In this document: positions 1 to 51,692 of the stretch, piece by piece
Position numbering within the stretch: the stretch's first letter is position 1
How the letters are laid out: every line of letters starts with the position of its first letter
DNA from: a bacterium
GTDB taxonomy: Bacteria > CLD3 > SB21
Reading direction: 5' to 3'
Assembly (NCBI GenBank): GCA_013360215.1
Contig: JABWCP010000023.1
Location: 1-51,692, forward strand
Length of the DNA stretch: 51,692 bases
Notes under the pieces: model-generated
The model's database searches: none
What the model saw: only the letters and a program-made list of their open reading frames with translations
What the model was told of the DNA's origin: nothing
Made by a program: the position numbers and the translations under genes

Positions 1-768
1 CTCATTTGTGAAAGTACCTACGGCAACAAAGTTCACGATCCGGTGAAAGAAATACACGGCGAATTTGTACAAGTGATCCAGGATGCCGTTGCGCGTAAAG
101 GAAAGATTATCATTCCGGCCTTTAGTGTGGAGCGTACACAAGAGATCGTTTATCATCTCAATTTGCTGTATGAAAACAAAATTGTCCCTGAGATACCCGT
201 ATTTGTGGACAGTCCGCTTGCGGTGAATGTTACGGAGGTATTTCGCAAATACCCTGATTATTACGATAAAGATGCGCGTAATCTCCTGCAAAGCGGGGAT
301 AATCCCTTTTCGTTTGAAGGATTGCGCTATATTCGTGAAGTAAAAGATTCGATGAAGCTCAACGACATAAACGATCCGTGCATTATCATTTCGGCATCCG
401 GTATGTGCGAAGCCGGGCGTATTTTACATCATCTGAAAAATAATATTGAGAATTCCAATAACACCGTGCTCATCGTAGGTTTTATGGCAGAGCATACGCT
501 GGGCCGTAAATTGGTAGACAAGGCTGAGACGGTAAAAATATTTGGCGATATGTTTTCCGTAAAAGCGCGTGTTCATAAAATCAATTCGTTCAGTGGTCAT
601 GCGGATCGTACCGATTTGCTTAATTTTACCGAATTGGTCGGCAAACAAGCTTCCGTTTTTTTGGTACACGGCGAGGAAGCGCAAAGCGTGCCATTTGCGG
701 AATCATTAAAAAGTAACGGATTTCGCCATGTTGAGATTCCAGAACGGCTTCAAAAAATAACATTATAA
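1..768 (+). CDS. MBL-fold beta-CASP ribonuclease family protein (5'-truncated by window edge)
   Basis: Frame open from base 1 (LICESTYGN). Motifs PAFSVERTQE, SASGMCEAGRILHHL, FSGHAD and LVHGE are typical of beta-CASP metallo-beta-lactamases. Confidence 0.9.
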   Translation, partial: LICESTYGNKVHDPVKEIHGEFVQVIQDAVARKGKIIIPAFSVERTQEIVYHLNLLYENKIVPEIPVFVDSPLAVNVTEVFRKYPDYYDKDARNLLQSGDNPFSFEGLRYIREVKDSMKLNDINDPCIIISASGMCEAGRILHHLKNNIENSNNTVLIVGFMAEHTLGRKLVDKAETVKIFGDMFSVKARVHKINSFSGHADRTDLLNFTELVGKQASVFLVHGEEAQSVPFAESLKSNGFRHVEIPERLQKITL

Positions 769-799
769 ATAAATTATACTATAACCAGCTATTGTAAGG

Positions 800-1603
800 A
801 TGAGCATGAAACAGCATAATTTTTTAATCATGGGTGTGGTCTTTTTTGGATTAGCGTGTAGCCCGAAAGTCGAAAATAATAAAAAAACAACAGTCTCGCG
901 AAATGAGTACACCATGGCCGCATTAAACTGGATGCAGATATCCGGTGAATACCGTGCCTTGTGTTATCAGGCTTTTAATGTTGCACGTATGACGCTCGAT
1001 GTCGAGTTATCCAAAAAGCCAGCCAAAAAACCGGCGGTGGTTGTGGATATTGATGAGACAGTTTTAGATAACAGCCCATATCAGGCCCGCCAAATTGCCA
1101 ACGGCGAACAATATCCGGTAGGATGGCAGTCGTGGACGGATGAAGCAAAGGCCATAGCTGTCCCGGGCGCCAAGGAGTTTTTAAATTATGCCGTTTCCAA
1201 GGGTGCAGATGTTTTTTATATCACCAACCGTCGCCCGTCCGAAGCACCGGGTACTTTGAATAATTTGCGTTCGCTTGGTTTTCCGCAAGCGGACACGTTG
1301 CATATTATGTTTCGCGAAGCGGAGTCCAATAAAGAAGCGCGCCGTCGTAAAGTCAGTGAAACACATTCTATTCTTGTAGTATGTGGCGATAACCTGAATG
1401 ATTTATCCGATGCCTATGATGGCCGTCTGAATCCCGAACGTAACCAGCGTGTTGATCAGATGAAGAATGAATGGGGGCGTCGATTTATAGTTCTGCCTAA
1501 TCCGTTATACGGTGATTGGGACGGTGCCATGTTTAATTATAATTTTAACCTATCCGATGCCGCAAAAGACAGCGCGCGCAAAGCTGTGCTAAGAATGAAC
1601 TAG
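800..1603 (+). CDS. Class C acid phosphatase / 5'-nucleotidase lipoprotein, e(P4) family
   Basis: Lipobox GLAC; HAD motifs DIDETVLDNSPY, YITNR and GDNLND; LPNPLYGDW. Confidence 0.92.
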   Translation: MSMKQHNFLIMGVVFFGLACSPKVENNKKTTVSRNEYTMAALNWMQISGEYRALCYQAFNVARMTLDVELSKKPAKKPAVVVDIDETVLDNSPYQARQIANGEQYPVGWQSWTDEAKAIAVPGAKEFLNYAVSKGADVFYITNRRPSEAPGTLNNLRSLGFPQADTLHIMFREAESNKEARRRKVSETHSILVVCGDNLNDLSDAYDGRLNPERNQRVDQMKNEWGRRFIVLPNPLYGDWDGAMFNYNFNLSDAAKDSARKAVLRMN

Positions 1604-1691
1604 ATGCATCATGCAATTTTGAACCACGCATCAAATCGAAGCGGTATGTTGTTGTATGTTTTACGCTGTACTGTTGATAGCGATTGATTAG

Positions 1692-2681
1692 ATGAAGTCT
1701 AAAATCGTGCTCATCGTGTTCAGTGTTATTTTGTCTTTGCTTGTATGTGAAGTGATCGTACACTATGCATTCCCCGTCAACGAGGCGATGAATAAAATTT
1801 ATATTGCCGACAGCGTGTATGCGACACGTACCGCGCCCTATCTTGATTTTACCTATTCCGATCTTGATGGAAGATCATTGACAATCGCAACCAATGGATA
1901 TGGTCATCGTTGGGGGGAATACGATACGGCATCATGGCGGGATACCTCCGTAAAAAAGATATTATTGCTGGGAGATTCGTATACGTTTGGCGTGGCGGTC
2001 AATCAGCATGCGACGTTTGCATATCTCGTGGACTCTATATTGAATGCCGACAAGCACATCAAATCTCAGTATTCCATAATCAATGCGGGTGTCGGCGGCT
2101 GGTGTACCAAACAGGAGTTGTTATATGGAATCCGCCATCTGAACGTTTTTAACCCGGATATCGTCGTAATCACTTTTTGTCCAAACGATCCGATCGGTGA
2201 TATGGTATTTGAAAACGGATTTAAACATAATACTACAACCGTGGCTCCTGATTTTTGGGGTAAAGAATTTTTATGACGCTATTTGCATTTGTATTTTATT
2301 GGCGCCTCGTACCTGCGGCGAATAAAAACAACGGGAAGTTTTGTGGCAGCTTTGAACGGTGAGGCGGATTTTAAACCGTTTGAAGTTTTGGATTCGGCAT
2401 GGGTAAAAACCGTGGCGCAGTATAAGGACTTTTATGAAATTTTTAAGACATACAACCCGAAGGGAAGATTATTAATACAGACTTCGCATCCTTGGGATGA
2501 AGATTTGCAAAAGCGTTTTAGCGAATTGTCCAAAGAACTGAATGTGGAGTTTGTTGATTTATATGACCAGACGGTAATCATTCCGGAATATGAGCGACGA
2601 TTTCCGCATGACGGTCACTGGTCGGAACGCATTCATCGTATGAGTGCCGAAGCATTATCCGCCAGAATTATAATACAATGA
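1692..2681 (+). pseudogene. Membrane-anchored SGNH/GDSL-type hydrolase or acyltransferase interrupted by one in-frame TGA at 2274-2276
   Basis: ORFs 1692..2276 and 2283..2681 share a frame (EFL*RYLHLY). GDSYTFG, NAGVGG and PND are in the first half; the catalytic DGHW motif is in the second. Confidence 0.75.
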
Positions 2682-2727
2682 TGGATGGTTGTCCAGGCAA
2701 CGTATTTACTGTATATTAAAATTCTTA

Positions 2728-2756
2728 TTGACAATCAGTATATTTTCGGCTACTAT
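2728..2756 (+). promoter_or_regulatory. sigma70-type promoter for the thrS operon
   Basis: TTGACA (2728-2733), 17-bp spacer, TACTAT (2751-2756). Confidence 0.75.
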
Positions 2757-2888
2757 GGGCGCACTTTAATGCTGTCTTTAGTACAGCAATACAAAACGTT
2801 CTGACCTAAAAACCAGAACTACCGGATAACCCGATCGGCATCACTCAGCGGACGGGTTGAAAATAATCCCGGTTCACGATGTTAGAAT

Positions 2889-4823
2889 ATGGCACAAATT
2901 AATATCACGTTTCCAGACAACAGTGTTCGTTCCTTTGAATCCGGCATTACCCCGATGGCTGTCGCGACATCTATTTCGCGCGGCTTAGCGGAAAAATGTG
3001 TCGTTGCCGAAGTGAACGGTAAACAGGTGGATTTGTCCACTCCGATCACGGGCGATGCTTCGCTCAAACTTTTTACCTCGGATACCGCCGAAGGCATGCA
3101 GGTTTTCTGGCATTCGTCGGCGCACGTCATGGCTCAAGCCGTCAAGCGACTATGGCCGGAGGCCAAATTTGAAGACGGCCCACCGACCGAAGCGGGTTTT
3201 TTCTATGATATTTTGATTCCGGAAAAAATCAGTGAGGCCGATTTTGCCCGCATCGAAGCGGAGATGGAAAAAATCGCCAAAGAAAAACTTACCTATACAC
3301 GTGCAGAACTGACACGAAGCGAAGCGATGGAGTTTTTCAAAAAGATCGGTCAGGATTTTAAACTGGATATCATCGAGCGTATTCCGGAAGGCGCTCCGAT
3401 CAGCTCCTACACGCAAGGTGAATTTACAGATCTCTGCCGTGGTCCGCATATCCCGCATACGGGGATGATCAAGTCCTTTAAGATCATGTCGGTAGCCGGT
3501 GCCTTTTATAAAGGCGATGAAAATAATATTCAACTTCAGCGGTTACGTGCTATTAGCTTTCCGTCCAAGAAACAGCTTGATGAATATCTTACGATGCTTG
3601 AGGAGGCCAAAAAACGCGATCACCGCAAACTGGGCCGCGAACTTGAACTTTTTATGATTACGCCGATGATCGGCGGAGGGTTGCCGGTTTGGCTCCCCAA
3701 TGGCACTTTGCTGCGCAGGACGTTGGAAAATTTTCTTAAAGACGAATTACTTCGACGCGGTTATCAGGAAGTGGTAACACCGCATATCGGAAATCTTAAT
3801 TTGTATCGTACGTCCGGGCATTATCCCTATTATGCGGATTCTCAGTTTTCACCGATCAAAGTGGAAGACGAAGAATATATTCTAAAGCCGATGAATTGTC
3901 CGCATCATCATCAGATCTATGCTTCCAAGCCGAGAAGTTATCGTGATCTTCCGTTGCGATTGGCCGAATTTGGCACAGTATATCGTTATGAGCAGTCCGG
4001 TGAATTAAGCGGGCTTTCGCGCGTGCGCGGATTTACGCAAGATGATGCGCATATTTATTGCACGCACGACCAGCTTAAAAATGAATTGATCAACGCGATT
4101 GATTTAACGCAACTGGTCTTTAAAACATTTGGCATGCCCGTCAAAACGCGTCTGTCTTTCCGCGACCCCAAGACTCCGGATAAATATGCGGGATCCCCTG
4201 AAATGTGGGATCAAGCCGAACGCGAAATACATGAAGTAGCCGACGCCATGAAATTGGATTATTTTGTCGGTATCGGCGATGCGGCATTCTATGGGCCTAA
4301 ATTTGATTTTATCGTGCGGGATGCTCTCGGGCGCCAATGGCAACTTGGCACCGTGCAAGTGGATTATGTGATGCCCGAGCGGTTTGGACTTGAGTTTATC
4401 GGTGGAGACGGGCAAAAACACCGCCCTGTAATTATACACCGTGCACCGTTTGGTTCGATGGAGCGATTTATTTCAATTCTGATCGAACATTTTGCCGGTA
4501 ATTTTCCCGTATGGATCGCACCGGTTCAGGTTGCTGTGCTACCCATCTCCGACGCGCATACGTCGTATGCGGAACAGGTCAAAGCCGCTTTGGAAAAAGA
4601 AAAAATCCGTTGCCAACTGGATACGCGTAATGAGAAAATCGGTTATAAAATCCGCGAAGCGGAGATGAAAAAAATACCATACATTCTTGTCGTCGGTGAA
4701 AAAGAAATGCAAACACAAACCGTTGCGGTGCGCCGTCATGGCAAAGGCGATCAGGGTGCTGCCGGATTGGCGGAATTTATAGCGCAGGTCAAACAACAGA
4801 TCGAAGACAAAATACTCGACTAA
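2889..4823 (+). CDS. thrS: Threonine--tRNA ligase
   Basis: TGS domain, editing motif HSSAH, DLCRGPH, KPMNCP, RVRGFTQDDAH, AFYGPK, IHRAPFGSMERF and anticodon-binding domain. Confidence 0.98.
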   Translation: MAQINITFPDNSVRSFESGITPMAVATSISRGLAEKCVVAEVNGKQVDLSTPITGDASLKLFTSDTAEGMQVFWHSSAHVMAQAVKRLWPEAKFEDGPPTEAGFFYDILIPEKISEADFARIEAEMEKIAKEKLTYTRAELTRSEAMEFFKKIGQDFKLDIIERIPEGAPISSYTQGEFTDLCRGPHIPHTGMIKSFKIMSVAGAFYKGDENNIQLQRLRAISFPSKKQLDEYLTMLEEAKKRDHRKLGRELELFMITPMIGGGLPVWLPNGTLLRRTLENFLKDELLRRGYQEVVTPHIGNLNLYRTSGHYPYYADSQFSPIKVEDEEYILKPMNCPHHHQIYASKPRSYRDLPLRLAEFGTVYRYEQSGELSGLSRVRGFTQDDAHIYCTHDQLKNELINAIDLTQLVFKTFGMPVKTRLSFRDPKTPDKYAGSPEMWDQAEREIHEVADAMKLDYFVGIGDAAFYGPKFDFIVRDALGRQWQLGTVQVDYVMPERFGLEFIGGDGQKHRPVIIHRAPFGSMERFISILIEHFAGNFPVWIAPVQVAVLPISDAHTSYAEQVKAALEKEKIRCQLDTRNEKIGYKIREAEMKKIPYILVVGEKEMQTQTVAVRRHGKGDQGAAGLAEFIAQVKQQIEDKILD

Positions 4824-4851
4824 TTACGTTTACTAAGTAAGGAGACCAGCC

Positions 4852-5370
4852 ATCGGTAAGGAAGACAAAATTCGTATCAACGAGCAGATTCGCACACCCA
4901 AAGTGCGACTGATCGGACCCAAGGGTGAACAGATCGGTATCGTGGACATCAAAGAAGCGCTGCGCCGTTCTCAGGAAGAAGGCCAGGATCTTTTGGAAAT
5001 CGTTCCTACAGCTGATCCGCCGGTTTGTAAAATTTTGGATTTTGGAAAATATCGCTATGAAATCCAAAAGCGTGAAAAAGAAGCGCGTAAAAAACAAACC
5101 CATACGGGCGAAGTCAAAGAATTGCGTTTCCGACCTGTCACGGACGATCACGACTACCAATTTAAGGTGAAACACGCTGTCAATTTTCTTAAAGACGGAT
5201 ATAAGGTCAAAATGGTCGTTGTTTATAAAGGCCGTGAAATTGCCAACAAAGAAGCCGGTATTCAATTGGCCGAGCGTATGGTGACGGATCTGGAATCCGT
5301 GGGCAAACTGGACGGTGAAATGAAATTCGAAGGTCGTAACATGGTTATGATCTTTATCAAAAATCGCTAA
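4852..5370 (+). CDS. infC: Translation initiation factor IF-3, starting at non-canonical ATC
   Basis: RINEQIR...VRLIG, PPVCKILDFGKYRYE and KELRFRP. AAGGAG at 4839-4844 lies 7 nt before an in-frame ATC at 4852; the conserved RINEQI is upstream of the GTG in the ORF track. Confidence 0.95.
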   Translation: MGKEDKIRINEQIRTPKVRLIGPKGEQIGIVDIKEALRRSQEEGQDLLEIVPTADPPVCKILDFGKYRYEIQKREKEARKKQTHTGEVKELRFRPVTDDHDYQFKVKHAVNFLKDGYKVKMVVVYKGREIANKEAGIQLAERMVTDLESVGKLDGEMKFEGRNMVMIFIKNR

Positions 5371-5403
5371 TACAAAATAAATTAAACTAATAAGGAGCAT
5401 CCC

Positions 5404-5601
5404 ATGCCAAAAACTAAAACCAATAGCGGCGCAAAGAAGCGCTTTCATGTGACCGGCTCAGGCCGTATTCTCCGTAAGAAAGCAACGCATCGCCACAATA
5501 TGAGCGCCAAATCCAATACCCGTAAATCCAATCAGGTCGGCAAAACGGAAGTGGCGGACTCGGATAACCATCGCATAAGCCATCTGCTTGGCTTGAAGTA
5601 A
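5404..5601 (+). CDS. rpmI: 50S ribosomal protein L35
   Basis: MPKTKTNSGAKKRFHVTGSG; lies between infC and rplT; AAGGAG SD. Confidence 0.96.
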   Translation: MPKTKTNSGAKKRFHVTGSGRILRKKATHRHNMSAKSNTRKSNQVGKTEVADSDNHRISHLLGLK

Positions 5602-5643
5602 TTGCAGGCGTAAACAAAGAAAAAAATTTAAAAGGAGAATACC

Positions 5644-5997
5644 ATGCCACGTTCCACAAATAACCCGGCCAGTAAGGCCCGCCGGAAAAAGATTTTTAAG
5701 CAGGCTAAAGGTGCCTGGGGCAAGCGTAAAAATGTACTGCGCAGTGCGATCGAAACCGTCGAAAAAGGAATGACCTATGCGACGCGCGATCGTAAAGCCA
5801 ACAAACGTAATTTCCGCAGCCTGTGGATTATTCGTATCAATGCGGCTGTCCGTGAACACGGCATGACGTATTCCAAATTCGTTGCCGCGCTGAAGAAAGC
5901 CAATGTTGACGTGAATCGTAAAATGCTGGCCGAATTGGCCATGAACGATGCAACGGCATTCAATAAACTTATTGAAGTGGCTAAAGCAGCGAACTAA
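5644..5997 (+). CDS. rplT: 50S ribosomal protein L20
   Basis: MPRS...RRKKIFKQAKG, RDRKANKRNFRSLWIIRINAA, NRKMLAELA. Confidence 0.98.
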   Translation: MPRSTNNPASKARRKKIFKQAKGAWGKRKNVLRSAIETVEKGMTYATRDRKANKRNFRSLWIIRINAAVREHGMTYSKFVAALKKANVDVNRKMLAELAMNDATAFNKLIEVAKAAN

Positions 5998-6020
5998 CTT
6001 CGCATAACAGACGAATGTGT

Positions 6021-6057
6021 AAAAGACATGCCACGCTATGCGGCATGTCTTTTTTTT
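6021..6057 (+). terminator. Intrinsic terminator after rplT
   Basis: AAAAGACATGCC / GGCATGTCTTTT inverted repeat ending in a T8 tract. Confidence 0.85.
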
Positions 6058-6079
6058 GCTTCACAGGACGGCAAAAATC

Positions 6080-6108
6080 TTGCGAATACGTGTTTTTTTT
6101 GATACCAT
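6080..6108 (+). promoter_or_regulatory. Putative sigma70 promoter with extended -10 for pheS
   Basis: TTGCGA (6080-6085), 17-bp spacer, TG-n-TACCAT (6103-6108), directly after the rplT terminator. Confidence 0.55.
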
Positions 6109-6138
6109 GTAAATGATGAATTTTTGAAGAAGGAAGTC

Positions 6139-7146
6139 ATGGATTTCGAACAGATAAAATCGCAGTTTCAAAGTGATACCGACGGGCAAACATTGGATAA
6201 AGCCGCACTTGAACAACTGCAAATAAAATATCTTGGAAAAAAAGGTATTCTGACGCTGGCTACCGAAGCGCTCAAAGCGCTGCCGAAAGAGCAAAAGCCC
6301 CAATTCGGTAAAATGCTCAACGAAGTCAAACAAAGTGTTGAGGCGCGGTTGGCCGAAATCAAAGCGGCCGTGCAAGCGGCGGAAGTTGATCCGAAGGATG
6401 ATTTTGATGCCACATTACCGGGGCGTCACGGATGGGTAGGGCACAATCATCCTTTGACGATCGTTCTCAATGATATCAAGCAGATTTTTTACGAGATGGG
6501 ATTTACCATCGAAGACGGCCCGGAAGTCGAATTGGATTACTACAATTTTGAAACGGTAAATATTCCCAAAGACCATCCCGCACGCGATATGCAGGATACT
6601 TTTTTTATCAACGAAAATGTGGTTTTGCGTACGCACACGACACCCGTTCAGGCGCGCACCATGCAGCGTATGAAACCGCCGATCCGAATGATCTGTCCCG
6701 GCCGCGTTTACCGAAAAGACACACCCGACGCCACGCACCTTCCTTTTTTTAATCAAATCGAAGGGCTGGTAGTGGACGAACATGTCACGTTTGCTGACTT
6801 GAAAGGAACGCTTGCCGCGTTTGTTCATCGTTTGTTTGGCAATGATATCGGCGTTCGCTTTCGACCGTCGTTTTTTTCGTTCGTTGAGCCGGGAGCCGAA
6901 GTGGATATCAATTGTATATTTTGCCGCGGTAAAGGCTGCCGTACTTGTAAAAATTCCGGATGGATGGAAATTCTTGGGGCTGGTATGGTACATCCGCAAT
7001 TATTTGATTACGCCGGTTATGAAAAAAATAAATATACCGGCTATGCTTTCGGTATGGGCTTGGACCGTATCGTCATGCCGTTGTACGGAATCAATGATTT
7101 AAGGCTTTTGATAGAAAATGACGTGCGTTTTCTCGAACAATTCTAA
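6139..7146 (+). CDS. pheS: Phenylalanine--tRNA ligase alpha subunit
   Basis: HPARDMQDTF, LRTHTTPVQ, FRPSFFSFVEP, GWMEILGAGMVHP, GYAFGMGLDR. ATG at 6139 follows AAGGAAG. pheT is not adjacent. Confidence 0.97.
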   Translation: MDFEQIKSQFQSDTDGQTLDKAALEQLQIKYLGKKGILTLATEALKALPKEQKPQFGKMLNEVKQSVEARLAEIKAAVQAAEVDPKDDFDATLPGRHGWVGHNHPLTIVLNDIKQIFYEMGFTIEDGPEVELDYYNFETVNIPKDHPARDMQDTFFINENVVLRTHTTPVQARTMQRMKPPIRMICPGRVYRKDTPDATHLPFFNQIEGLVVDEHVTFADLKGTLAAFVHRLFGNDIGVRFRPSFFSFVEPGAEVDINCIFCRGKGCRTCKNSGWMEILGAGMVHPQLFDYAGYEKNKYTGYAFGMGLDRIVMPLYGINDLRLLIENDVRFLEQF

Positions 7147-7157
7147 TAAGGATTTTT

Positions 7158-7358
7158 ATGTTTGGTTTAATACGATTGTTATTGGTCGGTGCCGTTGCGT
7201 ATGCGGCTTTTCGTATCATTCGTAAATTATGGATTGTCACCGATCCTAAGAATAATCCGATGCGTAATTCCTCGCCGAGTGATAAAAATAAAGAAGTGCG
7301 AACGACCGTTTTCAATTCTGAAGATGTACAAGACGCCAAATTCAAAGACATTAAGTAA
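7158..7358 (+). CDS. Small single-pass membrane protein of unknown function
   Basis: AAGGA SD, N-terminal hydrophobic helix, C-terminal DVQDAKFKDI; fills the gap in the operon. Confidence 0.7.
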   Translation: MFGLIRLLLVGAVAYAAFRIIRKLWIVTDPKNNPMRNSSPSDKNKEVRTTVFNSEDVQDAKFKDIK

Positions 7359-7400
7359 GATTAATTTCTAACTCTATAATAGTTTAATAAAGGAAAACAT

Positions 7401-7859
7401 ATGAAGTATTTTCTCAGTATAGTACTGGCTATGGCTTGGTTAGGTTGTTCCAAACCCGCACCGGCACCGCAAATGGATTCTTTTGGTAAAGGTGTGACCA
7501 TGTCGGAAGTAACGCCGATCGCCCAAGCGGTGGCACAAGTTGGCAGCTACAAAGATAAGGAAATACTGATCGAATCCGAGATCAAATCGGTTTGCCAGAA
7601 AAAAGGCTGCTGGATGGAGATCGCAACGGAAAACCAACCGATGCGCATCACATTTGAAAACTATGGTTTTTTTGTTCCTAAAGATGCCGCCGGTCGTAAA
7701 GTAAAAGTACAGGGCAAAATCGAAGAGAAAGAAATTCCGCAAGACGAGGCACGCCATTATCTGGAAGATGCGGGTAAACCCAAAGAAGAAATTGAAAAAA
7801 TCGTCGGCCCTCAAAAAGTGGTAACGATGGTAGCCTCCGGCGTTGCGATTGTAAAATAA
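7401..7859 (+). CDS. DUF4920-like lipoprotein
   Basis: Lipobox WLGC; VCQKKGCWM, FENYGFFVPKD and ARHYLEDAGK. Confidence 0.85.
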   Translation: MKYFLSIVLAMAWLGCSKPAPAPQMDSFGKGVTMSEVTPIAQAVAQVGSYKDKEILIESEIKSVCQKKGCWMEIATENQPMRITFENYGFFVPKDAAGRKVKVQGKIEEKEIPQDEARHYLEDAGKPKEEIEKIVGPQKVVTMVASGVAIVK

Positions 7860-7875
7860 TTATTAACGAGGGAAT

Positions 7876-8262
7876 ATGCCCAAAGAATTTGTAAGAACAG
7901 AGCTGGCGCCGGCTCCGATCGGGCCGTACAATCAGGCAGTCATCGCCTCCGGCAAAATGATATTCACCTCCGGACAGATTGCGCTTGATCCCAAAACCGG
8001 ACAGCTATTAACCGGCGATGTACGCCAGCAAACACGCCTGGTGCTTGAAAATCTTCGCGCGATACTTCGCGCCGGAGGAAGTGATCTGAATAAAATCATC
8101 AAAACATCGGTATTTCTCAAAGATATGAATGATTTTGCGGCAATGAATGAAACATATGCAGAATATATGTCGGAAGCCGCACCGGCACGATCCACCGTAG
8201 AAGTCGCACGCCTGCCCAAAGATGTGCTGGTGGAAATTGATTGTATAGCGCTCGTCGAATAA
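7876..8262 (+). CDS. ridA: RidA/YjgF family enamine/imine deaminase
   Basis: APAPIGPYNQA, SGQI, PARSTVEVARLPKDVLVEID with the catalytic Arg retained. Confidence 0.93.
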   Translation: MPKEFVRTELAPAPIGPYNQAVIASGKMIFTSGQIALDPKTGQLLTGDVRQQTRLVLENLRAILRAGGSDLNKIIKTSVFLKDMNDFAAMNETYAEYMSEAAPARSTVEVARLPKDVLVEIDCIALVE

Positions 8263-8308
8263 GCACGTTTTAAATAGTTCGTTTTCACTAAACAAACGGT
8301 GACGGTGT

Positions 8309-9241
8309 ATGAGTAGGACAACCGGCAAGTGGTTTTGCGTCATCAATCCGGCGGCTAACCGCGGCAACGGTACGCGATGCGTACCGGAAGTGCGGCGCTT
8401 TCTGTCGGAACGAAATATCCCGCATGAAATATTGGTGACAACTCAATCCAGTGAAGCGATGCCGTATGTGGTAGAGCGCGCAGCGGATCACGATGTGATC
8501 ATTGCCGCGGGCGGCGATGGTACGGTACACGAAGTTGTGAACGGATTGATGCAGGCTTATGCGCAGTCGGGTGGTCAACCTCCCAAAGCCGCACTGGGCG
8601 TACTTCCGATCGGATCCGGTAATGATTTTGCGAAAATGCTTCATATGCCTAAAGAACTTCGGCCGGCGTTGGAAGCGATCGCAACGGGTTCGCGTCGTTT
8701 GATCGATATTGGTCGTATCAGTGTGGACGGCGATCATGCGCGGTATTTCGACAATAATGTAGGTATCGGCTTCGATGCATATGTCAATTATGAAAGCATT
8801 CAGATCAAATCGCTGCGCGGCGTTTTGATTTATCTTGCGGCCGTATTCAAATCGCTTTTTAAATACCAGCATCCGATGGCGGAAATACGAATCAATGGCG
8901 AAACGATAAACAACAAAATTCTAATGATGACGACGGGCAACGGTTCATGCTCCGGCGGCGGATTTTATATCACACCCCATGCCAAAATTGACGACGGATG
9001 GTTGGATGTATGTATTGTGGATTCCCGCAGCAAATTAAAAATGCTGTTGGATCTGCCCACAGTCATGCAAGGCAAACATGATGGGGCGCCGGGCGTTCGT
9101 ATGTACCGTACCAAAAATGTTCGCATTGCGTCGTCTGAGTTACTGCCGATCCATGCCGATGGGGAAGTCGTATCTATGGACGCCCACACCGTCGAATTAG
9201 AAGTAATGCCGACGGCTATTCACGCAATATTTGCGCACTGA
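8309..9241 (+). CDS. Diacylglycerol/lipid kinase, YegS/DagK family
   Basis: INPAA, GGDGTVHEVVNG, PIGSGNDFA, GIGFDA, DDGWLDV, HADGE. Confidence 0.92.
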   Translation: MSRTTGKWFCVINPAANRGNGTRCVPEVRRFLSERNIPHEILVTTQSSEAMPYVVERAADHDVIIAAGGDGTVHEVVNGLMQAYAQSGGQPPKAALGVLPIGSGNDFAKMLHMPKELRPALEAIATGSRRLIDIGRISVDGDHARYFDNNVGIGFDAYVNYESIQIKSLRGVLIYLAAVFKSLFKYQHPMAEIRINGETINNKILMMTTGNGSCSGGGFYITPHAKIDDGWLDVCIVDSRSKLKMLLDLPTVMQGKHDGAPGVRMYRTKNVRIASSELLPIHADGEVVSMDAHTVELEVMPTAIHAIFAH

Positions 9242-9243
9242 TT

Positions 9244-10878
9244 ATGACACACATTCCGCACAGCGGCGATATTACCATCATCGAATACGATCTGACGCCT
9301 AAAGCGGCTTCACGTAAAAAGCCTGCGCAAACCGGTGATGTATCCATCGAAGGATTGATCACCGAAAACGTGATGGCGGAAGACGTACGCAGCGAAACTG
9401 AATTTAAAAAGAAAAAAAAGACGCGAAAAAAAAGTTCGGCTAAAAATGCAGATGATACTAATGCCGGCATCGAACTTGAAAAAATTGTTTATTCCAGCGA
9501 ACACCTGACGACGATCGTCGATCACTTGACTGACCTCGCAACGGAGATCGAACATCAACGTTTACCGGATACACGCTCACCGGAGGTAACAACCCGTTGC
9601 TTTCAACTGCGTTCATGCCCGGACCATGATTGCGTAGCCTATCAGGCTTCGCATGCCCGCTGCTGGTATATCGCGGGTGAAATGTGCGGTTGCCGCACTC
9701 ATCTGGGATTGCCGTCATGCTTCGAATGCCAGGTTTTTCAGGCGGCCGCAACCGAACCGCTGGCAAGGATGCGTGAAACTTATCTGTATGTGCTCGGCAT
9801 GTTACGTCGCCGCAATGAAAAATTACGCACCATGCAGCGCGAGTCGGACTTGCTCAAAGAACGCATCAATCAGGTTCGGCGTATTCAAAGCAGTGAACAA
9901 CTGTCGGAATTGGATGAGGTGTTTTTTGAACAAAGGCTGGTTGATGAGTTGGTTAAATTCTCGCGGCGCACGGACGAGTTTGAAACGGAACGGGATAAAA
10001 AACTATTTGAACAGCATAAAATACTCACGGAACAATTAGGCAGCGCCTATCTGCAATTGCAATCTGTGACGTCCGAGTTGGAGCGATCCAATAAACAATT
10101 GGAAGATAAAGTAACGGAGCGTACGGACGATCTCCGTAAGAGCAACATGGCTTTGCGCGAAGCCGTCAAACATTCGCAGGAAGCCGATCGTTTGAAATCG
10201 GAATTTATTGCTAATGTGAGCCACGAATTGCGTACACCTCTTAATTCGATTATCGGTTTTTCCAAGTTAATCATGGCCGGTGTTGACGGGCCGATAACGG
10301 AACGCCAGGGTACCGATTTGAATGCTATTTATAACAGCGGTAAACATTTACTGGAGATTATCAATAGCATCCTTGAGCTTTCCAAAATCGAGGCCGGTCG
10401 TACGGATCTGGATATCAAGTCGTTTACGCTGGAACCTATGGTGGATGAAATTATTGCCGCTACGCAATCACTGCTGGTCGGGCGTCCGCTGAAACTTGAG
10501 AAAAATATTGAATCGTCGTTGCCGGAAATCGAAGCCGATATGACGAAGATACGTCAGGTGATCTATAATCTGGTTTCTAATGCGGTTAAATTTACTGAAG
10601 AGGGGGCCATACTGATCAGCGCGGCTCGCGATGGCGACTGGATCATTGTACGCATCACAGATACCGGCATCGGCATTGATAAAGAACATATCCAATCTAT
10701 TTTCGAGCGATTTCGTCAGGTAGACGGTTCAACCACGCGCAAAGCGGGCGGAACGGGTTTGGGGCTGAATATTGCTAAAAAATTTATCGAATTGCATCGC
10801 GGTCAGATGCATGTCGAAAGTCGCCCGGGCGAAGGCAGTACGTTTTCGTTTAAAATACCGATAAAACACACAATCTGA
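9244..10878 (+). CDS. Soluble sensor histidine kinase with an N-terminal 8-Cys domain
   Basis: H-box SHELRTPLNSIIGF, N-box NLVSNAVKFT, G1 DTGIGI, G2 GGTGLGL. No transmembrane segment. Cys cluster at 9598-9738. Confidence 0.93.
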   Translation: MTHIPHSGDITIIEYDLTPKAASRKKPAQTGDVSIEGLITENVMAEDVRSETEFKKKKKTRKKSSAKNADDTNAGIELEKIVYSSEHLTTIVDHLTDLATEIEHQRLPDTRSPEVTTRCFQLRSCPDHDCVAYQASHARCWYIAGEMCGCRTHLGLPSCFECQVFQAAATEPLARMRETYLYVLGMLRRRNEKLRTMQRESDLLKERINQVRRIQSSEQLSELDEVFFEQRLVDELVKFSRRTDEFETERDKKLFEQHKILTEQLGSAYLQLQSVTSELERSNKQLEDKVTERTDDLRKSNMALREAVKHSQEADRLKSEFIANVSHELRTPLNSIIGFSKLIMAGVDGPITERQGTDLNAIYNSGKHLLEIINSILELSKIEAGRTDLDIKSFTLEPMVDEIIAATQSLLVGRPLKLEKNIESSLPEIEADMTKIRQVIYNLVSNAVKFTEEGAILISAARDGDWIIVRITDTGIGIDKEHIQSIFERFRQVDGSTTRKAGGTGLGLNIAKKFIELHRGQMHVESRPGEGSTFSFKIPIKHTI

Positions 10879-10881
10879 CAT

Positions 10882-11265
10882 ATGAGCGGTAAACCCAAAA
10901 GCATTTTATACATCGAAGACAACGAACTCAATCGTTTACTGGTGCGCAGGTTACTCGAACATGCAGGGTTTGAAGTTTTCGAAGCCGGTGATGGGGCCAA
11001 AGGTGTCAAAGCAGCGGAGGAATTGAAACCCGATCTGATTTTGATGGATATTAATTTGCCGATCATGGACGGATTTGAAGCCACACGCCAAATTAAATCT
11101 AATCCTGAATTAAAACATATTCCTATCATAGCTATTACGTCCAACGCCATGCAAGGCGATCGTGAACGCACATTGGCTGCAGGTTGTGACGCGTACATTC
11201 GTAAACCGATCGATCCGGACGCTTTTCCCGGGCAAATTGCGCATTTTATCGAAGTTTTTTCCTGA
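10882..11265 (+). CDS. Single-domain response regulator (CheY/DivK-like)
   Basis: YIEDN, DLILMDINLP, AITS and RKP receiver motifs; starts 3 nt after the kinase. Confidence 0.93.
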   Translation: MSGKPKSILYIEDNELNRLLVRRLLEHAGFEVFEAGDGAKGVKAAEELKPDLILMDINLPIMDGFEATRQIKSNPELKHIPIIAITSNAMQGDRERTLAAGCDAYIRKPIDPDAFPGQIAHFIEVFS

Positions 11266-11307
11266 TTGCTCTTGCGCACGTGCGCCTTTTTTTTATATTT
11301 AAAAAAT

Positions 11308-13416
11308 ATGCCAAAAACATTTTATACCTACACGTTGATGTGGGTGAGCCTTGTGTCGGGGTTTACCTTTTTCTCTGCATGCGAAAAACCCGTTGAGCCT
11401 CAATTTACTTCCGCGTTACGATTTCCTCTGAGCAAAGACATCTACGATATTTTTGATTTGAAAAAAGATATCGAAAATGGAAAAGATTCGCTGGCCGTGG
11501 ATATTATCAGCGATTCAGTAGTGATTCGTATTTTTGACAGAGAAACCATACATGCCGGAGACGAATTGAATGTGGATCCTACATCGGATTCGGCTGACGC
11601 GGCGATCAATAATGATCTCAAGGTTCGCGATTCCGTTGATATCAATTTGCGCTTGGGCGATTTGGCACCGGGTTTTTGGTCAGGTCTGCATGGTACGAAT
11701 GCAGTTATTCCGGCTTTCAATATGCCGGGCAGTTACACTCCTACATCGCGCAATACAACGCAGTTTACTCAGTTTAAATCAGCGACGCTTTATAGCGGAA
11801 ACGTAGCTTTACGATTTACCAATAATACAAGTTGCGCAATGGACTCGCTGAACGTGGTAATATTTAATTCGACATCGCGTACACGTATCGACAGTTTTGT
11901 CATCAAAAATATTCCGGCTACTTTAGGCAGCGTATCCCAAAAAAGTATCACGTATCCTGCGCCTTCATCCAAAGTTGTACGGGATTCGGTGACGATTCGT
12001 ATAGCCGGTTATTCCAGTGGTTCGGGAAGCTCTGAACTGGTTGATTCGACCGCTGCGTTAGCCATTCACATTGTTTCTGATATCACGGCCTCATCGGTTA
12101 CCGGTAAATTTCCGTCGCAAACTATCAGTAATACGGATTCTATTGTTTCCGATAGCCAGTCGGATATAGATTCGGCATACATAGAAAGAGGCAGCATTCG
12201 ACTCAATATTCGTCCACTGGGGTTGTCCGTCAATGCGTCCGTTACTTTTACAATGTATGATTTTGTAGATAACAACGGTGTACCGTTAACGAGAAGTTTT
12301 AATATCATTGCTGGGCAAAACAGTACGCAGATACTTGACCTGAAAAATTATCGGCTTATTCCTAATTGGTCCGTTAGTAGCAGTCGTTTCGTGGATTATA
12401 GATACACGATTGTTACCGTTGCTTCTACTAATAATAATACAGTTATCTCCAACGGGAACGGTGTACGTGTCGTTGCCGTGGTTGATTCATTACATTTTTC
12501 TCGCATGCGCGGCACCTTGTCTAATGAAGATTTTACTATTTCCAATCGCAGTCAGGATGTCAATATTCGTGATTTAGACAGCATTCAGTTACGTTCTGCT
12601 TTTTTTGAAATCATCACTTCGCATCGTATTCCTTTCCCGGTCGCTATGTCAATGACGTTGACCGGCAAACGCGGAACGCGTTCGGCTTCGACGGTGATCA
12701 ATGGCAGTCTTAATAAATACACATCGGGAACTGATCCGCAACGTGATACCTTGCGTACACCGTTAGCCGAATATGATGAAGTGGCTGCGCTTCTTAATCT
12801 TGTTCCGGATTCGATTTATGTCAGCGGTGGCGCGATAGTCGGCGACAATGTGGCCAACGGAATTATTACCAAACAAGACTCCATAGACGTGCGAATCAAT
12901 CTGAGGGCTCCGCTTGTTTTTAAACTGCCCAACGACTCCACCAAAAACCGCATACGTCCGACGCCGCATGTGTTTGATGTCGGCGAAGGTACCCGAAAAA
13001 GAATTTATTCCAATTTGGAATCCGTTCGTATCACCGGCACAATTAAAAATCATTTCCCCGTTCCGGTGTCGGTTCAATTTATTATTGATAGCACCGCCGA
13101 TGCAGCACGTTTTTATGATTCGACCAATGCTTATAAGTTGGTATATCCTTCTTCGCCTTTGATTATCGGTGCCGGTCAGGTTAATCCGTCAACCGGATTG
13201 GTTACTGCACCGACAACCACGACGCTTGATTACGCCCTCAATAAAACAGAATTTCAACGATTATTCGCGCCGGAGATAACAAAACGTTTCCGGGGTATCA
13301 AAGCCAAACTCATGCAAACGCCCGGGACAGATTTTGTAAAAGTCAGTTCGGCCGATTATGTGGATTTGGATACGGAGATCGAAATTGAAGTTCAAATCGA
13401 TGAAAATTTACAATGA
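11308..13416 (+). CDS. Large beta-rich lipoprotein with internal repeats, function unknown
   Basis: ATG at 11308 gives a signal peptide ending in lipobox FSA-C. Ser/Thr/Asp-rich. Stop overlaps the next start (ATGA). Confidence 0.8.
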   Translation: MPKTFYTYTLMWVSLVSGFTFFSACEKPVEPQFTSALRFPLSKDIYDIFDLKKDIENGKDSLAVDIISDSVVIRIFDRETIHAGDELNVDPTSDSADAAINNDLKVRDSVDINLRLGDLAPGFWSGLHGTNAVIPAFNMPGSYTPTSRNTTQFTQFKSATLYSGNVALRFTNNTSCAMDSLNVVIFNSTSRTRIDSFVIKNIPATLGSVSQKSITYPAPSSKVVRDSVTIRIAGYSSGSGSSELVDSTAALAIHIVSDITASSVTGKFPSQTISNTDSIVSDSQSDIDSAYIERGSIRLNIRPLGLSVNASVTFTMYDFVDNNGVPLTRSFNIIAGQNSTQILDLKNYRLIPNWSVSSSRFVDYRYTIVTVASTNNNTVISNGNGVRVVAVVDSLHFSRMRGTLSNEDFTISNRSQDVNIRDLDSIQLRSAFFEIITSHRIPFPVAMSMTLTGKRGTRSASTVINGSLNKYTSGTDPQRDTLRTPLAEYDEVAALLNLVPDSIYVSGGAIVGDNVANGIITKQDSIDVRINLRAPLVFKLPNDSTKNRIRPTPHVFDVGEGTRKRIYSNLESVRITGTIKNHFPVPVSVQFIIDSTADAARFYDSTNAYKLVYPSSPLIIGAGQVNPSTGLVTAPTTTTLDYALNKTEFQRLFAPEITKRFRGIKAKLMQTPGTDFVKVSSADYVDLDTEIEIEVQIDENLQ

Positions 13417-14657
13417 GAAAAATATTAATTTTAGTATATAGCTTTGTTTTCACTGCGTATGTTTATACGCAGGAAGAGGCGGATGCACGTGCGATAGGGA
13501 TGGCGTTCGCTCAGACAGCCGTTTCCGAAAATACGGATGCTTACCGATGGAATCCGGCAAACCTTGGTTTGAATTACAAACTCAAACCGAAATTAACGAT
13601 AGCGTACACCGGGTTTGGCTTTAACCATCGAAATAATATTTTTTCACGCACTGATTATAATAAATACAACGGGCGCGTTCTTTCGGAAGCCGACAAAGCG
13701 GATATTCGTGATCTTTTGAAAGGTAAGAAAGCGTTTGATTTTAACGGTTCCGGCGTCGCACGAGCACTCAGTGTGCAGTATAAAAATTATGCCGTCAATT
13801 TTGAAGCGGGTGGCAACGGAAATATGCAATTGCCGCGTGAAATTTTAGATGTAGTTTTTGCTAAAGATGCCTATGAAGTCGGTTCCGAAAACCTTAGCGC
13901 GCGTGGCAAGGGCGGCGGCATGGCCGCGTTGCGTACTTCGCTTTCGGCGGGTTTTCCGCTAACCGGTTTATTTGATAAACACATTCGCGAAATAGCCGTC
14001 GGCGCCACGCTTACGTATATGCGCGGAGTAAAACAAGTCACAATAAAAGATTTTCGTGCCTTTATAGCAGAGTCGGATAGTTTTATTACCGGAGCAAGAT
14101 TTCACACGCGCCAGTCTTCCGGCGGTAATGGTTTTTCCGTTAGTTTTGGAGTCAGCGCTCAGATCAACAAAGAATGGTTTGCAGGCATTAGCGTGATAGA
14201 CGTATATAGCAACATGCAGTGGGAAACACTGAATGAAAAACGTGTGGCCCAGTTTGATGTGCGCAGCGAGGATATTTTTAATGCCAAGAAAAAATCCGTA
14301 GATACGACGATTTACGGAGGACAATATTCTACCCGTTTGCCGGGAATACTTCGTGCCGGAGTCGGCTACCAACTGGATAAAGAATGGCTTTTAGCCGGCG
14401 ATATTGAGGTGATACTACATAATGCGCCTGGAAATGTGACGTCTCGTATTGCAGTCGGAGCTGAAAACCACCGCTGGCGCAAGGTTATTCTTCGCAGTGG
14501 CCTCAGTGTCGGTGGTGTCAACCAAGGTTTAGATATGGCACTCGGTGCCGGTTTTTTGATGGGAAAAACAATTCTTGATGTGGGCACGAATAATCTCGAA
14601 GGTATGATTTCTCAACGCAGCTTCTCTTTTGCATTGCAAATAAAGACCGTATTTTAA
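13413..14657 (+). CDS. Outer-membrane beta-barrel protein (DUF5723/FadL/TraF-like)
   Basis: Signal peptide; ARAIGMA...WNPANLG N-terminal motif of FadL/PorV-like barrels; amphipathic strands; C-terminal Phe. Confidence 0.75.
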   Translation: MRKILILVYSFVFTAYVYTQEEADARAIGMAFAQTAVSENTDAYRWNPANLGLNYKLKPKLTIAYTGFGFNHRNNIFSRTDYNKYNGRVLSEADKADIRDLLKGKKAFDFNGSGVARALSVQYKNYAVNFEAGGNGNMQLPREILDVVFAKDAYEVGSENLSARGKGGGMAALRTSLSAGFPLTGLFDKHIREIAVGATLTYMRGVKQVTIKDFRAFIAESDSFITGARFHTRQSSGGNGFSVSFGVSAQINKEWFAGISVIDVYSNMQWETLNEKRVAQFDVRSEDIFNAKKKSVDTTIYGGQYSTRLPGILRAGVGYQLDKEWLLAGDIEVILHNAPGNVTSRIAVGAENHRWRKVILRSGLSVGGVNQGLDMALGAGFLMGKTILDVGTNNLEGMISQRSFSFALQIKTVF

Positions 14658-14678
14658 AATCGCAAAATTCTTACGGAG

Positions 14679-15203
14679 TCATTCTTTTGGCCTAAAAGCT
14701 TTCACGGCATTGGCATGACATTCCAACTTTGGTCCCCCGATTAATTCAACACAATAAGGTACAGCGGGAAATACGGCATCTAAACATTCACGAATGGATT
14801 TGGGTTTTCCGGGAAGGTTGACGATCAACGTCTTACCGCGAATGCCGGCCGTTTGGCGTGAAAGAATGGCCGTTGGGACATACTGCAGCGATACAGCACG
14901 CATCAATTCGCCAAATCCCGGCATCATCTTATCGCACACAGCCTCCGTAGCTTCCGGCGTGACATCGCGCGGGGCAGGCCCTGTTCCGCCGGTCGTTACG
15001 ATCAAGCAACATGCCTCACGATCCGCCATATCAGCCAATTCTTTTTCGATACTTGCTCTGTCGTCCGGTATAACTTTATAAACCGGCATCCAATCGGATC
15101 GCAGATACAGGCGCAATGCTTCCATAATCGCTTTACCGGAAAGATCTTCATACACACCGGCGCTGGCACGATCGGAAGCAGTGAGAATACCTATTTTGAT
15201 CAT
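14679..15203 (-). CDS. mog: Molybdopterin adenylyltransferase
   Basis: TASDRASAGVYEDLSG, TTGGTGPAPRDVTPEAT, PGFGELMR, AILSRQTAG, NLPGKPKSI. ATG at 15203 follows GGAGA. Confidence 0.95.
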   Translation of the reverse strand: MIKIGILTASDRASAGVYEDLSGKAIMEALRLYLRSDWMPVYKVIPDDRASIEKELADMADREACCLIVTTGGTGPAPRDVTPEATEAVCDKMMPGFGELMRAVSLQYVPTAILSRQTAGIRGKTLIVNLPGKPKSIRECLDAVFPAVPYCVELIGGPKLECHANAVKAFRPKE

Positions 15204-15213
15204 ATTATCTCCC

Positions 15214-15250
15214 AAAAAAATCCCGTCAGGAAGGTAATCATGACGGGATT
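15214..15250 (-). terminator. Intrinsic terminator between the COG2403 gene and mog
   Basis: AATCCCGTCA / TGACGGGATT 10-bp stem followed by a T-run on the minus strand. Confidence 0.7.
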
Positions 15251-15274
15251 GGAAGGGTAGAAAAAAATGAAACG

Positions 15275-16603
15275 TTATAATTTCATACGTTTCACGAATT
15301 TCTGTAACAATGTATCGAGATTGGGCGTGCCGATTTCTTGCAGGTCGTATCGCACACGCACGGAAGGCTTTTTTATGGTAATAATGCGATGTAGATCAAT
15401 CGGCGTGCCGATGATCACTGTATCGCACGGGGTACGGTTGATCGTCGCTTCAAGGTCTTTGACTTGTTTGCTACCGTAGCCCATCGCGGGCAACAGGACG
15501 CCGATGTCGGGATATTTTTTGTAGGTTTCGGTGATACTCCCGGATGTGTAAGGACGCGGATCCACGATCATTCGTGCGCCGTATTTTTGTGCGGCCACCG
15601 TCCCGGCGCCAAATTTCATCTCACCATGCGTGAGCGTAGGGCCGTCTTCAACGACCAGCACGCGCTTTCCGATGATCTTCTCAGGATGTTCGACAAATAT
15701 CGGCGAAGCGGCATCCACGATCACGGCTTTGGCATTGACTTGATGAATATGGTCACGCAGCAGATTGGTGGATTTCATATCAGCCGAATCTTCTTTATTG
15801 ATGATTACAACATCGGCCATACGGAGATTGGCTTCGCTGGGATAATACAACAATTCATGCCCTGCGCGCAGCGGATCGGCTACCACGATATGCAGATCGG
15901 GTTTATAAAACGGCATGTCGTTATTACCGCCATCCCACAAAATCACATCCGCTTCTTTTTCGGCCTGACGTAAAATCGCTTCATAATCCACGCCGGCGTA
16001 AATGATTGTACCCGTTACGATGTGCGGTTCATATTCCTCAATTTCTTCGATCGTACACTTATGTTTTTTGAGATCCGCAAGCTGCGCAAAGCGTTGTACA
16101 CGTTGTTTGGCCAAATCACCATAAGGCATAGGGTGGCGAATGGCCGCTACCTTAAGTCCGAGCGATTTGAGAATCGAAGAAACACGCCGCGTGGTTTGAC
16201 TTTTTCCAGAACCTGTACGAACAGCGCAAATGGAAATCACCGGACGCTTACTGCGAATCATCGTGGGATCAGCGCCGAGGATTTTGAAATGCGCGCCCGC
16301 CGCATTGGCAATCGAGCTGCACGACATCAGATAATTGTAAGAGACATCACTGTAGGAAAAAACGACTTCGTCAATCCGGTATTTGCGTATCAATGCATCC
16401 AAATCTTTTTGCGGAAAAATCGGAATACCTTTCGGATAGAGTTTTCCCGCCAATGCCGACGGATATTTGCGTCCGTCAATATTGGGTATTTGATTCGCCG
16501 TAAAAGCAATGACTTCGTATGCTTTGTTATCGCGATAGATTACATTAAAATTATGAAAATCACGGCCGGCTGCGCCCATGATTAAAGTTCGAATACGTGC
16601 CAT
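15275..16603 (-). CDS. COG2403 P-loop protein (cyclic 2,3-diphosphoglycerate synthetase-like; arginine synthetase ArcE-like)
   Basis: MGAAGRDFHNFN, AVRTGSGKSQT P-loop, RHPMPYGDL, WDGGNND, VEDGPTLTHG, LPAMGY. Confidence 0.85.
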   Translation of the reverse strand: MARIRTLIMGAAGRDFHNFNVIYRDNKAYEVIAFTANQIPNIDGRKYPSALAGKLYPKGIPIFPQKDLDALIRKYRIDEVVFSYSDVSYNYLMSCSSIANAAGAHFKILGADPTMIRSKRPVISICAVRTGSGKSQTTRRVSSILKSLGLKVAAIRHPMPYGDLAKQRVQRFAQLADLKKHKCTIEEIEEYEPHIVTGTIIYAGVDYEAILRQAEKEADVILWDGGNNDMPFYKPDLHIVVADPLRAGHELLYYPSEANLRMADVVIINKEDSADMKSTNLLRDHIHQVNAKAVIVDAASPIFVEHPEKIIGKRVLVVEDGPTLTHGEMKFGAGTVAAQKYGARMIVDPRPYTSGSITETYKKYPDIGVLLPAMGYGSKQVKDLEATINRTPCDTVIIGTPIDLHRIITIKKPSVRVRYDLQEIGTPNLDTLLQKFVKRMKL

Positions 16604-16704
16604 AAAAGAACCTCCGAGTTTACAACGTTATAACGTACAATAGGAAAATGCACACGGGTATGATCTCAGTCATGCAGAGATATGAGTAAACAATCCCTAA
16701 ATGC

Positions 16705-16733
16705 TTGATTCATTATATTTGGCAGTCTATCTT
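16705..16733 (+). promoter_or_regulatory. Putative sigma70 promoter
   Basis: TTGATT (16705-16710), 17-bp spacer, TATCTT (16728-16733), upstream of the ORF at 16758. Confidence 0.5.
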
Positions 16734-16757
16734 AAATAAATATGCTTAGGATATCGA

Positions 16758-17327
16758 ATGAAGAAATTTATCAAAGAAAATTGGGGGCGCTTTGTTTTTG
16801 AATTAATTACGATCATTGCGGGTGTTCTCATTGCATTAGCCGTAAATGAGGTAAGGCAAAATTATGCCCAACAAGAATTGGCCGAAACAGCGTTGAAAAG
16901 TATCGTCGCAGAAATCGAATCGAATAAAAAGTTTATCGAACAGCGATTGCCCTATCATCGTCGCATGGTGCATATATTGGATTCATTAGCATTAAAAAAT
17001 GCCGATCGCCCGTTTCGCGATGTAGAGCGTTTGTCGGAGTGGCGCGGTATACAACCACCGATACTCAGCGATGCCGCATGGCAAACAGCGATTCAGTCCG
17101 GCGCTTTGGCTAAATCCGATTTTGAGAAGGTGACGCAAATTGCAAAATTATACTCGTTTCAGAATGCGTATATCCGCTGGGGCGATAATTATATAGCCGC
17201 AGTTATCGGGGGTGATCTCGCGTCCGTGGAACAGTATAAAAATCTTTTTTATGAAATGGGGACTACCGGCGGGGAACTTGTACTTTTTTATGCGTCAATT
17301 TTAAATGCTATACAAACAAATAAATGA
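16758..17327 (+). CDS. Hypothetical helical protein with N-terminal membrane anchor
   Basis: ELITIIAGVLIALAVNE anchor then a coiled coil; LSDAAWQTAIQSG segment. Confidence 0.75.
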   Translation: MKKFIKENWGRFVFELITIIAGVLIALAVNEVRQNYAQQELAETALKSIVAEIESNKKFIEQRLPYHRRMVHILDSLALKNADRPFRDVERLSEWRGIQPPILSDAAWQTAIQSGALAKSDFEKVTQIAKLYSFQNAYIRWGDNYIAAVIGGDLASVEQYKNLFYEMGTTGGELVLFYASILNAIQTNK

Positions 17328-17330
17328 TCG

Positions 17331-17693
17331 TTATTTCAATGTAAAAAAACGCAGGCAATTTTGGTCGGTGTCTTTTACATACATTTCACGCGTACCCCAT
17401 GTCTGATCCGTCGGTTGTAAATCGAGGGACACGTTTTTTTGTAAAAACTCATCGTACAAACGATCTACGTTTTCGACTAAGATATTCACCACACCGCCGA
17501 ACTTCCCGTCTCCCGAAAAAGACGACAGATGCAAGACTACGTTATCACGCCAAACGACCATGTAACAGGGGTTTTCCATATCCTCTCGTGCACGGGTAGA
17601 AGTGTACATTTCAAAGCCAAGCACGCCGCAATAAAACGCTTCCGCCTGTCGTACGTCGCTTACATGCAGCAGAGGTATAGCCTGTTTCAGCAT
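17331..17693 (-). CDS. Glyoxalase / bleomycin-resistance (VOC) family protein
   Basis: PLLHVSDVRQAEAFYCGVLGF and DQTWGTREMYVKDTDQNCLRF. Confidence 0.88.
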   Translation of the reverse strand: MLKQAIPLLHVSDVRQAEAFYCGVLGFEMYTSTRAREDMENPCYMVVWRDNVVLHLSSFSGDGKFGGVVNILVENVDRLYDEFLQKNVSLDLQPTDQTWGTREMYVKDTDQNCLRFFTLK

Positions 17694-17695
17694 AT

Positions 17696-18052
17696 TTATT
17701 TTTCTTTCAATGCATGCTTCAAACCGTCAACGGCTATCTTTGTATTACCTACAAATATCTGATCGTTTATAACGGCAACCGGGCGTTTGAGAAACGTGTA
17801 TTCTTTGAGAATCAGATCGCGCATTTCTTTTTCCGTCAGTTCTTTTTCATGCAAATTCCATGCTCTGAATTTCATGGAACGTTTGCTGAATAATGCTTCG
17901 TAGGAACCGGCCAGTTTTTTCATAGCATCCAATTGATCCGGCGTGATGGTTTCTTCTTTTATATTTTGTAGTACTACATCTTTACCGGGTTTGACCGTTT
18001 TGAGAATTTTTTGGCAAGTGCTGCACGATGCCAAATAAAAAATACGTTTCAT
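17696..18052 (-). CDS. ArsC/Spx-like thioredoxin-fold protein
   Basis: CSTC motif near the N-terminus; YTFLKRPV. Confidence 0.88.
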   Translation of the reverse strand: MKRIFYLASCSTCQKILKTVKPGKDVVLQNIKEETITPDQLDAMKKLAGSYEALFSKRSMKFRAWNLHEKELTEKEMRDLILKEYTFLKRPVAVINDQIFVGNTKIAVDGLKHALKEK

Positions 18053-18067
18053 GGTGTGGTTGTTATT

Positions 18068-18526
18068 TTAGTTTTTGGTAATGCGTGCGTAGTAATAGTC
18101 TATTTGTCTCCAAGCGCCGCGGGAAGGGCCTTCGATATAGGCATGCAGCGAATCGGCCGATGTATGATGATAAGTGATGCGTTGCGGAAAGTCATTGGTG
18201 AAATTTTCAAAAACAGCTTTGTTGTCAGTTAACTGTACGAGCATAAAAGCCGTTAATGCCTGACCTTTGGGTTTGACATGATAACATAAAGTATCGTTGA
18301 CGATTTCGAGGCGTACATCTTCGTACGTTATCGTATCGTTGTTTTTCAGCGTAACATTGTGTGCCGTAAAAAGCTGGGGTGCGGCGTGTGACCAGTTTTC
18401 GATAAATGTCATCGATCCTTTGGTGTATTGCCACGCGCCGAGCAGCCAATGCAATGCTTCGTATTCTGAACGGTGGTCACGTATGGGAACGAAAAGTAGT
18501 AAAACCAACATGATTAACTTGTACAT
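18068..18526 (-). CDS. Exported DUF6265-like protein
   Basis: Signal peptide, LHWLLGAW, FENFTNDFPQRITY. Confidence 0.75.
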   Translation of the reverse strand: MYKLIMLVLLLFVPIRDHRSEYEALHWLLGAWQYTKGSMTFIENWSHAAPQLFTAHNVTLKNNDTITYEDVRLEIVNDTLCYHVKPKGQALTAFMLVQLTDNKAVFENFTNDFPQRITYHHTSADSLHAYIEGPSRGAWRQIDYYYARITKN

Positions 18527-18535
18527 ATTTTCTCC

Positions 18536-19372
18536 TTAGGGGGTGTTTGTCGGGTCCCAAGCCACGCGCAAATTGCAGTTGAATGCATCCAGTCGTGCCA
18601 TGTCTTGATCGGTAATATTAAAATCAAATACGGATGCATTTTCAGTAATGCGCGCCGGTTGTGCTGATTTAGGCAATACAACGATACCGTGTTGTAGCGC
18701 CCACCGAATCAATATTTGCGCGGGTGAGCGTTGATATACCGCGGCGATTTTAGACAGTTCCGGATCATTGATTTTTTGACCTTTGGTCAATGGACTATAC
18801 GCTTCGAGTACGATACCGTTCGTTTTACAAAAGTTAAGCAGTTCATTTTGATAAAGCCAGGGATGAAATTCTACCTGATTGACCATCGGTTTGATGCGGG
18901 CGGATTGCAGCAGTTCATCTAAATGACGCTGCGTATAGTTGCTTACGCCGATGGCGCGGCACAGACCTTCTTCGTATAATTTTTCCAAAGCCTTCCAGCT
19001 TTCACCGCGTTTGCCGCTCACCGGATAGTGAATGAGATATAAATCAACATAGGTCAGATCGAGCAAAGATAGGCTTTCATGGAACGCACGAAGAGAACGA
19101 TCGTACCCGTGATCATCATTCCACAGTTTTGTCGTGATAAAAACATTCTTTCGATCAAGCCCTGATTGTTTCAAAGCAACGCCGACGTCTTTTTCGTTTT
19201 TGTAAAAATGAGCCGTATCAATATGCCGGTAACCGCTACGCAAAGCAAAATCTACGGCCTTTCGTGTTTCATCACCCGGGCCGGTTCGCCAAACCCCTAA
19301 GCCGAAACAGGGTATGTTTACATCGTTGTACAGTCGTTGGGTAGAATGGATATTCAGTGACATATTGTTCAA
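18536..19372 (-). CDS. Aldo/keto reductase
   Basis: GYRHIDTAHFY, FITTKLW, DLYLIHYP, IGVSNY, NQVEFHP, AYSPL, LPKS. Start may be 19363. Confidence 0.95.
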   Translation of the reverse strand: MNNMSLNIHSTQRLYNDVNIPCFGLGVWRTGPGDETRKAVDFALRSGYRHIDTAHFYKNEKDVGVALKQSGLDRKNVFITTKLWNDDHGYDRSLRAFHESLSLLDLTYVDLYLIHYPVSGKRGESWKALEKLYEEGLCRAIGVSNYTQRHLDELLQSARIKPMVNQVEFHPWLYQNELLNFCKTNGIVLEAYSPLTKGQKINDPELSKIAAVYQRSPAQILIRWALQHGIVVLPKSAQPARITENASVFDFNITDQDMARLDAFNCNLRVAWDPTNTP

Positions 19373-19499
19373 AGGTTTACAAAATGAGTGTGTAATGTAT
19401 CAATCTAATGCCGGCCATGGTGCATTCCAATACCAAAATTTACTTTGCCTTTGGCGGTGAAAGATAATAATTTCCGGCGTCTTTTGGGAACATCACAAT

Positions 19500-21296
19500 A
19501 TGAGGTTTTTTATGAGGTTACGTTACTGTTTGATCGCTTTTACGATGATTTCGGCCGCAGCTTGGGCGCAACACAAAACTATGCCCGAGACACTTTTTGA
19601 AGGCCGCTATGTCATGGTGTTGCTCAATAATAGGGATTCCGCGCAATTCATCAAAGCGCAGGAAATGGTAAATGATAATGACGGTCATATCATACACGCG
19701 TTTTTGCCAACCATTATCCAAGGCTATCTGACACGACGCGGTGAAGAAGTGCTTTGCCAAAGCGGATTGGTACGCGAAATCGTGGACTCGGTATTCACCG
19801 GCGATATGACGCGTATGTCGGAACGCGATCGGATGATCGTGCGCGTTTGGAATCAACAATTCAAACCGCTATTGGCGACACGAGGGCAGGAAGAGGACGG
19901 TGACAATGATCGCACGCCACGCGAGGTGCCCGGAAAATATCAGACCAGTGAATACATGATGGGATCCGTGGCCGTCGGTGTTGTTTTTGTAGAAAGCGAC
20001 GGATCGCTGGAAAAAAGTACGGAAAACTGGGATGATTATTCCAAAGAAGATATGATATTTCAAATCCGTAAAGGGCTAGACTGGTGGGCTCAACAAGGCG
20101 GCTACCGTGCGAGTCTGACATGGAATTATGAATTTAAAGACGTGACGACGAAATACGAACCGATTACTCACGCATATAACGATGACGAAAATTGGGTGAA
20201 TGACGCGGCGGCCAAATTGGGTTACGGTGCCGGTGACGGGCGTATGCTCTGTTATGAATATGCCAATGATTTGCGCCATCGTTACAAGACGGATTGGGCG
20301 TTTATCGTATTTGCCGTAGCGGCCGATAATGATGATGACGGTAATTGGAAAAACAGCGAAGCCGTCGCCTGGGCTAATCTGGGCGGGCCTTTGTTGGTGA
20401 TCAACAACCGTTGCGACGGATGGGGACCGGAACGCGCATGGGAAGTGATGGCACATGAAACCGGGCATATTTTTAATGCGTTGGACGAATACCCCGGCGG
20501 ATCACGCGGCAATTCGCGTACCGGTTTGCTCAATGTTATTAACGGTAACGCTGCCGACGGCGGCATCATCAATGAAGAATGTATAATGAAAGCGCATGGG
20601 GATCGCGCGTGCGATTTTACGCGTGGCCAGATCGGATGGATTGATGAAAACAGAGACGGTGTTTTTGTCAGCGATTATCTCAATATCTCGTCACGGTTTA
20701 ATAAAAAAATGATGCTCGCGGAAGCCAAAAAAATCACGCCTTCCGATCTGAAAATTGATTTCGAAGATCCGCGCGTTCGTATGGAGATGGAGCGCAACAA
20801 AAAATTTTATAGCGATGATTTTAAAACCAATACGCGTGGGTGGAACGAAGACGGTGCGTCGTATATCCGAAACGGGGAGTACTCCATCACTAATACCACC
20901 AATTGGTTACAAGACGAATACAGTGACGTCGAAGTACGTGTCCGCGTGCGGTGGGAGAGCGGTTCCGTCTCGGATGCATTTGGCATGGATATGTACAGTC
21001 GCACGACCAATCAATTTTATACCTGCGTGATCAATCAACGCGGGGAAGTCATGGCTATGCAGATCAAAGCCGGCGAAGGATATTATCCCGAATGGAAAAA
21101 AGTAGCCTCGCTTCAGAAAACCGGTATCAACGAACTCGCTATGCGATGCGAAAAAAACACGATAACGATGTACGTCAATGGCGCGCAGGTTGCCAGCTAC
21201 ACGGATGACGGTGTGGATCAGCGCGGCGTCGGTTTGCGGGCAGACGAAGGCGTTCGTGCGGCATTTGACGATCTGGAAATCAAAAAAATAAAATAG
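19500..21296 (+). CDS. Secreted metzincin-like zinc metallopeptidase with a C-terminal beta-sandwich domain
   Basis: Signal peptide; HETGHIFNALD zinc motif; CIM Met-turn; C-terminal YVNG...FDDL concanavalin/DUF1080-like pattern. Confidence 0.75.
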   Translation: MRFFMRLRYCLIAFTMISAAAWAQHKTMPETLFEGRYVMVLLNNRDSAQFIKAQEMVNDNDGHIIHAFLPTIIQGYLTRRGEEVLCQSGLVREIVDSVFTGDMTRMSERDRMIVRVWNQQFKPLLATRGQEEDGDNDRTPREVPGKYQTSEYMMGSVAVGVVFVESDGSLEKSTENWDDYSKEDMIFQIRKGLDWWAQQGGYRASLTWNYEFKDVTTKYEPITHAYNDDENWVNDAAAKLGYGAGDGRMLCYEYANDLRHRYKTDWAFIVFAVAADNDDDGNWKNSEAVAWANLGGPLLVINNRCDGWGPERAWEVMAHETGHIFNALDEYPGGSRGNSRTGLLNVINGNAADGGIINEECIMKAHGDRACDFTRGQIGWIDENRDGVFVSDYLNISSRFNKKMMLAEAKKITPSDLKIDFEDPRVRMEMERNKKFYSDDFKTNTRGWNEDGASYIRNGEYSITNTTNWLQDEYSDVEVRVRVRWESGSVSDAFGMDMYSRTTNQFYTCVINQRGEVMAMQIKAGEGYYPEWKKVASLQKTGINELAMRCEKNTITMYVNGAQVASYTDDGVDQRGVGLRADEGVRAAFDDLEIKKIK

Positions 21297-21322
21297 TCTC
21301 ATACGATACGAGGAGATAGAGT

Positions 21323-23026
21323 ATGTCTGATATTCAACGCGATGTGCAGGAAATGGATGTAGTATTTGTCGGCGCCGGTCCTTCTAATTTGGCCTCGGCG
21401 TATCATCTCTCCCGTCTCATCAAAGAACATAACGAAGCCGTTGCTGCCGGAAAAAAACAGGGACAGAAACTGGAAATCATGGCGGCTATTGTCGAAAAAG
21501 GAAAAAACGTCGGCGATCATATGTTATCCGGTGCGATCCTTGATCCGTCGGCGATACGTGAACTGATGCCGGATTTTAAGGAAAAAGGATTTCCGATCGA
21601 ATCCGAAGTCAGCGGTGAATCGGTTTATTTATTATCAGAATCCGGAAAAATTAAATTTCCGATCATTCCTCCGACGCTACAAAATCACGGAACATACATT
21701 GTTTCGCTTAATAAAATTGCCGATTGGCTCAAAACGCAGATCGAAAGCGAGTTTGGCGATAGCGTATTTATTCTTACCGAACAAACCGGTCGTGAAATGT
21801 TGTACGACGGTGACAAAGTGATCGGTGTACGGCTGGGCGATAAAAACGTGGATCATCACGGCAAACCGAAATCCAATTTTGAACCCGGCGCAGATATTCA
21901 TGCCAAAGTAACAGTGCTCGGTGAAGGGCCGCGCGGAAGTTTGACTAAACAACTCGTACCGCGCCTCAAACTCAATGAAGATCGCAATCCGCAAGTGTAT
22001 GGTACCGGAGTGAAAGAAATTTGGGAATTGCCGGCCGGTCGTCTCAAGAAAGGCATGGTTATTCATACAGCGGGGTGGCCGCTTCCAAGTAATCATTACG
22101 GTGGAAGTTGGCTCTATATGATGAGCGACACGACATGTTCGATAGGATTCGTTTCGGCATTGGATTACAGCAATCCATCGTTTGATCCGCACGGCGCGTT
22201 TACCAAATTTAAAACCCATCCTTACATTGCCGGATTGCTCGAAGGCGGTAAAATGGTTTCCTACGGAGCTAAAACGGTTTCTGAAGGTGGCTATTGGTCC
22301 ATGCCCAAACTGTATGCCGACGGCGTAGTATTGGTCGGCGAATCCGGCGGGTTTCTGAATATTTCCAGACTTAAGGGCATTCACCTCTCGATGAAATCGG
22401 GCATGCTGGCGGCGGAGGCAATCTTTGAAGCGTTGCTCAAAAATGATTTTTCATCCCAATCGCTCAAGCGTTATGATGATCTTTTCCGCGCAAGCTGGGC
22501 TTACAAAGAAATGTGGGATGCTCGCAACTGGCGACAAAATTTCACCGGCAGTTTTTACAGCGGCATGATGAAAGCCGGATTGCAGATATATCTGACAGGC
22601 GGGGGAACAAAATCCCGCGTCCCGCTGCATGAGGATTACAAGCACATGAAAAAAATATCGGAAGCCGGTGCAGCTATCGAAAAAGTCAAAGCCGATGAAA
22701 AACTGACGTTTGAAAAACTTACAGACGTTTATTACTCCGGCACTAAGCATGAAGAACATCAGCCATGCCATTTGGTGATCACACCGGACGATCTGGCGAA
22801 TATTTGTAATACCCGATGCAAAGAAGAATATGGCAATCCATGCCAGCACTTCTGTCCTGCGCAGGTATACAATATGATCACACCCGAAGCGGGTAAACCG
22901 ACACAATTGCGTATTGATTTTTCTAATTGCGTACATTGCAAGACTTGCGATATCGCCGATCCTTATCAGGTTATCAATTGGGTTACGCCCGAGGGCGGGG
23001 GCGGGCCTGTTTATAAGAATATGTAA
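21323..23026 (+). CDS. Electron transfer flavoprotein-quinone oxidoreductase
   Basis: VGAGPS FAD motif, HMLSGA, GVKEIW, KGIHLSMKSG, and 4Fe-4S ligands CPAQVY...CVHCKTCDIADP. Confidence 0.95.
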   Translation: MSDIQRDVQEMDVVFVGAGPSNLASAYHLSRLIKEHNEAVAAGKKQGQKLEIMAAIVEKGKNVGDHMLSGAILDPSAIRELMPDFKEKGFPIESEVSGESVYLLSESGKIKFPIIPPTLQNHGTYIVSLNKIADWLKTQIESEFGDSVFILTEQTGREMLYDGDKVIGVRLGDKNVDHHGKPKSNFEPGADIHAKVTVLGEGPRGSLTKQLVPRLKLNEDRNPQVYGTGVKEIWELPAGRLKKGMVIHTAGWPLPSNHYGGSWLYMMSDTTCSIGFVSALDYSNPSFDPHGAFTKFKTHPYIAGLLEGGKMVSYGAKTVSEGGYWSMPKLYADGVVLVGESGGFLNISRLKGIHLSMKSGMLAAEAIFEALLKNDFSSQSLKRYDDLFRASWAYKEMWDARNWRQNFTGSFYSGMMKAGLQIYLTGGGTKSRVPLHEDYKHMKKISEAGAAIEKVKADEKLTFEKLTDVYYSGTKHEEHQPCHLVITPDDLANICNTRCKEEYGNPCQHFCPAQVYNMITPEAGKPTQLRIDFSNCVHCKTCDIADPYQVINWVTPEGGGGPVYKNM

Positions 23027-23086
23027 ACAAAAAATGGGGGTTTTATGAAAAAGGGAAAAAGAGTAAAGAGAAGAGATATTAGTAGT

Positions 23087-24421
23087 ATGAAGTTAGGTTG
23101 GTTTATCCTGTTAATTACGGTTTGTATGTCGAACGTCAATTCGCAGGAAGCACAGGCGTATTTTGATGATGGTGGTAAGATGGCGGTTATTGACGCGTCG
23201 ACCAATACCAGGCTCAATTTATTCCCGTCGTATGAAGGCTTTATCGAGGCACGTCTATTTGAAACGGAAGACGGCGAATACATGCTTGAAATTTTGTATC
23301 AAGCCAACCATAAAATACTGCGTCAGCGTATTCCTCAAAATGGGGATCAGGTGCGTGCGCTCCGCGAACGTATTGCCTCAGGTAAAACTCAACAACAAGC
23401 GTCGGTTATCAATCAGGAAGGGCGCGTGCGTTTGTTATCGGTCGCTGCCGGAGCTTCATTGGGTTATTATGCCATAGCTGTACCGATCATCGCGAAAGTT
23501 GAAGGACGCGCCGCCGTAGGATTGTATTTACTAACCGGGGGCCTTGGTTTTTATGTTCCGTACCAGATTACTAAAAACATGTCTATCACTCATGGTGCGG
23601 CAGATGGTTATACCTATGGTTTGTTTCATGGTGCAGGTTACGGGGCAGCAATAAATTTTTTAGCTTCCGGAGGCGATATTACAGGTCGTCAATTTTTATT
23701 TTCGACCAGTGTCGGCAGTATAGCCGGAAGCATATTGGGGTATCAATATGCTAAACGTAATAATCTTTCTTCCGGCGATGTCGCCGTGTACAATATCGGC
23801 GGATTATATGGAACAGGGATGGGGCTCGGTGCCGCGGCGCTCACAGAAACAAAAAAATCTCGTATTTACGCGGCCTCCGGTTTAGTAGGAAATATGGCAG
23901 GACTGGTTATTGGCCATTCGTTTTTGAATGCGCAACACTATACGTCCGGCGATATGGATATGGTTATGAATTCAGGTGCTTTAGGTGCCTATCTTTTACC
24001 GTCCGTTCTTCTGCCGACTAAATTAAAAGATAATCGCATCTACATCGCTGCAACGATGACCGGTGGAACACTTGGTTTGATGATGGGCAATAATCTGATC
24101 CGTGGCAAGGATTTTACGGCTTCTCAGTCGCGCGTAATTGCACTGGGCGGCGCAGCGGGTTTACTGACAGGTGCCGGCATAGCCTATCTTGTTGCTCCGG
24201 AGGACAAACCGCGTTGGTACGTCGCATCCAGTGCCGTCGGTGGTTTGATCGGGTTCTCATGGATGTATGCCTCAAATAAAGATAAAGTAGAACACGAATC
24301 CGGAAATAAAACATCGTTAAAAATTCGATTTATGCCTGAAAATTATCTGATGGCAAAGTTGGCGCGGCACGAAAGAAATTCACCGGGTTTACCAATAATA
24401 ACAGCGAAATTAATTTTTTAA
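23087..24421 (+). CDS. Exported/membrane protein with five Gly-rich helical-hairpin repeats
   Basis: Signal peptide from ATG 23087 (alternative start 23045); ~58-60-aa repeats with GxxxG patterns; ends in ITAKLIF. Confidence 0.75.
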   Translation: MKLGWFILLITVCMSNVNSQEAQAYFDDGGKMAVIDASTNTRLNLFPSYEGFIEARLFETEDGEYMLEILYQANHKILRQRIPQNGDQVRALRERIASGKTQQQASVINQEGRVRLLSVAAGASLGYYAIAVPIIAKVEGRAAVGLYLLTGGLGFYVPYQITKNMSITHGAADGYTYGLFHGAGYGAAINFLASGGDITGRQFLFSTSVGSIAGSILGYQYAKRNNLSSGDVAVYNIGGLYGTGMGLGAAALTETKKSRIYAASGLVGNMAGLVIGHSFLNAQHYTSGDMDMVMNSGALGAYLLPSVLLPTKLKDNRIYIAATMTGGTLGLMMGNNLIRGKDFTASQSRVIALGGAAGLLTGAGIAYLVAPEDKPRWYVASSAVGGLIGFSWMYASNKDKVEHESGNKTSLKIRFMPENYLMAKLARHERNSPGLPIITAKLIF

Positions 24422-24445
24422 ATTAACTATCTACTTCAGGAATGT

Positions 24446-24856
24446 ATGTTTAGCTTTTTCCAACGCCACTCTCATATTGCCGTTTTATTTCTTCGCATCG
24501 GGACAGGCTTCGTTTTTATCTATCACGGATACAATAAAATATTTGCACCGGGCGGGATCGAACGATTCACAGGATATCTTTCCGGTTTAGGGTTTCCATT
24601 ACCGTCCATGTTAGCCTATATGTCGGGTGGAGTTGAGTTTTTCGGAGGATGTATGCTCGCGCTGGGATTGCTTACACGCCAGGCGAGCCTGTTGTTGATC
24701 GTCAATATGCTGGTAGCCGTTTTTATCGCACATCGCCATGATACCTATTCGCAAAAAGAACATGCGATACAAATGCTGGTTCTTTCGATCGGTACGCTCT
24801 ACAGCGGCAGCGGCGCATTCTCGTTAGAGAATCTGGTTAAAAAACACGGAGACTAA
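24446..24856 (+). CDS. DoxX family membrane protein
   Basis: LRIGTGFVFIYHGYNK, EFFGG...GLLTR, GSGAFSL. Confidence 0.9.
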   Translation: MFSFFQRHSHIAVLFLRIGTGFVFIYHGYNKIFAPGGIERFTGYLSGLGFPLPSMLAYMSGGVEFFGGCMLALGLLTRQASLLLIVNMLVAVFIAHRHDTYSQKEHAIQMLVLSIGTLYSGSGAFSLENLVKKHGD

Positions 24857-24858
24857 AC

Positions 24859-25041
24859 ATGACGTACAGTGAAATGAAAAAGATGTGCGAAGATATTGAT
24901 TATTACGCCGGTCACAAATTAAAACCTGATGACGCGTACGAATTCAAAAAATTGTATAACCGAATCAAAGATGACGAAGATCTGGATAGTTTGTCGCAGG
25001 AAAAATTGAGAAAAATTCATGATATATATCTTAAAAAATAA
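24859..25041 (+). CDS. Small hypothetical protein (60 aa)
   Basis: GGAGA SD; fits exactly between the DoxX and YbjQ genes on the same strand. Confidence 0.6.
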
Positions 25042-25052
25042 GGAAGAGTGCT

Positions 25053-25367
25053 ATGCTGGTTGTAACCACCAATAACATCGAAGGCAAATCCATCAAGACA
25101 TATTACGGCGTCGTCGGAGGGGAAGCTATCCTCGGCGCTAATATTTTCCGTGATTTTTTTGCGGGTATACGCGACATCGTCGGCGGCCGTTCGGCATCGT
25201 ATGAAGAGGAATTGCGCAAAGCCAAAGGTATTGCAATACAAGAAATGGAAGCGCAAGCCGCGGCGTTGGGAGCCAATGCCGTGATCGGAGTAGATCTGGA
25301 TTATGAGACTATCGGTCAAAGTATGCTGATGGTCACAGCGGCGGGTACGGCCGTTTACATCGAATAA
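25053..25367 (+). CDS. YbjQ / UPF0145 family protein
   Basis: [48 protein letters not shown]. Confidence 0.93.
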
Positions 25368-25370
25368 TTT

Positions 25371-26009
25371 ATGTTCACAGGACTTATTGAAGAAACGGGT
25401 ATAGTGGCCTCCGTCATTCCGGTGGGTCAAGGGCGACGTTTTACGATTCGCGCATCTAAAGTCATGGATGGATTATCTATAGATGACAGTGTCGCTGTCA
25501 ATGGATGTTGTCTCACGGTGATCGCGCGAACGAGCGATTCGTTTGATGTGGAGGCGGTAGAGCAGACGTTATCCAAAACCACACTTGGCGAATTTCAAAT
25601 CGGCATGGTGGTTAATCTGGAACGTGCGATGCAACTCAACGATCGTTTGGGCGGCCATTTGGTACTGGGACACGTGGACGGTGTAGGTTCTATCGTGACC
25701 ATCGAAGAGCGTTCTTTGAGTCACTGGGTAACGATAGCCATACCGCCCGAATTGGAAAAGTATGTTATTGCGGTAGGTTCGATCACACTGGATGGCATCA
25801 GCCTTACGGTGGCGGATTTGAAGGAGAATCGCGTATCTGTGGCGATCATACCGCATACTTGGAAAGTAACCAATTTCGCCAAACGATCTCCCGGTGACCG
25901 AATCAATGTGGAAGTGGATCTGATCGGAAAATACGTGGAGAAATTAATGACACGAAAACCGGAAGAACAGAAAATCACAGCCGAATGGCTCCTGGATCAG
26001 GGAAAATAG
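25371..26009 (+). CDS. ribE: Riboflavin synthase (alpha chain)
   Basis: MFTGLIE N-terminus, SVAVNGCCLTV, VNLERA, GGHLVLGHVDG, IIPHT. Confidence 0.96.
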   Translation: MFTGLIEETGIVASVIPVGQGRRFTIRASKVMDGLSIDDSVAVNGCCLTVIARTSDSFDVEAVEQTLSKTTLGEFQIGMVVNLERAMQLNDRLGGHLVLGHVDGVGSIVTIEERSLSHWVTIAIPPELEKYVIAVGSITLDGISLTVADLKENRVSVAIIPHTWKVTNFAKRSPGDRINVEVDLIGKYVEKLMTRKPEEQKITAEWLLDQGK

Positions 26010-26011
26010 AT

Positions 26012-27136
26012 ATGCACTTTAACACCATCGAAGAAGCCGTAGAAGATTACAAAAAAGGTAAGATCGTCATCGTAGTAGATGATGAAGACCGCGAAAATGA
26101 AGGCGATTTTATCATGGCCGCTGAAAAAGTCACTCCGGATGCGGTTAACTTTATGGCTAAACACGGCCGTGGTTTGATATGTTTGTCCATCACACGTCAA
26201 CGTGCCTCAGAACTCGAACTCAATATCATGGTAGATCGCAACACCTCATTGCACACGACTCCGTTTACCGTGAGCATTGATGCCAAAGAAGGCACGACAA
26301 CCGGGATATCGGCTGCAGATCGCGCAAAAACTATTTCCGTAGTGATAGATCCGGTGACGCGACCGGAAGACCTTGCACGTCCCGGCCATGTTTTTCCTTT
26401 GGTGGCACGTGACGGCGGCGTATTGGAACGCTCCGGTCATACCGAGGCGACCGTAGATCTTGCACGCCTGGCGGGTCTTTATCCGGCAGGAATATTATGC
26501 GAAATCATGGATGATGACGGTTCGATGGCGCGTGTACCGAGGCTGATGGAGATGGCTAAAACTTTTGATCTCAAAATAATTACCATCAAAGATCTGATCG
26601 AATACCGTCGCCGGATGGAACGCTTCATTCGCCCCGTAGTCAAAGATGTCGAATTACCGAGCCGTTATGGGAATTTCTCCGTTACGGTGTATGAAAACAT
26701 ACTCAACGGCGATCAGCACATTGCAATAACCAAAGGTTTGATCAAAGGTGAGGATGCGATTCTCGTTCGTGTACAGGTTGAGAATACGATGGGTGACGTG
26801 TTTGGTTCATTGACCGGAAATAATTCATCGCATGTATCCGACAGCTTACGTATGATCGAATCAGCCGGAAGGGGCGTCGTGCTGTATCTGCGTGAAAATG
26901 ACCAGCGTTCGCTTGGTCTGTTTCCATCCGAAGATGTATCTTCGTTGGACAGCCACCATTCGCGTGACACAGATAAAGATTGGCGTACCTTGGGTGTCGG
27001 ATCTCAAATATTGGTTGATCTGGGAGTACGTCGCCTTAAACTTTTGACCAACAACCGAAAAAAATATGTAGGACTTGAAGGTTATGGGTTGGAAATCGTA
27101 GAGCAGATTCCGATCGTGTCGCAAGCCAAAGTTTAA
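26012..27136 (+). CDS. ribB: 3,4-dihydroxy-2-butanone-4-phosphate synthase fused to a degenerate GTP cyclohydrolase II domain (RibBX-like)
   Basis: Intact [17 protein letters not shown] and CEIM. The C-terminal domain lacks all three Zn-binding Cys and the QEGRG motif. ATG at 26012. Confidence 0.92.
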
Positions 27137-27346
27137 ATGAAACTTTCTCTATCGTAATCCGTTCTTGATAATAATAAATTGAGTTGAATAATGTGGACTG
27201 CATCACGGCTTGCTATCGGCATTATTAAGAATTGTGTTGCTTTGGATAATCCTGTATTAAGGTCTATGTGTTGTACTCGATCTAGTGAAAATATGGGCAT
27301 ATAGGAATTTAGTATGAATCTAAAATTCTTTTCTAAATCAAAAAAA

Positions 27347-28384
27347 ATGCGCCATTTTAATCTCTTACTATTGCTCTTATTGAGCGCTATGGGACAGTTA
27401 TTCTGTGTTCAGGAAAATGTCGAGAATAATTTTTTTATTTTACATAAAATACTTAATGCCCATACATCGGATGTATGGGCACTTCGTTTTAATCCGGATG
27501 GGACATGGTTGGCCAGCGCTAGTGTTGATAGCACGGTAAGAATATCTTCAGTAACCGACGGTACGAATTTAGTACTATTAAAACATCCTCAAGGTGTAAC
27601 TTCGCTTGATGTTAGCGCGGATGGGAAGTATATAGCAACAGCCAGCTATGATCAAAAAATCAGGTTATGGGATATTTCGACAGCAGCTTTGCATAGAGTA
27701 TTCTCTGGTCATTTAGGCACGGTATGGGCTGTGGCTTTTAGTCCGGATGGAAAATATATGGTCAGTTGCGGAGAAGATCGTACAATCCAACTTTGGAACA
27801 TGACAGATAGTACTCCTGTTAAAACTTTTAGTGGACATCAACGCAATATTTGGTCAGTCAAATTTACTCCGGACGGGACTAAGCTTATTAGCGGTAGTTT
27901 TGACAATACTATCAAGATATGGTATGTTGCGACAGGTGCGGAAATACTGACTTTAGAAGGGCATAAAGAAGCAATCGTTGATTTGGCGATCAGCTCTGAT
28001 GGGAGATTGCTTGCCAGCGGCAGTGATGATGCAACGATCAAACTTTGGAGTTTGCTAGACGGAAGCCTCATTCGAACTTTATACGGTGGCGGCGAGCATG
28101 TTCAAGCGTTATGCTTCAGTTCTGACAACAAACTGCTCCTGAGCGGCGGTCGCGATAAAACATGGTTCGGTGAATTTATGCAGAATATTTTTGGTGATTC
28201 AGAATATCACAAAGGCACAAGTATGCGATTGTGGGACGTTTCTACAGGTATGGTCTTACAGGATTTTTCAGATCATGCTAATGATGTGAACGATGTCACA
28301 TTCTCACACGACGGCCAATGGGTAGCCAGCGCCAGCAGCGACAAAACAGTGCGTTTGTATAAACGTAAATCGTGGGATAAATAA
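27347..28384 (+). CDS. Exported seven-bladed WD40 repeat protein
   Basis: Seven GH...SPDG...D.TI.LW repeats; hydrophobic signal from ATG 27347 (alternative start 27314). Confidence 0.9.
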   Translation: MRHFNLLLLLLLSAMGQLFCVQENVENNFFILHKILNAHTSDVWALRFNPDGTWLASASVDSTVRISSVTDGTNLVLLKHPQGVTSLDVSADGKYIATASYDQKIRLWDISTAALHRVFSGHLGTVWAVAFSPDGKYMVSCGEDRTIQLWNMTDSTPVKTFSGHQRNIWSVKFTPDGTKLISGSFDNTIKIWYVATGAEILTLEGHKEAIVDLAISSDGRLLASGSDDATIKLWSLLDGSLIRTLYGGGEHVQALCFSSDNKLLLSGGRDKTWFGEFMQNIFGDSEYHKGTSMRLWDVSTGMVLQDFSDHANDVNDVTFSHDGQWVASASSDKTVRLYKRKSWDK

Positions 28385-28482
28385 ATAATTTTGATAAGAA
28401 GCCGATTGTGATTAACTAAATCGCTATACTATAGAAAGCTCGACTGGGCGAGTGCAATGACCATAGGAAGCGTTGAGATGCT

Positions 28483-29130
28483 TTACCGTTTCTTCTCAAT
28501 GGCCATCATTTTATCAATACGTCCCTGGTGCCTTCCGCCGGTAAAATCCGTTTTGAGGAAAACTTTAACAATATGTTCAGCGACGGTTTCGCCGATCATT
28601 TTAGAACCGAGCGTTAAGACGTTGGCGTTATTATGTTCACGGCTGTTGACGGCTGTCGTGATATCGTAACACATCGCTGCCCGTACGCCGGATACTTTAT
28701 TGGCTACCATACATGAACCGATACCGGCACCGTCAATCATAATACCGCGAAAACACTCACCGGTTGCGACTTGTTTTGCCACGGCTTCTGCAAAATCCGG
28801 ATAATCTACCGATTCCGTCGAATGAGTTCCGACATCGACGATGGTGAACTGCATTTCAGTAAGTACTTTTTTAAGAAATTCTTTTAACGGAAATCCACCG
28901 TGATCCGCGCCCAAGGCTACTTTGCGCTCTGCGCCTTGTTTGAGCGGTACATGGGGAGCTGTAGATGGGACAACAGTTTGCGGCTTAACGATTTGAAATG
29001 TCGCACCTAACTGTTTGGCTTTATCACGTGCTAAGGCCGTAATCAAAGCGTCAGGGGAGATCATAATCGTTTTCTGACCGCTTTTGACGGCTTCGATGAC
29101 TGTACGTTCAGTTATTAATTTTCGTTTCAT
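28483..29130 (-). CDS. rpiB: Ribose-5-phosphate isomerase B with an extra N-terminal domain
   Basis: GADHGG, VDYPD, DGAGIGS, ANKVSGVRAA, REHNNANVLTLG, GGRH. About 67 extra N-terminal residues. Confidence 0.92.
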   Translation of the reverse strand: MKRKLITERTVIEAVKSGQKTIMISPDALITALARDKAKQLGATFQIVKPQTVVPSTAPHVPLKQGAERKVALGADHGGFPLKEFLKKVLTEMQFTIVDVGTHSTESVDYPDFAEAVAKQVATGECFRGIMIDGAGIGSCMVANKVSGVRAAMCYDITTAVNSREHNNANVLTLGSKMIGETVAEHIVKVFLKTDFTGGRHQGRIDKMMAIEKKR

Positions 29131-29138
29131 CGTAATGA

Positions 29139-29993
29139 TTATTCTACTAAAAGTGAAAGATCAAGTGCCGGCGCCGAGTGTGTCAGAGCACCTATGGAAA
29201 TAAAATCCACGCCGGTTTCGGCGATGGCTTGTACCGTATCAAGGGAAACATTACCGGACGCTTCGGTTTCACATCTTTTATTGATTATTGCAGCCGCTTC
29301 ACGCATGGTTTCGATTGTCATATTGTCGAGCATGATGCGCTGAACCTGATAACGCAATGCTTCGCGCACTTCATCCAAATTTTTGGTTTCAACCTCAATG
29401 GACAAATGTAAGTTATTTTGGCGGTTGTATTCAATGGCTTTTTCTATGGCTGCACCGATGCCCCCGGCGGCAGTGATATGATTATCTTTGATCAAAAACA
29501 TATCGTACAAACCGATGCGATGATTGGAACCCCCGCCGCATCGTACGGCGTATTTTTCGAGTTCCCGCCAAAGCGGTGTAGTTTTACGCGTATCTAAAAT
29601 TTGCGCCGATGTGTGTTTTATTTTTTCCGTAAAATGCCGTGTCAATGTGGCGATACCGCTCATTCGCTGGATAAAATTAAGCGCCGTGCGCTCCGCAATA
29701 AGAATAGACCGCATGCTGCCGGTAAAATGCAGGCAGATTTGACCTTTTTCAAGCGTATCACCGTCTTTGGCAGACCATTCCAGTTTGATTTGAGGATTGA
29801 TTTGGCGAAAGACTTCATTGAAAACAAGTTGCCCGGCTAATACGCCTTCCGACTTGGCACGTACATAACCGCGTCCGATTTGTTCGGCCGGCACGGTAGA
29901 GAGTGTCGTTACATCACCAAAACCGAGATCTTCTTCGATAGCGTGTTTGATTTGCGTACGTAAAACAGGGTGTATCGTAAGATGTTGATTCAT
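29139..29993 (-). CDS. nadC: Quinolinate phosphoribosyltransferase (decarboxylating)
   Basis: EDLGFGDVTT, ERTALN, DTRKTTP, HRIGLYD, KDNH, MLDNM, EASG, SIGALTHS. Confidence 0.97.
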   Translation of the reverse strand: MNQHLTIHPVLRTQIKHAIEEDLGFGDVTTLSTVPAEQIGRGYVRAKSEGVLAGQLVFNEVFRQINPQIKLEWSAKDGDTLEKGQICLHFTGSMRSILIAERTALNFIQRMSGIATLTRHFTEKIKHTSAQILDTRKTTPLWRELEKYAVRCGGGSNHRIGLYDMFLIKDNHITAAGGIGAAIEKAIEYNRQNNLHLSIEVETKNLDEVREALRYQVQRIMLDNMTIETMREAAAIINKRCETEASGNVSLDTVQAIAETGVDFISIGALTHSAPALDLSLLVE

Positions 29994-30415
29994 TGTTTTT
30001 CCAGTAAAGTAAGATAGTGATCGCCGCGCCGGATCATACGGGAACGCTGTTGGTCGGTATCGTCATGATAGCCCAAGAGATGCAGGACGCAGTGCGCGCA
30101 AAGTCGTAAAACTTCATTGGTATAAGTGACGCCGTACTCCTTAGCTTGCATCACGGCCTGGTCTAAACTGATATAACATTCACCTTCCAGCGGGGCGTGA
30201 CGGTTTGCACTAAGATCAAAAGTAATCGTATCGGTGGGGTAATCGTGCTTCAAAAATTTTTTATTGTAACGCCGCATCGTAACGTTATCTAAAAAAACAA
30301 AGTGAAAATGTTCCAAATTTCTTTGCGATTCTTTTCGCAGGATCATTTTCGTCAAAGCGATAATACGTTGTTTTGGGACGCGCCGATGCTTGTGGGTATT
30401 GGTTATCGTGATCAT
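29990..30415 (-). CDS. ybeY: rRNA maturation endoribonuclease YbeY
   Basis: NKKFLKHDYPTDTITF, GECYIS, HCVLHLLGYHD. Confidence 0.9.
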   Translation of the reverse strand: MITITNTHKHRRVPKQRIIALTKMILRKESQRNLEHFHFVFLDNVTMRRYNKKFLKHDYPTDTITFDLSANRHAPLEGECYISLDQAVMQAKEYGVTYTNEVLRLCAHCVLHLLGYHDDTDQQRSRMIRRGDHYLTLLEKQ

Positions 30416-32820
30416 GACATCGCGCCTACGGTAATATTCTTTCCGTCAATCGGCAACGGATCGGCTTTAGGATACTCGACGCGCACGTGGTAGATGCCCA
30501 ATATGATCGGGATAAAAGCTTCAGTAATGCGTTTGAGATCACCGATGGTCAGTTCGCATTCGTCAAGTTCACCGGATTTGAGACGGCGTTCGATGATTTC
30601 GTTGACCACATTACGAATCTTTTCCGCATTGGGTTCTTTGATCGCATGGGTAGCGGCTTCGACGCCGTCGGCTAACATGATAATGCCGGATTCTTTGGTT
30701 TTGGGGCGCGGGCCCGGATAACGAAATGACGCTTCGGATATCACGGCATCCGGTTTTTTGTTTTCCATCGCGCGATGATAAAAAAAAGTCATGAGCAGAT
30801 TACCGTGATGTTCCGGGATATAACTTCGGATGATTTTTGGCAAACGGTATTTTTCGGCTAACTCCAGGCCGGAATGAATATGCGAGAGCAGTATTTTTGC
30901 GCTCATGTGCGGATCCAGCCGATCGTGTTTATTCACACCGCCGATCTGGTTTTCTATGAAATATTCGGGCATCTCGATTTTACCGATGTCATGATACAGG
31001 GCGCCGACTCGTGCCAGCAGCGAATTTGCGCCGGTTGCTTCCGCGCCGGCATGGGACAGATTTGCAACGATTACGCTGTGATGATAAGTGCCCGGTGCTT
31101 TCAGCGCAAGTTGTTGTTGCAACGGGTGATTGGAATCAGAAAGTTCGAGTAAAGTAAATGTCGTGCTCACATCAAAAACCTGTTCAAAAAGTACAAGGCA
31201 TCCGAATGCGACCAACATGGACGACATGCCGCTGACGATGGCATAAGGTAACTGATGCAAAAAGATTTCTGTAAATTCGGTATACTTCACAAAACTTGTC
31301 GTCGCAATGATAAAAATATACGCGCCCGATACCCAGAGAACAGAACTGAAAATGTGACTGCGCCGGCTGAAATTAACTACGGTAATGCACGCAACCGAAC
31401 CGACAAATAACAATACAATGGTCGTCGTGTATTCATTGCCTTGCATCGCTCCGATCAAAAAACTGATCGAGATCGTCCCGATCAGTCCGATACGTACGTC
31501 AAAAAGCGTTGTCAGCAGGACGGAACTAAATACGATGGGAATCACAAAGGCCGGAAATTTGAGCACGTGAATGAACACGTAATAGAAAGTAATCTCCAGC
31601 AGAATCAAGGACACGAGCAGTGATAATTTTCGAATACTCGAAAAAATATCGGGTCTGTATATGTAAATATAACCCAGCAAAAAAAACATCAGTGAAAAAA
31701 CTAAAAACGATCGCCCGATAAACGGCAATAGCCATTTAACACCCCCTTCCGCCTCGCGGCGCTGCGCCCACGTGGCTTCCAGTGATTGCAACTGCTGGTG
31801 CGTTTTGGAGGAGATGGTTTCGTTTTTATTAACGATAATGTCGCCGCTTAAAACGAAGCCGTAGGTTTGTGGGACATTAGCCGAAGCTTCACGTTTACGC
31901 GCTTCCGTCTCTTCGCGATTCGCCAAAATATTGGGAATGATGAAACGGGAGAGCACTTCATAACTCAGATTGATCAGCTTGGTATCCGAATAATAGGTTT
32001 TCAGCAAGTCTTGCGTGTGGTAGCGCGCTTCATCCACATCGTTGACGTTTTTGATAAATTCCGTGCTTTCCTTAAGACCTTCGCGTACGTTGATCGGGGA
32101 GATCGGGCTTTTGAAATTATTTTTATCTTCGTCAATAATGCCCAGCGCAAAAAGATCGGTGAGTATGCGCATCCAGTCGCGAGACAGTTCCAGAAATTGC
32201 GACCGGGTTAGCGAGCGGCCTATGGTAGCACGTTTGAGCAAACGAAGGGTGTCGGAACGCATTTGCCCGTAATTATTATCAATCGTTGCATTTTCTTTGT
32301 TGACCAAAAAAGCCCAACGTTCCTCCATAACACTAAAACCGAATTTTCGGATAATCGCGCTTTTGACGGAATCAAATGCGGGAGGGATATAGTTTTGTGT
32401 CTGGCCGTCGTTATCTTTGTATTCAAAAGGTTTCGGCGCATTACGCAAAAGGTCCAAGTAGTTTATGAATTCATCAAGGTTGGCTAATTGGGATTTAGCG
32501 AGTGCCGAATTGCGATCAAATACCGGTGCGACTAAACTTTGAGCATCACGGCGTTCCGTCGTCAGTTGATCCGGCGTTTTGTATACGGGAAACGTAAATG
32601 GTGCGCGAACTTCATCGGGTGAAATCGAGCCGATTTTGTATTCGGAGTAACGGGTAAAATCACTGTCCGGAAACATCAACACAGGGCCGATGATCAGAGC
32701 AAGGATAATACCGATTTTAGCTATAAGATGTTTTTTACCGAAAACCACGCGCATAAAGAGAGCGGGGGATTTGATCAGAATAGCGCGCGCAATGCGATTT
32801 CGGTTGAGTAAATCGGGCAT
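30412..32820 (-). CDS. 7TM-HD phosphohydrolase (PgpH-like cyclic-dinucleotide phosphodiesterase)
   Basis: N-terminal TM, large extracytoplasmic domain, multi-TM region, then TLLELSD, APGTYHHS, YHDIGK, EHHG, FRYPGPRP, MLADGVEA. Confidence 0.92.
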   Translation of the reverse strand: MPDLLNRNRIARAILIKSPALFMRVVFGKKHLIAKIGIILALIIGPVLMFPDSDFTRYSEYKIGSISPDEVRAPFTFPVYKTPDQLTTERRDAQSLVAPVFDRNSALAKSQLANLDEFINYLDLLRNAPKPFEYKDNDGQTQNYIPPAFDSVKSAIIRKFGFSVMEERWAFLVNKENATIDNNYGQMRSDTLRLLKRATIGRSLTRSQFLELSRDWMRILTDLFALGIIDEDKNNFKSPISPINVREGLKESTEFIKNVNDVDEARYHTQDLLKTYYSDTKLINLSYEVLSRFIIPNILANREETEARKREASANVPQTYGFVLSGDIIVNKNETISSKTHQQLQSLEATWAQRREAEGGVKWLLPFIGRSFLVFSLMFFLLGYIYIYRPDIFSSIRKLSLLVSLILLEITFYYVFIHVLKFPAFVIPIVFSSVLLTTLFDVRIGLIGTISISFLIGAMQGNEYTTTIVLLFVGSVACITVVNFSRRSHIFSSVLWVSGAYIFIIATTSFVKYTEFTEIFLHQLPYAIVSGMSSMLVAFGCLVLFEQVFDVSTTFTLLELSDSNHPLQQQLALKAPGTYHHSVIVANLSHAGAEATGANSLLARVGALYHDIGKIEMPEYFIENQIGGVNKHDRLDPHMSAKILLSHIHSGLELAEKYRLPKIIRSYIPEHHGNLLMTFFYHRAMENKKPDAVISEASFRYPGPRPKTKESGIIMLADGVEAATHAIKEPNAEKIRNVVNEIIERRLKSGELDECELTIGDLKRITEAFIPIILGIYHVRVEYPKADPLPIDGKNITVGAMS

Positions 32821-32825
32821 GAGAT

Positions 32826-33983
32826 TTAAGCTATCGTTTTTAATATTTCACGCGCAATGATGAGGCGTTGTATTTCAGAAGTACCTTCGCCGATTTCGCC
32901 GATTTTAGCATCACGGAAAAAACGTTCCGAATTATAGCGGTCGGTGCATCCGACGGCGCCGAGAATCTGAATGGCTTTGATGCAATTTTGCATGGCCAAT
33001 TCCGTCGCATGCAGTTTGGACATAGCCGCTTCTTTGGTAAAAGGCTGGCCGGCATCTTTGAGGCGAGCGGCATGAAGCATCAAATGCCAGCTGCACTGGA
33101 TACCCAGCGCCATGTCTGCCAACATAAATTGTATGCCCTGATTATCCGAAATCGGACGTTCAAACTGCATACGTGTTTTAGAATATTGCAACGCTTCTTC
33201 ATACGCGCCGATCGCGATACCCAGTGAAAGCGCGGCGACGCCTACGCGACCGCCGTCAAGAACTTTGAGAAAACCTTTGAACCCTTCGCCGGGTTTGCCG
33301 AGCAGATTTTCTTTGGGCACGATCATATTTTCAAAGTGCAACATACGCGTGTCCGATGCGCGCCAACCCATTTTGTCTTCTTTTTTCCCGATGATAAAAC
33401 CGGGAAACGTTTTTTCAACAATAAACGAACTGATCCCGCTTTTACCTTTGGTTTTATCCGTAACGGCGGTGATAACAAAAGTGTCCGCGTAACCTGCCGA
33501 AGTGATAAAAATTTTAGAGCCGTTGATCACATAATGATCGCCTTTATTTTCGGCAAACGTGCGCGTACCGCCCGCATCGCTGCCCGCGCCGGGTTCCGTT
33601 AATCCGAAAGAACCGAGCTTTTCACCGCGTGCCAGCGGCGCAAGATATTTCAGCTTTTGTTCGTGCGTACCCATAAGCCAAATCGGGCCGCAACCGATGC
33701 CGGTGTGCGCGCCGAGCGTGATACCGTGCGAAGCGCATACTTTTGAAAGTTCGATCACAGCCAGGCAGTAGCCGACCGTGGACATGCCCAGTCCGCCGTA
33801 TTCTTTAGGAAATGGAATGCCCATCCATCCGTGTTCGCCCATTTTGCGAACATTGTCGGCGGGAAAGATGGATTTTTCATCATATTCTTTGGCTACCGGT
33901 TCGATATATTGTTTGGTAAACGCACGCACTTCATCGCGAAGACGGATTTCTTCCGGCGAAAATTCAAACGGGAAAAACGACAT
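32826..33983 (-). CDS. Acyl-CoA dehydrogenase (short/branched-chain type)
   Basis: FGLTEPGAGSDAG, NGSKIFIT, LDGGR, RMQFERPI, EIGEGTSEIQR. Confidence 0.95.
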   Translation of the reverse strand: MSFFPFEFSPEEIRLRDEVRAFTKQYIEPVAKEYDEKSIFPADNVRKMGEHGWMGIPFPKEYGGLGMSTVGYCLAVIELSKVCASHGITLGAHTGIGCGPIWLMGTHEQKLKYLAPLARGEKLGSFGLTEPGAGSDAGGTRTFAENKGDHYVINGSKIFITSAGYADTFVITAVTDKTKGKSGISSFIVEKTFPGFIIGKKEDKMGWRASDTRMLHFENMIVPKENLLGKPGEGFKGFLKVLDGGRVGVAALSLGIAIGAYEEALQYSKTRMQFERPISDNQGIQFMLADMALGIQCSWHLMLHAARLKDAGQPFTKEAAMSKLHATELAMQNCIKAIQILGAVGCTDRYNSERFFRDAKIGEIGEGTSEIQRLIIAREILKTIA

Positions 33984-34022
33984 ATTCCGAAGATCCTTTC
34001 AGAGAGAAAATTTGACGCCGTG

Positions 34023-34051
34023 AATATAGATACGGTGGTCGGTATAATCAA
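34023..34051 (-). promoter_or_regulatory. Putative sigma70 promoter for the acyl-CoA dehydrogenase to rpiB operon
   Basis: Minus strand TTGATT, 17-bp spacer, TATATT, 40 nt upstream of the start codon. Confidence 0.55.
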
Positions 34052-34079
34052 GAAGTTAGCGGGTTAGTGTTCATCTAAA

Positions 34080-34115
34080 TACAAAAGCCGTTCCATGCGT
34101 TGAACGGCTTTTGTA
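34080..34115. terminator. Intrinsic terminator after trxA (symmetric)
   Basis: 14-bp perfect stem TACAAAAGCCGTTC / GAACGGCTTTTGTA. Confidence 0.75.
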
Positions 34116-34183
34116 GTTTATGAATGTTTCGTTACTTCCGCATGCGCGGTGTAGCGGTATGCCCCGTAGGGGCGAAAGTTCTT

Positions 34184-34513
34184 TTATTTGGCCATTACGC
34201 CGTTGAGTTTTTCAACGAGTTTGGCCTTGGGAACGGCCCCGACTACTTTATCGGCAAGTTGACCATTTTTGAAAAACAGTAACGTCGGAATACTCATAAT
34301 GCCAAACTTGGAAGCTACGGCGGGATTGGCATCCACGTCAATTTTACAGATTTTAGCTTTGCCGTCGTATTCTTTGGCTAATTCTTCAACCATAGGCGCG
34401 ATCATACGGCACGGGCCGCACCACGTTGCCCAAAAATCTACCAATACAGGTTTATCGGATTTGATAACTTCATTTTCAAAGCTCGCATCACTCAATACTA
34501 CAGGATGACTCAT
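34184..34513 (-). CDS. trxA: Thioredoxin
   Basis: DFWATWCGPC and SIPT; GAGGAG SD. Confidence 0.97.
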   Translation of the reverse strand: MSHPVVLSDASFENEVIKSDKPVLVDFWATWCGPCRMIAPMVEELAKEYDGKAKICKIDVDANPAVASKFGIMSIPTLLFFKNGQLADKVVGAVPKAKLVEKLNGVMAK

Positions 34514-34573
34514 AATTTAACTCCTCATTTCGCTATATTTTCAGTTCGTGCAAATCGTGTAACGTAGTAAGTT

Positions 34574-35110
34574 TCAGTTTATTCCACCCGTGGCGGGTGT
34601 ATCGGTTCCGCTTGTTTCATTAACCGTGTTCGATGCCGGTTTATGCGTAAGCACAAAGATCGTCATAATGATCATACCGAGAACGACGGCGGAATCGGCA
34701 ACATTGAATACCGGCCAGCGTTGCATACCCAGCATGTCCGGAATATCCACATCCATGAAGTCCACTACGCGTCCAAACATCACACGGTCAATCAGATTGC
34801 CCACCGCACCGCCAAGAATCAGCGAGAGGGAAAAGCGGTAAGGCCATTTTTCGTGACGCATAGAATGGATGTATGCGATCAGTGCGCCGGATGCGACGAT
34901 CGAAACGATCGAAAAAAACCAACGACCCCAAAACGGATGATCTTCAAAAAAACGAATACCGAATGCCATACCGGGATTTTCAAGATAGGTCAGTTGTATT
35001 GTCGTATCCCAGAGAGGAATACTGTCGTGCAGTATCATCGTTTCTTTCACGATATACTTAGTGATCTGATCCAGTATGACGATGATGATCGCTACCCAAT
35101 AGTTTTTCAA
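34574..35110 (-). CDS. lspA: Lipoprotein signal peptidase II
   Basis: DQITK, ENPGMAFG, GAVGNLIDR, VVDF, FNVADS. TTG at 35110 is the likely start, just after the dksA-like stop. Confidence 0.95.
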   Translation of the reverse strand: MKNYWVAIIIVILDQITKYIVKETMILHDSIPLWDTTIQLTYLENPGMAFGIRFFEDHPFWGRWFFSIVSIVASGALIAYIHSMRHEKWPYRFSLSLILGGAVGNLIDRVMFGRVVDFMDVDIPDMLGMQRWPVFNVADSAVVLGMIIMTIFVLTHKPASNTVNETSGTDTPATGGIN

Positions 35111-35124
35111 AATCGTTTTCTTTC

Positions 35125-35523
35125 TTAGGCTTCGGACTGATGTTCTTTTTGTTTTACTTCTTCCAATTTCTTTTTGCACGCGACGTGATACTTGGCGACA
35201 AGTACCATTTCGAGGCGCTCTTTTTCGATATCTTTATTGCATATCATACATACGCCGTAAGTGCCGGCTTTGACGCGTTCCATCGCATCGGCTAAGTCGG
35301 ACAAATATTTATTTTCACGTGCAGCAAGCATGAATTGTTTTTCGCGATCATGCGTATCGCTGCCTTGATCGGCCATGTGGAACGAATAACCCGAGTGATC
35401 GCCGGCTGCTTCGCGCGACGTTTCTTCGAGCAATGTCTCCTTGATATAACCCATATCCTTCAGGACTTTATTGATCTCTTCCTGAAGCAGCTTTTTGAAG
35501 TATTCAAGGTCCTTCTTCTTCAT
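35125..35523 (-). CDS. TraR/DksA family transcription factor
   Basis: Coiled coil with HMADQGSD tip, GTYGVC, zinc finger CMIC-x17-HVAC; lies between ileS and lspA. Confidence 0.9.
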   Translation of the reverse strand: MKKKDLEYFKKLLQEEINKVLKDMGYIKETLLEETSREAAGDHSGYSFHMADQGSDTHDREKQFMLAARENKYLSDLADAMERVKAGTYGVCMICNKDIEKERLEMVLVAKYHVACKKKLEEVKQKEHQSEA

Positions 35524-35563
35524 GATAACCCCTCTCGTTTATGTGAACTACCTTTTTTTCGAT

Positions 35564-38500
35564 TTATCCGCGCACACGGCGCAAGCCGATCTTAAGCGTC
35601 GTATCATGGAGCTCCGCATCCCGCACGATTTCACCCTCCGGTGATTGAACGGAAATTTCGGTAGCCAATGTTTCATTCATAATATAATTTTTTTGATTCT
35701 GAATTGCTTTCAAAATCGTCGGTTCGGCCTGCAGCGTGATAATGATGCGGTCGGTTACTTCAAAATCCGCGTCTTTGCGCAGGTTTTGTAAGCGATTGAT
35801 AAATTCACGCGCTATGCCTTCATCCACGAGTTCTGCCGTGAGATGGGTATCCAGGGCTACCGTCAGATCGGCATCCGATTGGACGGCCAAACCTTCTTTT
35901 TCTTCATGCAGGATTTCGACATCGACTTTGGTGATCGCCACTTCATGGCCGGCAACATTCAGATCATAATGATCTTTTTCGATCAGGAGCGAAATTTCTT
36001 TTTCCGAAAAATCTTTGATCGCTTGTGCCGCCATATTGACATTCTTACCGAATTTCGGGCCAAGTGCTTTAAAATTGGGTTTAGCTTTACGGTTGACCAA
36101 ACTGCCGGTATCAGTTACAAATTCAATAGCCTTGACGTTGAGTTCATTTTTGATGATGTCACTGAAATCATTGATATGGCCGCGCACCGATTCTTTTTCA
36201 GTGACCACGATGATCTTGGCCAAAGGCTGACGCACTTTCAATTCTTTGAGTTCACGCAATGCGCGTCCGAGTTGAACGACGCGACGCGGAGAGCTCATCT
36301 TGGTTTCTAAAGCCAAATCCATTTTGGCCTTTTCCGCCTCGGGAAAATAGGCCAAATGAACGCTGGTTTTGTCATCTTCGTTTTGCATCAGGTGGCGATA
36401 CATCTTTTCTGCAAGGAAAGGACAAAAGGGTGCGATAAGACGGCTCAAGGTTTCAAGTATTTCAAAAAGAGTTTGATACGCCGCTGTTTTATCGCTTCCT
36501 TTTTCGCCTTTCCAGAAGCGGCGGCGCGACAGACGGATATACCAGTTGGATAAATCCTGATCAACAAATTCCTGAATCAATTTACCGGCTTTGCAGGTGT
36601 CAAATTGGTTCAAATGTTCCGTCACTTCGCGGACGGTGCTATGCAGACGCGATAAAATCCAACGATCAAGTTCCGTACGATCGCTCAACGCGATGGATGC
36701 GGCTTTCGGATCGAAGCCGTCAATATTGGCATAGAGCGTGAAAAATTTATACGTCTCAAGCAGCGGACGGAAAAATTTCTTTTTCATTTCCGTCAAGCCT
36801 TCGAGGTCAAATCGTTTGGGGAGCCAGATCGGCGTATTGACCAAAAGATACCAGCGTAAAATATCGGCACCGTACTGATCCAGCATTTCAAAAGGATTGA
36901 CGACATTGCCGAGCGACTTACTCATTTTGCGTCCTTGGCCGTCGAGCACGAGTTCGTTGACTACGACATTTTTATACGGCGCTTTGCCGAATAAAAACGT
37001 AGAAATGGACATCAGCGAATAAAACCAACCACGGGTCTGATCCACGCCTTCGCAGATAAAATCGGCGGGATATTGGCGTTCAAAAATTTCTTTATTCTCA
37101 AACGGATAATGCCACTGTGCATAAGGCATTGCACCCGAGTCAAACCATACGTCAATGACTTCGGGGGTGCGGGTAAATGTTTTCCCGTCCTTCTCGATCA
37201 CGACGTGATCTACATAAGGCTTATGCAAATCAAGATCGGCCGGTACGGGCGAACCGTCTTTCATTCGGCCTTTTTGCAGTTCTTCACGGCTGCCGACGCA
37301 AATCATTTCGCCGGACTCTTCGTGTACCCATATCGGAAGCGGGGTTCCCCAATAACGATCGCGGGATAACGACCAATCAATATTATTGCGCAACCAATTG
37401 CCGAAGCGGCCTTCCTTGATTTCCGGGGGAAACCATTGCACCGTTTCGTTATTGGCCACCATATTGTCTTTATAGGTCGTCGTGCGAATATACCACGCAT
37501 CGCGGGCGTAGTAGATCAACGGTGTACGATGACGCCAGCAGTGCGGATAACTGTGTTTGAATTTTTCAGAGCGGAAAAGCATGCCCCGCCGTTTGAGGTT
37601 AGTGATGATTTCCGGGTCGGCATCTTTGACAAACATGCCTTTGAATTCTTTGACGGCTTCTTCGAATTTTCCTGCAGCATCCACCGGGCGCAGAAAAGGC
37701 AATCCGTTGGCTTTACATACTTGGTAGTCGTCTTCGCCGAAAGCCGGCGCCGTATGCACAATGCCGGAACCATCATCGGTCGTAACAAAATCGCCCGCGA
37801 TCACAAAAAACGCTTTTTTGTCAACCGGGATATCATCAAATAAACGTTCGTATTCCCAGCCAAGGATGTGTGCGCCTTTGAAACGTTCGATAATTTCATA
37901 ATCTTCTTTTAGTACATCTTTGACGCGGGCTTCAGCCAAAATGAGAAACTGATCTTTATATTTGGCTTTGACGTAATCAATATCTTTGCCGACAGCAAGT
38001 GCTACATTGGAAATAAGCGTCCAGGGTGTCGTAGTCCATACCAGAAAATAGGTGTTTTCATGGCCGTGTACTTTCATTTTTACATACACGGAGGGATCGC
38101 TTACATCCTGATAACCCTGAGCCACTTCGTGGGATGAAAGCGGTGTACCGCATTTGGGACAATAGGGAACAACTTTGAAGCCTTTGTACACTAAACCTTT
38201 TTCAAAATACTGCTTGAGAATCCACCACACGGATTCGACGTAATTATTATCACAGGTGATATACGGATCTTTGAGATCCACCCAATAGCCCATGCGGTCG
38301 GTCAGCTGATCCCACAATTCCTTATACGTCCAGACGCTTTCAAAACATTTTTTATTGAAGGCCTCCATGCCGAACGCTTCGATATCTTTTTTGCCGGATA
38401 ATTTGAGCGATTTTTCAACCTCGATTTCGACGGGAAGCCCGTGCGTATCCCAGCCGCCTTTGCGCTCGACGCGGTAGCCTTGCATCGTCTTGTAGCGGCA

Positions 38501-38704
38501 GACAAAATCTTTCATTGAACGTGCCAGCACGTGATGAATGCCGGGGCGGCCATTGGCCGTCGGAGGTCCTTCGAAAAACACAAATGGTTTTTTCGGATCA
38601 CGTTCTTCGACACTGCGCTCAAAAATGCGGTTCTTCTTCCAGAAGTCCAACACTTCGGCGGATAATTTGGCTAATTCGTCTTGCGATTCGATTTCTTTGA
38701 ACAT
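35564..38704 (-). CDS. ileS: Isoleucine--tRNA ligase, type 2
   Basis: EGPPTANGRPGIHH, GWDTHGLPVE, WTTTPWTL, SRDRYWGTP, DQTRGWF, KMSKS; type-2 C-terminus with no zinc finger. ATG at 38704. Confidence 0.97.
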   Translation of the reverse strand: MFKEIESQDELAKLSAEVLDFWKKNRIFERSVEERDPKKPFVFFEGPPTANGRPGIHHVLARSMKDFVCRYKTMQGYRVERKGGWDTHGLPVEIEVEKSLKLSGKKDIEAFGMEAFNKKCFESVWTYKELWDQLTDRMGYWVDLKDPYITCDNNYVESVWWILKQYFEKGLVYKGFKVVPYCPKCGTPLSSHEVAQGYQDVSDPSVYVKMKVHGHENTYFLVWTTTPWTLISNVALAVGKDIDYVKAKYKDQFLILAEARVKDVLKEDYEIIERFKGAHILGWEYERLFDDIPVDKKAFFVIAGDFVTTDDGSGIVHTAPAFGEDDYQVCKANGLPFLRPVDAAGKFEEAVKEFKGMFVKDADPEIITNLKRRGMLFRSEKFKHSYPHCWRHRTPLIYYARDAWYIRTTTYKDNMVANNETVQWFPPEIKEGRFGNWLRNNIDWSLSRDRYWGTPLPIWVHEESGEMICVGSREELQKGRMKDGSPVPADLDLHKPYVDHVVIEKDGKTFTRTPEVIDVWFDSGAMPYAQWHYPFENKEIFERQYPADFICEGVDQTRGWFYSLMSISTFLFGKAPYKNVVVNELVLDGQGRKMSKSLGNVVNPFEMLDQYGADILRWYLLVNTPIWLPKRFDLEGLTEMKKKFFRPLLETYKFFTLYANIDGFDPKAASIALSDRTELDRWILSRLHSTVREVTEHLNQFDTCKAGKLIQEFVDQDLSNWYIRLSRRRFWKGEKGSDKTAAYQTLFEILETLSRLIAPFCPFLAEKMYRHLMQNEDDKTSVHLAYFPEAEKAKMDLALETKMSSPRRVVQLGRALRELKELKVRQPLAKIIVVTEKESVRGHINDFSDIIKNELNVKAIEFVTDTGSLVNRKAKPNFKALGPKFGKNVNMAAQAIKDFSEKEISLLIEKDHYDLNVAGHEVAITKVDVEILHEEKEGLAVQSDADLTVALDTHLTAELVDEGIAREFINRLQNLRKDADFEVTDRIIITLQAEPTILKAIQNQKNYIMNETLATEISVQSPEGEIVRDAELHDTTLKIGLRRVRG

Positions 38705-38840
38705 ACTGAGTACCGTATTTGCACGCGAAGCGTAGGTATAAGTCAATTTTTTAAATAAATTGAGGGGCATATATATAAAAAGGCGGGGAGAAAATCAAAC
38801 AAATAAAGGGCGTTCTAACATCGTTTGGGACAGATGCAAT

Positions 38841-39524
38841 TTATACCGTGCTATCATTCCACTGGATGATTTTGGCCAAGGGTTTTCGCTCGAGATCCGG
38901 TACGGTGGCATCTTCCGCGGGATAGCCGACAGGAAAAAGAATGAACGGCTTCTCGTTTTCAGGGCGATTGAGGAGTTTAGATAAAAAATTCATAGGACTG
39001 GGTGTGTGCGTCAGTGTGACGAGGCCCATCGTATGAATTGCCGCTATAAAAAGTCCGCAGGCGATACCTACGCTTTCGTGTACATAATAATGCGTTTCTT
39101 TACGGCCATCAGGACGTAGGCCGTAGTTTTGGCGAAAACAGACGACGATGTACGGCGCTATTTCGAGAAATGGTTTATGCCAATCGGTGCCAAGCGGAGC
39201 CAGCGCTTGGAGCCATTCTTCGGTCATGCGCCCGCCTTCGTAGGAAATTCGTTCTTCGTTCTCAGCGGCTTCGCGGATTTGCTTTTTCAGATCCGGTCTA
39301 TCTATAACGACCCATGTCCACGGTTGTTTGTGTGCGCCCGACGGGGCGGTATTTGCTGTGCGAATAGCATATTCGATACAAGCGCGAGGCACAGCTTGAT
39401 TTGAAAAAAAACGGACGCTTCGACGTCTATTCATGTGTTCACAAAACCGCCGGGCTTCCTCGATCATTTGTGATTCGGATTGGCGCTCAAAAGGTAATGG
39501 GATGTGTTTGAATGGTTCCGACAT
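38841..39524 (-). CDS. Nitroreductase-fold iodotyrosine deiodinase-like flavoprotein
   Basis: RRSVRFFS, APSGAHKQPW, lid AAENEERISY...TDWHKPFL, ESVGIA, LTHTP, PVGYP. Confidence 0.85.
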   Translation of the reverse strand: MSEPFKHIPLPFERQSESQMIEEARRFCEHMNRRRSVRFFSNQAVPRACIEYAIRTANTAPSGAHKQPWTWVVIDRPDLKKQIREAAENEERISYEGGRMTEEWLQALAPLGTDWHKPFLEIAPYIVVCFRQNYGLRPDGRKETHYYVHESVGIACGLFIAAIHTMGLVTLTHTPSPMNFLSKLLNRPENEKPFILFPVGYPAEDATVPDLERKPLAKIIQWNDSTV

Positions 39525-39527
39525 ACA

Positions 39528-42098
39528 TCATCTCAGTAGGTTTAGTATTTTGCTTCGTATTTCTTCCTGCCGATAAACCGAAACGATTTTTTTCCCGTCG
39601 CGCTCGGTGACATAGAAACAATCGGCCACCCCGTCAAGACGTGTACCGATTTTAGCCGAGTGAATATTCAAACCGAGATCGGAAAGTGCGTGGGTGATGG
39701 TATACAGCAAACCGATACGATCTGCGGCAAAAATATCAATGATCGTAAAACGACGGTTATCCTCAAAATAAATTTCTGTAGGTTGTTCAGCGATAAATTT
39801 TTTTCGCTTCCAGCGATCGCGATGCCGATGCAGGTGGGCGGTGAGTTCTTCCGGTTTTTCCAATACTTCGGTTAAAATCGAACGAATTTTATTTTTTTGA
39901 ATATCGGTCGTTGGTTTTTGGGACCATTGATCAAAGATGCGAAACTGATCCACGATAATACCGTCTTCGCGGGTATGGATCTGTGCATCTATGATACTGA
40001 CATCGCATACGCTCAGAGCACCGCATAGTGTCGCAAGGCGGTAGGGCGCGTCGGTGGTGACGACGATGACTTCGGTATATCTTTCGCGATCCGTAAACGA
40101 AACCGAAAGTTTGCCGTCGTACACGATGCCGGCGTAGTCCAGTTCCTTCCAAGTCGAAAAGTCTGAACTTTCACCCGCATGGGCTTTGAGTGCATCGTCC
40201 GTTCGGAAAAATAGTTCTTGTAGCAAAAGACTTTTCCATTCGGTCCATACGTTTTTATTGGCCGCGGACATGTCTGCATACGTCAGCAGATAGAGCATTC
40301 GCAGGCGACGCCGGTCGCCGATGAGTGTTACAAAATTTTGAATGGTCTCCGAATCTTTGAGGTTGCGGCGAAATGCCGTTTGCTCCATATGCAGGTGATT
40401 TAAAATCAAAAACTGTATGGTTTCGACACCATCAGTATACTGCAATCGTCGAAAAATATCACCGGCCAGCGTCACGCCGATTTCGCTATGATCTCCGCCG
40501 CGGGATTTGCCGATATCATGCAAAAACACCGCCCAGTACAGCTGGTACCGCTCATCCAGTGTGAGCTCTTCATAAATCTGGCGCAGATGTTTTATATCAA
40601 TGTCTCGAGTCACCTCATCAAAAAATAAGCGTTCCAAAGATTCCACGGCCACGATCAGATGTTCGTCCGTGGTGTATTTATGATAGATGTTATAATTGTA
40701 ATGCGCGACGATATAACCGAATTCCGGCACCATTTTTTCTAAAAGCGTCAATTCATGCATGGTGCGCAACGTGGATGCGATTTGCCCTTCGCAGCGCCAG
40801 ATTTCCAAAAAATCGCGGATGACTTCGCGATGCGTGATCAGCGCTTCATCCAGCATATAATGATGCTCACGTAAGGTAGCTTGCAGTGTATCGGAAAGCG
40901 TGGCGTTGTACTTTTGTGCAAGGGTAAATATTCGGATCAACCAACGCGGTTCCTTGCGGATGTGTTCACCGAAATCCCCGTTAAATTCTAACGTACGGGC
41001 GCCGCCGTGCTGCCAGAGATAAAACCCATTTTCCAACGGAAGTCGTGCATTGTCAGAAGAGGGTTGGGCAAACTTCACATGCAGCTTGTGAATGGCCGTA
41101 ATGCACGTATGACTGATATGACGTGCCTCGCTGTAATACCGGCGCATAAAAACTTCTACACCTTTGGCCTCAGGGGTATCTTGATATCCGAAATATGTCG
41201 CCAATTGCAATTGTACACTGTAGGATAGGCGGTCGTTTCTTCGTTTGGCGAACATATGCAATGCATTACGTACAGCCATCAAAAAATCGGCGGCTTTTTC
41301 CGTCCGATCAATTTCATCCGACGATAAAATATGTTGATCGCCCAAAGTACGCAAAGCCACGATGGTGTGCGATGTACTCGTTTTGGTCTCTCGTGAAATC
41401 CGGAAAGCCGTCTGGATTACCCAATACAATGTATGCAGATCGCGCAGAGCACCTTTTCCTTCTTTGATATCCGGTTCCAATACACGCTCTGAATTGCCAT
41501 GATGCCTGTGACGTGCCCGCATGTGTTGAATGCGGGACTGAATGTACGCTTGCGGATCTTGGGTGTGAATACGGTTTTGTACGGCCTGACGAAACTTACT
41601 GGCCGTGACAGTATCGCCCGCAATATAGCGCGCATCGAGCAGACTGGTGCGAATCTCCGCATCTTGCAAGGCCAGCGATACACAATCTTCGATTGAGCGT
41701 ACACTGTGTCCTAACTCCAATCCCATATCCCATAACTGCGCGATGAACGGTTGTATTGATGTCCGAATCGCATCCGGAACAGCGGTCGTACCGTACACCA
41801 GATTAATATCAATGTCTGAAAAAAGATTCATTTCCCGTCGGCCGTATCCGCCCAGAGCAAAAATGCATACGGCTTCGTTTTCAAAAAGACGATGCCGAGC
41901 GAATACTTCTGTAATAATGCTATCGTAGAGTTCGATGAGAGCTTGCGACGCATTAAAACCCGATTCCGGAGAAGCGGCTTGCGATACGACCGATAGTTTA
42001 ATATCAACGATTTGTTTTTTTATCCATGCGGGAGGAGCAGAAGACGAGCGAATCGCTGTGCGAAGTTCTTGCAGCGATGAATGAAAATCAGCGATCAT
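39528..42098 (-). CDS. glnD: Bifunctional PII uridylyltransferase / uridylyl-removing enzyme
   Basis: GGYGRREMNLFSDID, EPDIKEGKGALRD, HKYTTDEH, LHDIGK, and two C-terminal ACT domains (DRIGLL...AKIGT). Confidence 0.93.
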   Translation of the reverse strand: MIADFHSSLQELRTAIRSSSAPPAWIKKQIVDIKLSVVSQAASPESGFNASQALIELYDSIITEVFARHRLFENEAVCIFALGGYGRREMNLFSDIDINLVYGTTAVPDAIRTSIQPFIAQLWDMGLELGHSVRSIEDCVSLALQDAEIRTSLLDARYIAGDTVTASKFRQAVQNRIHTQDPQAYIQSRIQHMRARHRHHGNSERVLEPDIKEGKGALRDLHTLYWVIQTAFRISRETKTSTSHTIVALRTLGDQHILSSDEIDRTEKAADFLMAVRNALHMFAKRRNDRLSYSVQLQLATYFGYQDTPEAKGVEVFMRRYYSEARHISHTCITAIHKLHVKFAQPSSDNARLPLENGFYLWQHGGARTLEFNGDFGEHIRKEPRWLIRIFTLAQKYNATLSDTLQATLREHHYMLDEALITHREVIRDFLEIWRCEGQIASTLRTMHELTLLEKMVPEFGYIVAHYNYNIYHKYTTDEHLIVAVESLERLFFDEVTRDIDIKHLRQIYEELTLDERYQLYWAVFLHDIGKSRGGDHSEIGVTLAGDIFRRLQYTDGVETIQFLILNHLHMEQTAFRRNLKDSETIQNFVTLIGDRRRLRMLYLLTYADMSAANKNVWTEWKSLLLQELFFRTDDALKAHAGESSDFSTWKELDYAGIVYDGKLSVSFTDRERYTEVIVVTTDAPYRLATLCGALSVCDVSIIDAQIHTREDGIIVDQFRIFDQWSQKPTTDIQKNKIRSILTEVLEKPEELTAHLHRHRDRWKRKKFIAEQPTEIYFEDNRRFTIIDIFAADRIGLLYTITHALSDLGLNIHSAKIGTRLDGVADCFYVTERDGKKIVSVYRQEEIRSKILNLLR

Positions 42099-42705
42099 GA
42101 TCGGAATTACGTTTGATGAACCACCGGATCAAGAGGATAAGTGCGATGAGACCTAATATGCTAAAAACCACACGATTGTATTGTGCCATCAGATTTTCAA
42201 AAGCTTTCCAGTTGTCACCGAGTACATATCCTGCATAAATCAAAACACCATCCCACATGCACGCGCTCAGAAACGCAAGGGGAATGATCTTACGTTTCTG
42301 AAGATGTGTCATACCCGCAAAAAGTGAAATGACGGAGCGTAAACCGCTCAAAAAACGATTAAAAAGAATTACACGGTATCCGTGGCGGGTAAACCATGCC
42401 TCGGCTTTTTCAAACGCCGTCGCAGGAAAATACTTAAAATTACGAGACAGGAAAAAATCCTTACCGAAAAAGCGACCGATCTGATACATCGTCATGAAGC
42501 CGATTAAATTACCGGCTGTTGCCGTCAGAAAAGTAGGAAGGTAAGACAGGCGTCCTACACCGACCATGCTGGCCGCTAACACCGTCACCATGTCGCCCGG
42601 AATCGGAGGAATACAGTTTTCCAAAAAGCCGCTCAGAAAAATAACCAGGTAAATCAAACCGGTATCAAGCGACTGTATCCATTCAAAAAACTGACTGAGT
42701 TCCAT
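42088..42705 (-). CDS. DedA family membrane protein
   Basis: ENCIPPIPGD, AGNLIG, NRFLSGLRSVISLFAG. Confidence 0.92.
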   Translation of the reverse strand: MELSQFFEWIQSLDTGLIYLVIFLSGFLENCIPPIPGDMVTVLAASMVGVGRLSYLPTFLTATAGNLIGFMTMYQIGRFFGKDFFLSRNFKYFPATAFEKAEAWFTRHGYRVILFNRFLSGLRSVISLFAGMTHLQKRKIIPLAFLSACMWDGVLIYAGYVLGDNWKAFENLMAQYNRVVFSILGLIALILLIRWFIKRNSDHDR

Positions 42706-42710
42706 ATATG

Positions 42711-43592
42711 TTATTCAACGTTCTGTATTTGTTCGCGGATTTTTTCAAGCTCTTCTTTGATGGATACGACGGTGTGTATCACCTCGGACTGGGAAGATTT
42801 GGATCCGATGGTGTTGGTTTCGCGTCCCATCTCTTGCACGATAAAATTGAGTTTGCGACCGACCTGTGTTTCTTTGCCCTCGACAAGAGAACGAAACATC
42901 TTATTATGACTGCGAAATCGAACCAATTCTTCCGTGATATCCACTTTATCGGCAAGTATGGCCAGTTCCATGTCAAGTCGCTGAGGATCAAAATCGGTGC
43001 GTTCTAATAGAAGTTTTACGCGCTCGCGTAACTTTTCAAGTTCTTCGGTGACTGCTGTTTTGGATAATTCGGTGATTTTGTCCAAACGGGTTTCGATCGT
43101 TTCGAGCCGATGAATGAAGTCATTTGCCAGTTCTGTGCCTTCGCTGCGGCGCATGCGGTTCATTTCATCCAGCGCTTCGTCAATACAAGTTAAAATATTT
43201 TTCCAAAGCGCCTCTTGGGCCTCGGCATCGTTATTGGAAACAAAAATATCATTGTACTGCAGAAGATGTTCCAAACGTACATCCTGCGCTATGCCGGCCT
43301 TTTCCGCCGCTTCGCGTAAGGCGGAAGCATATTGCTGAAACACGCTGTGATCAATTTTAAACGAAGCCAGATTGACATCCGGAGACTGAATGGTTAATGA
43401 CACCGTGATTTTGCCGCGATCAAGTTTGCGTTTCAGAAATTCACGCACCTCGTTTTCTTTAAGAACAAAACTGCGCGGTGATTTCCACGAAAGATCTAAA
43501 AAACGATTGTTGACGGAACGCATTTCGACGGAAATGCTGGTTGAACCGAAGATGCGCTCCGATTTTCCGAAGCCGGTCATGCTGTAAATCAT
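42711..43592 (-). CDS. yicC: YicC/YloC family endoribonuclease
   Basis: MIYSMTGFG, RSVNNRFLD, DITEELVR, GRKLNFIVQEMGRETNTIGSK, EKIREQIQNVE. Start overlaps the galE stop (ATGA). Confidence 0.94.
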   Translation of the reverse strand: MIYSMTGFGKSERIFGSTSISVEMRSVNNRFLDLSWKSPRSFVLKENEVREFLKRKLDRGKITVSLTIQSPDVNLASFKIDHSVFQQYASALREAAEKAGIAQDVRLEHLLQYNDIFVSNNDAEAQEALWKNILTCIDEALDEMNRMRRSEGTELANDFIHRLETIETRLDKITELSKTAVTEELEKLRERVKLLLERTDFDPQRLDMELAILADKVDITEELVRFRSHNKMFRSLVEGKETQVGRKLNFIVQEMGRETNTIGSKSSQSEVIHTVVSIKEELEKIREQIQNVE

Positions 43593-44578
43593 ACGAGACG
43601 TTTGCTCCCAAAGCGGGACTGATGCCAGTTCCACGCTGTTTGTATTATAGTATGTATATCGTTGTATTGCGGTTGCCATCCGAGTATGGCTTTAGCCTTT
43701 TCAGCACTTCCGACAAGCACGGCCGGATCTCCGGGCCTGCGTTCGCCGTAGTGAACGGGTATACTTTTGCCCGTTACTTTTTCACTTGCGGCAATAATCT
43801 CTTTGACTGAAAAACCCTTACCGTTGCCGAGGTTAAAAAAATCACTGCGGTTCTCACGAACCAAAAAGTCTAACGCTCTAATATGGGCGTCGGCAAGATC
43901 GGTAACGTGAATATAATCGCGAACGCATGTACCGTCGGGTGTTTCATAATCGGCACCGTAGACAGTGATGTGCGATCGGCGACCCATCGCAGCATCCAAT
44001 ACGAGCGGAATGAGATGCGTTTCCGGATTGTGATCCTCACCGATACCGCCATCCGGATCGGCACCGGACGCATTAAAATATCGAAGGCATACTGACTTCA
44101 AACCATGCGCCCGATCAAAGTCTGACAAAATTTGCTCCACCATTTTTTTGGTTTGCCCGTAGGGATTGATCGGCACCTGAGGGTGTTCTTCCGTCAAAGG
44201 CGTTTTTTGCGGTATACCGTACGTCGCACAGGTGGATGAAAAAACTAATTTTTTAACATTATGCCGCACCATCGCTTCTAAAAGATGGAGCGTTGAACCG
44301 ACATTGTTTTGATAATATTTGCCGGGATTTTCGACCGATTCGCCGACGTAAGCATACGCTGCAAAATGAAGCACGGCCTGCGGTTTGTGTTGTTCAAAAG
44401 TCTTTTCGAGCATCGCCATATCCGATAGATCGGCCTGAATCAACGGACAGCCCTGCGCAAAATCCGCATGCCCGAAAATCAGATTATCCAAAATTACGAC
44501 GTCATGCCCGGCGCGAAGTAACAGGCGGACGGCATGCGAACCGATATATCCGGCGCCGCCGGTAATGAGGATTTTCAT
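43589..44578 (-). CDS. galE: UDP-glucose 4-epimerase
   Basis: TGGAGYIGSH, AYVGESV, SSTCATYG, YGQTK, LRYFNASG, DGTCVRDYIHV. Confidence 0.96.
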   Translation of the reverse strand: MKILITGGAGYIGSHAVRLLLRAGHDVVILDNLIFGHADFAQGCPLIQADLSDMAMLEKTFEQHKPQAVLHFAAYAYVGESVENPGKYYQNNVGSTLHLLEAMVRHNVKKLVFSSTCATYGIPQKTPLTEEHPQVPINPYGQTKKMVEQILSDFDRAHGLKSVCLRYFNASGADPDGGIGEDHNPETHLIPLVLDAAMGRRSHITVYGADYETPDGTCVRDYIHVTDLADAHIRALDFLVRENRSDFFNLGNGKGFSVKEIIAASEKVTGKSIPVHYGERRPGDPAVLVGSAEKAKAILGWQPQYNDIHTIIQTAWNWHQSRFGSKRLV

Positions 44579-44587
44579 GATGTGCGC

Positions 44588-45079
44588 TTATCTGTAGTTT
44601 TCAAATTGCATGGCAAAATCAAAATTTTTCTCCTTGAGCGTTTTGATGATCGCCTGCAGATCGTCAATGTCTTTGGCCTGTACGCGCACTTGATCGCCTT
44701 GAATTGAGGCTTGCACTTTCATCTTGAGATCTTTGATCATCGCGACGATTTTTTTGGCCTGATCCTGTTCGATACCGTTTTGTAATTTGATATGCTGACG
44801 TACCGTGCTGCCGGACGCTTCTTCGACTTTTCCATATTTCAAGGCTTTGATCGGCACGGCGCGTTTGATCATTTTATTTTGTAAGATATCAATGACCGCT
44901 TTGAGTTTAAAATCATCATCGGAATGAATAACGATTTCGTCTTTCCCGAGTTCGATCGTACTTTTGCTGTCTTTAAAATCATAGCGCGTCTGAATTTCTT
45001 TAACGGCCTGATTGACAGCATTAGTAAGCTCTTGCATATTGATTTTGGAAACGATATCAAACGAATGCATGTCCGCCAT
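44588..45079 (-). CDS. yajQ: YajQ family nucleotide-binding protein
   Basis: [33 protein letters not shown] at 45079 follows GGAGAG. Confidence 0.95.
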
Positions 45080-45144
45080 AAAATCTCTCCTTTTATTCGC
45101 GGGGCAATTTAACATAATACGGCATAAAAACAATATCCAAGCGG

Positions 45145-45453
45145 TTATGCCACGCACACATAGATGTCGCCGTTTGTTATTTCGATGGTGTGCGCAGTGA
45201 GGTACACATCCGGTTTACCGAGGCACGCACCGTTGCGGATGTCGTATTGCCAGCCGTGCCACTTGCAGGTTAGCGTGTACTCTTTTAGCTCGCCCTGCGA
45301 AATCAATGATGCGCGCATGTGTTTGCATAAACCATCGTAGGCGTGCAGTTGACCGTCAATACGATAGATCATGATTTCTTTGGCTAATACCTTGATGGAA
45401 CGGCCCTGTCCTTCGGCGATTTCGGATTCTTTGCAGACTTTAAATTTTCGCAT
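45145..45453 (-). CDS. Rieske [2Fe-2S] ferredoxin
   Basis: CKH...CKWHGWQYD ligand motifs. Confidence 0.9.
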
Positions 45454-45480
45454 AAATGTATGATGCGGCGAGGGTATCGG

Positions 45481-46650
45481 TTAAATAATTTGAATGACCA
45501 AACATTTGAGATATTGCGTTTCGCGCATACTCATAAGTATCGGATGGTCTTTGGGCTGCGTGCGCTCTTCCAAGAGCAACGCCTGCCGACCGGCTGCCGT
45601 GATTCCTTGAAATACCGTATTCCGAAACGTATCGGGATCGATCGCTTGCGAACAACTGCAAGTAAATAAATAACCGCCGGAGGGAATCGCCTTGGCCGCA
45701 CGACGATTGATTTCACGGTATCCTTTGATGGCTTCTTTGACTTGCGATTTAGATTTGGCAAATGCGGGCGGGTCAAGGATGATGACATCAAACGATTCCC
45801 TGCGATCGTTGATTGCTTTGAGCTCATCAAAAACGTCAACGCATTTAAATTGGCATTGTGTAGTTTGATTGATTTCCGCATGGGTACGGCATTGGGCGAT
45901 GGCCGCTTCGGAAATATCGAGTCCGATAACTTCCGTCGCACCGCCGAGCGCGGCATGCACGGCCCATCCGCCAAGATGCGTAAAGCAGTCGAGTACTCTT
46001 TTTCCGGATGTGAAACGCCTTACATAAGCATGATTTTCTTTTTGGTCCAAAAAAAATCCGGTCTTTTGGCCATGCAGCAGATCGAGGCGAAACAGCAAAT
46101 TTTGAATCGTCACTTCGATCATAGACGGGCAATCACCATACGCTACACGCACTTCTTCAGACAAATGTTCAAGTTTTCGCACGGCGGAGTCATTGCGCAG
46201 AATAATCGCTTTGGGCGAAAATTCACTGCGAATGATATCTACGATCATGTCTTGATGGATATCCATGCCTGCGGTGAGAATTTGCATAACCCAATAATCG
46301 CCGTACCGATCTATAGTTAGTCCCGGCAGGTCATCGGATTCGCCGAAAACGACCCGGTAACAGGATTGGTCCGCGTAAAAAACCTGTCGCCGCTCGTAAG
46401 CATTCCGGATGCGTTCGAGAAAAAAATGACGATTGATTTCAACCGGTTTAAAGCTCAGGATGCGCACGGCAATAAGCGAATAGGGATTAATATATCCCAC
46501 ACCGACAGGATAACCGTTGGCATCCGTTATTTTGACGGACTCGCCGGGCTCATACGATTTGAGCGAGTCATGGATTTCGTTGCTGAATATCCACCGATGA
46601 CCGTTGCGAATGCGGTGATCGTGTTTGGGCTTGAGTTGTATAGTTTTCAT
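45481..46650 (-). CDS. rlmI: RlmI-family SAM-dependent rRNA m5C methyltransferase
   Basis: PUA-like GHRWIFSNEI, GESDDLPGLTIDRY, GQKTGFFLDQ, LDPPAF, CSCS, YLK. ATG at 46650. Confidence 0.9.
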   Translation of the reverse strand: MKTIQLKPKHDHRIRNGHRWIFSNEIHDSLKSYEPGESVKITDANGYPVGVGYINPYSLIAVRILSFKPVEINRHFFLERIRNAYERRQVFYADQSCYRVVFGESDDLPGLTIDRYGDYWVMQILTAGMDIHQDMIVDIIRSEFSPKAIILRNDSAVRKLEHLSEEVRVAYGDCPSMIEVTIQNLLFRLDLLHGQKTGFFLDQKENHAYVRRFTSGKRVLDCFTHLGGWAVHAALGGATEVIGLDISEAAIAQCRTHAEINQTTQCQFKCVDVFDELKAINDRRESFDVIILDPPAFAKSKSQVKEAIKGYREINRRAAKAIPSGGYLFTCSCSQAIDPDTFRNTVFQGITAAGRQALLLEERTQPKDHPILMSMRETQYLKCLVIQII

Positions 46651-46938
46651 GGCGGACGAAAATATATGATTTGCATGTGATAAGCAAACGTAAGAAACTT
46701 TGCCGTGATTTAAGATCGTATGGATAAATGAGATACACCTGTTCATGCGTATGTAAGAGTGGTTTTTACGGCGTACTAAAAATACATGTGAATTATTTTC
46801 ATGCTCAAGCGCTGTATTTTGTGATCCGACGAAAGATTTAACAATGCGATTGTGGAGGTGTTACTTACGATAAAACTAACGTTGAATCGTAACGGTTTTT
46901 TTAAAGATAAACCGAGGTTAATTTTTTGAATTTTCTGA

Positions 46939-46967
46939 TTGACAATCCTTATTGAGTTGTATATCTT
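46939..46967 (+). promoter_or_regulatory. sigma70-type promoter for rpsT
   Basis: TTGACA (46939-46944), 17-bp spacer, TATCTT (46962-46967). Confidence 0.7.
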
Positions 46968-47015
46968 CGCCCAGTTTTAGAATAATATTACACCTAACGT
47001 TATAGGAGTTTTGCA

Positions 47016-47270
47016 ATGCCCAATCATAAGTCCGCGGTCGAGCGTGTTCGCCGAAACAAAAAGCAGCAGGACAAAAACAAAAATCATAAACGCCAGATGA
47101 AAGAGGCGGTCAAAGCGGTCACCACGGCTAAAGACAAAAAAACGGCCCAGGATCAATTGAAACAAACCGTCAGCGTACTGGACAAACTTGTGGTCAAAGG
47201 TATCATCCACAAGAACCAAGCGGCCAATCAAAAATCGAAATTAGCTAAAAAAGTGCAAGCTTTGGCTTAA
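47016..47270 (+). CDS. rpsT: 30S ribosomal protein S20
   Basis: MPNHKSAVERVR and DKLVVKGIIHKNQAANQKSKL; AGGAG SD. Confidence 0.95.
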   Translation: MPNHKSAVERVRRNKKQQDKNKNHKRQMKEAVKAVTTAKDKKTAQDQLKQTVSVLDKLVVKGIIHKNQAANQKSKLAKKVQALA

Positions 47271-47289
47271 TTTTTTATTTTATTGTAAT

Positions 47290-47326
47290 AAAAAAGGCCC
47301 GGTGCATTCGCATCGGGCTTTTTTTT
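47290..47326. terminator. Bidirectional intrinsic terminator between convergent rpsT and murE
   Basis: A-run, GCCCGGTGC / GCATCGGGC stem, T-run. Confidence 0.85.
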
Positions 47327-48830
47327 ATTCTTCTACCTTTAATTCGATTTTTTGAGCCTCTTCCATAAAGACCTGCCGATCATAAAACGGAATTTTTTCA
47401 TCCCCCACATATTGATAGCGCTCATGACCGCGACCTGCGATCACTACAAAATCGCCTTCTTGTGCAATCTGAAGGCTTCGGCGAATAGCTTCACGCCGAT
47501 CTATGATGATTTCGTGCCGCGTTCCGGATAACTCACGCGTGATATCCTGGATGATGGCTTCCGGTGATTCGTGATGAATATCATCCGTCGTAATGATTGT
47601 GTGTTCGGAAGCGGTTGTAGCTATTTTTCCCATCATCGGTCGTTTTGAAGGATCGCGGCTGCCGGGGCAACCGAATACCGTAATAAGGCGACGACCCTGA
47701 GGTTTTATTCGGTTCACCTCTTGTAAAAGTTTTTCCAATCCGTCCGGCGTGTGGGCAAAATCAATGATAACATTAAATGTACCGGCTTTGTACCAATTAA
47801 AACGTCCGTCCACCGTCGGCAGCGTGGGAAATTTTTCAGCACCGACGGCCATGTCTAGGCCGAGCCCTTCAAGAACACCGTAAGCGGCCAATGCGTTATA
47901 CGCGTTAAATTCTCCGATCATGCGTGTCTCTATAGCGGCGGATTTTCCGTCTTGAACAAAGACGATAGTCTGAAGGCGTGAATCGGGATTAAATTTTATT
48001 TTTTCCAATCTTAACGTGGCACTATTTTTTTTGCCATATTCTACGATGCGGTGACCGGAGGGGACCGATTTGCGCATACCTCCGCTAAAATCATCATCTC
48101 CGTTGATCACGGCAAAACCGATCGGTTTGAGCATGCTAAAGAGTAAAGCCTTGGTCGAAAAATAATCGTCCATCGAAGCGTGCAGTTCACGATGTTCGTG
48201 CGTCAGATTGGTAAATACCGCCGCATCAAAACGAAGGCCCCATACACGTTTAAGTTTGAGTGCGTGCGAAGAAACTTCCATGACAACATGCGTTGCACCT
48301 TTATCCATACCTTCGCGCAGATATTTGTGGAGCATTGGAGCGGGCGGTGTTGTAAAATCCGTCGGTATGATTCGGCCGCACACTTCAAACCCCGTCGTAC
48401 CCAGAAACACGGTTTTGTGGCCCAATGCCTTAAGAGTTTCATTGATAAATTTGGCTGTTGTCGTTTTTCCGTTGGTGCCTGTAATACCGATAAAAGCCAT
48501 AGGCGCATTGGTCGTGCCGTAAAAAGAAGCGGAGGACTCCGCCATAAACTGAGTCAGGTTTTCTACCTGTACGTAAGTCACGCGGGTTTTGGGAGGGAAT
48601 TGTACTTTAGCGTATAATTCGTCCGATACGATGACGGACGCGCCTTTTTGTATGGCGTGCGCTATGAATTTGTTACCGTCTTTTTGCGTACCACGGATGG
48701 CGTAAAAAATGTTATCCTTTTGTGCAAAACGTGAATCGGTACAAAGTCCGGTAACGGTGAGGCTCGTGCTGCCATAAACATTGCGTACTAAAGCGTTATT
48801 ATTAAGAATCTCACGTAATGTTTTTTTCAT
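47325..48830 (-). CDS. murE: MurE-family ligase, stand-alone, with an atypical specificity motif
   Basis: DSR, GITGTNGKTT, TTP, MEVSSHAL, TNLTHEH, DFAHTPD, RDPSKRPMMG, AGRGHE. DDIH sits at the DNPR position. Confidence 0.88.
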   Translation of the reverse strand: MKKTLREILNNNALVRNVYGSTSLTVTGLCTDSRFAQKDNIFYAIRGTQKDGNKFIAHAIQKGASVIVSDELYAKVQFPPKTRVTYVQVENLTQFMAESSASFYGTTNAPMAFIGITGTNGKTTTAKFINETLKALGHKTVFLGTTGFEVCGRIIPTDFTTPPAPMLHKYLREGMDKGATHVVMEVSSHALKLKRVWGLRFDAAVFTNLTHEHRELHASMDDYFSTKALLFSMLKPIGFAVINGDDDFSGGMRKSVPSGHRIVEYGKKNSATLRLEKIKFNPDSRLQTIVFVQDGKSAAIETRMIGEFNAYNALAAYGVLEGLGLDMAVGAEKFPTLPTVDGRFNWYKAGTFNVIIDFAHTPDGLEKLLQEVNRIKPQGRRLITVFGCPGSRDPSKRPMMGKIATTASEHTIITTDDIHHESPEAIIQDITRELSGTRHEIIIDRREAIRRSLQIAQEGDFVVIAGRGHERYQYVGDEKIPFYDRQVFMEEAQKIELKVEE

Positions 48831-50637
48831 GATCCGGTTTTTCAGAATGTTGTTGTTTGACGAAGTATTTTACAACCGCTTCCATATTGTTGGAGAATTT
48901 CTTGAGAGCATCTACGGTTTCCGCGTAACGTTCGCTGGATGCGGCTAATGCGCGCATATCAGCGGAAATATCGTTAAATGAAAAGGATATCTGCCGATTG
49001 GCCAAACGCTGTTGATTGATCGATATATATATTTGTTTGGCCGCATCGGAGGAACGTTGCGCCCATTCTAAAATTTCTTTGAGGTTCGTCAGTGTTTGTT
49101 GGGCCATATCGGCGCTGCTGACCGTATGTTCGGAAGTTTCTTGCGCGACGGTGACTAAGCGCGTTGTGGCCTCCTGTACCTGATCAATCATACGTTGAAT
49201 GTTTTTAACGGAACTCGTAACACGATCCGAAAGCGACCGTACTTCATTGGCAACGACTTTGAATCGTTTGCCGTGTTCGCCGGCGGAACTGGCCTCAATC
49301 GTGGCGTTAAGTGCGATGAGATTGGTCTCGTCGGCTACCGAGTTAATGAAACGCAAAATTTGCTCGATTTCCTGAATACTTTCGCTGAGTTGAATAACTT
49401 CGGAGAGACTGAGTTGATTTTTGGATTCGACATCCTTGATCATGCGTACGGTTTCTTCCATGCGAAGAACGCCTTTTTTAGCCGATCGTTCTGTATCTTC
49501 GGCTTGACCGACGACGGCGCTTGCATGATCGGCGATTTGATTGGATGAGCGAACCATTTCCTCCAATGTCGAGGAGGTTTCTGACAGCGAAGAAGATTGG
49601 CGTACCAACGATTGATTTTGATCGGAAGAGATCGCGGCAATTTTATTAGTCGTCGTATACATATCTACACCGTTACGTTGCAGATAATTAATACGGTCCC
49701 GGATTTTATGCACGGCGGAGTCTAACTGGATTAGTAGAAAGCCCATACCGTGAGGTGTGCGGTATTTTTTGGAGCCCGAAAAATCGCCAACTTCAAGTTT
49801 ATGAATCTCTTTCGATAAATCACGGAGTACACCGTCCAATGAAACCGATAAAATGATGACGATACCAAAAGTGCAGGCGGTCATCATACCCACCGCAATG
49901 AGAAGTGAGTGCTGAAGTTGAAAGGTTTGTTGTGAAAGGAAATCATGCATTGCCGCTGTTGTCGGGAAATGGTCTATAGTAAATGAACGGAGGTAATCAT
50001 TGTATGCGTCGATTATAAACCACACGCTGATGCCAACACTGATTACTGAAACTGAAGCGACGGTCACGTACAATCGACTCATACGGTGCGACGCCGTGTC
50101 GGCAATCTGAAGATTTTTGCGGTGTTCACGGATAAAAAGGATCAAGGCTGCGGCCCAGCGTTCGGTAAGGATGTAGTTGAATAGCGCCGCGTACATCGTA
50201 CCGATACCCATTCCGGAGAGCATGGCAGTTGACTGCGGAAAAATAAGAGTGAAAGGAATGATGGCGACTAAAATGAATACGACCAATTCGGCCCATGTAT
50301 TGCGACCGGGAAAGCGTAAAAGTTCGTGTACGGCACCCTGCGCGTCGTCGAAACTCACACTCTGTCCGCCTAAGAAGCGATGCACAGCGTGGCGGGCGTG
50401 CCGAATGAGTCGTCGTTGTATGAGCGCCAGCAACATGATCCAAACAAGAAAAGAAATCGTAAGGGCAACAATCAATGTTTCCCGCGAAATCGCGCGCTCT
50501 GAAAAAGGAATCATAGCGGCGTAGGCCCACGCAAAAATCGGTACGAGGATATAGCCGATTTTAGTGGATATGTAGGAATCCGCAAAATAACGGACTGTCA
50601 GCGTTTCTAAACGTTTTTTAAAAGAGGAGAAAATCAT
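48811..50637 (-). CDS. Methyl-accepting chemotaxis protein with a polytopic membrane N-terminus
   Basis: Signalling hairpin VADETNLIALNATIEASSAGEHGKRFKVVANEVRSLS; about six hydrophobic helices. Start uncertain (ATG 50637 preferred). Confidence 0.88.
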   Translation of the reverse strand: MIFSSFKKRLETLTVRYFADSYISTKIGYILVPIFAWAYAAMIPFSERAISRETLIVALTISFLVWIMLLALIQRRLIRHARHAVHRFLGGQSVSFDDAQGAVHELLRFPGRNTWAELVVFILVAIIPFTLIFPQSTAMLSGMGIGTMYAALFNYILTERWAAALILFIREHRKNLQIADTASHRMSRLYVTVASVSVISVGISVWFIIDAYNDYLRSFTIDHFPTTAAMHDFLSQQTFQLQHSLLIAVGMMTACTFGIVIILSVSLDGVLRDLSKEIHKLEVGDFSGSKKYRTPHGMGFLLIQLDSAVHKIRDRINYLQRNGVDMYTTTNKIAAISSDQNQSLVRQSSSLSETSSTLEEMVRSSNQIADHASAVVGQAEDTERSAKKGVLRMEETVRMIKDVESKNQLSLSEVIQLSESIQEIEQILRFINSVADETNLIALNATIEASSAGEHGKRFKVVANEVRSLSDRVTSSVKNIQRMIDQVQEATTRLVTVAQETSEHTVSSADMAQQTLTNLKEILEWAQRSSDAAKQIYISINQQRLANRQISFSFNDISADMRALAASSERYAETVDALKKFSNNMEAVVKYFVKQQHSEKPDHEKNIT

Positions 50638-50721
50638 ATTGATGAATATTGACCCGATTATTGTACCGATTGTAATACTTTTTGATGTGGCTTTCAACAA
50701 GAAAGGAGAACGGAGGAGTGT

Positions 50722-50755
50722 AAAAAAAAAGGCTGTTCCAAAGTTGGAACAGCCT
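50722..50755 (-). terminator. Intrinsic terminator after the RRM gene
   Basis: AGGCTGTTCCAA / TTGGAACAGCCT stem followed by a T9 tract on the minus strand. Confidence 0.85.
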
Positions 50756-50782
50756 GTATCTTTAATCGAGATATTTGCTCAA

Positions 50783-51085
50783 TTATTGATCTTTACGAAA
50801 ACCGCCGCGATCACGGCCGCCGAAGGGCTTTTTTTCCATCGGTTTGGCTTCGTTGACGATCAGAGGACGTTCCATAAAGGAATAGTTATGGAACATTTCT
50901 TTGGCTTTTTCAGCTTCTTCAGCCGTTGCCATTTCGACAAAACCAAAGCCTTTGGACTTCCCCGACAACTTGTCTACAATGATTTTGGCTGAGGTGACCG
51001 AACCAGCTTGCGAAAAGAGCTGGGTAAGACCATCGTCATCAGCGCGGTAGGACAGGTTGCCCACGTACAGTTTGTTTGAGTTCAT
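50783..51085 (-). CDS. Single-RRM RNA-binding protein with Gly/Arg-rich tail
   Basis: RNP2 LYVGNL, RNP1 KGFGFVEM, VNEAKP, GGRDRGGF tail. ATG at 51085 follows AAGGAGA. Confidence 0.95.
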   Translation of the reverse strand: MNSNKLYVGNLSYRADDDGLTQLFSQAGSVTSAKIIVDKLSGKSKGFGFVEMATAEEAEKAKEMFHNYSFMERPLIVNEAKPMEKKPFGGRDRGGFRKDQ

Positions 51086-51126
51086 GCGAACATCTCCTTC
51101 AGAAAAAAAAATCATGGGTTAAATAC

Positions 51127-51160
51127 AAAAAACCTCAAAGCGCCCATTCACTTTGAGGTT
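51127..51160 (-). promoter_or_regulatory. Terminator-like hairpin in the 5' leader of the RRM gene
   Basis: Minus strand AACCTCAAAGTG-AATGGG-CGCTTTGAGGTT then TTTT, about 40 nt before the start codon. Confidence 0.55.
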
Positions 51161-51305
51161 GTAAAACTTTATACACACGAAATGGCTTTAAGACGGGAAT
51201 AAGTCACAAAGACAAGACCGGAAAAAGAATACTTGCTCAATCGAGCATCGAAACTTTTAAAACAATTAACAAATAACAAAAAGCATTCACACTGCTTACA
51301 ATTCA

Positions 51306-51334
51306 AATATGACTAATGCATAAAACGAAGTCAA
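51306..51334 (-). promoter_or_regulatory. Putative sigma70 promoter for the RRM gene
   Basis: Minus strand TTGACT, 17-bp spacer, CATATT. Confidence 0.55.
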
Positions 51335-51423
51335 GAAAATAATTAAGTAATTTTTCAAACGGCACAGAAGGGAAATCGGGGCTAGTTTTAGACCGTTTGA
51401 TGCGGCATGGAGTAAAAACAAAT

Positions 51424-51452
51424 TTGACATTCGAGAGGGAATCAGCTATATT
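51424..51452 (+). promoter_or_regulatory. sigma70-type promoter upstream of the tRNA-like repeat array
   Basis: TTGACA (51424-51429), 17-bp spacer, TATATT (51447-51452), with an A-tract upstream; 35 nt before the first unit. Confidence 0.75.
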
Positions 51453-51487
51453 TTTTGCGACCAAAAAAGATTATATGTACAGCTATT

Positions 51488-51692
51488 GCGAGTGCAATTT
51501 AGTGGTAGAATGTTCGTCACGCAAAATGCGTGACTGGACGTCGCGAGTAAGATTACAAAGATAACTGATACCTAGTCTGAGAAGTAATAAGACAGTATTT
51601 AATGCGAGAGTAATTCAGTGGTAGAATGCCGTCACGCAAAATGCGTGACTGGACGTCGCGAGTAAGATTACAAAGATAACTGATACCTAGTC
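51488..51692 (+). repeat. Tandem direct repeat (~116-bp period, at least 2 units, cut by window end) of tRNA-Gly-derived 5' fragments
   Basis: Units start at 51488 and 51604. 51515-51577 is identical to 51630-51692 (63 bp). Each has an acceptor 5' strand, D-arm, variable loop and T-stem 5' strand, but no anticodon loop or 3' half. Confidence 0.88.

Follow-up and report, generated by a model that had tools for sequence, protein, structure and literature searches.

At its right-hand edge the window, the whole 51,692-nt stretch of DNA analysed here, which forms the end of contig C39 in a 3.72-Mb genome of 56 contigs and 44.8% G+C, carries two tandem units that begin like a tRNA-Gly gene and lack its remainder. 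The question raised by this locus is what such units are and how they came to lie there. An earlier note on the same DNA offered two answers, namely a promoter-driven array of tRNA-mimic RNAs (decoys or processed small RNAs), or the footprint of a tRNA-targeting repeat element upstream of an intact tRNA-Gly gene located beyond the edge.

Layout of the array and its parent gene

The array is preceded by a predicted sigma-70-type promoter on the forward strand (51424..51452), in which TTGACA (51424-51429) and TATATT (51447-51452), separated by a 17-nt spacer, agree with the consensus at 11 of 12 positions, as had been read before. Of the three promoter-like sites in 51100-51692 it scores highest, and it is the sole strong promoter match ahead of both the array and the tRNA gene described below. 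Unit 1 starts 35 nt behind the -10 box, and its tRNA-like part (51488..51545, forward strand), identified with a repeat finder and by comparison with unit 2, opens with GCGAGTG-CA-ATTT-AGTGGTA-GAAT-G, followed by TTC, the palindrome GTCACGCA-AAA-TGCGTGAC (51516-51534, no assigned strand), T-GG-ACGTC-GCG and then an A-rich spacer of 58 nt (51546..51603, forward strand), whose ends are similar to the leader in front of unit 1 (AAGATTA ... ACAG.TATT). In terms of tRNA anatomy, GCGAGTG is the 5' acceptor strand, ATTT/GAAT corresponds to the D arm, the palindrome stands where the inner part of the anticodon stem and its loop would be, ACGTC is the variable loop, and GCG supplies the 5' T-stem strand. 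The palindrome is a member of a TCACGC..GCGTGA family that is considered further below.

Unit 2 (tRNA-like part at 51604..51660, forward strand) reads GCGAGAG-TA-ATTC-AGTGGTA-GAAT-G-CC and continues as unit 1 does, with an identical palindrome (51631..51649, again without assigned strand), GGACGTCGCG and the start of a second spacer (51661..51692, forward strand), which is interrupted by the contig edge and goes on in contig C48 (locus L002). The direct repeats at 51488 and 51604 that the earlier note described were recovered by the repeat finder at a distance of 115-116 nt, as a 63-nt block of 100% identity (51515-51577 versus 51630-51692) and a 29-nt block of 86% identity (51484-51512 versus 51600-51628). 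The second copy of the longer block constitutes the last 63 bp of the window, which, as the note had also observed, ends inside the repeat.

The last 96 nt of C39 are exactly the first 96 nt of C48, and it is through this overlap that the intact tRNA-Gly, which the earlier note had suggested looking for by extending the contig, was found. The gene, a tRNA-Gly(CCC), lies at L002:124-196 on C48 (ARAGORN; 65.5 bits with the Rfam tRNA model, RF00005), ~28 nt past the last base of the window, and is followed on its 3' side by a long terminator-like hairpin with a T run (predicted fold) and then by a TPR-like gene. The simplest tiling of the region is probably promoter, unit 1, unit 2, tRNA and terminator, with two units in the array.

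Comparison with this gene establishes what the units retain. The first 27 nt of unit 2 are identical to positions 1-27 of tRNA-Gly(CCC), and its GGACGTCGCG is identical to the variable loop and the first T-stem bases (5' strand) of the tRNA, which bears out the cloverleaf parse previously given for unit 2; chance cannot produce a 63-nt exact repeat together with 27 nt that match a tRNA gene exactly. Between these two portions, the AGCTTCCCAAGC of the tRNA is swapped for the 19-nt palindrome. What had been labelled as an anticodon arm is consequently a different structure, a perfect 8+3+8 palindrome, rather than a five-pair anticodon stem with a 7-nt loop. Both units are devoid of the T loop and of the 3' strands of the T-stem and the acceptor stem (CTCGC and CTCTCGC are absent from the units) and have an A-rich tail instead, in agreement with the earlier description; because these 3' strands are missing, a unit is unable to close an acceptor stem alone. 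ARAGORN reports 0 tRNA genes in the whole window, and in three Rfam scans the units, for which a match to the tRNA model had been anticipated, have none at E up to 10, compared with 65.5 bits for the neighbouring true gene; the Rfam matches obtained with the window are four weak chance matches, all of them outside the array. Unit 1 is the older, more diverged copy; the divergence had been recognized. Relative to unit 2, its first 13 nt contain three substitutions, of which one eliminates U8, and it has GTTC for GCC. All substitutions between the two units fall within the first 27 nt, a 1-nt indel being the only difference over the following 89 nt.

The window stops within the repeat, at a point where the assembler broke the contig, as would be seen if the duplication were an assembly artefact at the contig end. 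Such an artefact is hardly credible, however, since unit 1 differs from unit 2 and sits well inside the contig, and since the array is supported by an independent DNA run from another study (X7) as well as by contigs of two other genera, within which the same arrangement is present. In X7, a contig of 9,906 nt reaches into unit 1, and two short contigs lead from a spacer into a unit and from a spacer into AGCTTCCC, the true anticodon arm, respectively. Thus, the array is real, and the artefact that the earlier note had considered is set aside by the tiling of X7 and by the contigs of the two relatives. Spacer 1 of the X7 population is set apart from that of the window by two substitutions and by insertions of 6 nt and 1 nt, and hence evolves freely. 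The summed depth of the two spacer forms in X7 is ~1.6x that of the flank, a value that is not a copy number, and the tiling alone was used. The runs that hold the window derive from activated sludge and bioreactors. Metatranscriptome contigs from three studies (X15, X16 and X17; region 50700-51692) cover 50760-51285 only, that is, the gene for an RRM protein and the sequence upstream of it, and extend to neither the promoter nor the array; contigs rarely hold small structured RNAs.

A palindrome family within partial tRNA copies

The palindrome of the units is not confined to the Gly locus. TCACGC-N3-9-GCGTGA occurs at 17 sites in the 3.72-Mb genome, versus 1 site for the reversed control pattern, and ranks first among the G+C-rich families when 1,569 perfect hairpins are surveyed. 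Partial tRNA copies beside the parent gene account for ten of the 17 sites: three in the Gly array (its two units giving three sites over the two overlapping contigs), three upstream of tRNA-Ala(CGC), one upstream of tRNA-Val(TAC) and three downstream of tRNA-Arg(CCT). By comparison, 0.74% of the genome lies within 300 nt of any of the 46 tRNA genes.

At each of these genes the palindrome takes the place of part of the tRNA. In the units upstream of tRNA-Gly(CCC) it replaces the inner anticodon stem and loop, whereas it replaces the D loop in the three 5'-partial units upstream of tRNA-Ala(CGC) on C32, two of which are cut in the T loop and the third, shorter one in the anticodon stem; the Ala units have, in addition, a second palindrome, TCCCGC-TTGAAG-GCGGGA, in place of the anticodon arm. 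The single copy upstream of tRNA-Val(TAC) on C45 extends from position 1 to ~35, where it is cut in the anticodon loop, and has the palindrome in place of the D arm. Downstream of tRNA-Arg(CCT) on C37, a 50-nt tandem array of 3' partial copies carries the palindrome in place of the T arm; this array extends to the edge of its contig and is resumed at the C47 end in reverse-strand orientation, the two sequences sharing an exact overlap of 25 nt. Two further genes are accompanied by 3' copies, tRNA-Val(CAC) by one in which a TCCCGC palindrome occupies the place of the T arm, and tRNA-Lys(CTT) by a decayed one that has no palindrome.

Read in the sense of the tRNA, the loop of the palindrome is GTT at Val and AAC at Arg, such that either orientation is used, which points to an element acting at the DNA level and argues against an RNA motif. 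At 11 of the 17 sites, by reading, TCACGC is preceded by CG on one strand, which might correspond to the CGTC tag at one end of certain REP families, although GTC is in this case paired within the stem. The TCACGC family is a short palindrome present at many extragenic sites, far above chance, and in this respect it conforms to REP families. Its copy number of 17 is small for REP, and was counted against the REP-like part of our reading.

Several possible sources of the palindrome were considered and rejected. For a local template switch, no inverted copy was seen nearby by eye. A link to rRNA was suggested by TCCCGA-TTTC-ATCGGGA, which is the tip of a 16S helix in the relative G003 and recurs in several genomes of the order; the 16S of the present genome has CTCCGG..CCGGGG at this place, which belongs to neither family. 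As regards an enzyme for spreading, the genome contains a single Y1_Tnp (RAYT-like) gene (G000:C32:154047-154391), which is flanked by ATTCCC..GGGAAT and GAAA(C/G)CC..GG(G/C)TTTC palindromes, and the five Y1_Tnp loci examined in four related genomes (of 14 matches) are likewise flanked by other palindromes. RAYT as the mobilising enzyme was dismissed because the test for flanking cognate repeats failed both here and at the five loci of the relatives.

Occurrence in the order and origin of the units

The order is represented by 18 genomes in the collection, across which the RRM protein gene, tRNA-Gly(CCC) and the TPR-like gene are syntenic, and the 5' motif of the tRNA is found at the locus in 17 of the 18. 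Extra copies are present at this locus in three genomes, with two units in the present genome, one in G002 and two of 151 nt each in G003 (the latter two being Bacteroidota MAGs of other genera), and the remaining 14 of the 17 genomes having the locus have no unit. The presence in relatives on which the earlier note had made its interpretation depend is therefore observed at the orthologous locus. In all three unit-bearing genera the unit breaks off at GGACGTCGCG and has a palindrome where the inner anticodon arm would be. The palindrome itself differs, in that the units of G002 and G003 carry GTCCCGA..TCGGGAC, with a further palindrome in the D loop in G003. This difference is mirrored genome-wide: the TCACGC family is expanded in the present genome alone (17 sites versus 0-6 in the 17 other genomes of the order), whereas TCCCGA-N3-8-TCGGGA is found in all 18 genomes at 3-27 sites each (controls, 0-3) and is rarest in the present one. 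Thus, the hairpin of a unit follows the family of its own genome, since the units of each genome carry its prevailing palindrome.

In a tree of one gene, MurE, the unit-bearing genomes form no clade. Rather, the present genome groups with G004 (99/97) and G003 with genus g9 (89/91), such that three changes of state are needed, at least two of which are forced by well-supported branches. The same cut in the T-stem in three genera that form no clade reflects either one old origin followed by several losses or a site-directed process.

Partial copies are also found at other tRNA genes of the relatives. In G003, 10 of the 23 TCCCGA sites examined fall within partial or degenerate tRNA copies, which include 5' units of Arg-CCT cut in the T loop, 3' copies of Tyr and Gly-TCC, and copies of Thr-CGT, a Gln-like tRNA, Ser and Phe. 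The tRNA-Phe gene of G003 is followed downstream by three degenerate copies, two of them full-length with terminators of their own and one partial, which carry several different palindromes; palindromes therefore appear to enter copies after duplication. In one of these Phe copies the T arm can be read as a perfected palindrome, GGCGGAA-A-TTCCGCC. In G010, 4 of the 22 TCCCGA sites examined lie in tRNA-derived copies, most sites being the tips of longer, REP-like composite palindromes. The recurrence of copying followed by a palindrome at several tRNA genes in several genera reflects a lineage-wide process at the DNA level that prefers the stem-loops of tRNA genes.

The ends of the copies are not scattered. 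The 5'-partial copies are cut in the T arm at 5 of the 7 loci read, and for the 3' copies the starting point is the 3' side of the anticodon loop (Val-CAC and Lys in the present genome, Gly-TCC in G003 and Gly-CCC in G010) or the variable loop (Arg, and Ala in G010). The clustering of breakpoints in the T arm speaks against simple random duplication, which does not predict such clustering. It also bears on the possibility that the units are scars of site-specific integration, left by tyrosine-integrase elements that had inserted at tRNA genes and were later deleted, with the palindromes then invading the partial copies. Integrases reportedly cross over in the T loop or the anticodon loop of tRNA genes, and the breakpoints seen here do cluster at classical integrase sites: among the 5' copies, those of Gly in three genera break in or at the T arm, those of Ala and of Arg in G003 in the T loop and that of Val in the anticodon loop, and the 3' copies have the starting points just listed. 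Integration, however, normally duplicates the 3' part of a tRNA, whereas the part duplicated here is the 5' one (positions 1 to ~52) and not the stretch from the crossover loop to the 3' end. Moreover, the would-be element between copies is only 14-60 nt long, the near-identical copies stand in head-to-tail arrays, and degenerate full-length copies with their own terminators occur, which integration does not make. The genome has five PF00589 tyrosine-recombinase genes, and all of them are more than 8 kb away from the six tRNA loci that have partial copies. We therefore regard an origin by integration as distinctly improbable. The remark in the earlier note that integrative elements duplicate 3' ends and not 5' portions is a fair one, to which it should be added that this lineage has partial copies of both kinds.

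When 185,579 species, each represented by one genome, were scanned for the pattern of the Gly-type unit, three stretches were returned, namely the contigs of G002 and G003 and a chance match in a high-G+C stretch of an archaeon. With a narrow pattern, 241 million metagenome records, a set that may leave out records near the present genome, yielded seven stretches, all of them high in G+C, coding-like by eye and none with a tRNA.

Taken together, we consider that the array probably represents non-functional 5' fragments of the neighbouring tRNA-Gly(CCC), which arose by local duplication, were colonised by a REP-like palindrome and are co-transcribed with the gene as a leader. As a first step, a local duplication of the leader and approximately the first 52 nt of the gene, up to the 5' strand of the T-stem, would have left a single truncated copy downstream of the promoter and ahead of the intact gene. 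A plain tandem duplication does not account for everything, since 30-35 nt of the spacers have no counterpart in the present leaders. In the redundant copy, no longer under selection, a REP-like palindrome specific to the genome would then have overwritten the inner part of the anticodon stem and its loop; such a replacement would kill a live tRNA gene, which may be why it is seen in copies only. Subsequently, one unit could have become two when the old unit and the tRNA gene underwent unequal crossing-over. Indeed, unit 2 consists of the exact 5' 27 nt of the tRNA joined to the exact 3' part of unit 1, as the proposed crossing-over would produce, and the confinement of the divergence to the first 27 nt, with the 3' part shared, fits an exchange between an old unit and the live gene. 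Finally, the units are probably transcribed from the promoter of the tRNA as part of a long 5' leader that would be discarded at the RNase P cut. This is suggested by the position of the promoter together with the spacer before tRNA-Gly(CCC), in which a scan of L002:1-400 detected no promoter-like site. The previous characterization of the array as promoter-driven is plausible to this extent, given the consensus match and the presence in relatives of the same promoter type directly before tRNA-Gly(CCC) or before the first unit, with transcription itself being a prediction.

Transcription as a leader would also be the premise for units that act as RNA. As a functional structured leader transcribed with the tRNA, they might compete for the 3' acceptor and T-stem strands of the tRNA and thereby tune RNase P processing and the level of a rare tRNA; as decoys, they might be set free as small, stable RNAs that contain the hairpin and bind a tRNA-binding protein or a nuclease. 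In keeping with such a role, the units are preceded by a near-consensus promoter and followed by the tRNA, with a spacer that has no promoter-like site, and the same architecture is found at the orthologous locus in three genera. In the predicted minimum-energy fold of unit 2 with the tRNA, the GCGAGAG of the unit pairs with the 3' acceptor strand of the tRNA. Pairing is also maintained between genomes, in that the families are separated by two double changes in the stem that preserve its pairs (GTCACGC/GCGTGAC versus GTCCCGA/TCGGGAC), and between the units of G003, where two of three differences keep pairing as G-U on the sense strand. These stem changes, however, track the genome-wide family and not the locus, and at other tRNAs the palindrome is found in either orientation and in different arms. 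Furthermore, conserved tRNA features are lost in unit 1, spacer 1 varies by indels between populations, 14 of the 17 loci of the order have no unit, and no Rfam family is matched. On balance, a function as leader or decoy appears improbable. For the tRNA-mimic alternative of the earlier note we find no support, given the lack of a match to the tRNA model, the loss of U8 and three further changes in unit 1, and a palindrome that is free in its orientation. The other alternative, a tRNA-targeting repeat upstream of an intact tRNA-Gly, has largely held up, with the tRNA located on C48 and the palindromes mostly within partial tRNA copies. Nonetheless, the pairing predicted for the leader could affect the maturation of tRNA-Gly(CCC), and we counted this against regarding the units as dead fragments.

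A more far-reaching explanation, which we judge unlikely, invokes an undescribed active mechanism that recognises the stem-loops of tRNA genes, cuts or switches there and writes the palindrome specific to the genome, producing modules that might also compete for the 3' acceptor strand and in this way adjust tRNA maturation. Such a mechanism would be, in effect, a miniature mobile element or a nuclease or recombinase activity targeting the cruciforms of tRNA genes, with the arrays beside the parent genes as its products.

If our preferred reading of duplicated and colonised fragments is right, the locus exemplifies a habit of the whole lineage, in which pieces of tRNA genes lie beside their parents and have arms overwritten by a palindrome, and its value resides more in this pattern than in the single array. 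REP-like repeats would gain a defined niche, the stem-loops of tRNA genes, and with it a handle on how they spread without an evident cognate transposase, and the locus would illustrate the growth of a tRNA-linked array by unequal crossing-over with a live gene. For annotation, such units break assemblies at tRNA loci (two contig pairs in this genome) and can be mistaken for tRNA mimics. Should the leader affect the maturation of this single-copy, rare tRNA, it would constitute a new kind of cis control.

Comparison with known systems

Within the full-text literature covered, that of non-subscription journals, we found no description of palindromes that replace arms of partial tRNA copies. The nearest precedent in arrangement is the rtT region of E. 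coli tyrT, where head-to-tail repeats containing a piece of the tRNA are co-transcribed with it and are attributed to unequal crossing-over. As in tyrT, the units described here stand head-to-tail beside a tRNA gene, and each contains a piece of that tRNA. They differ in that the tyrT repeats contain the 3' end and lie downstream, whereas those of the Gly array contain the 5' two-thirds, lie upstream and have one arm replaced by a dispersed palindrome. The tyrT-like form is present in this genome at tRNA-Arg(CCT), albeit with the palindrome in place of the T arm.

The partial copies resemble att sites in lying beside an intact gene and in having breakpoints in or near the T, anticodon or variable loop, but are distinguished from them by the lack of an element or integrase nearby, by the duplication of the 5' part and by tandem arrays with spacers of 14-60 nt. 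As 5' parts of a tRNA without the 3' partner strands, the units are reminiscent of guide RNAs, among them the external guide sequences for RNase P. A second kind is that of tRNA 5'-half guides for tRNase Z (PMC2691602). Guides of these two kinds are artificial or eukaryotic, whereas a target or any processing of the units described here would be hypothetical.

The palindrome is closest to REP and REPIN elements, which, in the sections of Di Nocera et al. 2013 (PMC3733652) that were available, include GTAG- and CGTC-tagged families of perfect palindromes of 17-19 nt with variable loops, the CGTC type being from Bacteroidetes and Chlorobi and without a dedicated transposase. Judged by those sections, the TCACGC family is likewise a short, perfect palindrome whose loop varies, and is similarly extragenic and dispersed, with a lineage-specific sequence and either orientation, but it departs from REP in that over half of its few copies are inside tRNA fragments, where they replace a stem-loop, and in that CGTC, an unpaired tag there, is here part of the stem as CGTC or GTC. 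A further distinction from REP with a cognate RAYT is that the RAYT-like gene here is flanked by other palindromes. Template switching during replication, which makes or perfects hairpins according to the portion available of Monttinen and Loytynoja 2022 (PMC8794818), likewise operates on DNA and leaves perfect stems, comparable to the T arm of the tRNA-Phe copy in G003; as portrayed there, a local switch cannot give one and the same palindrome at unrelated loci of a genome. The array at tRNA-Gly(CCC) is thus a full member of none of these classes, and combines traits of tyrT repeats, REP palindromes, att remnants and template-switch hairpins.

Surroundings of the tRNA-Gly(CCC) gene across the order

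The intact tRNA-Gly(CCC) gene behind the array is accompanied by copies and palindromes in some relatives from the same order. In the relative G016, two palindromes of the TCCCGA..TCGGGA family, which is carried across the order, lie immediately 5' of tRNA-Gly(CCC) (locus L015, positions 930-980), one of them preceded by a short AATTCAG copy. In G010 (locus L018), a 3' partial copy of the tRNA, with the TCCCGA palindrome replacing its T arm, is located downstream of the gene. The two arrangements differ, and therefore one gene attracts different kinds of copy across genera.

Throughout the order, tRNA-Gly(CCC) is also syntenic with a gene encoding a small RNA-binding protein (RRM type, 110 aa); the gene occupies positions 50783-51115 of the window on the minus strand. 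A strong terminator-like hairpin (window 51131-51160) lies upstream of this gene on the same strand. Within 50700-51692, contigs from RNA runs of three studies contain only the part with the RRM gene and hairpin.

Partial and degenerate copies at other tRNA genes

Outside the window, three 5'-partial copies precede tRNA-Ala(CGC) in the genome under study, G000 (contig C32, 175075-175400, minus strand). Here, the palindrome TCACGCC-GTG-GGCGTGA takes the place of the D-loop and TCCCGC-TTGAAG-GCGGGA that of the anticodon arm. Two of the three copies are cut in the T loop, and the remaining, shorter one in the anticodon stem.

A tandem array of 50-nt units, likewise outside the window, follows tRNA-Arg(CCT) in G000 (contig C37, 14464-14627, and the end of contig C47, reverse strand). 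Each unit comprises the variable loop and 3' acceptor strand of the tRNA together with an 18-nt native downstream spacer, the T arm being replaced by the palindrome TCACGCC-AAC-GGCGTGA. The assembly is broken at this array, where the end of C37 overlaps the end of C47, read in reverse, by 25 nt.

In the relative G003, three degenerate copies follow an intact tRNA-Phe(GAA) (locus L081, 1005-1460, on contig C5), with several different palindromes in place of arms, and one T arm can be read as a perfected palindrome, GGCGGAA-A-TTCCGCC. Two of the three copies span the full length of the tRNA, close the acceptor stem and each have a terminator. Expression of tRNA-like RNAs from these copies is conceivable.

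Palindromes in rRNA helices, at contig ends and beside a transposase gene

The TCCCGA palindrome also forms helix tips in the rRNA genes of G003 (16S and 23S, loci L026/L027), namely that of a 16S variable helix, TCCCGA-TTTC-ATCGGGA, and likewise one in the 23S. Several genomes of the order share the 16S form, and a different helix is present at the matching site in G000 (contig C11, about 79540-79560).

At two G000 contig ends outside the window (C4, 98411-98728, and C49, 17-211), two palindromes, GTTCCCGC-TTTC-GCGGGAAC and CACCCGCG-TA-CGCGGGTG, alternate in arrays at a spacing of about 100-180 nt and constitute a further repeat family that breaks the assembly.

The only Y1-transposase (RAYT-like) gene of G000, a 159-aa frame on contig C32 outside the window, is flanked on both sides by palindromes of its own, ATTCCC..GGGAAT and GAAACCC/GAAAGCC.., and together (153880-154500) they look like a REPtron-like unit, separate from the tRNA-linked palindrome family.

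Follow-up and report, generated by a model that had tools for sequence, protein, structure and literature searches.

Few stretches of a cell's DNA are as conserved or as heavily transcribed as its tRNA genes, which are also classic integrase targets. At the end of the DNA analyzed here, two tRNA-like units carry a palindrome in the place of a decoding arm, which raises the question of what these units are and how the palindrome came to stand in them. The window, 51,692 nucleotides long, is the whole of contig C39 of genome G000, whose 3.72-Mb assembly comprises 56 contigs with 44.8% G+C; its relatives are labeled G002 to G008. A pattern search found the 19-base palindrome GTCACGCAAAATGCGTGAC at exactly two window sites (Table 1, hairpin plugs 1 and 2), with a chance expectation of 0 and no occurrence in 100 dinucleotide-preserving shuffles. 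The palindrome consists of a perfect 8-bp stem with an AAA loop, and folding of the surrounding single-stranded DNA gave -9.4 kcal/mol (z, -3.7).

Table 1. Features of the Gly locus at the window end, plugged tRNA copies elsewhere in G000, and cassettes with small GIY-YIG ORFs in related genomes
Feature	Coordinates	Strand	Description
Promoter-like site TTGACA-17-TATATT	51424..51452	+	11/12 consensus matches; 35 bases upstream of unit 1
Unit 1, 5' part	51488..51515	+	tRNA-Gly(CCC) positions 1-27 in diverged form, comprising the 5' acceptor strand, the D arm and the start of the anticodon stem
Hairpin plug 1	51516..51534	.	Stands in for inner anticodon stem and loop
Unit 1, 3' part	51535..51545	+	tRNA positions 40-50, from the 3' base of the anticodon stem through the variable loop to the third base of the T stem
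Spacer 1	51546..51603	+	58 bases, A+T-rich; a 59-base copy precedes the intact gene
Unit 2, 5' part	51604..51630	+	tRNA-Gly(CCC) positions 1-27, exact (27/27)
Hairpin plug 2	51631..51649	.	Identical to plug 1
Unit 2, 3' part	51650..51660	+	Copy of tRNA positions 40-50
Spacer 2	51661..51692	+	Interrupted by the contig end; continues on C48
G000 Val(TAC) copy			D-arm interior swapped between G10 and C25
G000 Arg(CCT) copy			T-arm interior swapped, hairpin on outermost pair
G000 Val(CAC) copy			T-arm interior swapped on outermost pair; TCCCGC-type hairpin
G000 Ala(CGC) copy			D loop and anticodon arm both swapped
G000 Lys(CTT) copy			Hairpin replaces 5' strand of T stem (positions 49-53); copy behind the gene's terminator
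G007 Ser(GGA) cassette			ORF runs into T-arm remnant, followed by double hairpin, tRNA 3' part and second terminator copy
G003 Ser(GGA) cassette			ORF, then full-length tRNA copy with a plug in each of its three loops
G004 Ala(CGC) cassette			ORF begins 3 bases past the tRNA
G006 Ser(GCT) cassette			Contains GIY-YIG ORF
G002 Gln(TTG) cassettes	G002:C13:1-1500		Two ORFs; readable start codons 2 bases past tRNA/copy 3' end
G004 Ser(CGA) cassettes	G004:C299:1-1400		Two ORFs; readable start codons 2 bases past tRNA/copy 3' end

The units were aligned with the native tRNA-Gly(CCC). Unit 2 equaled the tRNA exactly at linear positions 1 to 27 (51604-51630) and 39 to 50 (the last C of the palindrome, 51649, together with 51650-51660), and about 11 to 12 bases of the anticodon arm were exchanged for a hairpin of 18 to 19 bases. 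The tRNA likeness of the units ends after the GCG of the T stem, which in unit 1 is at 51545. The sequence-only reading had held that the palindrome replaces the anticodon stem-loop in both units by a precise swap rather than by random decay, that the adjoining CC and TGG are the base of the original stem, and that no NCC anticodon remains. The alignment bore this out: the swap is clean at both sites, no NCC is left, and CC and TGG are the anticodon-stem base because unit 2 matches the tRNA exactly on both sides. The same reading had described the palindrome as constant while its flanks drift, which holds for the 5' parts, where unit 1 differed from unit 2 and from the tRNA by four substitutions and one indel in 27 to 28 bases. 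However, everything 3' of this point is identical too (62 of 62 bases from the palindrome onward), so the repeated block spans plug to plug, and a recent duplication, by unequal crossing-over between the 5' tRNA pieces, would explain the identical palindromes without any need for selection. The spacer copies agreed over 58 of 59 aligned positions, with one indel, and the 3' part of spacer 1 was similar to the spacer of G003. In addition, GCGAG at the unit junction repeats the first five bases of the tRNA, and the junction may therefore have arisen through microhomology.

The units were then considered as possible tRNAs. ARAGORN found no tRNA genes in the window, and an Rfam search of the units returned no family and no intron family, with RF00005 giving no unit match even at E values up to 10. 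Both units stop within the T stem, and their 5' strand GCGAGAG finds no complement downstream; an 8-bp hairpin with a 3-base loop occupies the position of the anticodon loop, and the T loop is absent. Without the T loop and the 3' acceptor strand, the units are unable to form an acceptor stem, and the idea of a selected nondecoding mimic that glycyl-tRNA synthetase or anticodon nucleases would treat differently, also raised in the sequence-only reading, is not supported for this reason. An intrinsic terminator was rejected because the stem is followed by TGGACG instead of a T run and the terminator scan lists none at these places, and a tRNA intron was rejected because the host copy is truncated and Rfam gives no intron family. 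As far as their sequence can be read, the units are dead, 3'-truncated copies of tRNA-Gly(CCC) that stand between the likely promoter of that gene and the intact gene. Unit 2 also closes on itself, through pairing of the GCGA at its 5' end with a TCGC in the piece that covers the variable loop and T stem; the two-arm fold of 51604-51660 with this 4-bp closing helix gave -13.7 kcal/mol (z, -4.0) with DNA parameters.

The intact tRNA-Gly(CCC) gene lies outside the window, at C48:124-196, after a 59-base spacer. The last 96 bases of the window are exactly the first 96 of C48, and because of this overlap, an apparent third copy of the palindrome at C48:35-53 is probably physically the same as plug 2. 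The smallest arrangement that fits is the promoter-like site, unit 1, unit 2, and tRNA-Gly(CCC). Contig depth over the unit was about two to three times that of the flank in two samples, which hints at two to four units and is not readable as a copy number. The locus was also present in contigs from runs of two other studies, and in one contig from another sample, the spacer led through GAATGCC into AGCTTCCC, the true anticodon arm, with the spacer joined directly to the tRNA. Because contigs of other studies contain both the locus and the spacer-tRNA join, the locus is no assembly artifact. The promoter-like site is, from its motifs, the sole good candidate promoter for the units and tRNA-Gly(CCC), and the first 400 bases of C48, spanning the last unit and spacer as well as the tRNA, contained no site of this kind. 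RNA contigs from two metatranscriptome runs covered only 50900-51285 and are uninformative on the units either way. They covered a gene at 50783-51085 on the reverse strand, whose translation reads as an RRM-type RNA-binding protein, together with its leader; a terminator-like hairpin lies in this leader at 51131-51160.

The palindrome belongs to a hairpin family within G000. TCACGC-N2-9-GCGTGA hairpins occurred 17 times in 3.72 Mb, and 10 of these lay inside partial copies of tRNA genes, spread over four loci (Ala-CGC, Arg-CCT, Val-TAC, and Gly-CCC); a single physical copy was probably counted twice among the 10, across the overlap of C39 and C48. Members of this hairpin family take the place of an arm in partial copies next to five further tRNA genes of G000 (Table 1). 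A k-mer screen flagged 8 of the 46 tRNA genes; six were verified, including Gly(CCC), and two were chance matches in coding sequence. The TCACGCC stem was constant and its triloop variable, with six triloops (GTG, GTT or AAC, TTC, TTT, and ATA) in addition to the Gly variant. This stem was specific to G000, with 10 sites compared with zero to two in each of 14 family genomes, and none of the exact TCACGCC hairpins of relatives (five loci) was within about 1.5 kb of a tRNA called by ARAGORN. The plug thus behaves as a propagating DNA element whose stem is shared by several tRNA loci of G000 while its loops differ. These results support a REP-like hairpin family strongly tied to tRNA genes, in agreement with the suggestion from the sequence-only reading of a REP-like palindrome aimed at such genes. 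Rfam searches around two hairpin clusters away from tRNA genes found nothing.

Next, we turn to the relatives. Upstream of tRNA-Gly(CCC), G002 carried one unit with CCAGTCCCGA-TGTG-TCGGGACTGG, and G003 carried two units, in which the G002 stem surrounds a 27-base insert and a second hairpin stands in the D loop. Both genomes belong to genera other than that of G000. The tRNA likeness of their units ends at the same point as in G000 in the case of G003 and two bases further on in the case of G002. The stem shows a compensated change from C-G to A-T (GTCCCG/CGGGAC in the relatives and GTCACG/CGTGAC in G000), so that the covariation across homologues envisaged in the sequence-only reading was indeed found. 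The Gly locus was without units in all seven family genomes read by eye, the sister genus included, and 11 of the 13 matching family genomes had a single match. When the Gly-unit pattern was searched in one genome per species, only G002, G003, and one chance match in Halarchaeum coding sequence were found. In a tree of MurE, a single gene with five open forks, the three unit-bearing genomes (G000, G002, and G003) did not form a clade, and G000 paired with G004 with 98/98 support at 54% MurE identity. The shared end point of units in lineages that are not a clade would reflect either the long retention of an old unit, a hint at function, or else a process acting at a specific site.

Plugged copies extended well beyond the Gly locus in these genomes. 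In G003, 17 of the 40 tRNAs in the screen were positive, covering 40 of 48 Rfam matches, and in G002, 6 of 26 were positive, covering 26 of 41; all five inspected loci were plugged in each. The control genome, G008, gave 1 positive among 30 (30 of 48 Rfam matches covered). Among hairpins in tRNA flanks other than terminators, those rich in G+C and ended by T..A numbered 21 of 37 in G003, 7 of 18 in G002, 7 of 14 in G000, and 0 of 13 in G008. A two-hairpin plug of the T loop (TGCGCC-N3-GGCGCA with TCCGCC-N3-GGCGGA), set between GTTC and RAATC, was found in G003, G006, and G007, and a variant with two TGCGCC-type hairpins was found in G005. The copies ranged from 19 tRNA bases to full length, and some stood behind intrinsic terminators, namely, Lys(CTT) in G000, Pro(TGG) in G003, and Phe in G002. 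Plugged tRNA copies are therefore a lineage-wide feature and are not specific to one locus.

In five related genomes, plugged copies were part of cassettes with a small GIY-YIG ORF, which abutted the tRNA or its copy or lay within about 50 bases of it (Table 1); the plugged copy, with short perfect hairpins rich in G+C in its loops or arms, stood before or after the ORF. The three complete aligned ORFs were each 81 amino acids (aa) long. In an alignment of four cassette ORFs, identity to the first was 40 to 47%, and the 95-aa type of G000 was 39% identical to the first. In NCBIfam, the small nucleases matched no family; a single hit, to a group I intron endonuclease, fell below threshold. In the tandem cassettes, the start codons 2 bases past the tRNA ends suggest that the ORFs are transcribed from the tRNA promoter. 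At the Ala(CGC) locus of G004, the ORF is accompanied by an upstream plugged unit that matches the Ala units of G000 piece by piece, with the spacer end shared; its plugs are of the TCCCGC type, and the D-loop plug differs from that of G000. This likeness links the ORF-less units of G000 to a cassette and indicates that plugs turn over, and the presence of different plugs in the same Ala unit indicates that plugs are exchanged or homogenized within a genome. No GIY-YIG gene was found at the Gly locus of G000, G002, or G003, so the link between this locus and the cassettes runs only through analogy and the orthologous Ala locus. It also counts against a cassette origin that the assembled contigs of G000 contain four small GIY-YIG genes, each away from tRNA genes and none of the 81-aa type. 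The Gly locus of G000 has in common with the cassettes an intact tRNA beside a partial copy and a perfect, G+C-rich hairpin on the arm base. No small GIY-YIG ORF separates its plugged copy from the intact tRNA, and it is therefore classed as a remnant, not as a cassette member.

Several known kinds of palindromic or tRNA-derived DNA were compared with these units. REP elements and REPINs, which go with RAYT (Y1) transposases, are short palindromes outside genes that increase in copy number within their genome, with conserved stems and free loops; REP elements carry a GTAG head and occur in tens to hundreds of extragenic copies. In contrast, there are about 17 hairpins here, without a flanked RAYT gene or a GTAG head, and they lie inside partial tRNA copies, stacked on an arm base. 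Displaced tRNA fragments at the integration sites of islands are usually unaltered 3' fragments with kilobases of cargo and an integrase between. The Gly units resemble such scars in being partial tRNA copies next to an intact tRNA gene, but they are 5' fragments, 115 bp apart, with one arm replaced. Hairpin DNA is also found in the loops or helices of RNA genes in the form of rRNA intervening sequences, Rickettsia palindromic elements, mitochondrial GC clusters, and double-hairpin elements. In these cases, the host genes are functional, and the inserts extend a helix and are tolerated or removed from the RNA, whereas the plugs described here occur in disabled copies alone and, in relatives, are associated with a nuclease cassette.

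The closest known systems are SegB of phage T4 and the Ssn/NTS system. SegB is described as a free-standing GIY-YIG homing endonuclease in a tRNA gene cluster, whose recognition site includes the T-psi-C stem-loop motif of tRNA genes and which spreads with flanking tRNA DNA (PMC2330249). The cassettes of the relatives resemble it in placing a small GIY-YIG nuclease gene among tRNA genes. However, SegB comes from a phage, has a DNA-binding part, and is not reported to be accompanied by hairpin-plugged tRNA copies; the proteins found here are single-domain, chromosomal, and accompanied by disabled tRNA copies, and at the Gly locus the nuclease gene is gone. Ssn proteins (cd10448) are described as single-domain GIY-YIG proteins of about 100 aa flanked by scattered short G+C-rich hairpins (NTS/SRM), in a repeat-gene-repeat layout that was likened to a mobile element; the enzyme binds a hairpin in single-stranded DNA and cuts beside it (PMC11893778). 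The main text of the Ssn paper does not contain the word tRNA, and the Gly palindrome does not have the published SRM pattern. The literature searched, in which the Ssn paper was covered by its main text, described neither tRNA copies plugged by hairpins nor mini GIY-YIG cassettes linked to tRNA genes.

With moderate confidence, we interpret the Gly units as the ORF-less remains of a tRNA-linked GIY-YIG cassette of a type active in this bacterial family. By analogy with T4 SegB, which acts at the T-psi-C motif, the nuclease would cut tRNA-gene DNA at a loop, and repair would copy the cassette into the cut tRNA gene. One tRNA copy would stay intact, and the hairpin would render the second copy both uncuttable and useless. 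The nuclease gene would later have been lost at the Gly locus, and a 115-bp block, consisting of plug, tRNA piece, spacer, and 5' tRNA piece, would then have been duplicated by unequal crossing-over. A further proposal, which we regard as speculative and rather doubtful, is that the plugs form a separate class of mobile DNA, which finds its targets by their structure and not by their sequence. Such plugs would enter the single-stranded loops of tRNA-gene DNA folded as a cloverleaf, replace the interior of an arm while stacking on its outermost pair, and be moved or copied by single-strand GIY-YIG nucleases of the Ssn type; the plugged copies would be kept for homing homology and self-immunity.

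The abundance of partial tRNA copies is left unexplained if the hairpins are free-living, REP-like or Ssn-related mini-elements that settle in redundant tRNA copies, with a preference for cloverleaf loops, and are moved in trans by 95-aa GIY-YIG nucleases or a Y1 transposase, no cassette ever having been present at the locus. We consider this unlikely but a real alternative. It would suit the homogeneous stem across loci within G000 and two of the small GIY-YIG genes of that genome. These two are 95-aa genes on C19, 96% identical to each other and flanked by hairpins, one type of which matches the published SRM pattern (CACCCGCG-type hairpins) and another of which resembles NTS as described in PMC11893778. 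One TCACGCC hairpin (C19:9044) is nested in a hairpin cluster 2.6 kb from a 95-aa gene. However, neither the Gly palindrome nor the TCACGCC hairpins match the SRM pattern, which is itself nondiscriminating in G000, with 12 matches compared with 14 in a shuffled genome. A single gene for a Y1 (IS200-like) transposase (PF01797) is present in G000, and it has no inverted repeats within its 3.3-kb locus; PF01797 is absent from the cassette-bearing G007 and present in four of the five g9 genomes, which have a single Gly match. The sequence-only reading had pointed to small nuclease or HUH transposase genes as possible partners of the palindrome; the first half of this link was recovered in the small GIY-YIG genes of the relatives' cassettes, and the HUH (Y1) half is weak.

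A different explanation, which appears distinctly improbable to us, is that the units are a functional leader RNA cotranscribed with tRNA-Gly(CCC), serving as a processing or decay signal, as a protein-binding hairpin on a tRNA-like scaffold, or as a regulator of maturation. The position of the units between the only promoter-like site and the gene would fit this, as would the closed two-arm fold (z, -4.0), the same architecture in three genera with a compensated C-G to A-T stem change, and the orthologous Ala unit kept between G000 and G004 despite 54% MurE identity. Nevertheless, plugged copies also stand behind intrinsic terminators in three genomes, their extent varies from 19 tRNA bases to full length, and no Rfam family was found. 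Units were lacking at the Gly locus of the seven family genomes read by eye, with a single match in 11 of 13, and triloops on perfect stems suit DNA hairpins better than RNA motifs. Debris of an integrase island, in the form of displaced att tRNA fragments, or a tandem duplication followed by random decay was already disfavored and is very improbable. Partial tRNA copies beside tRNA genes are the classic integration scar, and at a distance of 1.5 kb from the intact tRNA-Val(TAC) gene there is indeed a 5'-defective copy, separated from it by two orphan ORFs. However, the Gly units are upstream 5' copies only 115 bp apart with neither integrase nor cargo, the arm was swapped cleanly instead of decaying in a scattered way, and one hairpin stem recurs at four tRNA loci.

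The evidence suggests a second and much smaller class of tRNA-gene parasite, in which a nuclease gene of about 81 aa is carried along by a tRNA gene and plugged copies are left behind. About 40% of the screened tRNA genes are touched in some genomes, as in G003, and the hairpin debris could affect tRNA gene annotation and local recombination. tRNA expression could also be affected, since leaders and trailers carry very stable hairpins, and so could assembly, since two arrays break contigs in G000. The cassettes would connect the Ssn single-strand nucleases and their hairpin repeats with a concrete genomic target, the tRNA genes. A structure-aimed class of plugs, if true, would represent a new mode of transposition or homing and a natural role for this nuclease family beyond Neisseria.

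Further observations were made on hairpins, small GIY-YIG genes, and tRNA copies elsewhere in G000. Two further hairpin types form arrays at the contig ends C4:98400-98730 and C49:1-330, namely, GTTCCCGC-N4-GCGGGAAC, which comes with 18-base tandem repeats, and CACCCGCG-N2-CGCGGGTG. These types also flank both 95-aa GIY-YIG genes on C19. The further small GIY-YIG genes, at C29:10298-10549 and C14:133617-133853, appear from the flanking translations to lie in type I restriction-modification loci, and the gene on C14 is followed by five tandem 45-bp repeats. A second tRNA-Val(TAC) at C45:34992-35051 (reverse strand) is intact from position 8 to its 3' end, but its 5' acceptor strand is foreign. 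The intact gene is 1.5 kb upstream of this copy, and the two orphan ORFs in the interval (156 and 106 aa) gave nothing over the cutoff in Pfam and only a sub-threshold match to Cas6b_C; with its defective copy and orphan ORFs, the stretch looks like a small island or a decayed insert. Behind tRNA-Arg(CCT), a 50-bp tandem array occupies the ends of C37 (14539-14627) and C47 (43040-43137). In each unit, a TCACGCC hairpin set on the outer pair of the T stem is joined by the 3' acceptor strand and a trailer. The array breaks the assembly, and the two contig ends share a 25-base overlap.
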